Shown here in pieces: positions 1-64,000 of a DNA stretch of 64,000 nt (its first letter is position 1; every line of letters starts with the position of its first letter). Source of the stretch: Octopus vulgaris (lineage: Eukaryota). The notes beneath the pieces were generated by a model, which was given only the letters and a program-made list of their open reading frames with translations, searched no databases and had not been told where the DNA came from. The position numbers were made by a program, and so were the translations under genes. The stretch covers positions 100,192,001 to 100,256,000 of the forward strand of contig OX597822.1 in assembly GCA_951406725.2 (NCBI GenBank). Reading direction: 5' to 3'.

Positions 1-306
1 TGTCGAGTCCGGTCTGGGGTTTAATTTTGGTTCTTGTTTATTACCTTTTTCACTTTCGTGTTTATGGTCTTGAGCCTTGCTCGTTATTTCTTCTGTGGTG
101 GCCAAGAACTCTTGTACAATGATAATTAGGAGGAAGCTAAGAAACCATTACGGATAATTACAAATAATTACTATAAAATGTTAATAAAGTTTTTTTCATA
201 GTTTAATTAAATTAATTAGGTAAATTTTCGGATTAAACCCGTACGATTTTCACTAAGAAAAAAACAAACAAAACTCGATTTTTTGCGTGGAATCAAGTAC
301 CCTGAC

Positions 307-1273
307 CTCCTAATATGCTGCAAATCCCTTATTTTGGTTAGGAAAAGGGCTGGAGGACGAATGCCCCTCCCCCGGATTCATTGGAATTTTTCTTTTTCGT
401 TGAATAAATTCCTGTGACATCCTACTTATGCTACAAAACTCTTTTTGGGGTCCGAAAAACGGAGTGGGGTGAGGTGGAAGCCTCGGAAATTTCACCCACC
501 CCTATTGATCTTTTCAGGGTTAGGGTGTTAGGACTCGTGTTTTAGGGTTAGGGAAATTCGGGCAAGACTTCTTTTGTACCAACCCGCCAAACACTCCTTT
601 AAAAAATTTTTTTTTTTCTACACAAACCCTCGTTTTCGCCTACGGAGAATACGAATCTGCGAAAATCGGCATTTGGAAATTACCCATCCTCACCCGCCTA
701 AATTCTTCATCTTTAACATTTTTCAGAATTTTTTTTTTTTTTTTTTTTTTTTCAAAATATACGGAAAAATACGGAGATTATGATTCTGAAATAAATTTCT
801 AAAAATTTTTCTACTTAGGGTTAGGGTTTAGGGTTACGGAAAAAAGTGAAAAATGAAGACATTGGGAGAGGGTGTAAGTGGTGGTGGTGGTGGTGGGTAA
901 CAAATTTCAAAATTCAAATTTTTGGCAATTTTCCTGAATCTCTGTATCCGAAAACATGGGTATTTGGCAAAAATTTTTTAAAAAAACAATAATTTGTGAG
1001 AAAATGGTGTGGGAGAGGAGGAAGTCTTTCTGAAATCTGTCCCAGAGTCATTGGAAATTTTTTTTCCTTAGTGAAAAGATCAATGGGGGTAGGTGAAATT
1101 TCCAAGGCTTCCACCTCACCCCACTCCATTTTTCGGACCCCAAAAAGGGTGTGTAGTATATTAAGATGCCATAGGAATTCATTTAACGAAAAAGAAAAAA
1201 ATTCCAATTTCTGGGAGGGGGAGACTCCCCAAATTTTCCGAACCAAAATAAGTGATCTGCAGCATATTAGGAG
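307..1273. mobile_element. Foldback/MITE-like element with long imperfect terminal inverted repeats and internal TTAGGG repeats
   Basis: ctcctaatatgctgca (307) is the reverse complement of tgcagcatattaggag (ends 1273). Symmetry is clear over ~307-516 vs ~1072-1273 and continues more weakly inward. TTAGGG-like repeats at ~516-553 and ~815-835. No clear TSD. Confidence 0.7.
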
Positions 1274-2049
1274 CTATTAGATTTTTTGTTGAAAACATTG
1301 AGAGTTATTTAATTAACGTCTTTCCTTTTATAAATATGAAATCAGAGAAGCAATAATCTCGACCTCTTTGTGTCGAGGATGAGGTCTTCGTAAACTTCTT
1401 CATACTAGATTCTTGCATCACAGTGTGTCTGTTAAAAACAGTTGTTCTCCAAGATGGATGTCATAATTGTCGCCATATTCTAGAATAGCACATGGCTTAG
1501 GAGCAAAACATTAAAAAAAGGTTTACTCAAAATCATAGAAAATATTGTTAGTAACTTAATAAAATAGCACAGTTCTAATGAATGTTAAATTCGTGCATAA
1601 TAACAATAATCTTTGCATTTGGTATAAAAGCGTGTTTTTGTCGGAGAGGCTCCAGCTGTAAGAATCAATTGAACATATTGTTGATATTTATTTAATGACA
1701 CCAGAAGACAGAATCAAACCCTCTGGATATAAAACTCTGAATCTAAAGAGATAAATCTAAATATATACACACATGCATGAATACAAGAGTTTAATGATTT
1801 ATTTTGATGCTTTTAAGTATAGTTACAGCTGATACAGCTTTGCCAACCTCTGGAGAACCTAAATGCTACTGTAAGAGAAGAAAATATCACTGGCTCTGTG
1901 CAAAGCATTCAGATACCTAGGCTGCACTGGAAATCACATACAGTATGAACAGAGCTGGTGCTTCATTTGGCGGGCTACAGGAGAGGCTGTGGAAAAATAG
2001 GCATCTTTCCATACTGGTCAAAAGGTACACCAGATTATGGTGCTTTCTT

Positions 2050-2418
2050 CCCTGCTGTATGGGAAATGACAGGTCGCTCTTGAGTGCTACTGGTAACATG
2101 TAATCCAGTACAACCTGTCGCATGGTCAGGTCGTTGGCGACTAAACTGGCAACCCCACTAGGTTGGTGAGGAGGATGTTGTTGGACACCCTGCGGGGTGA
2201 AAAATAAGACCTGTCAAAGGGCAGATGAACTCCTGAACAGTCAACGGCATCCAACTAAGTGTCAGTAAATATGCATATACCTTTTTTTATATGTGTATAT
2301 GTATATTTTTATTCTCTCTCTCTCTCTTTTATATTTTTTAATTGCATATCTTTTACTTTTCTGTATACAATATTATTTATATGTAATTCTTATTCACACA
2401 TCACACCTTTTTTATTTG

Positions 2419-2462
<44 letters not shown>

Positions 2463-3594
2463 GTATGTATATTTTTACTTTTATATATATATATACTTAG
2501 AGCCTGAATCCTGAAAACATGGATTATGGGGCTCTGCTGTTGCAAGTCCCCAATGGTGAAGCAGTTCCTAGTGAAGGCGGATGAGGGTGATGCCATGTAA
2601 GCTGGCTATAAAGACGGACGACAAACTGGAGTTTCAGCAGCTAGCCGCAGGAAGCCTGCGAACAGGACCAGACAGGCTGGTTCCAAAGGCGGAGCATAGG
2701 ATCTTATCCACCAACTCTGGCAGAAGACAAGGGTCAATTGTCTCGAGACTCCTCTTGCCACTGAATCCCACCTCGCCTTCTGTCAAGAGCGTAAAGCTGA
2801 GAACTGTGCATCCTCTCCTGCACTTGAAACTTTTCACTGCAAAAGCTTTGCATTTCATCCTTCATTCTGTTTCATCCTCTCTGCAAGTCCTGCAGTGATG
2901 GGATCATCTGGTGACGGGGGCAGACTAGGATGTAGTTGGAAGCCTCCAGTTAGAGTCCTGCAAGAAGGCAGCATAAGTAAGATGGTCATTGTTGGATGGA
3001 CCCATGGATGAACATCCACCTCAGTCCTGCATGTGCATCCAGGCAACCCTTTTCAGAGATAGCACTGCCTGCTCCACATAGGGGATGGCCTAGAAAATGT
3101 GGCTCAGAAAAAGCTCATCCTCACATGCTCAACTGGGTAACCACTCCCAGTGAGTCATCACCAAACATGCAGTCAAAACCAAGTATCAAAATTGAAAAAG
3201 AAACAGAAACCTTTGAACCTCATCCTTGCATGTTGGAATGTTTGCACCCACCTTGATGACGTTTCACATGAGCTGGACACTCGATGACCCCCATGACGCA
3301 CTGCTATTTTAGCCACCGAACTCAAGCGCTACAACATCAACATTGCAGCACTCAGTGAGACTCATTTCTCCCATGAGGGTTCCCTCACTGAAGAAGCTGG
3401 TGGACACACCTTCTTCTGGAAAGGACATCCCTCTGGGATGCCCTGTTTGAATGGGGTTGGTTTTACACTCAAGAACAGCCTATTGCAGAAAATTCCTGGA
3501 GTACCCTCCTGTATCATTGAGTGCCTGATAACAATCAAAATCCCACTTTCAAACAAATGTTTCCTGACAATTTTCAGCATTTATGGACCAACTC
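2050..3594 (+). mobile_element. RTE (BovB-like) LINE 5' portion: putative 5' UTR plus degenerate N-terminal AP-endonuclease
   Basis: LACWNV near 3225. Manual translation of 3297-3594: RTAILATELKRYNINIAALSETHFSHEGSLTEEAGGHTFFWKG...NGVGFTLKN...FLTIFSIYGPT, typical RTE APE motifs. The GC-richer upstream region is interrupted by an AT/(TA)n block at ~2260-2500; 5' boundary uncertain. Confidence 0.75.
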
Positions 3595-3979
3595 AGTTCA
3601 CTCTGTAAAGGGGTTGGTGTTAGGAAGGCCATACAGCTGTAGAAACTGTACCAATTCAAATTATTCACACCCATATATATGTACCCTGTCTCTGCCACAC
3701 ACATTTGTGATTATCAGCATTTTAGCAGATTTAGTGGATCAGTATTGTTTACTTGTACACGTCCTATGACAATTTGGTCAAACTAACTTCAGTAGGAAGG
3801 CAGAAAAAAAAATCAATAGGTGATTGTCATTGAAAAAAGGACATTCTTTCATGTGGTGTGTAATTTGTTAAGGTGCTAAGTAAAGATCTCTGAGAATTAA
3901 GAGCACCAGCTAGAACCGTTTCCCATTCTGATTTTAGTAGTTTCTTGCTAAGTAGAACTAAGTGTACAGACTTTCAAAG

Positions 3980-4330
3980 GCATCAATGATAGGGAATGGT
4001 CTTAAGAAAGTAGACATTTTCTTTGCTCATAAACAGAGATCTTTGACCAGAATGGATCAAAACTAGCACATCATAGAGACAAAAGACATCCTTAAGAGAT
4101 TTTATGACAATATCAGTTTTGAAATTCTTTGTGAGATATATATCTTGTGTATTCATCAAACATTGCCTTGTAGTGAATCTTGCAAGCATGAAGTGGATTC
4201 GATCCACCATCGCCAAATTTAAATTAACACTGCAACAGAGCTTTTCCCACGATGGAACAATGGTTTTTCTCTGACAGCAGTTTTACATTTTCCAGCTGCC
4301 TTTACGTAGGCCAAAATAATGTTTTCACCA
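3980..4330 (-). mobile_element. Degenerate LTR-retrotransposon (Gypsy-like) integrase fragment
   Basis: Minus-strand pieces RIHF, DEYTRY (shifted frame), KTDIVIKSLKDVFCLY and IHSGQRSLFMSKE resemble the rve core (RIHxD...DxYSRF...IHSDxGxxFxSxE). Frameshifted. Confidence 0.4.
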
Positions 4331-4986
4331 CTTGACCCTTTCTAACCTCTTCCACTTCGCCAAAAGCTAGAATAGAGATAACAAGACCACCAACTAAATC
4401 TATTGTTCTCAATGATATATCTATCCTTCTGGATAGTTTTTTGAGCAAGCATACCCCAATCAAAAAGCAGTTAGTCACAGTTGGTGACGACTCAACAAGG
4501 TCTGGCTGACCAACATTGGTCAGAGGGAGAAATGAAGTTTACTGTCAGCAACTGTGAGACAATGTCCCACACCCAGTAACTCCCACTAGCTCTAATTCTG
4601 TTCTCTTACAACATCATTCTATCACTATCTGTGGATTACTACTAACTATTCGTATACGCCAAACTATGGAAAGAAACATTCTACTGCATCTAACTTTCTT
4701 TTCGCATGCTTTTGGATTTAACATAACCTGCCCGTCGAGGCAAAGTATTTGTAATGTAATGGTAAATTAACATTTCCTTAAAACTTCATGCATTGTTCAT
4801 CTTTCACATCTAACAACAAAAATAATTATCGTTACAACTACTGATTTTGACATCATCATATTGTTTACGAATCAATTTCTCCCGTTACAGCCTGAATATA
4901 TTATTAGTTGATTAATAGATTAATATTTTGTACAAATAAAATGCAAACTCATTTCTTCAAATGGTTGGTGTAACTTTGCCTGGATA

Positions 4987-5389
4987 TCTTTATATATAAA
5001 AGTAAGGTTGTGTGCTGTCTGTCTCCTACGATTTAGATTCCTACCTACTCCCACATTTTGTGGTGCAGTTTAACCAAAACCAAGTATCTTATAGTCGTGA
5101 TTCATATCGAGCCCTTCTGGGTATTAGCGCGCGTCTACGATGAGTCTACGATTTAAAAAAAAATTTACCATCATTTTTTTCCATTTTAATACATTTTTTT
5201 CGCTATTATATAAGGGAAGTAACTCTCTAAAAATGTCTACGATGAGTCAACGATTTAAAAAAAAAATTTACCATAATTTCTTTTTCATTTTTAATGCATT
5301 TTTTTGCTATTTTTTGGCTATAACTCTCTAAAAATGCTTATATAGTTATTTCCCTTACAAACCCGAGCAACACCGGGCGATACTGCTAG
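4987..5389 (+). mobile_element. Non-autonomous Helitron
   Basis: A|TC 5' end; 3' hairpin cccgagcaacaccggg followed by ...CTAG|T; no TSD. Near-identical copy at 53143-53534. Confidence 0.85.
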
Positions 5390-5857
5390 TGTCTTTATAA
5401 AAATTGCAATTTCAGTATAAAGCAGTGTTTACAAGAAAGACTGGTTTGCTGCATGTCATTCATTCAGAAGGGGTAGTGTATGATCTGTCACTCACCAGAG
5501 TGACAAAGAAGTGATGAAGAGTTTATAGCAGGGGACTGGATCTATGGGATCATTTGGAGGGAGATTATCTTTACTTGAATGAAATTAAGCCTTACGTTAC
5601 CAAATTTCTGCTGAAGTATATACTGCCTTTATTTCAATTAATTTTGAAAATAATAAAGAATTTAGTAAAATATAACTATGTCTTTATTCAGCTAGTATTT
5701 GGAACATAAATAAACATTGTATTTTGAGTGGAGCTTTTAATTTAGATCACTTTACAATAGGAAGATTGTATCACAAAACCAAGGGTGATCTGAAGTGGAT
5801 TAGAATTGAGATTCTAATCCACTTGAGATCAAAGGTTAAATCACATATGTAAATATA

Positions 5858-6495
5858 TCAAAATCAAATTCAATGACTGGCATCCGTGCTAGTGGAGTGC
5901 TAAGAGTACCATACAAGCACCCACTACACTCTCGGAGGCGGAGGCACAATGGCCCAGTGGTTAGGGCAGCGGACTCGCGGTCATGGGATCGTGGTTTCGA
6001 TTCCCAGACCGGGCGTTGTGAGTGTTTATTGAGCGAAAACACCTAAAGCTCCACGAGGCTCCGGCAGGGGATGGCGGTGATCCTTGCTGTACTCTTTCAC
6101 CACAACTTTCTCTCACTCTTGCTTCCTGTTTCTGTTGTACCTGTATTTCAAAGGGCCGGCCTTGTCACCCTCTGTGTCATGCTGAATATCCCCGAGAACT
6201 ACGTTAAGGGTACACGTGTCTGTGGAGTGCTCAGCCACGTACACGTTAATTTCACAAGCAGGCTGTTCCGTTGATCGGATCAACCGGAACCCTCGTCGTC
6301 GTAACCGACGGAGTGCTTCCATCCACACTCTCGGAGTGATTGGCGTTAGGAAGGGCATCCAGCTGTAGAAACTCTGCCAGATCAGATTGGAGTCTGGTGC
6401 AGCCATCTGGTTCGCCAGACCTCAGTCAAAATCGTCCAACCCATGCCAGCATGGAAAGTGGACGTTAAATGATGATGATGATGATGATGATGATG
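5858..6495 (+). mobile_element. RTE 3'-end-derived repeat with (GAT)n tail, interrupted by a SINE
   Basis: Family motif gcacccactacactctcggag...ggcgttaggaagggcatccagctgtagaaac...cccatgccagcatggaaagtggacgttaaa(tga)n; the same sequence forms the 3' UTR of RTE copies at 45575-46630 and 47551-49047. Confidence 0.8.
5938..6324 (+). mobile_element. tRNA-derived SINE, full length with 12-bp TSD
   Basis: A box (tggcccagtggtta) and B box (ggtttcgattccc); flanked by direct repeat acactctcggag at 5926-5937 and 6325-6336. A 3' fragment of the same family lies at ~13305-13415. Confidence 0.85.
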
Positions 6496-7208
6496 AACTC
6501 TATGCTCTAGCAGACGATTTTATTGTTCATTATTGTTTTGCATCTAATTAAAGATTGAAACATATATGAAGCTACTTGTTGATCAGTTATTAGAGTAAAA
6601 TGATTTTCCCAATTAAAATTGCTTCTATACATGTATGCATTTGATAATGGCTGTTGCTTTCTTTTTGATAGCAGGACATTGTCTTTCATTTTTATTGAGT
6701 GATCATAAAACGAAAGCTATTGGTAATTCCTCTAGAGAGAGAGAGAGAGTAGCCTCTAAGGTTACATCAAATGTATCAATATCTACTACCAATAAATGGT
6801 TAAAATTACACTGTGCTGTACAAAATCAGCAATTATTTTCTTTAGCTTTTTTCAAAAGTTACATTTTCTTCACTGGTAAGGAAGATGTATTATGTAGAAG
6901 GCTGTACTATGTCAGAATGTCTTAGAATCCATTCCACATAATAAATGAATAATCCAGTAATTTAGACAAGCTTTTCAGAAGTTTTAAGTTTCTGTTACTG
7001 TTTTAATTTAGACAATCAAGAAAATGTGAAGTCTTTGAGAATCTGATGTCTCTAGAATACAATACTAGATTTTTTTGTACATATAATTTTTGATTCAAAG
7101 CAAGCTTGTTACTCTTAATACATAATAGAAGCTGCCATAGATTCTGGTCATGTTCTGTAATGTTTCTTCTGCAGATAACTATGCCATTCAGGTAATAATA
7201 GTCACTAC

Positions 7209-7876
7209 TTATCTTTTATCTTTTATTTGTTTCAGTCATTAGACTGTGGCCATGCTGTGCACTGCCTTGTAGAATTTTTTGTTGAATAAATAGACCCCAC
7301 CACTTATTTTTTGTTAAGCCTGGTCCTTATTCTATTGGTCGCTTTTACCAAGCCGTTAAGTTACAGGGACATAAACACACCAACTCCGGTTGTTAAGCAG
7401 GTGGGGAACAAACACAGACACAATGACACACACACACAGATCATCATCATCATCGCCATCATCACTATCATCATTTAATGTCCATCTTCCATGAATGCAT
7501 GGGTAGGATGGTTGACTGTGTCTGTTTTGGCAGGGTTTTTATGGCTGGATGCCCTTCCTAACCCCAATCACACTGCAGAGTGGACTCAGTGCTTTTTACG
7601 TGGTACTAACACAGGCGAGGTTAGTTTTGGCATGATTTTTACAGCAGGATGCCCTTCTAAATGCCAACCACTTTACTGTGTGGACTGAATGTTTGTTATG
7701 TGGCACCAGCATATATATATATGATGGGCTTCTTTCATTTTTTTATACCAAATTGACTTACAAGGCTTTGCTCATCCCAAAGCTATAGTAGAAGACACTT
7801 GGCCAAGGTGCCATACAGTGGGACTGAACCTGGAACCATGTGGTTGGGAAGCAAGCTTCTTAACCACACACCCACA
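7209..7876 (-). mobile_element. CORE-like tRNA SINE (family A) split by an RTE-tail repeat (~7440-7710)
   Basis: Tail ttatcttttatttgtttcagtcatt... and head ...ggccaaggtgccatacagtgggactgaacctggaaccatgtgg match the family A consensus on the minus strand; (CAT)n-led insert in the internal microsatellite. Confidence 0.75.
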
Positions 7877-8349
7877 TTGGTTACAAAATCAGTCGTCACA
7901 CTCTTCAAAGAACAGCAGTTACATTTGTCTGACCGAAAGGCAATTGAATGTGTTGAAATAATCTACCATCAATCTTTAATGCTGTGTAGAGTTGTTCTTG
8001 GGTTTGAAGAGGAATTTGATAGTAAGCCTTTTTCTTTATCTATCTTACTAAAAGTACTTAATATTACATACAGGAACATCATTAGCCTTGTGAAAAGGTT
8101 AATAGTTTGAGCATTGTCACTGATTGTGCATTTTTGTAACCATTCTTTGTAACAACAACTTGGGTTCACCAGGGTGAGGTTTAGGGTGTGATAGTATCTT
8201 TCTTGAGTAACTTTTCAGTTTATGATTTTATAAATGATTTAATCATTTGACATATTTTCTAAGGGGTGTAGTAATTGGCTTTACATTATTTATTCCTTGT
8301 AGGGAAGGAGGTTGGAAACGCATGATCTATGAATTGTTGCATATTTTGA

Positions 8350-8800
8350 GAGTTTGCTTTGTTCCAATAAATACAAAAGACACACTCTACAGATCCATTA
8401 AATCCTGATCAATGGATATTGGAAGACAAAGAGTTTGATATTCTTGTAGTTTGTCCAGATAAAAATCATGCAACACCCAAAAGTTTTCAACATTTGGAAT
8501 TGTCAGTTGGTATGATGGTTACAGCATCATTCATCAGGAGATTAAGGTACCATTAATGACCATCAAAGAAGCAGTATTAGTCAGGTTAGAAATGGAAATA
8601 ATCCAAGGAGCAGAAGTTGTCTCTTTCATTGGTTTGGGAAATTTAGCAAATTTGCATTCTCTTGCAGTGTAACCACACTTGTCAGATTTTTGTAAGAGAT
8701 TTTCTTTGAGTTTTAGAATTACTTCTACAGCAAAAGCAATATTTTACTTGTTACAAGCTCTGCCTATTTGTTTTTAACTTCCAATTTCTGAGAAGGTTGG
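8350..8800 (-). mobile_element. Possible highly degenerate LINE ORF1 (gag-like zinc knuckle) relic
   Basis: Minus-strand fragments such as DKCGYTARECK and a second KC..GCC-like cysteine cluster resemble decayed CCHC knuckles; many stops. Confidence 0.25.
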
Positions 8801-10549
8801 ATGGCATTGAATCTGCTAACATGTCTTCTAACAGAGTCAAATGCTTTAGTTTGATTGACCACTGAACCTAATTTGAGTTTATGATATGTGAAGCATTTCT
8901 GATGTCTGCTGGTGTAAACTCTGCAATAAAAGCAATGTGTGTGTTCCTCAACATTAAACTCTTTTGAAGATCTTGAACAAAATGACCAGTACCATCCTCT
9001 TCCACTTTATTCTCCACCAATCACCATTTTTCATGCCTCCAGTTATCTGTCCTTTTCTTCTGAGCTTTATCTTAGGACTGCCACACCTCCTCATCTTTAA
9101 CACCCTTTGATATTTAGCTGTTGACGGTCCCCCTCCTTCCTTTGTCCTCCATTCACTATAGTCACCCCTAAAGGGTTTTATTAGCAAGCGATCAAAGCTG
9201 GATGATGAATTTGACTGACTGAGAAACTTCTATTCTGCTATGTTTTTTGACACATGTAAATAGCCAATAAAGGTGTTTCTATGTGGTAACACAATCTGCT
9301 AGAAATAGCAGTCAAAACTCCCTTAAACTTAACCCTACAGTCTTAAAAAGAGGAGAATTTGGATAATGTTGTCTGTAACATTATCATCATCATCTTTTAA
9401 TGTTCATCTTTCATACTGACATTAGCTGGATGGTTTTGACAGGAATCCAGTGGTTTGGAGGACTGCTTTGTGGTGAATATTTGCTTTTGCATGGTTTGTA
9501 CAGCTGGCTGCCCTTTCTAACATCAACCACTTTACGATGTGTGCTGGGTGCTTTTATTGTGGTGTCAGCACTAATGAAGTCTCCTGTAGCTTGCAAGACT
9601 ATGATTTTCAACAGAATGAGAGTATATTAGAGAGAAAGGCAGCCTAGATGATGAAAGGTTGAAGTATGAAGGAAGGGTCAAGATTAGAACAGATTTCTTA
9701 CTGTAGAACCACATGACTGCTTACATTATACAAGATGGTAGTAATTTCTAAAAAAATAAAAAAAAAATGACTGGGGGTTATGATTTGAATGCCTTTTAGT
9801 TATAGGTTTACTCAGTCAAGTTTGACCTGGGGTTAAGCAACAACTGCAAAAATAATATTAATCGATATGTGATGTTTATGCCTTTCTCAAAGGTATTAGT
9901 TGAATAAGTGAAGTGTAACAAGCTTCATTTAATGGTTTAAATTGTCTCAATTTGCAAGAAATTTAAATCTTTCTCTATGACAGCATCACAGTTGGAATAA
10001 AAGAAAAGTATTGCACCAGTTTTTGGTTAAGATTATACAAATATGATATTGATCATGGAATTAGGAGATTAATGTGATGTGGATGCAAATTGTCAATCCC
10101 TGAATATATGTCTCAGACATAGATTAGAGATTCAAAGTCAATTTGAGATCACACAATAACAGATTAATGTTAAGACAGAGCATATTGTTATTGATTTGAC
10201 AGCAAGAATTTGTTTTTGTAATGTAGGAAGAAATTGAAAGAACAGACCTAGAACTTCAGAAATGTCGACATTTCTCCTCTTATAGTATGTAACTAACAAT
10301 TACATTGTGGAAGAGTTGTTTAGCTAATTAAGAGCATTCATAACCTGTGTATTTACATTTTGCTAGTTTCTTATAACAGTAATTACTTTATTTTTTTATA
10401 TGTATATGTTCTATCCTATTGCATTTGGTTTTGTCCCACTGTGTGAAACCGTATGACCTTGGGCTAGTATCTTCTATTGCTGCAGGCTAACTGATCCCTT
10501 GTGAGTGGAATTGGTGAGCAGGAGCTATGTAGAAGTCTATGAAATATAT

Positions 10550-11030
10550 ATGTGATCAGATCAATAAGTATCCGGACTGTTTCCATAGTAACGAAGCTAA
10601 AGCATGCAGAGTGAAGTTGCTTGACATAGATTGACCTTGAATTCTGCTCTGCATGTGCACTAAGTTTCGACATTCTAGCTCACTTCTGCTGTTTACAGCA
10701 GTGCTTGGAAGGAAGATGTGTAGCGTGTGATCATCGCATTGACCACGACAGAGAAAGTTGAGCAGAGAATCTGCATCAAATTTTGCCAAAAGCTCAGAGG
10801 CCTATACAGTTTTCATAAAGTTTTCATTCTTGACACAATCAAGGTGATCTTGTGCAACTGAAACCTGAGTGTCTTTTTGGTCAGCTGCAAGCAGTTTTGG
10901 CACAAACTTGGCAGACATGTGCCTCATACCAAAATCTTCAGTGATAATGGACTGAACTGAACCGTAACTAATCTGCACATCCTCTGATAACTCACAGATG
11001 GTGATTCGATGCCAAACAAGGACAGCTCTG
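10550..11030. mobile_element. Mariner relic with internal inversion
   Basis: + strand: TIR-like tgatcagatcaataagtatccggact, then TEKVEQRICIKFCQKL (~10748-10796). - strand 10802-11030: RITICELSEDVQISYGSVQSIITEDFGMRHMSAKFVPKLL (mariner HTH plus WVP-like linker). Confidence 0.75.
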
Positions 11031-11033
11031 GAA

Positions 11034-11510
11034 TCATCATCATCATCATCACCATCATTTAGTGTCCATAGTCCACGCTGACATGGGTTGGACGGTTTGA
11101 CCAGGACTGATAAGCTGAGGAGCCACACCAGACCCTAGTCTGATTTAGCATGGTTTTTATGGTTGGATGCCCTTCCCAACTCCAATCACTCAGAGAGTGT
11201 AATGGGTGCTTTTGCGTGCCACCGGCACGGTTGTCGGTTTGCATGACACCAATATCTGTCACGACTACAATTTCACTTGGCTTGATGGGTCTTCTCAAGC
11301 ACAGCATATTGCCAAAGGTCTTGGTCATTTGTCATTGCCTCTGTGAGGCCCAGCACTTGGAAGATGCTTTTTATGTGCCACTGGCACAAGTGCTAGTTAC
11401 ATGACACCATCATCAGGTCACATTGCCTCTGTAAGGCCCGATGTTTGAAATGTGCTTTTCATGTGCTACCGGCATGGGTGCCAGTTACGCAACACTGACA
11501 ACGACCACAA
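11034..11510 (-). mobile_element. RTE 3'-end-derived repeat
   Basis: (CAT)n tail on +, ggatgcccttcccaac motif, and ggtcttctcaagcacagcatattgccaaaggtc segment shared with the RTE 3' UTR. Confidence 0.7.
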
Positions 11511-11573
11511 CTATGAAATAAATTTTAGTCACATCTGATTGAAAATGCCTGTTCTCTGGATGCATCCACTTAA

Positions 11574-11794
11574 TCCTTTTGATACCAACCTGTCTGAAAC
11601 CGCCTCTGACTCTATAGTAAAAATGTCTTGTTTTCAAAAGTTCTGAATTAAAATCTTCCACCAAACCTTAATCACAATTTATGTTCCTAACACTAGCTGA
11701 ATGATAACTAAGTTATTTTACTAAATTCTTTGTTATATTTAAAATTAACTGAAAGAAACACAGAGCATCTCAACAGAAATATGGTAACAAAGGG
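11574..11794. mobile_element. piggyBac-like MITE family P1 (~220 bp)
   Basis: TTAA on both sides, (t/c)cctt...aaggg ends; same sequence as 24707-24926 and 25167-25386. Confidence 0.8.
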
Positions 11795-11977
11795 TTAAGC
11801 ATAGATTTTCAATGAATGTCTGTATGAAAGAGAATGTTGTTGTTTAGTCTACATGAACCCTAATTGCATAGACCTGTGATCAAAGACATCCCAAATGTAT
11901 GATCAAAATGTTTGGATCTTCAATGAATTTCTTTAGTCCATGCCAACCCTAACTGAACAGACCTGTGGTCCACTTAA

Positions 11978-12187
11978 CCCTTTAGCATTTAAACTGGCCA
12001 TATCCAGCCAAAAGTATTCTGCCTGTTATATGTTCAAACTTGCCAGATCTGGTCTCTCACACCAATCCTACAATATCGTTTTAAAAATTAACAGCTACCT
12101 CATCAAAATCTCATAGCTACAAGATAATTCAAAACAAAGTGGATAAAAAAGGATTAATTTTGGCAGAATAATGCGAACACTAAAGGG
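11978..12187. mobile_element. piggyBac-like MITE family P2
   Basis: ttaa|ccctttagcattt...cactaaaggg|ttta; homologous to 59195-59415, 22936-23108 and 38685-39469. Confidence 0.8.
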
Positions 12188-13637
12188 TTTAACAAGGATT
12201 TTCAGAAATTTCCATATGGCATAGCTTGTTACTGTTTTGTCCAATGATAAACAAGACCTGTTTTACAAGAAAGAAGCATAGCCAAGTGAACAAACTTCAA
12301 TAATATCAGTGGTGCCATTTGAATGCCTACCACCAACCTAGGCTAAATAAAAGTAAAGTCTTGCTGAAACATCATTTGAACTTAGAACAGAGCGTGTGAG
12401 TGAGTGAGAACAGAACGTGTGAGTGAGTGAGTGAATGAGAGAGAGAGAAATTGGGCTATATTTCCAAGAGACTGTAAAATTGATTAAATATTTCTTTGGT
12501 TTGTTTTCCTGAGCTCATATACTACCATGTATATACTTAGATATGTTCTGTTGCTGCCAGTCGAGCATATCCTCCACTGAGGGATGTGTCTGATTATGAA
12601 AAGTTTAAAAAAAAAACCCATTGAAGGATATAGATGAGATGATTAGAACAGGTTATATCCATTGTGTGAGCTGAATATTGATTGATTGGTGATCTATTAT
12701 TCTAATTTGCCTTATATTTTGTTCTTCTTTATATAGCAACTTATGCATGCTCATGATTCCCCAACCATATCTGTGTGTGTGTGTGTGTGTTCAGCCTTAT
12801 TGGCTGAAAAATATTGCATAGCCAATAAGGAACAAATATGAAAAAAAAAAACCTTGAAGCTAATTCATTTATTATTAACAATGAAAACTCTGCAATTGAC
12901 TTTGATAAGACTAATTATCTGAAATCCTCTTAGGCTAAAGAATGAAAGGGAAGGAGAGAGAGGGGGGTGGAAATCATCAGTGAACAATGGGAAAAACGTT
13001 TTTTTTTCTCTTTTTGTGGAGGAAGGGTTTACTTTTATCAACTCTTAAAACAATTGATTATCCGAATATGGTGATAATAAAATGTAGAAAGATGGTCTAG
13101 ACGAGTATTCTTTTAGTTTTGATAACTGAGTTGCCTGCTGTGTAGTATTCGCTCTATAATAATTAATTACCTGATGGATTTGTATTGTCATAGTAATGTA
13201 ATCTTCACTAAACGAATATACTGTATGTATGTCACATGGGTTTACATGTGTAAAAATTGAAGTGCTTGATACATTGTGTTATTGTAGTGTATGCAGTGCC
13301 CCTTGTTATGTGTGTATCTGTGGAGTACTCAGCCACTTTCACGTTAATTTCACCAGTAGACTGTTCTGTTGATCGGATCGACTGGAACCCTTGTTGTTGA
13401 AACTGACAGAGTGCCAGTTGTTCTTTTATTCTTTTACTGTTTTCAGTCATTTGACTGTGGTCATGCTGGAGCACCACCTTTAGTCGAATGAATCAACCCC
13501 AGGACTTAGTCCTTGTAAAGCCTAGTACTTATTCTATTGGTCCCTTTAGCCGAATCACTAAGTTATGGGGACATAACATACCAACATCGGTTGTCAAATG
13601 ATAGTGGGGGGAGGGACAAACACAGACACACAAACAT

Positions 13638-13712
<75 letters not shown>

Positions 13713-13725
13713 ATTATATAGAAGG

Positions 13726-13776
13726 AGCTTCTACAGGACTAGAACTGTTTCATTCAAAAGAAATCATCAGGAAGCT
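13726..13776 (-). ncRNA. Type I hammerhead ribozyme motif (left arm)
   Basis: Minus strand reads AGCUUC-CUGAUGA-UUUC UUUU GAAU-GAAA-CAG UUCUAGUC CUG-UA-GAAGCU: stem I of 6 bp, intact core, short stem II, stem III, GUA cleavage triplet. Confidence 0.8.
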
Positions 13777-13997
13777 AGTAGACAAGAGTTGTTTTGGCAT
13801 TTATACATTTAGGCAGGTTTAAATGGGTGGTGGTGGGGGACTTTTTTGGGGGTAGGCATGGCGCAAAACTATCATTATTAGGGGAGTGGTCAAAGGAATC
13901 GGTGGTAAAGTAGATAAAAGAATAAATAAAAGAATAAAAGAATAAATAGAAAAATAGAGTTTTAGGTAAGTAAGGAGACTCTCACTTGTACATCTAC

Positions 13998-14031
<34 letters not shown>

Positions 14032-15485
14032 ACCCACATATTCACATATATCTATATATATACATACATACACACATGCACATACATATATATATATATA
14101 TACATACATATACATATATATATACATATATATACATATATATACACATACCCATGTACATACACACAAATACACATATACATACATATACATATATGTA
14201 TACACACTCGCACATATATATACATACGCACATATACACATGCATATACATGCACACACATACACACACATCTTTTTATTCCCTTATTTTAATTTTATTA
14301 TTACTTTTGTTTATATCTTTATTTTTATCTTGACCTCGGTCAGCCATTCTCAAGGGATGGTCTAAAGAGTCCATTTATCTATCTACTCACTGATACGAAT
14401 GCAAACACTCACTCACGCCCACACACTCACACGTACACTCATACCCATACACACACGCACGTGTTATATTCATACATACATACATCTACATACATTCACG
14501 TATATTCACATACGTACACGTACCTACTGATTCATATCTACACGCATACACATACATACCTCAATACACCCACAGAAGACTAGTCCATACATATACACTA
14601 ATAAATATATATACACATATACACACATACATACATATACATATATCTATACATATATATACATATACATATACATTCATACATATATACACATACACAC
14701 ATATATATATATGTGCGTACACATACACACACACACACGCGCATCTATATATACACATAAGTACTTATGTGTATATATAGATGCGCGTGTGTGTGTGTAT
14801 GTGTACGCACATATATATATATGTGTGTATGTGTATATATGTATGAATGTATATGTGTATGTATATGTATATATATGTATAGATATATGTATGTATGTGT
14901 ATGTATGTGTATATGTGTATATATATTTATTAGTGTATATGTATGGACTAGTCTTCTGTGGGTGTATTGAGGTATGTATGTGTATGCGTATAGATATGAA
15001 TCAGTAGGTACCTGTACGTATGTGAATATACGTGAATGTATGTAGATGTATGTATGTATGAATATAACACGTGCGTGTGTGTATGGGTATGAGTGTACGT
15101 GTGAGTGTGTGGGCGTGAGTGAGTGTTTGCATTCGTATCAGTGAGTAGATAGATAAATGGACTCTTTAGACCATCCCTTGAGAATGGCTGACCGAGGTCA
15201 AGATAAAAATAAAGATATAAACAAAAGTAATAATAAAATTAAAATAAGGGAATAAAAAGATGTGTGTGTATGTGTGTGCATGTATATGCATGTGTATATG
15301 TGCGTATGTATATATATGTGCGAGTGTGTATACATATATGTATATGTATGTATATGTGTATTTGTGTGTATGTACATGGGTATGTGTATATATATGTATA
15401 TGTATATGTATGTATATATATATATATATATATGTATGTGCATGTGTGTATGTATGTATATATATAGATATATGTGAATATATGG

Positions 15486-15527
<42 letters not shown>

Positions 15528-15748
15528 GTAGATGTACAAGTGAGAGTCTCCTTACTTACCTAAAACTCTATTTTTCTATTTATTCTTTTATTCTTTTATT
15601 TATTCTTTTATCTACTTTACCACCGATTCCTTTGACCACTCCCCTAATAATGATAGTTTTGCGCCATGCCTACCCCCAAAAAAGTCCCCCACCACCACCC
15701 ATTTAAACCTGCCTAAATGTATAAATGCCAAAACAACTCTTGTCTACT

Positions 15749-15799
15749 AGCTTCCTGATGATTTCTTTTGAATGAAACAGTTCTAGGCCTGTAGAAGCT
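15749..15799 (+). ncRNA. Type I hammerhead ribozyme motif (right arm)
   Basis: agcttc(15749-54) ctgatga(15755-61) tttc-tttt-gaat gaaa(15774-77) cag-ttctaggc-ctg ta gaagct(15794-99); predicted cleavage after 15793. Confidence 0.8.
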
Positions 15800-16530
15800 C
15801 CTTCTATATAATAAATTAATTTACTCTGCTATGTATTGAGTACCTTATTTACTGTGGTTAACCCCGACTCAACCCGGGACCTACATATATATATATATAT
15901 GATGGGCTTCTTTCAGTTTCTGTCTACCAAATTGACTCACAAGGTTTTGGTTGGCCTGAGGCTATAGCAGAAGACACTTGCCCAAGGTGCCATACAGTGG
16001 GACTGAACCCAGAACCATGTTGTTGGTAAGCAAGCTTCTTACCATAGAGCCACTGTGCCTATGTATATAGAAACAAAGTATATGTTAAATTCCAAACTAT
16101 GAGAATTCATGAAAATTTTTGCTGGTTTGTCAATAAAAATTTCTTGTACTAGATTTTTCTGATTAAGAAAGGCAAGCAAAAATCATCCATTGATGGATAC
16201 ATTTAATTAAGAAAGGTTAAAAAAAAAGGGATCATCTTATTTGTGTAAGTAGAGTATTGAACATACTTATTTAGTTTGGCTTTACTCATAATAACTAAAT
16301 TAATTTTAACATATTTAATGTAGTAGGCATCAAAACTGTGTTGAGAAGTACTAATGAGGTGAGGAAAAGACATTAGATCAGTAACTAATAAATATTATGT
16401 TAACCATTTCGGTAAGTATGGGAGAATAAATCCAGATATGTCTAAAGTTCATCTCAACCTGCCAAATTAGTGATGGGAGAATTACTAAGTTAACGTACAA
16501 TACTGTTCAGGAGTAGGTATGGAAAATTAG

Positions 16531-16870
16531 CATCATCATCATCATCATCATTTAGCATCCGCTTTCCATGCTAGCATGGGTTGGACGGTTCAACTGGGGT
16601 CTGTGAAGCCAGAAGGCTGCATCAGGCCCAGTCTGATCTGGCAGTGTTTCTACGGCTGGATGCCCTTCCTAACGCCAACCACTCCGTGAGTGTAGTGGGT
16701 GCTTTTTACGTGCCACCTGCACAGGTGCCAGGCGAGGCTGGCAACGGCCACGGTCGGATTGGTGTATTTTATGTGCCACCTGCACGGAAGCCAGTGGAGG
16801 CGGCGCTGGCATCGGCCACGAGTCGGATAGTGCTTTTTACGTACCACCAGACCAGGGATCCTGGCTGCTT
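16531..16870 (-). mobile_element. RTE 3'-end-derived repeat
   Basis: (CAT)n, ccatgctagcatgggttggacgg, gctggatgcccttcctaacgccaacc, then 2-3 tttacgtgccacc modules. Confidence 0.8.
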
Positions 16871-16940
16871 CAATAGCATATTTAAAATAAATCTGTAAAC
16901 CACTAAAATAAAACTGCACAGACATGCTATCAGTATGAAA

Positions 16941-17339
16941 TCTCTCTATATATAAAGCTGAAGTTGTCTGTGTGTGTGTGTGGCAGGTTTGGTAGCCTTC
17001 AACTAACACTATCTCCTCTGATACTCTGCGGCGCAAGTTGACCAAAATTGAGAGTATGATAGAAGAAGGCTTGCTCTTCATTCCGTAGAAGAAAAAATTC
17101 AAATTGGACCATGTTAACATCAAAAATTATTTACATCAAAAAGGTGCATTTTTTCTATGAAAATCCCTATTTTTTAATGATTTTTTTTACTGCTGTGTCG
17201 CCATTTTTTGGTGTATTTCAACCAGTAAAATGTTCACTTAAAGAGAATAGCAAGCTACATAATGCAAAATTTTTACTTTTCAAAAATTCAATTCTAAAGG
17301 GTTGAAACAAACCCGAGCAGCGCCGGGCGATACTGCTAG
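16941..17339 (+). mobile_element. Non-autonomous Helitron (second family, shared 3' end)
   Basis: A|TC start; 3' cccgagcagcgccggg hairpin plus gatactgCTAG|T. Confidence 0.85.
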
Positions 17340-18769
17340 TATTAGATAAGTTAGTGTTAATGTATTTAATGAAAGTGTGAAAAAATTTTCATTATGAATA
17401 CTTATATGATGAGGAGAATAGAGCACTAGCTCTAGCAAATAATATTGTGTTATATTTTATAAAACACTTTGCTTCTATGTATTGTATATATGTACATACA
17501 CTTAAACAAATTCATATTTAAGACATTCTGGTACACACATTCAAAGCCTGTGTTTTCATATCATCTTGGAGGAGAATTTTTTCCACAAGATTGTTTCTGC
17601 AAAAACAGCCCACATTAAAGTGTACTTCAACATGTTAAATATGGCTTTACATATTATGTATTTTATTATGTTGTGCTCCATGCAAATTTATTTAATTCTA
17701 GCTTGACCAAACTATATGTACATCAGCAAACATACTATTTGCTGCTCTTAATATAGGAAGAAGTTCATTCTCTTCAGGCTGTGAAAAGCAGATTTGGTGT
17801 TTGTAACTGATGATGTAAAAGAATGCATAAATGCTTGTCTCCTACAATCTTTCTAGTGCTGTTGCATTGAAAAGGGCACCCAGTACACTCTGTAAAGTGG
17901 TTAGTATTGGGAAGGGCATCCATCTGTAGAAACCGTGCCAAAGTAGATAGGGGAGTGTGATGAAGTCCTTGAACTCACTGGATCCTGTCAAACTGTCCAA
18001 CTCATGCCAGACAGGACATGGGCATTAAATGAGGATTATGATAATGATAATCATACTGCTTGGTGCAGACGAAGGAATATGGCCTTTGAAGATCCCCAAA
18101 ATCATTATGGTCTTAAATCATCAATTGACGATGGAAATTTTTTGGAGTGTATGAGTGCGTGCACATGCACATATGTACACATGCACACACCTATTGAGAG
18201 AAAGTGATTGACTTGGGAGAGGTAGAAAAGGAGGGCAAGATAAAGTAAGAGAATAAGAGAGAAAGACAGAGATAATGATGAATATATGTTGCTAAAATCA
18301 GCAACAAAGCTGCACCGAAATCATTAAATGAGGATTACTCATGTTGTTTTTAAACGAGACACTGCAGTCTGAACATTTTATTACTTTGACATTTAAAACT
18401 ATAAACGAACATTTTACTCCAATTCTTTCTGTCTGTTTTGACTCCAGCACAAAGACAATTTTATAATTAATTGATCTAAAGCCAGTTGCTTAGCTCACAG
18501 TTAGGGTGTCCAATCAACAATTTTATGACTGCTGATATGTGATATAAAAACTAATTTAACTGCATGAGTGTTGTCATTGTCGTTGTCGTCATCATCATCA
18601 TCATCATCATCGTTGTTTTAATGTCCACTTTTCTACACTCGCATGGGTCAGACAGAATTTGTTGAAGCAGACTTTCCTGCTTCCAAGCAAGCTAATATTT
18701 CCTCATTGTCAGGCGTGTTTCTCATGAAAGACTGGACATGAATGACATTGCTTGTATGATGGTGATGCT

Positions 18770-18992
18770 TTGGCAGAAACGTTAGCACGCCGGGCGAAAT
18801 GCTTAGCAGTATTTCGTCTGCCGCTACGTTCTGAGTTCAAATTCCGCCGAGGTCGACTTTGTCTTTCATCCTTTCGGGGTCGATTAAATAAGTACCAGTT
18901 ACACACTGGAGTCGATGTAATCGACTTAATCCGTTTGTCTGTCCTTGTTTGTCCTCTCTGTGTTTAGCCCCTTGTGGGTAGTAAAGAAATAG
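18770..18992 (+). mobile_element. tRNA-derived SINE family B
   Basis: tggcagaaacgttagcacgccgggcgaaatgc...gagttcaaattccgccgaggtcgacttt...gtaaagaaatag; same family as the tetramer at 25841-26560. Confidence 0.8.
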
Positions 18993-19917
18993 ATGCTTAT
19001 TTACAATCATCATACATGCATGCGCTCACACATATATATATTGCCATCATCATTAACGATCATCATCATCATCATCTTGGAACATAGCTATTAAAAGATA
19101 ATTATGATTTTATACATACATACATACATACATAATGCTAATACATACCTTCGTACACACAAATCTACTTACGGTGCTTTGGTTGGTCCAGGTGTATAAC
19201 AGAAGACACTTGCCCAAGATGTCAACCAGTGGACCGAACTTGAAACTACAAGATTGTGAAGTAAGCTTTTCTTACCACAAGCCATACCTGTGCCTATAAT
19301 GCATTTTATGATGCGTAATGATTAGGTTATGAATTGCTGAATCTGCTACATTTCCTAGTGGCAGCTTGTTGACTTCTCTTACTTATCTCTTTGCACATAT
19401 GAGCTTCTGTGTAAGAATCAGGGCTGAATGCTCATTCAGGGCCGGCTGATCTGGGGATTAAACTATTATCAACCAGTATTCACATGTAATAGTAACACTA
19501 GAAATAGCAAAACTGCAAGTTCTATGCTAGATTTGCAGAATCAGGTTTTTTTATTATGAGTTGAAAACATTTTACTTTATTGCTTATGTTAAAACTGGTT
19601 TCAAATTTTGGCACGAAGCCAGTAATTTTGAGGGAGAATGTAAGTCCATTACATTGACTCCAGTGCTTAACTGGTGCTTATTTTATCAACTCTGAAAGGA
19701 TGAAAGGCGAAATTGACCTTGGTAGAATTTGAGCTCAGAATGTAGGAATGGACAAAATGCCACTAAGCATTTAGATCGGCATGTTAACAATTCTACCAGC
19801 TCATCTTATTGTTATTGTTAATATTGATAGGAGATACATAAATGTAGCAATGTGCCATTTATCATATCTTGTGAATTTAAGGTGTTGTACCTGTGTGAGC
19901 ATTGTACAAACAACATA

Positions 19918-20830
19918 CAAGGGGGTATCAAAAAGTTTCCAGACTAGTTATGTTTAATAAAAATAACTTATTTGCCTAAGTTTTAACATCATTTCCTTTG
20001 AAATAGTCACCTTGCACAGCAATATACTGGTCCCAGTGTTCCTGCCACTTTTGGAATCTGGCCTGAAAGTCGTTTTTGTAAGCAAGTCAAGGACCTTCTG
20101 CGGTTTGCTCCGGATCTCAACTACGGTATTAAAATGGCGACCTCTGAACTGCATTTCCATCTTGGGAAGAGATAGAAATCTGCAGGTGCTAAATCTGGCA
20201 AGTAGAGCAGGTCTGGGAGTGATACCTTGTTGTTTTTGACAAGAAATTCATGAGTAAGGAGAGCTCGGTGACAGGGTGAATTGTCGTTATGAAGAATCCA
20301 ATTCTTCGCACTCTACAGATCAGGTTGCTTTTGCCATATGTTCTCCCTCAGATGCTTCAAAATGTTGCAGTAGAACTCTCAAGTGGCAGTCTGGCAATGG
20401 GTGACGAATTCTCAATGCACAATACCAAATTTCCAGGGGTGACACTCGTGACAGGTCTCCCAGATTGGTCATTGTCTTCCAGGGATGTTCTTCCTCTTTT
20501 GAAGCACTCATATCACTTGAAACATTGCATAAAACCCATTACCTTGTCACTGTAAGCTTGTCGAAGTATGCTCAATGTCTCTGTAGCAGACTTCCCAAGT
20601 TTAATGCAGAAATTCATGTTAGCTCTTCTTGTCCATGACAAGATTGCAGACCGCAGCATACACATGATCACAAAAACACAAATTTCATGAATTGCAAAGT
20701 AAACACAGCAATGCCACTTGGCACACTGCCTCATGAAGGTCACTACTTCCTCTCAATGCACACACAACTGTGTGCTGCCATCTGTTGGTGCACTACAGAA
20801 CTAGCCTAGGAACATTTTGATACCACCTTG
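19918..20830 (-). mobile_element. Internally deleted mariner (Tc1/mariner) transposon
   Basis: TIRs ta|caagggggtatcaaaaagtttcc and ggaacattttgataccaccttg. Minus-strand remnants RRANMNFCIKLGKSATETLSILRQAY and PDLAPADFYLFPKMEMQFRGRHF. Confidence 0.85.
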
Positions 20831-21810
20831 TGGTGGTATGCTGTGAACAAATCAAACTGACAAAGATCATTTCTCTCTCAGTTACATCTACAAAAAGATT
20901 GAAGCCAGCCCAATAAACTGAGGAAACATTCATCAAATTTACTATGCTTCCACTGGTTAGTTGTTCCTTTCCTGAAATGCCTCTTTACTTACAACTTACT
21001 AGAATGTCTTAGTCACATGCCCACTGCAGTTTCAATGACAAGGTAGGAACTGTTGACCACTTGGTTGATTGTATCAGCTTGGTTATCTGCATCCTTTGTG
21101 CTTAGGAAAGAAATCAATATTTGATGATAATGATTGTTGAATTGCCTAAAGAGAAAGAAAAGTGAATCAGTTATCTGGGTTCAAGCAAGCAAGGCAAAGA
21201 GAGGACAGCATGCTGAAATATTGAATTAAAATCTAAAATCAATGTCATTTGATGGAATTAAATTTATATTTATGTTCTGTGTTTTTTTTTTTTAAATTCT
21301 AAAGAATTGGTTTCCAACCCAGGCACGAGGTTATTCATTAGAGTTTCAACATCAAGTAGATGAACATATATGTATGCGTGTAAGTATGTATGTTTGTACT
21401 TGTTTTCATGCATGTATGTATGTAGGGTTTATATGTGTGCGTGTATGTGGACATGAATGTATATGTGTGCATGTATGTGGACATGAATGTATATGTGTGC
21501 ATGTATGTTTCCAGTCGTACCAGCCATTGTGCATGTGAATTTGTATGTTTTGTGTATATAAATATGTTCGTGTGTCTGTATGTGACCTGAATGTAATTCA
21601 GAGCATAAAGAGTGGTCTGGCTAAATACTGCAAAGCATTTTGTCTACCAATTTTGCTAATGAACTGTCTTTAGTCACAGTAAAAATGATTTCCAACATAG
21701 CTGCCAACCGCAAATTTCAGAAACTGAACAATTGGTAAATCAACCTTAGTACTTGATTGCTGCTAATTTTGTCCACCTCAGAAATCAGTTTAAGGTAGAA
21801 TTTCAACTTA

Positions 21811-22200
21811 GGACATAAGGCTGTGTGGCAAGTAGCTTGCTTACCAACCACATGGTTCCGGGTTCAGTCCTACTGTGTGGCACCTTGGGCAAGTGTCTTC
21901 TACTATAGCCTCGGGTCGACCAAAGCCTTGTGAGTGGATTTGGTAGAAGGAAACCGAAAGAAGCCCATTGTATATATGTGTATATATATATGTGTGTGTG
22001 TGTATATGTTGTTTGTCCCCCAACATCACTTGACAACCGATGCTGGTGCGTTACGTCCCCGTAACTTAGTGGTTCAGCAAAAGAGACTGACATAATAAGT
22101 ACTAGGCTTACAAAGAATAAGTCCTGGGGTCGATTTGCTTGACTAAAGGCGGTGCTCCAGCATGGCCACAGTCAAATGATTGAAACAAGTAAAAGAGTAA
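21811..22200 (+). mobile_element. CORE-like tRNA SINE (family A)
   Basis: ggctgtgtggcaagtagc...ggttccgggttcagtcc (B box)...ccttgggcaagtgtctt (CORE-like)...gaaacaagtaaaagagtaa tail. Confidence 0.85.
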
Positions 22201-22287
22201 ATAGGGCAATGCATTTTGTTTGATATCAACCAATTCAGTCATCCATTACCCTTGTGATAATTTATTATATGTGCTTTTTACTGGAGA

Positions 22288-22602
22288 CACGTAAAAAGCA
22301 CCATCCGAATCGTGGCCGAAGCCAGTGCCGCCTCGACTGGTTTCTGTGCAGGTGGCACGTAAAATGCACCAATGCGACCGTGGCCGATGCCAGCCTTGCC
22401 TGGCTCCAGTGCAGGGGGCACGTAAAAAGCACCCACTACACTCGCGGAGTGGTTGGCGTTAGGAAGGGCATCCAGCTGTAGAAACATTGCCAGATAAGAC
22501 TGGAGCCTGGTGCAGCCTTCTGGCTTCCCAGATCCCCGGTCGAACCGTCCAACCCATGCTAGCATGGAGAACGGACGTTAAACGATGATGATGATGATGA
22601 TG
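22288..22602 (+). mobile_element. RTE 3'-end-derived repeat
   Basis: cacgtaaaaagcacc modules, ggcgttaggaagggcatccagc, (GAT)n tail. Confidence 0.85.
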
Positions 22603-22935
22603 TATAGGTATAAGGCCAGTAATTTGAGAATGAGGGATGAGTCAAGTAAACTTTCACTTTATTGATTCTGGAAGGATGAAAGGCATAAGTGACCTCCAGC
22701 AGGATTTGAACTCAGAATATGAAAAGCTGGAACGAATACTACAAGGTATTTTTGTGGAACAAATACCACAAGGTTTTTTTTTGTCTGAAACTTTAATGAT
22801 TCCATCAATCAACTGCTCTCTGCCTTTGTAATAATAATGGTTTCTGATTTAGGCACAAAGCCAGCAATTTTAAAGGGAATGATTTTTTTTTTCATCTTTT
22901 CAATTTATATAATTTCAAAATATATAAACACTTAA

Positions 22936-23108
22936 CCCATTAGCATTTAAACTGGCCAGATTCAGCCTCTCACACCTACCTTACAAATGCCATTCTAAAA
23001 ATAAGCAATCACATCATCGAAATCTCAAATGTACAAGAATGTGCATGATTAATTCAAAACGATGTGAATAAATATTACATTTGACTGAGAGATCTGAATG
23101 CTAAGGGG
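22936..23108. mobile_element. piggyBac-like MITE P2, internally deleted
   Basis: ttaa|cccattagcatttaaactggcc...gctaagggg|tta. Confidence 0.65.
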
Positions 23109-23649
23109 TTACATTTGGATATCAAAATATTGTCCTAAATAATAATTAACTGAGAAGCAAGGAATTGGAAGTTTCATCTAGCATCTGATCAAAAGGATTT
23201 CTGCTTCTTCATAGTCTGGTAGCTTGTGCTCATGAGTTTGTAAATCTCAAAACTGCATTTTAATCTGATCCAAAAAGTTTGAAACATTATGCACCATATA
23301 CTCCACTAATGATTCTAATTTCTGTTTTAATATTGACCAAATAACCAAATCAGAGCCCAATTTGTTCCTTTAACCCTTTTGTTACTGTATTTATTTTGAG
23401 ATGCTCCATGTTTCTTTCAATCATGACAAATTGTTTTGTAACTTAAAAACATGTAAATAATGTATTTTATTACATGTAATAATAAATAAATTATTTACAT
23501 GCCTGCATTAACGCAAAATGCAAAAAAATCCTTCAAAATAATGCAGAATTTAAGCTACTTGTATGTATGTATGTTTGTACCCCACCACTGCTTGACAACT
23601 GGCATTGGTTTGAATACATCTTTGTAACTTAGGAGTTTGGTAAATGAGA

Positions 23650-23955
23650 TCATCATCGTCATCATCATTGTTTAACGTCTGCTTTCCATGCTAGCATGGG
23701 TTGGACGATTTTGATGGAGGGCTGGCGAACCAGGAGGCTGCACCAGGCTCCAATTTTGATCTGGCAGAGTTTCTACAGCTGGATGCCCTTCCTAATGTCA
23801 ATCACTCCGAGAGTGTAGTGGGTGCTTTTACGTGCCACGGTCACAGGGCCAGTCAGGCGGCACTGGCAACGACCCGCTTCGAATCTTTTACACATGCCAC
23901 CGGCACGGGTGTCAGTAAGGCGATGCTGGTAACGATCACGCTTGAATGGTGTTTT
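23650..23955 (-). mobile_element. RTE 3'-end-derived repeat
   Basis: (CAT)n, ttccatgctagcatgggttgg, cagctggatgcccttcctaa. Confidence 0.8.
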
Positions 23956-24706
23956 TTTGAAAAATATAAATCCTGAGGTCAATTCATTTGATTTAAATCC
24001 TTGCAGGTGGTGTCCCAGCAAGGCTGCAGTAAGGACTGAAATAAGTAAATGGAAAAAAAAAAAAAAATGTCTAAATGTAAAATCTAGCAAGTTTAAAAAA
24101 TTCTTTGTGCTTAGTCATATAATAACATGTTCAAGAATTGACTGGAACCAGACCAAATCTTTACAAATAAGACATAAAAACTTTCTATTTGCTTGTTTAC
24201 AATATAATTATCTCTTCATTTTTTTTTCATCAAATAAAGAACCTTTGCTGGTAACTATTTTTCATATATTCATAATAAGCTATTGCAGAAAGTGGTAGGA
24301 GCTGCTTATGTCATTCACGATATTGATTTTAAAATCTTTACTAAATACAAAACTGTAAATGTTGCCAGTATCCAGATTTATAGCTCTCAGATTTGTAATA
24401 ATGCAGCAAAAAAAAGAAGAAAAAAGATAAAATTTCAATTTGCAATGAGTATTCTTCACCAATATTGGGTAATATTAGGGGACAAATGCTAAATGCTAAT
24501 TAGTTTTAATAAAGGTGTGACTCTTACATCATTATTTTATATTTACACATGTCTATGGTCTACACTGATATGGTCTACAGAAATACATTTATACTTTATT
24601 TGGTGTCCAAAGCTACTTATATTAAATTACTGTTTTAATTTTAAGGTGTAAATGATTTGTTTATATGAGCTTTTAGAGGAAGTGGTTTCATAAAGCTGAT
24701 ATTTAA

Positions 24707-24926
24707 CCCTTTCGTTACTGTATTTATTTTGAGAAGCTCTGTGTTTCTTTCAATTACTTTAAATATAACAAAAAATTTAGTAAAATAACTTAGTTATCAT
24801 TCAGCTAATGTTAGGAACATAAATTGTGACTAAGGTTTGGTGAAAGATTTTAATTTAAAACTTATGAAAACAAGACATTAGTACTCAGAACCAGAGCCGG
24901 TTTCAGCCGGGTTGGTAACAAAAGGG
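24707..24926. mobile_element. piggyBac-like MITE P1
   Basis: ttaa|ccctttcgttac...gtaacaaaaggg|ttaa, 220 bp. Confidence 0.9.
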
Positions 24927-25166
24927 TTAAGATGTGATTTAGGAGTTCTTCACTTTAGATGCAGTATCAATTTCAATGAAATGATTAACTTTGTCATGGA
25001 TAGGGACCAATATGGAATCAGATTTACCAGTGTACAATATACCTCATGTTATGGAATATTCCTTATGGAAACAAAAGCAGATTTTGAAGAAGGTATATTC
25101 CTGTATGCATAAGGCTAAAAACATATCCTTATGTAGATTTATTCCTCGTGTATTTATCACAATTAA

Positions 25167-25386
25167 CCCTTTCGTTACCAACCCGGTTAAAACTGGCTCT
25201 GGCTCTGAGTACTAATGTCTTGTTTTCATAAGTTTTGAATTAAAATCTTCCACCAAACCTTAGTCACAATTTATGTTCCTAACACTAGCTGAATGATAAA
25301 TAAGTTATTTTACTAAATTCTTTGTTATATTTAAAGTAATTGAAAGAAACACAGAGCTTCTCAAAATAAATACAGTAACGAAAGAG
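25167..25386. mobile_element. piggyBac-like MITE P1, opposite orientation to 24707-24926
   Basis: ttaa|ccctttcgttacc...gtaacgaaagag|ttaa, 220 bp; near reverse complement of the neighbouring copy. Confidence 0.9.
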
Positions 25387-25840
25387 TTAAATTCACAGCT
25401 AACATCACATCAATTATGGCTGTTAGGGATGTTTATGATTTTATTATCTATATATATTATTAGCAAATATATTTATGTATCTGTTTTGTGTCCTTTACAG
25501 TATCCGTACAGTAAGATGTAACCGGACAAGTTATTCAAGGAAAAAGACGAGCAAAGGATCTCGGAGTGAGTCAATTTTCTAATTAAAATTAAAGAGAAAA
25601 CTAAATTTGTGTGCAACATATCTGCCCAGTCCCCAACACAACAACCACCATCCTGCTCTGCATCATTACATCATCATCAATACTAATAACAGCCTACAAA
25701 GACAAACCAACAAAAGTACCTCTATGTGGTTGTCAATTCGTGAGAAACAGCAACCAAATGTCCCTCAGCTCATATAGTTGACAGTAGGTGTCATTAAAAT
25801 AAGGACATATTAAATAACATGATCCTAAACATATGATACC

Positions 25841-26560
25841 TATTTCTTTACTACCCACAAGGGGCTAAACACAGAAGGGACAAGCCAGGACAGACAAATG
25901 GATTAAGTCGATTATATCGATCCCAGTGCGTAACTGGTACTTATTTAATCAACCCTGAAAGGATGAAAGGCAAAGTCGACCTCGGCGGAATTTGAACTCA
26001 GAACGTAGCGGCAGACGAAATACCGCTAAGCATTTCGCCCGGCATGCTAACATTTCTGCCGATTACATCGACCCCAGTGCGTAACTGGTACTTATTTAAT
26101 CAACTCCGAAAGGATGAAAGGCAAAGTCGACCTCAGCAGAATTTGAACTCAGAACGTAGCGGGGGACGAAATACCGTTAAGCATTTCGCCCGGCGTGCTA
26201 ATATTTCTGCCGATTACATCGACCTCAGTGCGTAACTGGTACTTATTTAATTGACCCCGAAAGGATGAAAGGCAAAGTCGACCTCGGCGGAATTTGAACT
26301 CAGAATGTAGCGGCAGACGAAATACCTATTTCTTTATTACCCACAAGGGGCCAAACACAGAGGGGACAAACAAGGCCAGACATAGGTATTAAGTCGATTG
26401 CATTTGACCCCAGTGCGTAACTGGTACTTAATTTATCGACCCCAAAAGGATGAAAGGCAAAGTCGACCTCGGCGGAATTTGAACTCACAACGTAGCGGCA
26501 GACGAAATGCCGCTAAGCATTTCGCCCGGCGTGCTAACGTTTCTGCCAGCTCACCGCCTT
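25841..26560 (-). mobile_element. Tandem tetramer of SINE family B
   Basis: caaagtcgacctc recurs at 25971, 26122, 26273 and 26458 (periods 151, 151, 185). The block is flanked by atcctaaacatatgatacc at 25822-25840 and 26565-26583. Confidence 0.9.
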
Positions 26561-27264
26561 AAATATCCTAAACATATGATACCATAAAAAAGTAAAAATA
26601 AAAAAGTGTGTGTGGGAAACCAGGATTTTTTTCTCTCATAGCTGAGATGCTGTTGATCATAAGTCTACTTAGGTCGAGCTAACTAGGATCAAAACAGCAA
26701 CAGCTGTAGTTTATGAGGTAACAACTAAATTTCCTCTGCCACCTTTCAAATGGCAATCAAATACACACGGTCCTAAAATGTAATTACATGTTCACATTAA
26801 ATTCTATATTACAGTCTCTGTCTGCCCCATAAGAGGTGGTGGCCTGGATTTCACAGCAATGACAACAACAACAACAAAAACTACAACCACCACCACTACT
26901 ACCACTACAAGCCACCCATGGCTATCTCAATTTGAGCAGTAGATAAACAGAAGAGAGTTTCAGTTTGTATTGCTATGCACATAGCCAAGGTACTTAATTC
27001 TCGCTGGTGCTGTCTATCTAGATATAGATAGATGCCACGTGGATGGAGAGGCTCATGGTTGTAATCAGCAGTAGCAGTGTAAAATTTACAAGTTTCATTT
27101 TGTTTAGAATGGTGAGTTTGAATTCTCTTGGTCTGTGATCTGAATGCCATGAACTGAACATGATTTTGTCACAACCAGTTCAGAATTTGACTTGAGAAGG
27201 AAAGAAACTGCATAGAAATGCCATTGGAATATCCCCAACATCATCATCCTCTGATGTAAGCCAG

Positions 27265-27572
27265 TGAGGAAGCCTCTTCATGGTCACTCGACTTGCTAGA
27301 AATAGCAGCCAAATATCAGTCAGATTGTATCCTACTCTCTTAAACAGGGTAGTGCACTTTGATTATATTGATGTTGTTCTAAATATATTATGTCTGGAAA
27401 ATGAGACAAAATGATCATTGAGGAAGCCTCTACATGGTCACTTGACTTGCTAGAAATAGCAGCCAAATATCAGTCAGATTGTATCCTACTCTCTTAAACT
27501 GGGTAGTGCACTTTGGTTATATTGATGTTGTTCTAAACATATCATGTCTGGAAAATGAGACAAAATGATCAT
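27265..27572. repeat. 154-bp direct tandem duplication
   Basis: tgaggaagcctc...aaaatgatcat at 27265-27418 and 27419-27572, few mismatches. Confidence 0.9.
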
Positions 27573-27699
27573 GGCTGGAAAGTTGTTGACCATAGGTCTG
27601 CTTGATTTATGGTTGACTTGATGTGAGGTTAATCCACCTGATCATTGTCATCATCATTGCTGTTGTTGCAATCGTCGTAGTCATCAGCATTGTTGTTGG

Positions 27700-29420
27700 C
27701 ATCATCATCATCATCATCATCGTTTAACGTCCGTTCTCCATGCTAGCATGGGTTGGACGGTTCGACCGGGGATCTGGGAAGCCAGAAGGCTGCCCCAGGC
27801 TCTGGTCTTATCTGGCAATGTTTCTACAGCTGGATGCCCTTCCTAACGCCAAACACTCCGTGAGTGTAGTGGGTGCTTTTTACGTGCCACCTGCACTGGA
27901 GCCAGGCGAGGCTGGCATCTCCCACGGTCGGATTGGTGCATTTTTACGTGCCACCTGCACGGAAGCCAGTCGAGGCAGCACTGGCTTCGGCCACGATTTG
28001 AATAGTGCTTTTTACGTGCCACCGACACGGAAGCCAGTCAAGGTGGCGTTGGCATCGGCCACGATTCGGATAGTGCTTTTTACGTGCCACCGACACGGAA
28101 GCCAGTCGAGGCGGTGCTGGCATCAGCCACGATTCGGATAGTGCTTTTTACGTGCCACCGACACGGAAGCCAGTCGAGGCGGTGCTGGCATCAGCCACGA
28201 TTCGGATAGTGCTTTTTACGTGCCACCGACACAGAAGCCAGTCGAGGTGGCGCTGGCATCAGCCACGATTCGGATAGTGCTTTTTACGTGCCACCGACAC
28301 GGAAGCCAGTCAAGGCGGCGTTGGCATCGGCCACGATTCGGATAGTGCTTTTACGTGCCACCGACACGGAAGCCAGTGGAGGCGGCGCTGGCATCAGCCA
28401 CGATTCGGATAGTGCTTTTTACGTGCCACCGACACGGAAGCCAGTCAAGGTGGCGTTGGCATCGGCCACGATTCGGATAGTGCTTTTTACGTGCCACCGA
28501 CACGGAAGCCAGTCGAGCGGCGCTGGCATCAGCCACGATTCGGATAGTGCTTTTTACGTGCCACCGACACGGAAGCCAGTCGAGGCGGCGCTGGCATCAG
28601 CCACGATTCGGATAGTGCTTTTTACGTGCCACCGACACGGAAGCCAGTCGAGGCGGCGCTGGCATCAGCCACGATTCGGATAGTGCTTTTTACGTGCCAC
28701 CGACACGGAAGCCAGTGGAGGCGGTGCTGGCATCAGCCACGATTCAGATAGTGCTTTTTACGTGCCACCGACACGGAAGCCAGTCGAGGTGGCGCTGGCA
28801 TCGGCCACAATTCGGATAGTGCTTTTTACATGCCACCGACACAGAAGCCAGTCGAGGCGGCGCTGGCATCGGCCACGATTCGGATAGTGCTTTTTACGTG
28901 CCACCGACACAGAAGCCAGTCGATGCGGCGCTGGCATCGGCCACGATTCGGATAGTGCTTTTTACGTGCCACCGACACGGAAGCCAGTCGAGGCGGCGCT
29001 GACATCAGCCACGATTCGGATAGTGCTTTTTACGTGCCACCGACACGGAAGCCAGTCGAGGCGGCGCTGGCATCAGCCACGATTCGGATAGTGCTTTTTA
29101 CGTGCCACCGACACGGAAGCCAGTCGAGGCGGCGCTGGCATCGCCACAATTCGGATAGTGCTTTTTACGTGCCACCGACACAGAAGCCAGTCGAGGCGGC
29201 GCTGGCATCGGCCACAATTCAGATAGTGCTTTTTACGTGCCACCGACACGGAAGCCAGTCGAGGCGGCGCTGGCATCGGCCACAATTCAGATAGTGCTTT
29301 TTACGTGCCACCGACACGGAAGCCAGTCGAGGCGGCGCTGGCATCGGCCACAATTCAGATAGTGCTTTTTACGTGCCACTGACACGGAAGCCAGTCGAGG
29401 CGGCGCTGGCATCGGCCACA
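27700..29420 (-). mobile_element. RTE 3'-end-derived repeat carrying an amplified 68-bp array
   Basis: (CAT)n tail at ~27700-27720, family core 27721-27880, then tandem modules to 29420. Confidence 0.9.
28003..29420. repeat. GC-rich minisatellite, 68-bp unit, about 21 copies
   Basis: Unit agtgctttttacgtgccaccgacacggaagccagtcgaggcggcgctggcatc(a/g)gccacgattcggat; period 68 (e.g. 28073 to 28141); two more diverged units precede it from ~27872. Confidence 0.95.
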
Positions 29421-30921
29421 ACAACAATTACAATTGCCATTTTGTAATAATTTTGTTTCATTTCCCATTCATGATAAACCTTATCTTCATTAAAAAACAT
29501 TTTTTCTTTCATTTTTCACTCTTGTTTATGAAATTGTGGAGTTCATTGCTCCCTCTCTCTCTCCCCTTCCCTCTCCCCACTCGCTCAAAGACTTGAAGTT
29601 TTTATTTAATTCCTTCTGGGTTGTTTGTTCATGGAACACATATATTCATCGCAAATGTCCAAAAGCAAGAATTGTAAAATATTGAACTGTTATTTAATCT
29701 TATTAAATCTGTTGAAGCGTTTCACAATGTCTTCTTTAAATCATAAAAGAATAGTGGAATTGAAGAAAAAGAGATGAAAGTTAATTTTTACTCGTTGGGA
29801 ATTGCAAAATGTCAAGTGGTCATCATTTTCAAATGTGATTGGAAACATTACATTATAGTTGTGGCACAAAGAGAAATGCATCTGCACCAAATTATATTTG
29901 ATGGTTTATCATCATCATCATCATCATCCTCATCCACTTTTCCATACTCGCATGGGTTGGATGAAGTTTATTTGAGATAAATTTTCTACGGCCAGATGTC
30001 CTTTCTATGGCCAACCCTCACCTGTTTCCGACCAAGTTGGAATGTTTCTCTGTGGCCAGACATGTTCATGCTGTGTATTGGAAATAAATGATACTGCTGT
30101 TTCTATAACAGTAAGTGTCATTTATGATCATCATGCAATACCACAACAGAGAGACACAAACTCACATACACACTCACTTAGGTATACATATGTACACTCA
30201 CACACACACACACTCTCTATCTCTCTCTCTCACATACGACAGGGTTCTTCCAGTTTCTATCTAACAAATGTATCCACAAGGTTTTAGTTGGTCTGGGGCT
30301 GTAGTGAAAGACACTTACCCTATGTGCCATGTTGTGGAATTGAACCTGGAACCATGTGGTTGGTAAGCAACTTTCTTGCCGCACCTGCACCTATATCTAC
30401 ATTTTATTCATTAAACAGATTATGGTGTTTTTAATATGAGTTTAGCAATTAAAAATTTCAAGAATTCAGCATGATAAATGGATCACCAGAGTTAATACAT
30501 CATCATCATTTTAATGTTCACTTTTCCCTGCTTGATGGAGTTTGTTAAGGTGAATGTTCTATGGCCAAATTCTGTTTCTGTCACCAAACATCACCTAACT
30601 TCCAAGTAAGGTAATATTTCCGGATCTTTTCGGTTTGAACGGCAGTTTTTCTAGTGGTGTTATATGAAATTGTCACCCATAATTATGACCCTAGTATCGA
30701 TCTATTGCATTTCAATCTGTTTTAGGGTTAGGGTTAGGGGTGGGGGAAAGGGTATCTTTTTTTCTTCAGAAATGTAAATAAACCCAATCTGTTTCTTAAA
30801 CGAGAGACATATTTATACGGCACAGAATGTTTTCACTTCTATAGACGTCATTGATTGGTTGAAATTGCAGAAATTGAAGAAAAAAAACAACAAATATCTT
30901 ACAAACTATAGAATTTTCTCA

Positions 30922-31070
30922 GGCGTTAGGAAGGGCATCCAGCTGTAGAAACACTGCCAGATAAGACTGGAGCCTGGTGCAGCCTTCTGGCTTCCCAGAT
31001 CCCTGGTCGAACCGTCCAACCCATGCTAGCATGGAGAACGGACGTTAAACGACGATGATGATGATGATGA
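30922..31070 (+). mobile_element. 5'-truncated RTE 3'-end repeat nested in the MITE
   Basis: ggcgttaggaagggcatcc...(GAT)n; absent from the empty MITE copy at 32446-32845. Confidence 0.85.
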
Positions 31071-31110
31071 AAGCCAAGAGAAAAAGATGTTTTATAAACA
31101 CATTCTATTA

Positions 31111-31526
31111 GGCGCAGGAGTGGCTGTGTGGTAAGTAGCTTGCTAACCAACCACATGGTTCCGGGTTCAGTCCCACTGCGTGGCATCTTGGGCAAGTGTC
31201 TTCTGCTATAGCCCCGGGCCGACCAATGCCTTGTGAGTGGATTTGGTAGACGGAAACTGAAAGAAGCCTGTCGTATATATGTGTATATATATGTATGTGT
31301 GTTTGTTTGTGTGTCTGTGTTTGTCCCCCTAGCATTGCTTGACAACCGATGCTGGTGTGTTTATGTCCCCGTTACTTAGCGGTTCGGCAAAAGAGACCGA
31401 TAGAATAAGTACTGGGCTTACAAAAAAAGAATAAGTCCCGGGGTCGAGTCGCTCGACTCAAGGCGGTGCTCCAGCATGGCCGCAGTCAAAGGACTGAAAC
31501 AAGTAAAAGAGTAAAAAAAAGAGAGT
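31111..31526 (+). mobile_element. CORE-like tRNA SINE (family A), full length, nested in the MITE
   Basis: ggcgcaggagtggctgtgtggtaag...ggttccgggttcagtccc...aagtaaaagagtaaaa; absent from the empty copy. Confidence 0.9.
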
Positions 31527-32445
31527 AGTATATGAAGTTTAAAAGTGTTTAGTTACGTGGAAATTATTTTAAAAAACTGCCATTCAAACCGAAAAGATCC
31601 ATATTTCCTCTTGACCAGACATTTTCCATGGAAGATTGGAAATCAAGGACACTGCATGTGTGACAGTGACACATATTTATGAATATCACACAATGTCAAA
31701 GCAAGGAGGCAGTAACATACACACACATATAGACACATCTAGATATACACAATGGGCTTCTTTCAGTTTCTATCTACCAAATCCACTCACAAGGCTTTGG
31801 CCAGCCCGGAGCTATTGTAGAAAACACTTGCCCAAGGTCCTATGCAGTGGGACTGAACTCTGAAACCTTGTGGTTGGGAAATGAACTTCTTAAATACAAG
31901 ACCATGCCTGCACATATCACTGTGTCTGAAAAATAAAAAAAGACAGGATGATCATGTTTGGAATGCCTTTTGACTATAGGTCTACTTAGAGCTAACTTTG
32001 GGCTAAACACATCAACAGCAATCAGTAAAGTTAGTAATTTCCAATAATCACAATTGAAAATAATTTTTTCAGGCCACATTTCCCACAGACTCTCGCCACA
32101 TACTTATTTACGCAGGACTTCAAAACCTAATAAGCTTTCTCAGTGTCTCTCCTTTTATTTTTCAGCAAGGAACCATTTCTTCTTGGATTAATCAGGTAAT
32201 TTAACTCTATTCTTGCTCAGCTCATTTATCCAAAACAAAATGCATAATACACTCTTTGAACACAGTCTGTTTTGACGTTGTGTCAAATAAAGTACTGGTG
32301 TGAAAGTTAGGAGAGAGTTTGATGTTGTTGATAACTACCTTTAAATTTTTTACCCTTTCAAACGTTTACAGAAGATTGTTGGTTACATTGAATATACACA
32401 TTCAAAAAATATACAGTAGGGAATATGAGCGCATAAATACAATTA

Positions 32446-32845
32446 GGATCTTTTCGGTTTGAACGGCAGTTTTTTCAAGCGGTGTCATATGAAATTGTCA
32501 CCCATAATTATGACCCTAGTATCGATCTATTGCATTTCAATCTGTTTTAGGGTTAGGGGTGGGAGGAATGGTATCTCTTTTTCTTCACAAATGTAAATAA
32601 ACCCAATCTGTTTCTTAAACGAGGGACATATTCATATGGCACAGAATGTTTTTTACCTCAATACATGTCATTGATTGGTTGAAATTGCAGAAATTGAAGA
32701 AAAAAAACAACAAACTATAGAATTTTCTCAATAAAGCCAAGAGAAAAAGATGTTTTATAAACACATTCTACCAGTATATGAAGTTTAAAATTTTTTAGTT
32801 ACCTAGAAATTATGTTAAAAACTGCCATTCAAACCGAAAAGATCC
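32446..32845. mobile_element. Uninterrupted 400-bp Merlin-like MITE
   Basis: Same TIRs as 30622-31600; 8-bp TSD tacaatta at 32438-32445 and 32846-32853; internal ttagggttagggg. Confidence 0.9.
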
Positions 32846-33671
32846 TACAATTATTGAAGGTTGCAAGGAATGCGAACATTTTTGTTTTGTAATAGAAACC
32901 TTATTAGTTGGCCAAGTTGGCAGAGTCATTAGAATATGAGATAGAAAGGCTTGCAATATTCATTCCATCTTATTGAGTGCTGAGTTCAAATCCTGCCATG
33001 GTCAACTTTGCTTTCTATTCTTTTAGGGTTGATAATTAATGCACCCTAGTCCAGTGCTGGGGGTGGAAGTTGAGGATCTACTTCTTTCTCGTTGGAAAAA
33101 ATTAACTGCGTTTAGATCTGGAAAGGGTTATGCTCTGCTGGATTTAAAATGTGCATGACATGTTCTATGTTGCTATGTCACCCCTGCAACAATATCAAGA
33201 GATGAAAGACCAAGGAAGTAGAAATCAAGCTAACAACTAACCTTTAATCAGAGGGAAAACTCACCACATTAAGATAATGGGAAGAAAATAGATGTCACTG
33301 TTATCCAATGTAGTAACTAAAATCTTGGCCCTAGAATACTCAGAATGAATATAGAAAATTTAGTGGGTTGTTTAAATTAAAGAACTGGAAGATGAAATTT
33401 AGTTTATCAAGAATTTGGCCTTGTCTGTTAAGGATTTCTTAAATGAAAACAAAGTTATTGAGAGTTATAAATAGGAAAGTGGATACTAACCTGCTTAATG
33501 TATTGAGATAAGAAATTTTAATTAATTAATATTTCACCTGAAGTAAGCAGAACAATTATTAACATAATGATTAATTATGTTCAGGAATGCAGTTGTTAGA
33601 AACTCGTGTTATATTTTGGTGTTATCAAATCTCATTAGTGACTGTTTAGCACTGTTAGAGCTAAATAACTG

Positions 33672-33730
<59 letters not shown>

Positions 33731-33733
<3 letters not shown>

Positions 33734-34138
33734 ATATATAAACAGCAGTTTGTCTGTCTGTGTGTCTGTCAGGTTGTACCCTCACCCTGACCACGGCTTT
33801 CAACCGATTCTGATGAAACATGACACACATATAGCCCAATGTCATAATTCAAAACTAACGCAGCGAAAATTTTGAAAAGTTCCCCCAGTCCTGAAAAAAA
33901 TTGATAAATTCGACATGTGGTCGAGAATCTAAGCTTTTTATATGCAACACATTTTCTGTCTAGAGGACACAACTCGACCTTTTTATTGCCCAAAGGGACA
34001 GCTAGGAATATCGTATACACAGAAGTATTCGAGTGAAGAGAAGACATTGCAACCTACACATGCGCCTTCGTTCCCTAGAGGGAAAGGACTAGACTAGGGG
34101 CTCTTACATACCCAGGCAACGCCGGGCTATGCTGCTAG
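33731..34138 (+). mobile_element. Non-autonomous Helitron (third family) inserted in (TA)n
   Basis: A|TC start; cccaggcaacgccggg hairpin; ctgCTAG|T end. Confidence 0.85.
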
Positions 34139-35392
34139 TATATATATATATATAAATTTATATAAATAAGGATAAGATTGTTATTTAAAATACTGATCAT
34201 ATCAAGTGGCTAGCATGGGAATACAAAATGGAACTAGAACGCAAAACATCCAGATGGTTCGGTGATACAAGAAAGGGACAACAAAACATCCAGATAAACG
34301 ATACAAAGAAAACAAGGACAGGTCATTCAGAGTTTTCTTACCTCAGTTGAGTTCCAGATTATCTTTGCAATTTTGGCTGTATATCTTTAATATGTCTTTA
34401 TTATTGGTATAAAGCCCTGAAATTTGATGGGAGAGGTGGGTGGAGGTAGTTAATAATATCAACCCCCAATGCTTAACTAGTACTTATTTTATCAACCCCA
34501 AAAGGATGAACGGCAGAGTTGACCTTGGTGGAATTTGATTTCAGAATATAAAGCCGAAAGAAACATGGCAACATATTTTGTCCCATCCTCTACTGTTTCT
34601 GCCTGCCTCCTGCCCCTCTTTTTCTCCCCTCTCTCACACACTGTTAATGAATGAACACTTAATTACATGGAAACTTAAAAAGAATGACAAGGATGGGAAT
34701 ATCCAAGGATGCTTACTGCTTGAAAGATAGATAGTAAACTTGGTGCTCTCATAATTAATAAGAAAACTTAATTGTGAGTTAGGCTTGTCAAGGAAGTAGT
34801 AGCAGAATAAGTTGACAAAGTGCTGGACTTCTGATTGAAACCTTCATAGTTGCATCTTTTCTCCACAGTCATTTCATTCTTACTGATTCCATTCATAAAA
34901 CACATGCTGTTTACAAGGGGAAAAATAGCTACTCAAACACATCAAGAACATTCTTTGATGATTGTTTTGGAAGCTATGGAAACATTCAATCAATCAATTA
35001 GTCAATTTTTGTTCTATCCATTCAGCCAGCTGTGACTCGTGCATTCTAATCCTTGTGTATTAGTTAAATCTTGACAATTTCATAAGCCTTTCAAAGTGTC
35101 TTTTGTTTTATTGATTACTGTCCTATTTAAAAAAAGTATGTACAAGCTTTAAGGTTAGTTAATGTTGAGACAGAAAATTGCTAGCTGTTGATTTTTTTTA
35201 TTAATTATTGTTGTTAAAGTTACACACCGCCTTCTGTACACAAGAGAATGTTATGTACAGAATGAAGTGTTCTCTCGTTCTTTGCATAACATTCTACTAT
35301 CCTACTGTTGTTGTCTATTATACACTTCATTCTCTACATAATGTTGTGTATAGAATGAGAGAATGAGTATTTTAACCATACTGTACATAATT

Positions 35393-36041
35393 CATCATCA
35401 TCATCATCGTTTAACATCTGCTTTCCATGCTAGCATGGGTTGGACAAATGACTGAGGGCTGGCGAACCAGATGGCTGCACCAGGCTCCAATCTTGATCTG
35501 GCAGAGTTTCTACAGCTGGATGCCCTTCCTAACGCCAACCACTCCGAGAGTGTAGTGGGTGCTTTTACGTGCCACCGGCATGGGGCCAGCCAGGCGGTAC
35601 TGGCAACGACCTCGCTTGAATCTCTTACACATGCCACTGGCACAGGTGCCAGTAAGGCGATGCTGGTAACGATCACGCTCGAATGGTGTCTTTTACATGC
35701 CACTGGCATGGAGGTCAGATAGCTGCTCTGGCAACGATCATGCTCGAGTGGTGCTCTTAATACCCTACTAGCATGGGGCTTGAGTGCCAGTAAGGTGACG
35801 CTGGTAACGATCACACTCGAATGGTGCCTTTTAAGTCCCACTGGCACTGAAGCCGGTTAGCCGCTCTGTCAATGATCACACTTGTATGGTGCTCTTTGCA
35901 CCCTGCTAGAACGGATGCCAGTCATTGAATTTGATTTTGATTTTGATTTCACTTGCACAGGTCTTCGCAAGCAGAGTTTTAGTGTCCAAAGAAGGAAAGG
36001 GTACGCATATGTGGGCTGGTTATGCCCCTGGCATAGGCCTC
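35393..36041 (-). mobile_element. RTE 3' UTR fragment with several diverged modules
   Basis: (CAT)n tail, core motif, about 6 diverged modules, then caggtcttcgcaagcagagt...aaaggg segment shared with 47890-47970. Confidence 0.8.
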
Positions 36042-36260
36042 GAGATAATTATTCTGTACATAAGAGAATGTTATGAAAAGAATGGGAGAATTCCTCATTC
36101 TGTACGCAACAGAATGGTATATACAAAATGCAACAACATCTCATACTATACATAGCAGTTAGGATAATCTCACCTGCCTCATTCAGAGTTGGGTCAATAT
36201 AAATAAGTATGAGTAAGCTACTAGGATTGATTCAAATAACTAAACCTATTCTATTGTGAA

Positions 36261-36592
36261 GGCACATGGCTCAGTGGTTAGAGAGTTGGGCTCTCAATCA
36301 TGAGTTAGTGAGTTTGATTCCTGGACTGGGCTGTGTGTTGTGTTCTTGAGCAAGACACTTTGTTTCATGTTGGTCTAGTTCACTCAGGTGTAGAAATGAG
36401 TTGCAATGTCACAGTTGCCAACCTGTATTGGCCTTTCCCTTTCCCTTGGACAACACTGGTGGCATGGAGAGGGGAGGCCAGTATGCATGGGTGACTGCTG
36501 GTCTTCCATAAATAACCTTGCCCGGACTTATACCTTGGAGGGTAACTTTCTAGGTGCAATCTTATGGTCATTCATGACTGAAAGGGGTCTTT
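36261..36592 (+). mobile_element. tRNA-derived SINE (fourth family)
   Basis: A box tggctcagtggttag, B box gagtttgattcc, then ttcttgagcaagacact (CORE-like) and ttcactcaggtgtagaaatgagt. Confidence 0.7.
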
Positions 36593-37267
36593 ATTCTAGG
36601 AAAATTCATCTTGTGCTTGATCATAGCCCTGTTGGTGTACACAATGATAGGTCCCATGGTCTGTCACATAGAATTATCTTTTGAGTTTTAATACATTAAC
36701 CACCATGGCCTATTACTGGCTGTTGTGTGAGGTTAAACAATGAACCACTGGTGGTACAAGTGGCGGTTAATGTGTTAAAGACAGCAACTAAATCTTGTAA
36801 GGCATTTTGTTTGTCATTCTGCCAAATGTGCCAATCCACATATAATATATATATATTCATTTCTGATAAAGACAAAAGGCTACAAATTTGATGGGGTTGG
36901 GTGGTATGGTCTACTGTATTGACCTCGAGTACGTAATTGGTACTTATTTCATTAACCCTTGGAGGATGAAGTACAAAGTTTGTCTTGAGTAGTGTTATAG
37001 TAAAGTCGTTATATTAATAAAATATACAAATAAATTAAAATTTCTATATAATAAATTTAAACTTATAGTTATATGATCTTATACATTATAAAATATAAAT
37101 CCATATTATTAGACATTGGTTTGTAATATTAGCACAGTTTGAATATTGTTGATTAAATTCACTCCAGTCTCTGTGTAGTATTAATTTTAACAATTCTGGA
37201 ATGATGAAAGTCAACCAAGTCAACCTTAGCAGAATTTGAACTCAGAACCTAGAATATAAAAGGCTAT

Positions 37268-37578
37268 GGCACGTAAAAAGCACCATCCGAATGTGGCCGA
37301 TGCCAGCGCTGCCTTGACTGGCTTCTGTGCCAGTGGCACGTAAAAAGCACCAACCAATCATGGCTGCTGCTAGCCTCCCCTGACACCTGTGCCGGTGGCA
37401 CATAAAAAGCACCCACTACACTCACGGAGTGGTTGGCGTTAGGAAGGGCATCCAGCTGTAGAAACACTGCCAGATAAGACTGGAGCCTGGTGCAGCCTCC
37501 TGGCTTCCCAGAACCCGGTCGAACCATCCAACCTGTGCTAGCATGGAAAACGGACATTGAATGATGATGATGATGATG
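37268..37578 (+). mobile_element. RTE 3'-end-derived repeat
   Basis: Three ggcac(g/a)taaaaagcacc modules, core motif, (GAT)n tail. Confidence 0.85.
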
Positions 37579-38072
37579 AATTCGTCTGATGTTCTAATGA
37601 TTCTGCTAATCTTCAAAATATGTCCTGCAGTATTTAGTTACAACCTTTCAGACTTTGAGTTCAAATCCCACTGTGGTCAACTTTACTGTTTATCCTTTTT
37701 GGGGTCGATAAAATACCAGCTAAGTAGTGGGTACATGACTAGTACTTTACTGTTAGCCTTGTGTTGATTCTAGAAGTTAGTATTATTAGATATTGACAAA
37801 GGTTTTAGAGCATAAAATAATCTCCTGGTGAGACAAAAGCCTGATCCAGTTTTAGTTCTTACTTTGAGCAAATTTACTTATGTTGCTAATGCACTGTGGG
37901 AATTTTGTTTCCCAACCACATGGTTTCAGGTTCAGTCCCACTGCAGGTCACCTTGGGCAACTGTCTTCTATAGCCCTTGGCTGATCAAAGCTTTGTGAGT
38001 AGACTTGGTTGGTGGAAACTGAAAAAGTCTGTTGTGTGCGTATAATAATCATATATATGCACACAACAGACT

Positions 38073-38103
<31 letters not shown>

Positions 38104-38132
38104 GCTCTTTGTTTGACATCTTACAATAGTTG

Positions 38133-38390
38133 GTATTAGGGCCACAACCTGGCAGACGGGGCTCTGGTGAAAATCCTCGGAGTGTCTTTTTCGGCAACCG
38201 GCGGCTCCTCAGTCGTTCTGTCCCTGCATCTGCGGACAATCTGCGGCAAACAGGATGTCTCTACATGCGGGATTGTTGGGGACCGCTTTTGAAATCCACA
38301 TATTCCCACAAAACTTCTTCCAAGCAGAAGAAGCCGACTCAACCCACGCAGGGTGAATGTCGCCACAAGTAGTAAGTAAGTAAGTAAGTT
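38133..38390 (+). mobile_element. Short GC-rich 5'-truncated retro-insertion with (TAAG)n tail, inside a SINE
   Basis: CpG-rich segment ending gtcgccacaagtagtaagtaagtaagtaagt; interrupts the SINE-like sequence starting ~37900. Confidence 0.55.
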
Positions 38391-38684
38391 GTAAATGAGT
38401 GTCACTGTTATATGAGTGGTGTCTCTTGTTTCCAGTCTTCCATGAAAACGTGTCTGGTCATTAAGAAATATTTTGATTGGAAACATGAGAGTGTTGGTAG
38501 CAGGAAGGACATCTGGTCATAAAAAAATCTGCCCCTATGAATTCCATCTGATCCATGCAATCATGGAAAAGGGAACAGTAAATGTGTATGTTTGTACCTA
38601 TGCATGCATGTATGTATGGGAGAAAAAAAAACCAAGACCAGGAGAATTCAGAAATATATTTAAATGTTATTTATAGTTTCTTAA

Positions 38685-39469
38685 CCCTTTAGCGTTTAAA
38701 CCAGCCATATCTGGCTCAAAATTTTCTACCTGTTTTATGTTATAATAGCCAAATCTGGCTTCTCACCTCTACCTAAAAATGTCATTTTTGTTAGCCGCTC
38801 TCCAGCCATCTATTTAAAACTGTATACAGCTATGGTACGACCACACTTGGAATTTGCATCATCAGTTTGGAACCCCTATCTTGCTCTGAACGTTGACCTC
38901 CTGGAATCTGTTCAGAAACGTGCAACCAAACGCATACCCTCCATCAGACACCTACCATACTCTGAGCGCCTTGTTTCCCTGGGCATGGATTCACTGAAGC
39001 TCCGGCGTCTGGCGATGGACTTGGTAAACACCCACAAAGTTATCAACCACCTCACCAACAACAACACTGAACACCTTTTTGATCTTCATGTGTCTAACAC
39101 ACGTGGACATGCCTACAAAGTCAGAAAACAACACAGCTCCCATGACTTTCGGAAACATTTTTTCATGCTCAGAGTTGCTGAAGCATGGAACAAACTGCCT
39201 GCGTCAGTTGTTGACTGCCATGACACTGCATCCTTTAAGGCCCTCATGCTTTCCGAAATCCGCCGAAACTACACCTGATTATATATACACTTTAGATGAG
39301 TTGTAGTGCACCTGAGCACTGTACACAATGTTTTTATTATTATTATTATTATTATTATAAGCAATCACGCCATTGAAATTTCAAAACTACAAAGATAATG
39401 CAGGATTAATTCATATCAATGTGAATGAGTATGTATTATATTTGACAGGATAATCTGATTGCTAAAGGG
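38685..39469. mobile_element. piggyBac-like MITE P2 interrupted by a CR1 LINE fragment
   Basis: ttaa|ccctttagcg...gctaaaggg|ttaa; the two halves match the intact copy at 59195-59415. Confidence 0.8.
38788..39357 (+). mobile_element. 5'-truncated CR1-clade LINE (C-terminus of ORF2 plus 3' UTR and (TAT)n tail)
   Basis: ORF 38832-39278: LYTAMVRPHLEFASSVWNPY...LESVQKRATK...YSERL..LG...L..RR...TRGH...RKHFF..RV...WNKLP, diagnostic of the CR1 RT C-terminus. Confidence 0.92.
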
Positions 39470-39553
39470 TTAAAAGCAAATACTTGGAGAAAGAGCAAAA
39501 CAATGGTTCTAGCTTTGAAACTAAACATGTTATCTACTTTTGTTCTTCTAGGT

Positions 39554-40038
39554 TAGTAGTTTTCAATTGGGGTCCACATGGCCCTTGGGGGTCCACATGA
39601 CCCTTGAGGGTCCTCATGGCCCTTGGGGGGTCCACATGACCCTTGGGGGTCCACATGACCCTTGGCGGTCCTCATGGCCCTTGGGGGTCCACATGACCCT
39701 TGGGGGGTCCTCATGGCCCTTGGGGGTTCACATGGCCCTTGGGGGTCCACATGACCCTTGGGGGTCCTCATGGCCCTTGAGGTCCACATGACCCTTGGGG
39801 GTCCTCATGGCCCTTGGGGAACCACATAAAATGTTGCTGTTAAAATTTGTGCAATAAATTGGTTATATTTCTACAATACGCAAAATATTTCATCACTTTT
39901 TATTATACAATCCCTAATAATATCTAATTATAAATATATAATAGGACCTTTTTAAGTATCAAATATCTATTAGGGTCCAGTAAAGTAAAAACTTGGAATC
40001 AAAGGGGTCCATAGGCAACAAGTAGTTCAGAACTGCTG
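39554..40038. mobile_element. hAT (Charlie-like) MITE containing a minisatellite
   Basis: Degenerate TIRs tagtagttttcaa / ttcagaactgctg; imperfect 8-bp TSD ttctaggt / ttctgagt. Confidence 0.55.
39568..39825. repeat. Minisatellite, 20-21-bp unit ggggtcc(a/t)catg(a/g)cccttg, about 12 copies
   Basis: Directly visible tandem repeats; the unit is quasi-palindromic around catg. Confidence 0.95.
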
Positions 40039-40291
40039 TTCTGAGTTTAAATCTTATAAAGTCTACCAAAAAGTTGGTTCACTGGTCAACATCATTAGAC
40101 TGTAGCCGGCATAATGGAATAGGAGCTTTATTTGCATATTCAAACGTTTCCCATAAACAAATTTAAGATGTATAGATTTTTCTTTTATTTATTTATTGTT
40201 TCTTTTATCAGTTTCAACTCAAATTTGTGGCAATTTTGCTAAACTGTTATTATTGAGAGCCTTCTCTGATATGTGGCATTTGGTGAATAAT

Positions 40292-40330
<39 letters not shown>

Positions 40331-40332
<2 letters not shown>

Positions 40333-40812
40333 CTTGTGAAGACCTGTTGAGGCAAGTGAAAATCAAACCAAATCAAAATAGATGAACATCAATGGAATTT
40401 GTATCTTTGTGGTACCACACAAGAAAACCATCCGAACGTGGCCGTAGCCAGTACCGCATCGACTGGCCTCCGTGCTGTGGGCACGTAACAAACACCATCC
40501 GGGCACGTAACAAACACCATCCGATCGTGGCCGTTCGCCAGCCTCTTCTGGCACTTGTGTCGGTGGCACATAAAAACACCATCCGAGCGTGGCCGTTCGC
40601 CAGCTTCGTCTGGCACCTGTGTCGGTGGCACATAAAATCACCCACTACACTCTCGGAGTGGTTGGCGTTAGGAAGGGCATCCAGCTGTAGAAACACTGCC
40701 AGATCTGACTGGCCTGGTGCAGCTTTCGGGCTACACAGACCCCGGTCGAACCGTCCAACCCATGCTAGCATGGAAAGCGGACGTTAAATGAGGATGATGA
40801 TGATGATGATGA
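40331..40812 (+). mobile_element. RTE 3'-end-derived repeat
   Basis: gtgaagacctgttgaggcaagtgaa, repeated modules, core motif, (GAT)n tail. Confidence 0.85.
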
Positions 40813-41097
40813 TATATATATATATATATAAGACCCAAAGGTGTCAGATAATGCCGAGTAAGTGCTATGGACAGATCATAGTTAAGTTCCAGGTTCTGTG
40901 ATTATGCGAATAAGGAGTCCAACGTAGGTCATATATCAGCATGTGTATATGTAAAAAAAATTTTTAATATATATTTAGATATATATATTTATATGTACAC
41001 ACACATATATTTATATGTATATATATATGTATATTTATATGTACATATATATATATTTATAAGTACATATATTTATTTATATATATATATATATATA

Positions 41098-41209
41098 TCA
41101 CCGTGACCGACCAGGCCATCAGATGTTGTTACACATCGGTGGTCACAATGCGCTTCGCATTGTTTTAGCCTTCAAATGACGCCACCCCGCTGGCTAAGCG
41201 AGCAGGCCA

Positions 41210-41210
<1 letters not shown>
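41098..41210. repeat. Short structured GC-rich insert between (TA)n tracts (probable retroelement end)
   Basis: Non-microsatellite 113-bp island with hairpins gatg..catc, gtgacc..ggtcac and caatgcg-cttcg-cattg. Confidence 0.5.
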
Positions 41211-41285
<75 letters not shown>

Positions 41286-41559
41286 TTATTTACACACACA
41301 CACACATATATATATATATGCATATATATTTATACATACACACACACATATATATATATGTATAAAATTTAGTGATGCATCAGCTGAATTGCGTAAAACT
41401 GGAAGGCTACTGGCTTGTACTATTTTAATTTAAAATGTGTTTAATGACGTAAAATGTTTTCAAACCACATCAATTAAAGAATCTAACGGGGGCAAAAAAA
41501 AGAAGGTTCTCGACTAAATTAATTTATATATATAACGGTTGATAGGTTGATAGATTGCA

Positions 41560-41756
41560 ATAGTTAAGTTTCTTTTAAGTGGTGAACCGATCGCTGGAAA
41601 ACTGGCGTTGTTATTACTGCGCTAGCTCTGCATTGTTGTTCTCACTAAATTACCACAGACACCAACCATGCCATGTGCATTCTCTTCTAACGCTACGACG
41701 ACTATCGCTATTATTACTTCCGGCGCAGGTCGCTCCCACAATTCCCTGTCACAGGT
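41560..41756 (+). promoter_or_regulatory. Putative CpG-rich promoter/5' UTR of the UBE2O-like gene
   Basis: Local CpG enrichment in non-repeat DNA; ETS-type motif ACTTCCGG at 41716-41723 just upstream of the ATG. TSS not determinable. Confidence 0.55.
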
Positions 41757-41966
41757 ATGGCTGCCTGCAATATATTCGACGAAGATGAAGTGTGTATGGT
41801 AACCGATAAAGGCTGTGTATACGGGCTGGTACTGGAAAATTCGGAGTATGTCAGCAGTGATGAAGAACAGAACGATCCAGATCAATTTTGCGACTGTGTA
41901 CGGCGGGGTACTGTTCGTGTAGCATGGCATCCAGACGGCAAAGAATCGGTCGTTCCAGAGTGCAAG
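41757..41966 (+). CDS. UBE2O: First coding exon of (E3-independent) E2 ubiquitin-conjugating enzyme UBE2O-like
   Basis: MAACNIFDEDEVCMVTDKGCVYGLVLENSEYVSSDEE...VRRGTVRVAWHPDGKESVVPECK resembles the UBE2O N-terminus (human RRGYVRVQWYPEG, recalled). 70 codons, ending at a phase-0 donor AAG|GTGAGA (41966/41967). No further exon recognised in the window. Confidence 0.85.
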
Positions 41967-44214
41967 GTGAGATAATGCTTCTTTTTTTTTTCTGTTTTAC
42001 CACTTTTTACTTAATTATTTCTGTTTCATCGTTTGTATTTTTTTTAAATTCTCGATTTTTTGAAACTCTCCTAAGGCCGAAATGTCTAATAGCGTCACCG
42101 TCCCTTTTTAACCATTGTCCCCTGACGTTAAGCTTTACTAAATTGTTATTTGGAATTCATCTGTAATAATACTTGGGATAATTTCTCTTTAACATGACCA
42201 AATTTAGTTCTTTAATAAAATTAAAAAAGAAATCTGTCGCGTTGATTATTTAGCTCTTTCCTTAACCCCCATACAAACAGGATTAGTATATAATGTTCGT
42301 GCATATGTCATTGATGTATCGCAGTTCTATTACTTAGCCAGGCTGCTTATTTAATCGTACGTATTCTTTCCGAAGCGAATATTCATTGTGAATTTTGCAA
42401 AAAAACTTCCAACGTTTAAAACAAACTCGAATGGCTGGTCATAAATATTTACACGAGTGCAATTAGCTGTGTAAGAGTTTTTTAATTTGAAGTCCGCTCA
42501 CAGCAACAACAAGAACATGACATCACAAATTAAAACAGATGTGGTGTAGTGATGCTCATGCCTTTCTCAAGGCGTTGTTACAATACGTGGTTTCAGGTGG
42601 AAATTCAAAGTATTTTATGCCAAGAACTTTCTACTGCATTCGTTAGTTTTCGAGATGCTACATATTTCTAGAATACCTTGTAGTTTTTCACTGTTTTTCT
42701 TTTAATGACATTGTTTTTTAACACATTAATTACTTATTATTGTTACGTATTTATAATTTATTGTGTCAGCTATTTTTCTTTAATTACATTTTCAAATACC
42801 TTTCCCGAAAATTCGTTTTTACATATGGCTCATTTCCAGGCTTGCTGAGTATTCTTCAGCTTGTAAAATACACACGATATGTCCCACGAAAGTGTAAAGG
42901 TGTATTTTTAGTCTGCATAAGAAATTATCACCATTATTCCAATTACCTCATGGTAGATTTTTTTTTTTCTATGAAATGACATCAGTCTATTTAGCTTTCT
43001 TCATCATTTCTCGCTTTATTTACAATTGAAGAATGCGATTTATTACTATTACAACTATTTTTTTTTAGATATCGAAATAGTTTGCAAATAATGTCTTCGA
43101 TGCCTATTGATAGTTTTTGGTTTTCTCAACTGTTGAACTTGTCTTGTTTTTCATATAATTAAATAGACTGTTGCTATTTTTTCTGTATATAAATGTGTCC
43201 ATCCATCCATCAACTCGTACAGCTTTTAAACTTGTTTGGGGCTAAATCTTTACAACTTGAACGATTGATAGAATTTTCATTTTTGTTGATGTGATAAATG
43301 TCATGTCTTTTGATTTTCTAAAAGAAGTTTATAAATACAATATCTTATCAGTTTTCATGCACTATTCCCACAGGACTGGGAAATATATCTCATGTTCTAA
43401 ATTAATTTCATTTGGGTATTTAAGCAATATTTGTTTTATAACTGTAATTCCAATCTCCTGCAACTCCTCAGACTCAACATTTAATTGCATTAATTTCACT
43501 CACTCAGTCGCTCCTCACCACTTCTAAGGATGTTTATAAGGGCATTGACCCATCTTACTCCTTCTCAGACTGGCTTCGATGTTTCTTTTGAAGTACATTA
43601 AACCGCCACTAACCATGAATTTGCATATGTCATCCGATTACGTTCCAGTCTTTCCAACGTCATTACATATTCACTACAAAAATGCAACACTCTGAGAGAT
43701 CAGCTGGTTATGATATTACCAAGTGATGCTAGCACTGACAAATCAGTGTAGTGTATCCCATCGCTAACGATATTGGCCGTGTAGGTGTTTATATATTATA
43801 TAGATTTCATAGATTGATATGATATAGATTTCACTGATATATTACAATTTCAACCTATGTAATACCAATTTGATTCCTATAAATTCAATTTAGATAACAT
43901 ATATCTGTTTTACATTGCATACATATCCTTGTGAAATATGTGAAGAATTTTGGTTATGTAATATATGTATATAATTATATAATCCTAGTACTAACACGAT
44001 ATCATAAATATAGCGTTTTGGCAATGCACTTTTATATATAACGATTTTATTGAATGTATTTTATGTATGCAGATACACACATATATGTTTATTGTATATT
44101 TACTTAATAAGCGTTTATCACATATTTTTACTATTTTATATATAATTACATAAAAATAGTTATATATATTAAATATGATATATATTTATTGTATATTTAT
44201 ATAATAAATATATA

Positions 44215-44565
44215 GGCGCAGGAGTGGCTGTATGTTAAGTAGCTTGCTTACCAACCACATGGTTCCGGATTCAGTGCCACTCCGTGGCACCTTGAGCAAG
44301 TGTCTTCTATAGCCTTGGTCTGACCAAAGCCTTGTGAGTGGATTTGGTAGATGGAAACTGAAAGAAGCCTGTCGTGTGTATGTGTTTGTCCCTGCAACAT
44401 CGCTTGTGTGTTTATGTCCCTGTAACTTAGCAGTTCAGCAAAAGAGACCGATAGAATAAGTATTAGGCTTACAAAGAATAAGTCCTAGCGTCAATTTGTT
44501 CAACTAAAGGTGGTGCTTCAGCATAGCCGCAGTCAAATGACTGAAACAAGTAAAAGAGTAAAAGA
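44215..44565 (+). mobile_element. CORE-like tRNA SINE (family A)
   Basis: ggcgcaggagtggctg...gaaacaagtaaaagagtaaaaga. Confidence 0.85.
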
Positions 44566-45189
44566 CTATATAACAAGTTATATAATGCATATATTTATAA
44601 TAATCATGTATTATATAACAAATGTATGCATACTCCATGAAGTGGTTGGCATTAGGAAGGGCATCTAGCTGTAGAAACCATGCCAAAGCAGATATTTGAA
44701 CTTGGCTTAGCTCCCTGTTTCATCTGTTCATTTGAACTATCCAACCCATGAGGAAAGAGGTGTTAAATGATGATATGTTTATATATGTAACATATATTTC
44801 TCAGTATGACTTACACTTTCTCGTGTCCTTTTGCTTCTCTCTCACACATTCTCTCATGCAGCCTACTCCTACCAATTCCCACCACACCTTCCTCTTACTT
44901 TTTCTCTACACTAGCATTCACTTCGTCTCTTTCTAGAGTTCAAAGACACCATTATTGTTTATGGTCTGTGTATTTTAATTGTTTCCATTTGTCCACTATG
45001 TTTCATTTGAAAAACTTGTGTTTGTTTTGTTGTTTTCTCTTCTGGTGCTCTTCAGATGAATGATCTCATGTTTTCCATTACCAAAGTTGTAGGTGATTCT
45101 GGTTAAAAACATGGCTGACGAAATGGGTTCGTCCATCTCTCTTCATTATCCTTTCCATTAATACATGTCTTTTTCAATATTATTTTGAT

Positions 45190-45486
45190 CACGTAAAAGC
45201 ACCATCCGTTCGTGTCCGTTGCCAGCATCGCCTGGCCCCGTGCCGGTGACACGTAAAAGCACCATCCGTTCGTGGCCGTTTGCCAGCTCTGTCTGGCACC
45301 TGTGCAGGTGGCACGTAAAAAAGCACCCACTACACTCGTGGAGTGGTTGGCGTTAGGAAGGGCATCCAGCCGTAGAAACACTGCCAGATCTGACTGGGCC
45401 TGACGAAGCCTTCCAGCTTCACAGACCCCAGTTGACCCGTCCAACCCATGCTAGCATGGAAAGCGGACGCTAAATGATGATGATGA
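45190..45486 (+). mobile_element. RTE 3'-end-derived repeat
   Basis: cacgtaaaagcacc modules, core motif, (GAT)n tail. Confidence 0.85.
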
Positions 45487-45514
45487 TAGTTGTATGAGTG
45501 TGTACATACATACA

Positions 45515-45564
<50 letters not shown>

Positions 45565-45574
45565 TGTATACCAT

Positions 45575-46630
45575 CATTGTCATCGTTTGATGTCCACTTT
45601 TCATGCTGGCATGAGTTGGATGGTTTGACTGAAGGCTGGCAAGCCAGAAGACTGCACCAGGCTCCAATCTGATCTGGCAAAGTTTCTACAGCTGGATGCC
45701 CTTCCTAACACCAACCACTTTGAGAGTGTAGTGGGTGTGCTTTTTATGTACCACTTGCATGGGGTCCGGTCAGACAGTACTGGCATTGACCACACTTGAA
45801 TGGTGCTTTTTACGTGCCACTGGCATGGGAGCCAGTCAGGCAGCACTGGCAACGACCCTGCTTAAACGGTACATTTTACATGTCACCAGCATGGGAGCCA
45901 GTCAGGTGGCACTGGCATCGACCTTATTGAATGGTGCTTTTTATGTGCCATCAGCATAGGTGCCGATCAGGCAGTACTGGCATCGGCCACGACAATGACT
46001 TCACTTGACTCAACAGGTCTTCGCAAGCGCAGTTTATTGCCCAATGATTGAAGGGTACTTTTAAATGGGCCAGTGATGCTGCACTGGCATAGGCCACAGT
46101 TACGGTCTCACTTGGCTTGTCAGGTCTTCTCAAGTACAGCATAACTTCAAAGTCTCAGTCACTTGTCATCGCCTCTGTGAGGCCCAACGTTCAATGGTTG
46201 TGCTTCACTACCTCATTCCAGGTCTTCCTGGGTCTACCTCTTCCACAGGTTCCTTCTACTGCTAGGGTGTGACACTTTTTCACACAGCTGTCCTCATCCA
46301 TATGCAACACATGACCATACCAGTGTAGTCATCTCTCTTGCACACCACATGTGATGCTTCTTATGTCCAACTTTTCTCTGAGGGCGCTTACACTCTGTTG
46401 TGTATGCACACTGACATTACACATCCAGCAGATCATATTAGCTTCATTCCTTGCAGGTTTACACATGTCCTCAGCAGTCACGGCCCATGTTTCACTGCCA
46501 TGTAGCATGGCTGTTTGCACATGTCATACAGTCTACCTTTTCCTCTGAGCAAAAGGCCCTTTGTCACCAGCAGGTTACACTCTCAGAGCAGCAGCCCTCT
46601 CTACTGACTTGGTCACCTAGGTAATGGAAG
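45575..46630 (-). mobile_element. RTE LINE 3' fragment (ORF C-terminus plus complete 3' UTR)
   Basis: QTAMLHGSETWAVTAEDM...RNEANMICWMCNV...REKLDIRSI (46329-46520), followed by UTR modules and a GAT-like tail; links the abundant GAT-tailed repeat to RTE. Confidence 0.9.
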
Positions 46631-46731
46631 TACATTTTCAGTTTGTGTTAACCTCATGAAGGGATTGGTTTAAGCCAAGGAAATACCTGTTCAATACCTA
46701 GTATATATTATATATATTTATTTATATACAC

Positions 46732-47535
46732 ACAGGGTGTGGTGAATAACCTGTTGTCTAAATTATGCAAAAATGGAAATAACACTGACATCTCATTTTA
46801 ACAGGTATATTTTCCAAAATTACATAAAAATATCTTGAAATACTAACGAGTAAATTTATTTAATAAAATTGCCATAGCCTCCAGACAGTTTTGGAATCTT
46901 CTGCAACTCTTCTGGATGGTCTCCTTGTTTACCCATAATTCTTGCCTTCAGTTCATCTTCGGTGTTACATGGAGTTTTGTTGGTCTTTTACTCATCTGTG
47001 CCCCACACATAATAATCAAGCAGGTTGCTGCCTGGTGAGTTAGATCGCCAGATGTTAGGGGTGATGTGGTCACAAAAATTGTCTGACAGCCATGACTGGG
47101 TTCTCCTGCTTGTGTGGCACGGTGCAGAGTCCTGTTACCAGATATAGGGTCTTCCGGCAGCCACCCTCTTAACACAGGGTAGCACTACCTCCTCAAGGCA
47201 CTTGATGTAGGCTGCCGTGTTGAGCCTGAGGCCATGTGGGAAGATAAAGGCATAATGTCGCCCTCACTTTTGATCACTCCAAACACCTTGACGTTGACTG
47301 GATGTTTGATTTTTATCACTCTCAGTGCATGTCCTTGTATTGCACTATCCTCAGATTGACACCCAAACACTGAAATATTTATATTGGAGCTTCCGGTGCA
47401 AATGCCAAGCAGTACAGCATGTCATTTGCAAATTTTTGGCTAAGTGAGTTGCGTCATAGTGCTGTTTTTCTCAGACAGTGCCCAGTTGACAAAACCAATC
47501 TATGCACATGCATGAAATAAAAAATATAAAATGAC
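46732..47535 (-). mobile_element. Degenerate Tc1/mariner-superfamily transposon
   Basis: Terminal cagggtg; minus-strand remnants KHPVNVKVFGVIKSEGDIMP and frameshifted pieces of QDSAPCH and DYYVWG. Confidence 0.7.
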
Positions 47536-47550
47536 GACATTTTACCCATT

Positions 47551-49047
47551 GCACCAGACTCCAATCTTGATCTGGCAGAGTTTCTACTGCTGGCTGCTCT
47601 TCCTAACACCAACTACTCTGAGAGTGTAGTGGGTGCTTTTACGTGCCACCGGCATGAGGGCCAGTCAGGCGGTACTGGCAATGGCCACGCTCAAATGGTG
47701 TTTTTTATGTGCCACCTGCACAGGAGCCAGTCTGACACTGGCAACGACCTCACTTGAATGTTTTTTCATGTGCCACTGGCACAAGTACCAATAAGGTGAT
47801 GCAGGTAAAGATCCTGCTCGAATGGTGCTCTTAGTGCTCCACTAGCACGGATGCCAGTCTTCGAAATTGATTTCGATTTCACTTACCTCAACAGGTCTTC
47901 GCAAGCAGAGTTAAGTATCCAATGAAGGAAAGGTACGCATAAGTGGGCTGGTTACATCCCTGGCATAAGCCACGAGGTTATGGTCTCACTTGGCTTGCCG
48001 GGTCTTCTGAAGCACAGCGTATTTCCAAAGGTCTCGGTCACTAGTCATTGCCTTGTGAGGCCTAATGTTTGAAGGTCATGCTTCACCACCTCATCCCAGG
48101 TCTTCCTGGGTCTACCTCTTCCACAGGTACCCTCAACCGCTAGGGTGTGGCACTTTTTCACACAGATATCCTCACCCATTCTTGCCACATGACCATACCA
48201 GCACAGTCGTCTCTCTTGCACACCACATGTGGTGCTTCTTAGGTCCAGCTTTTCTCTCAAAGTACTTACACTCTGTCGAGTATGCACACTGACATTACAC
48301 ATCCATCGGAGCATACTGGCTTCATTCCTTGCGAGCTTACGCATGTCTTCAGCAGTCTTGGCCCATGTTTCGCTGCCATGTAGCATGGCTGTTCGTACAC
48401 ATGCGTCATACAGTCTACCTTTTACTCTGAGCGAGAGGCCCTTTGTCACCAGCAGAGGTAAGAGCTCACTGAACTTTGCCCAAGCTATTCTTATTCTAGC
48501 AGCTACACTTTCAGCACACACACCCCCACTACTGACTTCGTCACGTAGGTAACAGAAGCTATCAACTACTTCTAGCTTTTCTCCCTGGAATGTGGCGGAA
48601 GTTCTCTGCACATTTGCAGTGTTTATTGTTCCTGAGCATCTGCCACATAGAAAAACTATCTTCCCAGTTAGCCTTCCTTTGATATTGCTGCACCTCTTAT
48701 GTGTCCATAGCTTACACCAGGTACATCTTATGGAGTTTCTACCTACACCTTTTCTACAGATCAAGCAGAGCCATCTACCTGAAGGGATTTGTGGTTTGCC
48801 TGTCTTCCTACTTATTAGCTAGGTTAACTCTGTGGCCCTTCGGTTCTAATCCTTGTTTCCACACCTGAAACTTCTCTAGTTTTGATAGTGACTCAGCAAT
48901 TAGAGCAAGGTCGTCAGCATAGAGGAGCTCCCAAGGGGCATCCTGTCTTGAATTCCTCTGTTATTGCCTGGAAGACTATGATAAATAGTAGAGGGCTGGG
49001 GACTGAACCTTGGTGGACCCCTACCTCTACTTGGAATTTGTCACTGT
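47551..49047 (-). mobile_element. RTE-clade LINE, 5'-truncated (RT C-terminal half, PHD-like finger, thumb, 3' UTR)
   Basis: GVHQGSVPSPLLF (~48985-49022), LYADD (~48910-48925), and ORF 48045-48764 with SFCYL, AMLHGSETW, WYGHVARM, GRGRPRKTW; frameshifted. Confidence 0.93.
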
Positions 49048-49102
49048 CTATATATAAATAATATATATATATGTTTATATACACACATGCACACAGCACA
49101 TT

Positions 49103-49392
49103 ACCAACAGTAAACAACATGAAATACGAAAACAAGAGAGTTCAATACACAAACAAAGAAAGAAACAAATGGAAAACAGCATGAGTAACATAAAGAACGA
49201 CCCTTCATCGGTTATCGCCTGTTTATCTACTCCTTATTTTGACCATTGATTGACAATATGAGTCTTTGAAAACAGATGCCCCTATAAGTAATAAGGTCAT
49301 TCTTTGTTATTTGTCCTGTTTTCCATTTGTTTCTCTCATTGTTTGCATATTGAACTCATTTGTTTTTGTATTTCATGTTGTTTACTGTTGGT
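49103..49392. repeat. Inverted repeat, ~100-bp arms, ~92-bp spacer, between microsatellites
   Basis: accaacagtaaacaacatgaaatac...aaagaacgacc (49103-49202) pairs with ggtcattcttt...gtatttcatgttgtttactgttggt (49295-49392). Confidence 0.85.
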
Positions 49393-49415
49393 GACATCCT
49401 GTACCCATATATGCA

Positions 49416-49455
<40 letters not shown>

Positions 49456-50235
49456 GCTTGCATTTGCTGCACTTGTGGCTTTAGATTGTTATTTAGCCTG
49501 CATTTGCTGCACTTGTGGCTTTAGAATTTTCCTACTTTCAAGTATGGGGCAGTGTCTAGTTTTATTGATTCTGTTAGTTCATTCTATGATAAGGCTTTTT
49601 AGAGTCTAATTGGATCTAAATGAAAGTTTTTAAGTTATTAGTAACAGTAAGGAAAATAGTGGTAGTTATAATTTCAATACAACAGTATATTCTAACCTAC
49701 CTACTCTTTGTGTAATGCTAAATGAAATGAGTTAAATGGAATAAACAGTTAAGGTGGTGGTAGTAGAGGAGGCATTGGTGGTGATGCTTGAAATGGGGAA
49801 TGATGAAAGAAAGAGAAAACGGATGGAGATTTAAGCACAAAGAGGGAGAGGAGAAGGAAAAAAAAATCAGTGTCTTTAGTTATCATTTTCTCGGTCTTTT
49901 TCTGCATTTGTTTTAAGTGCTTTAGAAATTGTACCTTTGTATATATAAGAAAAAAAAAAGAATTATTTCAGTACTAGAATGGAAAATGTATGTGTGTGCA
50001 TGGATGTCTCTCTCTCTCCATATGAAAGAGATATAGATGATGAAGGTATCAGTCTAATGTAATTCTGATACCTGTTACAATTGTTTCAGTAGCATTCCAT
50101 TTTGAACCACACCACACAGTTTTATGTGATAAATTACATAAAACTTGTGTAAAATATGCATGGTTGAAATAATGTGAAATGGCATTTTCTTCAGATGATA
50201 TATATATATATATATAAATATATACACACACACAT

Positions 50236-50427
50236 TCAAAATGTACCGTTGGTGATTTTTTTTTCCTCCGTCTTCCCTTCTCTGGATCTTTCCTTTTCCT
50301 ATGTTTCTGATGAAGAGCTCCGCTCAAAATGTAAAACCCTCCTTCCTGAGCATCCAATAGTACTATATTTGTTCCACGTCCTCGCGTTGTTGTTATGTTT
50401 TCTCTTTGTGTTTTCATGTTTGGATTA

Positions 50428-50432
<5 letters not shown>
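50236..50432 (+). mobile_element. Penelope-like pLTR fragment with degenerate minimal hammerhead (50303-50337)
   Basis: gttt-ctgatga-a-gagc tcc gctc-aaaa-tgta-aaac: stems I and II and CUGAUGA are intact, GAAA reads AAAA; flanked by (TA)n on both sides. Confidence 0.6.
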
Positions 50433-50485
<53 letters not shown>

Positions 50486-50497
50486 CATACACATACC

Positions 50498-50890
50498 TAC
50501 TGGATGATATGCTGTGCTTGCAAAGACCTGTCAAGCCAAGTGAAATTAGTCTTGGCCAATGTGCTGTGTGACTGGCACCTGTGCCAGTGGCATGTATAAA
50601 GCATCGTTCAAATGTTGGACTTCATGGAGGCAGTGACAGGTGACTGAGACCTTTGGTGGTATACCTTGCTTGAGAAGACCTGTCAAGCCAAGTGAGATTG
50701 TAGTCATGGCTGATGCTGGTGCTGCGTAACTGGCACCCATGCTGGTGGCATGTAAAAAGCACCCACTACACTCTTGGAGTGGTTGACATTAGGAGACCAT
50801 GCCAAATCAGACTGGAACTTGGGTGCAGCTTACCAGTTCTGCCAAACTGTCCAACCCATGCCAGCATGGAAAACAGACATTAAATGATGA
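50498..50890 (+). mobile_element. RTE 3' UTR-derived repeat, diverged
   Basis: gctgtgcttgcaaagacctgtcaagccaagtga (twice), aaaaagcacccactacactc, cccatgccagcatggaaa..aaatgatgat. Confidence 0.7.
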
Positions 50891-51542
50891 TTACTGTTCC
50901 TTAACAGCTCTTCCTTGGCTCGTTCTTGTTTCCTTCACCATCATCCCACCCAAGAAACTAATGCTCACTGCATCCAACTCCCCATCTAATCATTTGTCAT
51001 ATTTTTTTTCATACGCTTGAACTTACCTGCCCACACTTTCTGTTCCTCTAATCCTCTTCTTATGCCCTCACCATCTCCCTTTCCAGCTGGGAAGCCATGT
51101 ATTCTCCTTTTCAGTATCATCTGTTCTTGTCTCTCTATAATACTTTCACCACCTTCAGTACTATACATCACTCGGTTGTTGGGTCTTGTTTTGCAAGTAT
51201 CTGATGACCTCACTAGTGCTGGTGCCATGGGAAAAAAGAAGCACTCAGTACACTCTGTATATTGCTTGGCATTAGGAAGGACATTTGGCTGTAGAAACCA
51301 TGCCAAAGTAAACATTGGCAGTTGAGGCAGTCTCTGGCTCATTGGTTCCTTTCGTATGATACGATCCATGCCAGCATGATAGAAGGGGCATTATATAAGC
51401 TGTACTCAGAGTAGAAAAGATTATGTAAGCTGTTACTCAGTTTTACGTTACTGTCCATCATGCAGAAGTGAATTTCTCAAACAATACAATGGTTTATAAA
51501 TACTTATAAATAGGGCCATGATAATTTTTTTAATTACTTATA

Positions 51543-51960
51543 GGCGCAGGAGTGGCTGTGTGGTAAGTAGCTTGTTTACCAACCACATGGTTCCGGGTTC
51601 AGTCCCACTGCGTGGCACCTCGGGCAAGTGTCTTCTACTATAGCCTCAGGCCGACCAAAGCCTTGTGAGTGGATTTGGTAGATGGAAACTGAAAAGAAGC
51701 CCGTCGTATATATGTATATATATATATATATATATATGCATGTGTGTGTTTGTGTGTCTGTGTTTGTGCCCCTAGCATTGCTTGACAACCGATGCTGGTG
51801 TGTTTATGTCCCCGTTACGTAGCGGTTCGGCAAAAGAGACCGATAGAATAAGTACTGGGCTTACAAAAGAATAAGTCCCGGTGTCGAGTTGCTCGATTAA
51901 AGGCGGTGCTCCAGAATGGCCACAGTCAAATGACTGAAACATGTAAAAGAGTAAAGAGTA
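51543..51960 (+). mobile_element. CORE-like tRNA SINE (family A), full length
   Basis: ggcgcaggagtggctgtgtggtaag through gtaaaagagtaaagagta. Confidence 0.9.
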
Positions 51961-52236
51961 TCCAATTAACATTTAAAGCTGATTTGACAGAAGTTATTAC
52001 TTTTCAAAATTATTGGAATTTGTTGGATAAAAATGACTGTTGACAAAAAAATTTAAATATTGAAAAAAGTAATAAATTAAATTAAAAATTGAATAACTCA
52101 TATAAACAAGGTAATAGGCATAATAAATGCAATGGGGAAAAAAATTTTTTTATACCTATATAATAGTTGTCCCTTAAGTACTATTCATCTCTGTCCTAGT
52201 CCTATTTCATTTATGAATAGTTCCAAGTAACATCTC

Positions 52237-52625
52237 ATGGATGCTCTGGGGTGTTTCTTCAGTGATGTGTCTGGAGTCTTAGGGGCTTTTAGGTCTAACA
52301 ACATCTGGTTCCCTCACCCATTTGAACCAGCTAGGGTTGATCATGCCCCAGCTTGCATCCCAGTAGAAGCAAAATTGTTGTTTTTCCCTCTTCATCCAAA
52401 GCTACTGTGTGTCCTACGCCTCTTTGCTGCACCATTAGCTTCAAGCCCAGTCAGGTCCTCACAGGTTGAAAACCTCTCACAATCCTGGTAGCATATTTCA
52501 GTTTTCTCATAATGTGTCCATCAGTGCAAATACCATGAGCTTCTCTACTAGCTCCGGTTATTTGGTGCCTTTCCTCTCACGAAGCTCTTTCATGTGGTTT
52601 TCCCAAGACATAATCAGTTCCCATA
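52237..52625 (-). mobile_element. Relic 3' end of a restriction-like-endonuclease non-LTR retrotransposon (Hero-like)
   Basis: Minus strand ELIMSWENHMKELRERKGTK*PELVE...LWMKR resembles the RLE C-terminal ELTVPWE....A.ERK..KY..L...WLW.KR pattern, followed by a UTR-like tgatcaaccc...catcactga..cagagcatcc. Confidence 0.55.
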
Positions 52626-53142
52626 TGATTGCATTTGATAGAAAAATGAGAAACAGAGGCATTGGTGGAATATGTTCATTATATCTACACCTGTTTATTA
52701 TTACAAATGCAAACATCAAATCTTGGACATAAATTATTTCATACCTATAACTATGAAGTACAGAAATTAAAATATTACATATAAAGCAGAAATATCTCCA
52801 AAATGGATATTGTTTATGTTTAGTTCACCAGTGCATTTAAATTCTATATTTCTTGAAATAACAAAGATTATTGAACCTTGTTGGAAATACATGTTACCAA
52901 TATATAAAACAGAAAATAATGATAACCTATGTTAGTTATCTAACCTAAAACTTTAAACATGTGAATCAAAAACAGTCATTGATACTCCACAATCTATAAC
53001 ATACTTCAGAAATGAAAATATAAGTACCAAACTTAAAAAAACTAAGTACTGTGATCAATTTACCTGACCCAGGCCATGATGTTGGTGCCTTAGCATGACT
53101 GTAGTCCAATGATTGAAGTCAGTAAAAGATAAAAGATATATG

Positions 53143-53534
53143 TCTAATATATAAAAGTGAAGTTGTGTGTCTGTCTCCTACGATTTAGATTCCTAACTAC
53201 TCCCACATTTTGCGGTGCAGTTTAACCAAAACCGGGTATCTTGTAGTCATGATTCATATCAAGCCCTTCTGGATATTAGCGCGCGTCTACGATGAGTCTA
53301 CGATTTTAAAAATAATTTACCGTCATTTTTTTCCATTTTAATGCATTTTTTCGCTATTATATAAGGGAAGTAACTCTCTAAAAATGTCTACGATGAGTCA
53401 ACGATTAAAAAAAAAATTTACCATTTTTTTTCCATTTTTAATGCATTTTTTGCTATTTTTTGACTATAACTCTCTAAAAATGCTTTATAGTTATTTCCCT
53501 TACAAACCCGAGCAACGCCGGGCGATACTGCTAG
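53143..53534 (+). mobile_element. Non-autonomous Helitron (same family as 4987-5389)
   Basis: TC start, cccgagcaacgccggg hairpin, CTAG|T end. Confidence 0.88.
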
Positions 53535-54839
53535 TGTCTAATAAAATATAAGACACATAGAGAGTGTGATGTACATGATAAATATTCATTACACACACAC
53601 ACACACACACACAAAATTTTTCATCATTTAGCATTTGTATTCCATGCTGGCATGGGTTGGATGATTTGACAGTCTGACAGATTAGAGGACTACATCAAGG
53701 TCCAATGTTTGTTTCAGCCTGAATTTTATGGCTGGATGCCCTTCATAAACACCTGGTACTTCAGATAGAGTACTGGGTGCTTTTCTCATGTCAGTAATAT
53801 ATGTAAATTTATACATTATATATAAAATATATTGTGAATTTGTATATTATATATTTTGTAACTTTGTATGTTCATCATCATTAAATGTCCGTGTTCCATG
53901 CAGGCATGGGTCGATGATGAATTGACAGCATCTGGTGGATCTGAGGACTTCATTGTGGTCCAGTGTCTACTTTGTCATGGTTTCTGTGGCTGGATGTCCT
54001 TCCTAATGTCAACCACATCACTGCATGTACTGTGTTCTTTTTCACACCCTAGCACTAGTGATGTTACCACGTATCTTTGCAAGACTACAAAACCTGATGG
54101 GTGGAGCTTTATGAAAGGAGATGAGAAGGTAAGTGGGATGGGAGTGGGGGCGAGCAGTTTCTTGTAGAGATGATACATTGCTACACCCATTTAGAAGTGA
54201 AGTTGCGGATGATCAACTGGAGCTGCAAGTCTAGGCGTTTCCTTGAGATATGAGGTGAGTAGAAGTGAGTGGGGGGTCAGAGAAACTTGGTGTGTGGGTG
54301 GTTGGGGTTTTGCAAGTGTTTAGTGGAGCAAGGCATGGGGGGAATGGGTGGTAGGCAACATCTGCAAAGATTGGGTAGTTTTGATGGGTGGATTTAGAGA
54401 GTGATGGATGATTAATGATGCATGAATTATTGAAGGTAGACGAATGTGGAAGAGTTTGGGGGAAGAGTGGCAGGATAATAATAATAATGATAGTAATGAT
54501 GATACAGTTTACAGGGAGAACAAGAGAGAGATGACATGTAGTTGGGTAGGCTGCAAGATTGGTTGGGGACAGGTGTAGTGCATGAGGGGAGATAATTTGG
54601 TAGTTCACTAGTGGTGAGGGTGATCAATAATGTGTCGGGTAAGAGAGGAATAGTTAAAGGATGAAGACTGGCTAACAAGTGGAATGGCTTTAGATAGTAT
54701 GAAAAAGTAGAATGGTATCAAAAAGGAGCTGCAGTGAGAGAGAGATGATGGGTGAGCAGGGAGAAATGTTAGGAGACTGGCTGAAGTGCTCCATTTGAGG
54801 AGTGCTTCTACAAGTCAGTTTTGCAGAGATGGGCAGGTC

Positions 54840-55460
54840 TTTTTGAAAACTTCATATTGTCAGACACCCTAGTCCTGAGGTTGACCTTCACCACTTCATC
54901 CCTTGTCTTCGTGGGTCTACTTTTTTCATATGTTCCAATTGCATTGTGTGATTTGCAGCTGTCCTCATTCATGGACATCACATATCCATATCAACAGTCT
55001 TCTTTCTTGCACTACATTTGATGCCTCTTATTCTCAGTTTTTCTCTCAGCATATTTTGTACTATGTTGTTCATGCACACTTACATTGCAATGGAGCATGC
55101 TTGTTCCATTTCCTTCCAATGTTCTCAAGTCCTCTGCATTCAGCGCCCATGTCTCACTACCTTGCAGCATTGTGGTTCTAACACAAGCATCACACACACA
55201 CTGCCCTTCACTCTGAGGAAAAGGCTTTGATGTCACCAGCTCCCTGGTCTTACTCTGATTACTATACTTTTGGAGCAGCCACCTCCCTTGCTAATTGCAT
55301 CTCCAAGGTAACACAAGCTACCAACTACTTCTAGTAATCCATACAATCATTCAAAAGTACCAATTTCCAGTGTGTTCACAATACATACTGCTCCACGGCA
55401 TCTAACATATGTGAAGTTTATGTTCTCTGCTAGTTTGCTTGTGATTCCACTATATCTCTT
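54840..55460 (-). mobile_element. Degenerate RTE LINE fragment
   Basis: DACVRTTMLQGSETWALNAEDLRTLE (ORF 55012-55236). Confidence 0.75.
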
Positions 55461-55699
55461 GGTAGCAAAATGAAAAGTATAAGTAGGAAGGACAGGACCC
55501 TGATACCATCAGAAAAGTGGCATTGCTTCTGATGCAAAAAAGATCTTGTTAGAAATTGTATGTGTCCAGTGTAAATAATGGACACACGAGGCATGTAATA
55601 GGATTTTGGGTAGGGTAATAGAAAAGGGATATTTCATATATAGCTAGTGTAATAGGGCAATAAATATTAAGATCACTTGAGAAATAGATTCTGAAATGC

Positions 55700-56480
55700 C
55701 TGAATCACTGTGTAGAAGTAGTTGATAGTTTTTGTTACCTAGGTGACCTAATTAGCAATGGGTCTGAGTATTCTGAAAGTGTGGTAACCCAAGTTAAAAA
55801 AAAAAAAGTAAAGAGGGTTGTTACTCCTGATGGTAAGAAAGAACTTGTCCCTTCAAAATGAAGGGTAGATTGAGTAATATTCATGATGTTGCAGAGCAGC
55901 AAGCCATGAGCTTTGAATGCAGAAGACCTGCCTAAACTAAGAAGAATTGATGCGATTGCACTTTGCTAGATCTGTTATGTTAGTGTTCATGAACAAAATA
56001 CAAATGAACTGAGACACATTGGATGTAAGAGGAACTGCATGTAGTGTGCAAAAGAAGTCTATGCTGATGTGGACAAGGGATGTATTTAGGGGCATGAAAT
56101 TTTAGTTGTGGTTGATACTAGTGCTGTCTGACAGGCACCCGTGCTCGTGGTACATAAAACGCACCACTCAAGCATTGGGCCTCGTGGAGATAGTGACAGG
56201 TGACCAAGACCTTTGGCGATATACTATGCTTGTGTAGACCTGTCAAGCCAAGTGAGACTGTAGTTGTGGCCAGTGCCAGTGTCAGGTCAATGGCACCACT
56301 CTCGGTGCAGCTCCCTGGCTTACCAGTTTTCAGTCAAACCATCCAACCCATAATGATGATGATGATAACTATGTCAGGTAAAGTTAAATACTGTAAGTGA
56401 ATGGCACCTGTATAAAGAGGGAGATTCAGGAAGTCTTTGGATGAAATGATGGAAAATAATTTCAAATTGATACATTTGTT
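55700..56480 (+). mobile_element. Degenerate RTE LINE fragment, split by an RTE-UTR repeat
   Basis: gtagaagtagttgatagtttttgttacctaggtgac (VEVVDSFCYLGD) and later gagggagattcaggaagtctttggatgaa (a GRPRKTWDE relic). Confidence 0.6.
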
Positions 56481-57252
56481 AAAGGAGAGGTTGTTTCATT
56501 TCACAAAGAATATGGAAAAGGACAGCATTGATTGATGACTTGCTATGCAGGAGAAAATCTACCTAGGCCATCCAGGCAGGGTAAATTGGATGTTAAAATT
56601 TGTGTGTGTGTATGTATATATAAGGCTATATCATTAGATATGTATACTTGTGCATGTGTGTGTGTGTGTCCTCATGATCATTTGAGATCTATTTTTACTG
56701 GCTTGTATGCATCAGATGAAATTTGTTGAGACAGCTTTCCTATGGTGAGATGCCTTACTGCTCATCAACCCTCATCTTTTCTCAAGCAGACTAATATTTC
56801 CTCATGGCCAGATATGCTTTTTTTATTCCAGCAGAAGACTGGAATAGAATAGCATTCATTATATGGTGGTGATACTCAAGACGTCAAGATATGAGTATAT
56901 GCACATGTGCAATGGGCCTCTTCCAGTTTCCATCTACCAAATCCGCTTAATTTTGCTTTGTTGGCCCCAGGGTTATAGAAGACACTTCCTCAAAGTGCCA
57001 TGCAGTGGGAATGAACATAGGCACACACACACACACAACCTGCTTCAACACAGTTTTTATCTACCGAATTCACTCACAAATCATTGGTTGTCTCAGTAGA
57101 AGAGACTTGTCCAAGGTACTGCACTGTGGAACTGAACCTGAAACCATGTGGTTGCAAAGCAAGCCTCTTAACCACAGCCAAATATTTGTGATAAAATGTT
57201 TGTGTTGTCAGTTGTAGTGGGGCAAGCTTCAGATAGCAGTTGAATTAAGCCT

Positions 57253-57625
57253 CGCAGGTGTGGCTGTGTGGTAAGAAGTTTGCTTTTCAACCACATGGTT
57301 CTAGGTTCACTCCCAGTTCATGGCACCTTGGGCAAATATCATATAGCCTTGGGTCAACCAAAGCCTTGTGAGCAGATTTGGTAGAAGGGAACTGAAAAAG
57401 CTGTGTGTGTGTGTGTATTTTGCCTTCCTCTCCCACTGCTTGATAACTGGTGTTGGTGTGTTTACGTCCCTGTTACTTAGTAGTTCAGCAAAAGGGACTA
57501 ATAGAATAAGTAACAGGGTTAAAAAAAAAGCAAATAATTACTGGTATTGATTAGTTCAGCTAAAATTCCTCAAGATGGCGCCCCATCATGGCTGTAGTCT
57601 AATGACTGAAACAAAAGATAAAAGA
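57253..57625 (+). mobile_element. CORE-like tRNA SINE (family A, older)
   Basis: cgcaggtgtggctgtgtggtaag...ccttgggcaaa...gactgaaacaaaagataaaaga. Confidence 0.75.
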
Positions 57626-58275
57626 TATGCAATAATGGAGCAACTTACCAAGGCCACTGGAATATAACAAGGAACCTGGTGTGTCATGTTTGGGACGTGC
57701 TTTGCTTCTATGGTTTTCTCCTGTTGTTTAGTTTGCCACAAGCAAAGTCATTTTGTTTCCATTTAAAATTAGAAACATGGTACCTTGATAAACTGTGCAA
57801 CAGGAGCTTTTAATGTTATGATATACCTTCCTTACCTGTGCTTGAGAAATTGCATTTTTACGTAATATCTGATATAAATGTTGGTTGGTTGATGTATTTT
57901 AGTCATGCTTTACTCCATATAGTGAGAAAAAGGGATACAGTGAGAGTTAACATCAGAGCTGCAAGATGAGTACATACTCTAGGCTTGGTGGCAGGCAATG
58001 CTTTCATGCATACTCACAGTGAGGAAGGATCATAGATATAGGGAGGAGTATAAATATCTAATTATTAAAGTAGAGAAATTATCAGAAAAGCCATTTCTAT
58101 TCATTCTATATACTCAATGATTTAATTACAAATTTGTACATTAAATTTGCATTTATGTGACATGGGCATAATTTCATCAGAGAAAAAGATATACCTCGAG
58201 ATGTAGCCTACTGTAATTAAATTATTGATATACCTTGAGATGTAGTCTACTGTAATTATATAATATATATATATA

Positions 58276-58830
58276 CTCTTTTACTTGTTTCAGTCATTTG
58301 ACTGCGGCCATGTTGGAGCACCGCCTTTAGTCGAGCAAATCGACCCCGGGACTTATTCTTTGTAAGCCCAGTACTTATTCTATTGATCTCTTTTGCCGAA
58401 CCGCTAAGTGACGGGGACGTAAACACACCAGCATTGGTTGTCAAGCAATGCTAGAGGGACAAACACAGACACACAAACATATACATACACATACATATAT
58501 ATACATATATACGACAGGCTTCTTTCAGTTTCCGTCTACCAAATCCACTCACAAGGCATTGGTCGGCCCGAGGCTATAGCAGAAGACACTTGCCCAAGGT
58601 GCCACGCAGTGGGACTGAACCCAGAACCATGTGGTTGGTACTTACCACACAGCCACTCATATATATATATACACATACTATTTTACTTGTTTCAGTCATT
58701 TGACTGTGGCCATGCCTTTAGTCGAGCAAATTGACCCCAGGACTTATTCTATTGGTCTCTTTTGCCGAACCACTAAGTTACAGGGATGTAAACACACTAG
58801 CATCGGTTGTCAAGCGATGTTGGGGGGATA
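58276..58830 (-). mobile_element. CORE-like tRNA SINE (family A, 58276-58658) plus adjacent partial copy (58680-58830)
   Basis: ctcttttacttgtttcagtcatttgactg...cacacagccactc; the second tail begins at 58680. Confidence 0.85.
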
Positions 58831-59194
58831 AATATATACACTGTATATACAATGTAAAATTGTTATTTGCACCATGTGCAGTGAAATCTGAAACAATTAT
58901 TTGCATATTCGCTATGTGTACAGTCAGATGCTAGTTGCTGTAATGCATGTCATAGAACTCCTCCCTTTTATGATGACTGTTCACAACACTCAGCTCATTA
59001 GTGCATGGTATCTTGGGATATTAGTGCTTCAACATGTATCTTAAGAGATGGGGAGAGGAGTGCGCGTGTGTGTGTGTGTGTGTAAACTTCCTCATAAAAT
59101 CAAAATGTGGAAAAATTTTATTCTAAGGTAACAGATATTTTCTTTTGGAATTTAGCATTCACTTCATTGCATCTAGAAAGTTGATAAGGTTTAA

Positions 59195-59415
59195 CCCTTT
59201 AGCATTTAAACCGGCCATATCCGGCCAAAAGTATTCTGCCTGTTTTATGTTCAAACTGGCCAGATCTGGTCTCTCACACCAACCCTACAATATCGTTTTA
59301 AAAATTAACAGCTACCTCATCAAAATCTCATAGCTACAAGATAATGCACAATTAATTCAAAACAATGTGGATAAAAAAGCATTAGTTTTGGCTGAATAAT
59401 GTGAACACTAAAGGG
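59195..59415. mobile_element. piggyBac-like MITE P2, intact
   Basis: ttaa|ccctttagcattt...cactaaaggg|ttaa. Confidence 0.9.
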
Positions 59416-60189
59416 TTAATTATAATTATTGAATGTATGCCACATATTTCCTGATATTATCCATTGTTGCAAATGTATACTTTCAAAGTAATCTGTCGTG
59501 TGACAGTTAACACTAGTATAAATAGACTTTCATAGTAAAGTTGAGCTTCATTGTTTAGCTTTAGTTCAACCTTAACTGAGCAGTTCTGTAGTCAAAGATG
59601 TTCTAGTCGTCACGATCTTGTTCTTTTCTCAAGCTTTCCTTTTAATAGGACTACATTATACTATGTGCCTTCTGTATTTGCAAATATTGTGATTTGGGAG
59701 TAATTTGTTTGCTAGTTCTTGTAGGTCAGTTGACCTGCAGAGGTTGGTGTGTAAGTTTAAATAGTTTTGATTGCAATCACTTAAAATTTTTTACAGATTT
59801 TAATAGCTGACAATACAGTAATACCTTTTGTGATCAGGTTTCTAATATTTGTTTATGTTTTAATGTTTGTAACCTGCTTAGAGTAATATATAAAAATAAT
59901 TTTCTCTTTTCTTAATCTAGTTAATCTAGTGTTTAGATATATCTTAAATAGTCATACTTAAAATTTATAATGGTTTTATTTTCAATGTGAACTCTTTTGA
60001 ACTGGAGGTTGGTTTTTTTGTTCTGGCTGTGTCTTTTGCATCCCTGTCAGTTTTGTTTCTTCTGAGGTTGATAAAACAAGTTGCAAAATCACGGGGTTAC
60101 AATAAATGACTAAAATTTATTGAAGATGATACCTAGTATGATTACAGTTCAATGACTAAAATTAGTTAAACCTTATTCTTTATTGATTA

Positions 60190-60532
60190 CTAGCTGACCA
60201 CATGGCATCAATAATGACGGCTAATTCTAGTATTTTATATAAAAATAAGGTACAAACATTCACATATTTCCCTTGTACACGGACACACTTACTCATGCAA
60301 AGTTGAAATGCTGATTTTTTTTTTCCACTCCTTCCTTATTCATCTATCACTCCTTTCTTTCTCTCATTGCTATTACTTTCTATCATTCCCTCTCAGTTAG
60401 GGCTATTACTCTCACTACTTCTCCTTCACTGAATTGCTATTTTCTCTCCTCTGTGTCTGACGGGATTCTGGACATATATATATATATATATATACAAACA
60501 TATAAAAACACTATGCTCATTATTATATTAGA
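60190..60532 (-). mobile_element. Probable non-autonomous Helitron
   Basis: Minus strand begins A|TCtaatataataat (60532) and ends cagCTAG|T (60190); hairpin degraded. Confidence 0.5.
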
Positions 60533-60916
60533 TGTCTTATTTAATTTGGATATGCTTTGCTTTACATAAAGAATTCAGGCAAAGAGTTTAATAAAGAGTA
60601 GAGAAAACGGGGAAAATTTATTCCAAGCTTACTCGTCATTCTTAAAGAAGAATATAGTGTTCTTGAATGAATCACATTTTCATACTACTTATGTGTTGGG
60701 AAAAGATAGGGGCTAGTCCCTATCTTTGTCAAATATCTTATTCTCCCTCTGACTCTTCTTACTTCACTTCCATCTCTCAAACATAATGGAAACTACCATC
60801 CTTAGAATCTCTCAATTCCTAGAATCTCTCTCTCTTTCTCCAATGATCACCAGTACAGTTTTCTTGAAATCAGATCTACTGGAGTCCTTTCTGTTAAACA
60901 ACAATTGACCTTTATA

Positions 60917-61307
60917 CTCTTACTCTTTTATTTGTTTCAGTCATTTGACTGCGGCCATGCTGGAGCACCGCCTTTAATCGAGCAACTCGACCCCGGGACT
61001 TATTCTTTGTAAGCCCAGTACTTATTCTATCGGTCTCTTTTGCCGAACCGCTAAGTGACGGGGACATAAACACACCAGCATCGGTTGTTAAGCAATGCTA
61101 GGGGGACAAACACAAACATACACGCACACATATATACATATATACGACGAGCTTCTTTCAGTTTCCGTCTACCAAATCCACTCACAAGGCTTTGGTCGGC
61201 CCGAGGCTATAGTAGAAGACACATGCCCAAGGTGCCACGCAGTGGGACCAAACCCGGAACCATGTGGTTGGTAAACAAGATACTTACCACACAGCCACTC
61301 CTGCGCC
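60917..61307 (-). mobile_element. CORE-like tRNA SINE (family A), full length
   Basis: ctcttactctttt...cacacagccactcctgcgcc. Confidence 0.9.
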
Positions 61308-61956
61308 TACCTTCAAGAAATTTGGTTAAGTGTTGTTCTATTTGTCATCTGTGTCTGGCATGCAAATCTTTTTGCAAAAACTGCCTGTTTCCAGAGTCTC
61401 TCTTCTCTCTTACATCAACAGCTTCCTATTGGATTGTACCATTGTGGTGGCAAAGTACTGGAAATGAACTTTAGAAGGTGGCTATCTCATCTAATCCATA
61501 TTTATTTTCCATGCTCATCTTCTGACCCCATTAAAGCTGACCATGTTATTTGTGAAATGAATTGTGTGTTTAATAATCCCCTTCTGCCTCCAACTGTCAT
61601 TTTCCGTTTTGTGTTTTAATTAAGAGATAAATATTAGCTCTAATTTAGAATGTTATTTCTTTTCGATAATGTATTCTATTTACCTTATTGCTTCCTTGCC
61701 ATTTGTCATCTGCATTAGACTTGTATATTTTTATGCAGCTTCCGTGTGAGTCCTTGCGTGTTAGTCTTTTTTTTCCTTGTTTTTGTTTATCTATTTTGCT
61801 AGTGGGCTTTACAAGCCATGCTGGAGCACTACTGTCAAAGTTAGTCATAACCATGACTTGAATCTGAGTTATTAACCTTCTCAACATAGGGGTAATAACC
61901 ACTAAACAATCATTTCTCTTCACCATAAGAAAGTCAGATTATACTTTTCATTCTCT

Positions 61957-62258
61957 TCATCATCATTTAACGTCTGTTTTCCACGCTAGCATGGGTTGGA
62001 CGGTTCGACTGGGATCTGGAAGCCATGGAGGCTGCACTAGGCTCCAGTCTGATCTGGCAGTGTTTCTATAACTGGATGCCCTTCCTAACACCAACCACTC
62101 CGTGAGTATAGTGGGTGTTTTTTTTATGTGCCACCGGCACAAGGGCCTGAGCAGGCTGGCAAATGGCCACGATCAATTGGTGCTTTTACGTGTCACCGAC
62201 ACGGACGCCAGCCAGACGGCGCTGGCATCTGCCACGTTTGGACGGTGCTTTTTACGTA
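61957..62258 (-). mobile_element. RTE 3'-end-derived repeat
   Basis: (CAT)n, gctagcatgggttggacgg, ctggatgcccttcctaa, repeated modules. Confidence 0.85.
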
Positions 62259-64000
62259 AGCATGTAAAAAGTATTTTATTTCCCATTTCATTAGTTGAAC
62301 ATCTGAGAAACAGTGTTACAAGCTGTGGAGTACTGGAGGTGTTTTAATGTCTTGTCTTATATGTTCACGAGGTATTGTTGTTGTTTTGGCTTTTCGTCTT
62401 CCTACCATTGATGAAATAACTATCGATAATATAACTTTGGTTTATTCAATTGGCTGTAGTTCCCTCTTTTGAAGATAATAAAACTGGCCTCTGTATCTAG
62501 ACAAAATATTTTTTGTAGATTATTGCTGGTCTTTTCTTCATATTTACTATTAAGCGGTAGGAAATTTTTAATAACCTTACTGATGTGTGCCATAATTAGT
62601 TTTATTTTTTTATAAAAGTACTCTCTTAGCAAGGTTCTTTGTTGCTATTGGATAATTGGTTTTATACTTCATTCTTTCCTTTCAACTGATGACTGGCAAA
62701 TTAAGTTCATTAACCATGAAATTTTGAACATTTAACTAGTGATAAAATTTAGTGCTTTTTCACATTTACCTTGTTTACAGTTGCACATATAGCATTTATT
62801 CTCTCTGATAGAATTGAGGAGAAAAACTAAACGGCCAAATCTGCAATCTATGTAACAATTTTAACCCAATACCATTTTCTTGATTACTTGATTCTTTCCC
62901 CCTCCTCCTTTGTGTCTGTCTGTCTGAGTGAGTGAGTCCTTCCTTCCTTCCACTGTTCAGTAATGGGGATGTAAACAAACCAACACTGGTTGTCAAGCAG
63001 TGGTGGTGGACATGGACACACACACGTATATGTCAGGCTTTTACGGTTTCTGTTTACTAAATTCATTTGCAAGGCATTTATTGGCCCGAGGCTATATTAG
63101 AAAATACTTGCCTTAGATGTCAATGGGACTGAGGCTATATAAGAAAATACTTGCCCAAGGTTCCACAGTGGGACTGAACCTGAAATCACATTGCAAAGCG
63201 AGTGTCTGTACCACAGAGCCATACTTGTGACTATTTGATGTATTTTTAAAAACGATTTTCCTGCTTTTATTATTTTTGCTGCTTTTATTATTTTTTTTTT
63301 GAAATTATATTAAGGAGAAAGACTCTACCCCAAGCTTTGGTCCAGCTGCATTTTTCTGTATGTCATAAGTTGAGAAAGTGAACTATTCTATATTGGTCTG
63401 ATGTGATCATTGTCTTAATTCTCAAGAAATGACTTTTAAATACAGAACTTTGCAGGATAGCAAAATTCTCTATGCAATATTCAAAACCAACCTGTGGAAA
63501 ACGTTAGATGCTCTCTTAATTCTGAGGATGATAAGTCCCGTTTGTAAGGAGAAATTATGAATGTGAGGCTTTGAAATAAAATAACACGTGTACTATAAAG
63601 ACTTTAGGATTACACTCGAATGTTTTTGTTTTTCAATTGTGAAACCTGTCTGATGTTATGCAACACCAGTTTAGCTTAAATCATGTCATAGGTCACTCAC
63701 ACACACACACACACACACACACATTTGTATGTTTGTGCTGTAATTTCCGCAGCTTACCTGTTGTTTGTCTATTAAGAACTAACTTTATTATGCGAATATG
63801 TGAGTAGTTGTTAAAAACATTGCTTCACTTTCTCATCTTTTTAATAACAACTTCATTAGCATTAAATTGCTGTTCTCGAGATTTATTTATATCTTTGACT
63901 AATTAGCTTGGGCATCAGAGTTGCGTGAAGAGCTGATAATGTCAAGAGGCCAATCAATGTTGGTATTGGTGTTTTAATTATTCTAAGTAGTTTTTCTATG

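Follow-up and report, generated by a model that had tools for sequence, protein, structure and literature searches.

What kind of event leaves two copies of a ribozyme-bearing sequence joined head to head, and is such a structure real at this locus? The 64-kb stretch of Octopus vulgaris DNA analyzed here (the window) contained a palindrome of two 1,053-bp arms with a 0-nt spacer (Table 1). The arms were 96.6% identical by blastn and differed by eight substitutions and seven microsatellite gaps in a global alignment, and only the right arm carried an additional 69 nt. An earlier note on this DNA had correctly described the two spacerless arms, the one-sided tail and the location in a (TA)n tract. 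The flanks of the insert were colinear halves of one repeat family, which was also present in other copies in the window (e.g., 58274–58486 and 58507–58669), and the insert therefore sits in the (TA)n tract of that repeat, presumably a SINE. The frames open within the arms were mostly microsatellite-derived, and an ORF encoding reverse transcriptase (RT) and a GIY-YIG domain was absent from this copy.

Spacerless palindromes are a known read artefact, which counts in favour of an assembly fold-back at this locus. Against this stood the tail on a single arm at the positions typical of the family, the colinear halves of the split host repeat, this architecture at about 100 loci of the sample, and the presence of the family's junction type in an independent sequencing run (X17). 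The small arm differences quoted in the earlier note as evidence against an artefact were also real. At four differences in unique sequence, the left arm had the family state (5–116 of 129 loci) and the right-arm allele was private (0/129); private alleles confined to one arm are not expected from read fold-back. All four private substitutions of the palindrome were on the same arm and give no information on timing. The palindrome was thus confirmed as a real genomic feature, and we consider an artefact next to impossible.

Table 1. Features of the palindrome and its surroundings (window positions).
Feature	Position	Strand	Remark
Host interspersed repeat, left half	13422–13645	+	split by the insertion
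(TA)n target tract, left part	13641–13709	.	
Tail-less arm	13710–14762	−	5'-truncated 3' end of a putative Hydra-clade PLE, ending at the second 3' end (~15816 equivalent); microsatellite-rich 3' UTR, promoter-like region, hammerhead
Left-arm hammerhead motif	13726–13776	−	loop III is the family allele
TATA-box-like TATAAAT, mirror copy	13799–13805	−	
Head-to-head junction	14761–14764	.	on the native 4-nt self-complementary word GTAC
Tailed arm	14763–15884	+	same 3' UTR segment (palindromic part 14763–15815) plus tail, ending at the family's main 3' end
TATA-box-like TATAAAT	15720–15726	+	29 nt upstream of 15749
Family-wide 5' wall	15749	+	66/245 arms start there; candidate RNA 5' end (transcription start)
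Type I hammerhead motif, Hydra-PLE type	15749–15799	+	descriptor match
Stem I	15749–54/15794–99	+	
Stem II	15763–65/15770–72	+	
Stem III	15777–80/15789–92	+	
Predicted cut	after 15793	+	
Predicted 8-bp hairpin	15790–15808	+	sequesters cut site and stem I 3' strand; overlaps arm-specific indel hot spot 15792–15800
PLE tail, 68–69 nt	15816–15884	+	between both putative reverse-transcription start sites
(TA)n target tract, right part	15885–15901	.	
Host interspersed repeat, right half	15895–16070	+	

Parent element and copy number

With the last 225 bp as the query, a first look at the same genome (2.8 Gb) yielded 1,258 candidates, and the 40 that were scored were 99–100% alike. Exact-pattern counts gave lower bounds of 1,303 for the ribozyme core and 2,188 for the tail, with controls at 0, and 150 RT matches were scored (82–100%). 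The copy count that the earlier note had suggested as a check thus returned many genomic copies, among them head-to-head palindromes and copies bearing an RT/GIY-YIG ORF. Other copies ran straight through the palindrome centre into a microsatellite-rich 3' UTR of 2.2–2.6 kb and then into the ORF, and the proposal of a non-autonomous retroelement was therefore abandoned. The suspected Penelope link was upheld by the ORF itself. At one locus (L062), an intact ORF of 713 amino acids was found in a partial tandem with a unit of 4.8–5.3 kb; partial tandem (pLTR) junctions were also present at L064, L072, L074, L075 and L078. The ORF contained RWR (at 38), DKT (116), YRDD, a CxCX5C motif (CNCPDKTTC, 567), YIG, CxxC (CDLC, 667) and CxH (CMH, 695). 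The motif in its C-terminal domain was SYIG, with no cysteines within the YIG core.

The structure of the 713-aa protein was predicted with a pLDDT of 93, and the top Foldseek matches were telomerase RTs (TERT). Some homologs of the ORF carried PF01541/PF00078 and several had RWK; the 713-aa protein itself had no relevant Pfam match, and Pfam and PDB sequence searches with the ORF gave nothing useful. A dimer prediction for residues 1–480 returned no answer (score 0.00) and is evidence neither way. The single ORF with its telomerase-like RT (as judged from the predicted structure) and GIY-YIG domain, the tandems, the inverted truncated copy and the tail at one end point to an EN+ Penelope-like element (PLE). 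The RWK-like motif, DKT rather than DKG, the CxCX5C linker, CxxC/CxH, the lack of CCHH, the (TA)n targets and the 3' hammerhead point to the Hydra clade, an assignment based on motifs and on a by-eye comparison with reference proteins. The unit of 4.8–5.3 kb was outside the <3 kb that is typical of, but does not define, this clade. The arm is thus the final 1.1 kb of the 3' UTR in an autonomous PLE assigned to the Hydra clade, and the palindrome a dead-on-arrival copy. The element adds a young, high-copy member to a clade already described, and its arrangement is known as well.

Several loci showed additional rearrangements. The upstream parts of L007, L010, L013 and L028 contained a duplication inside the 3' UTR with a period of about 500 nt. 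At L043 and L074, mini-palindromes of the family were nested in or beside other repeats; the one at L074 was inside the microsatellite UTR of a full copy, which makes (TA)n tracts of the element itself targets too. Three loci (L218–L220; G000:C1:57292240, 57300323 and 57308461) had the same junction at a spacing of about 8.1 kb and are probably a tandem segmental duplication, not separate insertions. L035 and L037 had common flanks, likewise suggesting duplication. A second, distant Hydra-like ORF fragment was found at L050 (5818–7188, plus strand). It matched the endonuclease of the present element at about 31%, and a long N/S-rich segment, resembling the N-rich inserts in Penelope of A. vaga, separated its thumb from its endonuclease.

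Pairing of two distinct 3' ends

The total sample comprised 140 loci with 245 arms. The core-selected set (80 of the 81 groups into which the first 100 matches to the core fell on contig C1) was biased towards arms holding 15753–15787. The tail-selected set (60 of 65 additional loci given by the first 100 matches to the tail, 486 bp each) was free of this core bias, with distant partners falling outside the range. Tailed arms ended at 15884 in 109/126 cases. Tail-less arms ended at 15810–15824, with the mode at 15816 (58/110). A (TA)n tract was next to 123/126 tailed and 110/110 tail-less ends (233/236), in agreement with the insertion site at the window locus. Both 3' sites are TA-like in the template, which may allow base pairing to the end of a nicked (TA)n tract.

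Of the 103 head-to-head pairs, 94 combined a tailed with a tail-less arm, none had two tailed or two tail-less arms, and nine were broken or complex. Long loci also had one of each, except for L064, an apparent case of two tail-less arms that ended in non-(TA)n sequence and was probably disrupted. In the tail-selected set, 77/95 tailed arms started at or past 15749 and 65/95 adjoined an inverted arm, making a ribozyme palindrome of ~200 bp the usual product; 12/79 short tailed arms had no inverted partner inside the fetched stretch. One short direct pair (L152) was present among the 80 core-selected loci.

5' wall and junctions

The 5' starts clustered at 15749, where hammerhead stem I begins: 137/241 were at 15749–60 compared with 14 at 15706–48, and at the 60 tail-selected loci these numbers were 52/99 and 1. 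In the independent sequencing run X17, 24 contigs broke at the equivalent base into an inverted arm. TATAAAT was at a fixed spacing in 114 long arms with a variable spacer sequence, suggesting that it acts as a promoter and that the element RNA starts at 15749. A G preceded 9/17 untemplated starts at 15749 compared with 5/23 controls, a cap signature that is only suggestive (p = 0.052). The self-complementary AGCT at 15749–52 inflates the number of starts there, with 34/66 in such overlap pairs. The internal promoter of D. virilis Penelope is described as lacking a TATA box in the available part of the source (PMC2377424), and TATA/Inr-like motifs are described for the A. vaga pLTR in that of another (PMC3846280); promoter type thus varies among PLEs. 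In the available part of a published supplement (PMC8557442), the Hydra-2_Amil consensus had, by eye, a TATA-like tract about 30–38 nt upstream of stem I. A transcription start at the ribozyme may be a clade-wide layout, judging from this tract.

Of 85 adjacent joins, 46 overlapped by 1–5 nt and five by more, nine were blunt and 25 had inserted bases. Symmetric palindromes were centred on self-complementary words, namely AGCT, AGGCCT (the 8-kb L076) and GTAC (the window). The exact AGCT-centred junction was present at 364 genomic sites, and at least four haplotypes carried the AGCT join, the tail being on the left in some cases and on the right in others. L008 was independently truncated and joined at the same GTAC as the window copy; other copies read through this GTAC.

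The hammerhead motif

A type I hammerhead descriptor had exactly two matches in the window (cores at 15755, plus, and 13770, minus) and none in 200 dinucleotide-shuffled windows. The complete hammerhead that the earlier note had seen in each arm is therefore supported as a motif, with the core CUGANGA/GAAA/NUH and three predicted stems. The Infernal/Rfam search that it had recommended detected no hammerhead at either threshold: there were 0 hits in the whole window at the gathering threshold, and none of the 104 hits in 13300–16100 at E ≤ 10 was a hammerhead. The microRNA hits were dismissed as microsatellite noise. Subfamily variation across the 245 arms was limited to N7 and loop II of the hammerhead, as would be expected under selection, and no compensatory changes were available.

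The unconstrained fold of the ribozyme region was no better than that of shuffles (z −0.65 and −1.14). In folding predictions, stem I had a probability of about 0.99 if the RNA ended at 15800 and of 0.00–0.11 with downstream sequence. Folding of the ribozyme upon an RNA start at 15749 was considered and rejected; stem I stayed at about 0.1 because the downstream hairpin is predicted to out-compete it. Mapping of the element ends to the ribozyme cut was rejected as well, with 2/241 5' starts at 15790–98 and 3' ends near 15796–98 in few arms. The ribozyme likely sets neither element end and, by analogy with the anole element discussed below and from the folding models, is likely mostly off or protein-assisted. 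The idea of a hairpin transcript ending in a self-cleaving motif also fared poorly: by geometry, the sense ribozyme would pair with the antisense copy in the other arm, and even alone its stem I is predicted to lose to the local hairpin. Indels at 15792–15800 were present in 21/222 arms, compared with 0–7 arms in 9-nt windows at other positions, where T- and A-runs had the highest counts; either the hairpin or nicking of the ribozyme may underlie this hot spot.

Origin of the inverted arms

The palindrome represents a single insertion, in which two 3' ends of the element, each truncated on its 5' side, lie head to head. We propose, with moderate confidence, that it formed by twin priming on one RNA whose start is at the ribozyme. 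The proposal builds on the established family and its ORF, the two fixed 3' ends with one of each per insertion, the (TA)n targets and the microhomology joins. The TATA promoter of an upstream pLTR would start the RNA at 15749, resulting in a terminally redundant RNA with the ribozyme first. Both ends of the cut (TA)n tract would then prime reverse transcription on this one RNA, one of them at 15884, where the tail ends, and the other some 68 nt further upstream, at ~15816. Priming at the first pLTR–ORF junction would give run-off cDNAs of 136 and 68 nt and thereby palindromes of ~200 bp, and priming at a downstream junction would give randomly truncated arms of kilobase length, like the window copy. 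Tail-primed synthesis would usually displace the other cDNA and sometimes stop there. The cDNA 3' ends would finally anneal via matches of 1–6 nt (AGCT, AGGCCT, or GTAC in the window), followed by fill-in. The weak cap signature, the inflation of starts at 15749 by AGCT, the 12/79 short tailed arms with no partner in the stretch covered, and the TA-like nature of both putative priming sites, unlike the homology-free priming reported for the anole protein, count against this proposal.

Comparison of the two arms bears on whether they had one template. The three-site subfamily haplotype was identical between arms in 63/66 pairs (the three misses were two alignment gaps and one substitution), a concordance that fits one RNA molecule and two RNAs of one active locus alike. 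Long partner arms of one insertion differed at 0–7 of 164 sites, with medians of 5–18 to other copies. Double priming on two RNAs from the same active locus, one per site, for example by a protein dimer, would account for the one-of-each rule, for the arm-specific lesions described below, for either arm being the longer one, and, if one locus is active per cell, for the concordant haplotypes. It would also make strand displacement unnecessary where both arms are very long, as at L076 with about 4 kb per arm. It requires, however, an extra rule forcing a different start site on each side; mixed TTT/TAT pairs were absent (0/66) although both haplotypes are common; and in 7/94 pairs, including the complex L163, the tailed arm stopped at 15810–15845, near the second site, which fits one template better. 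We consider two RNAs unlikely.

The earlier note had proposed insertion as a fold-back. In this reading, one cDNA or antisense RNA would fold at a short palindrome and be copied back, stopping before the tail. The haplotypes common to both arms and the self-complementary words at the centres of symmetric cases (GTAC, AGCT, AGGCCT) are in line with such self-priming, for which the available part of Arkhipova et al. 2013 (PMC3846280) provides a precedent. A copied arm cannot, however, pass its template arm in the 5' direction, yet the tail-less arm reached >10 nt further 5' in 15/87 short pairs (the tailed arm in 7/87) and was longer by kilobases at L039, L044, L065–L067 and L079. Nor could the tail be copied from a tail-less cDNA. 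Lesions at 15792–15800 were never identical in both arms, and L111 and L180 carried different lesions in each arm. For asymmetric pairs, fold-back is thereby largely ruled out; it could still apply to symmetric pairs only, and is improbable overall. A further alternative attributes the wall at 15749 to stopping of the RT, or to processing of the RNA, at the ribozyme, with the minis spreading from master copies as a non-autonomous retrozyme-like family. The coincidence of the wall with the first base of stem I, the single junction common to 364 sites and the borderline cap-G result would suit it. The RT would meet the helix from its 3' side (15799), though, and not on leaving it; the predicted cut site lacked a pile-up of starts; the junctions were diverse, including AGCT joins on several haplotypes in both orientations; and the TATA spacing was fixed. 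We regard this alternative as very improbable.

Beyond this family, PLEs may integrate by obligate twin priming, with one RT start site for each end of a double-strand cut and, as the common template, one terminally redundant RNA that begins with the first base of the hammerhead; we put this forward tentatively, as a close call on the doubtful side. If true, one rule would explain why there is a tail, why the pLTR is inverted and why tandems are needed, and the commonest product would be a 'strong-stop' ribozyme palindrome of ~200 bp, present in thousands in the genome. Our literature search, which covered few subscription journals, found neither a paper that invokes twin priming for PLEs nor a description of this octopus family.

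Comparison with known systems

In L1 twin priming, as Ostertag and Kazazian reportedly described it in 2001, the second DNA end primes on the RNA and a head-to-head join with microhomology results. There the process is said to be occasional, with variable internal sites and arms that do not overlap, whereas here two-armed insertion is the rule, the second site is fixed and the arms usually duplicate each other. The pairs in which the tailed arm stopped near the second site resemble the products of L1 twin priming.

The octopus element resembles the Hydra-clade PLEs in the available sections of Craig et al. 2021 (PMC8557442) in its C-terminal GIY-YIG domain, RW(K/R), DKT, CxCX5C linker, and CxxC and CxH around E and N. 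It also shares their (TA)n targets, the 3' hammerhead with its ctgatgat...tgaa core and acag/ctgt stem III, and the combination of an inverted copy, truncated at its 5' end, with a one-sided tail. Compared by eye with Hydra-1_Obim of Octopus bimaculoides, as given there, protein and ribozyme differed, indicating a different family. The units in those sections are <3 kb and the tails 30–40 nt, whereas our unit is 4.8–5.3 kb, owing to the microsatellite-filled 3' UTR of 2.2–2.6 kb, and the tail 68–69 nt. The abundance of tails (at least 2,188), mostly in ~200-bp palindromes, is a further difference from the elements in these sections.

According to the available text of Frangieh et al. 2024 (PMC11167929), the anole Poseidon protein PAc cuts both strands in vitro and starts reverse transcription at two sites bounding the tail. 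The two internal start sites bounding the tail and the AT-rich target are similar here, and we count as likenesses the cutting of both strands, the dispensability of hammerhead cleavage and the lack of ends at the cut site. In that text the two sites are not tied to the two insertion ends or to an inverted copy, and priming is homology-free, whereas both sites here are TA-like, which would permit pairing with the target. Animal non-LTR retrozymes (bioRxiv 10.64898/2026.07.22.740005) are, in the portion available, likewise short non-coding type I hammerhead units from PLE pLTRs, but form head-to-tail tandems thought to involve circular RNA. The units here are head to head, each apparently built at insertion, and the arm is continuous with an ORF in other copies; by sequence, neither a head-to-tail tandem nor the lack of a coding partner in cis, which characterize retrozymes, applies. 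The inverted pLTRs of Adineta vaga Penelope (PMC3846280) share, in the part available, junction palindromes, an optional tail and TATA/Inr-like motifs; self-priming on an antisense template is proposed there, and our pair statistics argue against it.

The structure itself is textbook PLE, and the added value lies in a testable mechanism drawn from base-level statistics. The origin of the inverted copy and the one-sided tail and the role of the hammerhead are posed as questions in the available parts of PMC8557442 and PMC11167929, and the family statistics favour twin priming over the published self-priming model. The intact ORF is usable for biochemistry; no Hydra-clade assay was found in the literature searched. 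If transcribed within introns, about two thousand perfect hairpins may be a source of dsRNA.

The window contained other repeats. A tandem array at 27872–29421 had a unit of about 68 bp (93–94% alike), and two older inverted pairs of interspersed repeats, with about 75% identity, were located at 45232–45835 and 49048–49456.
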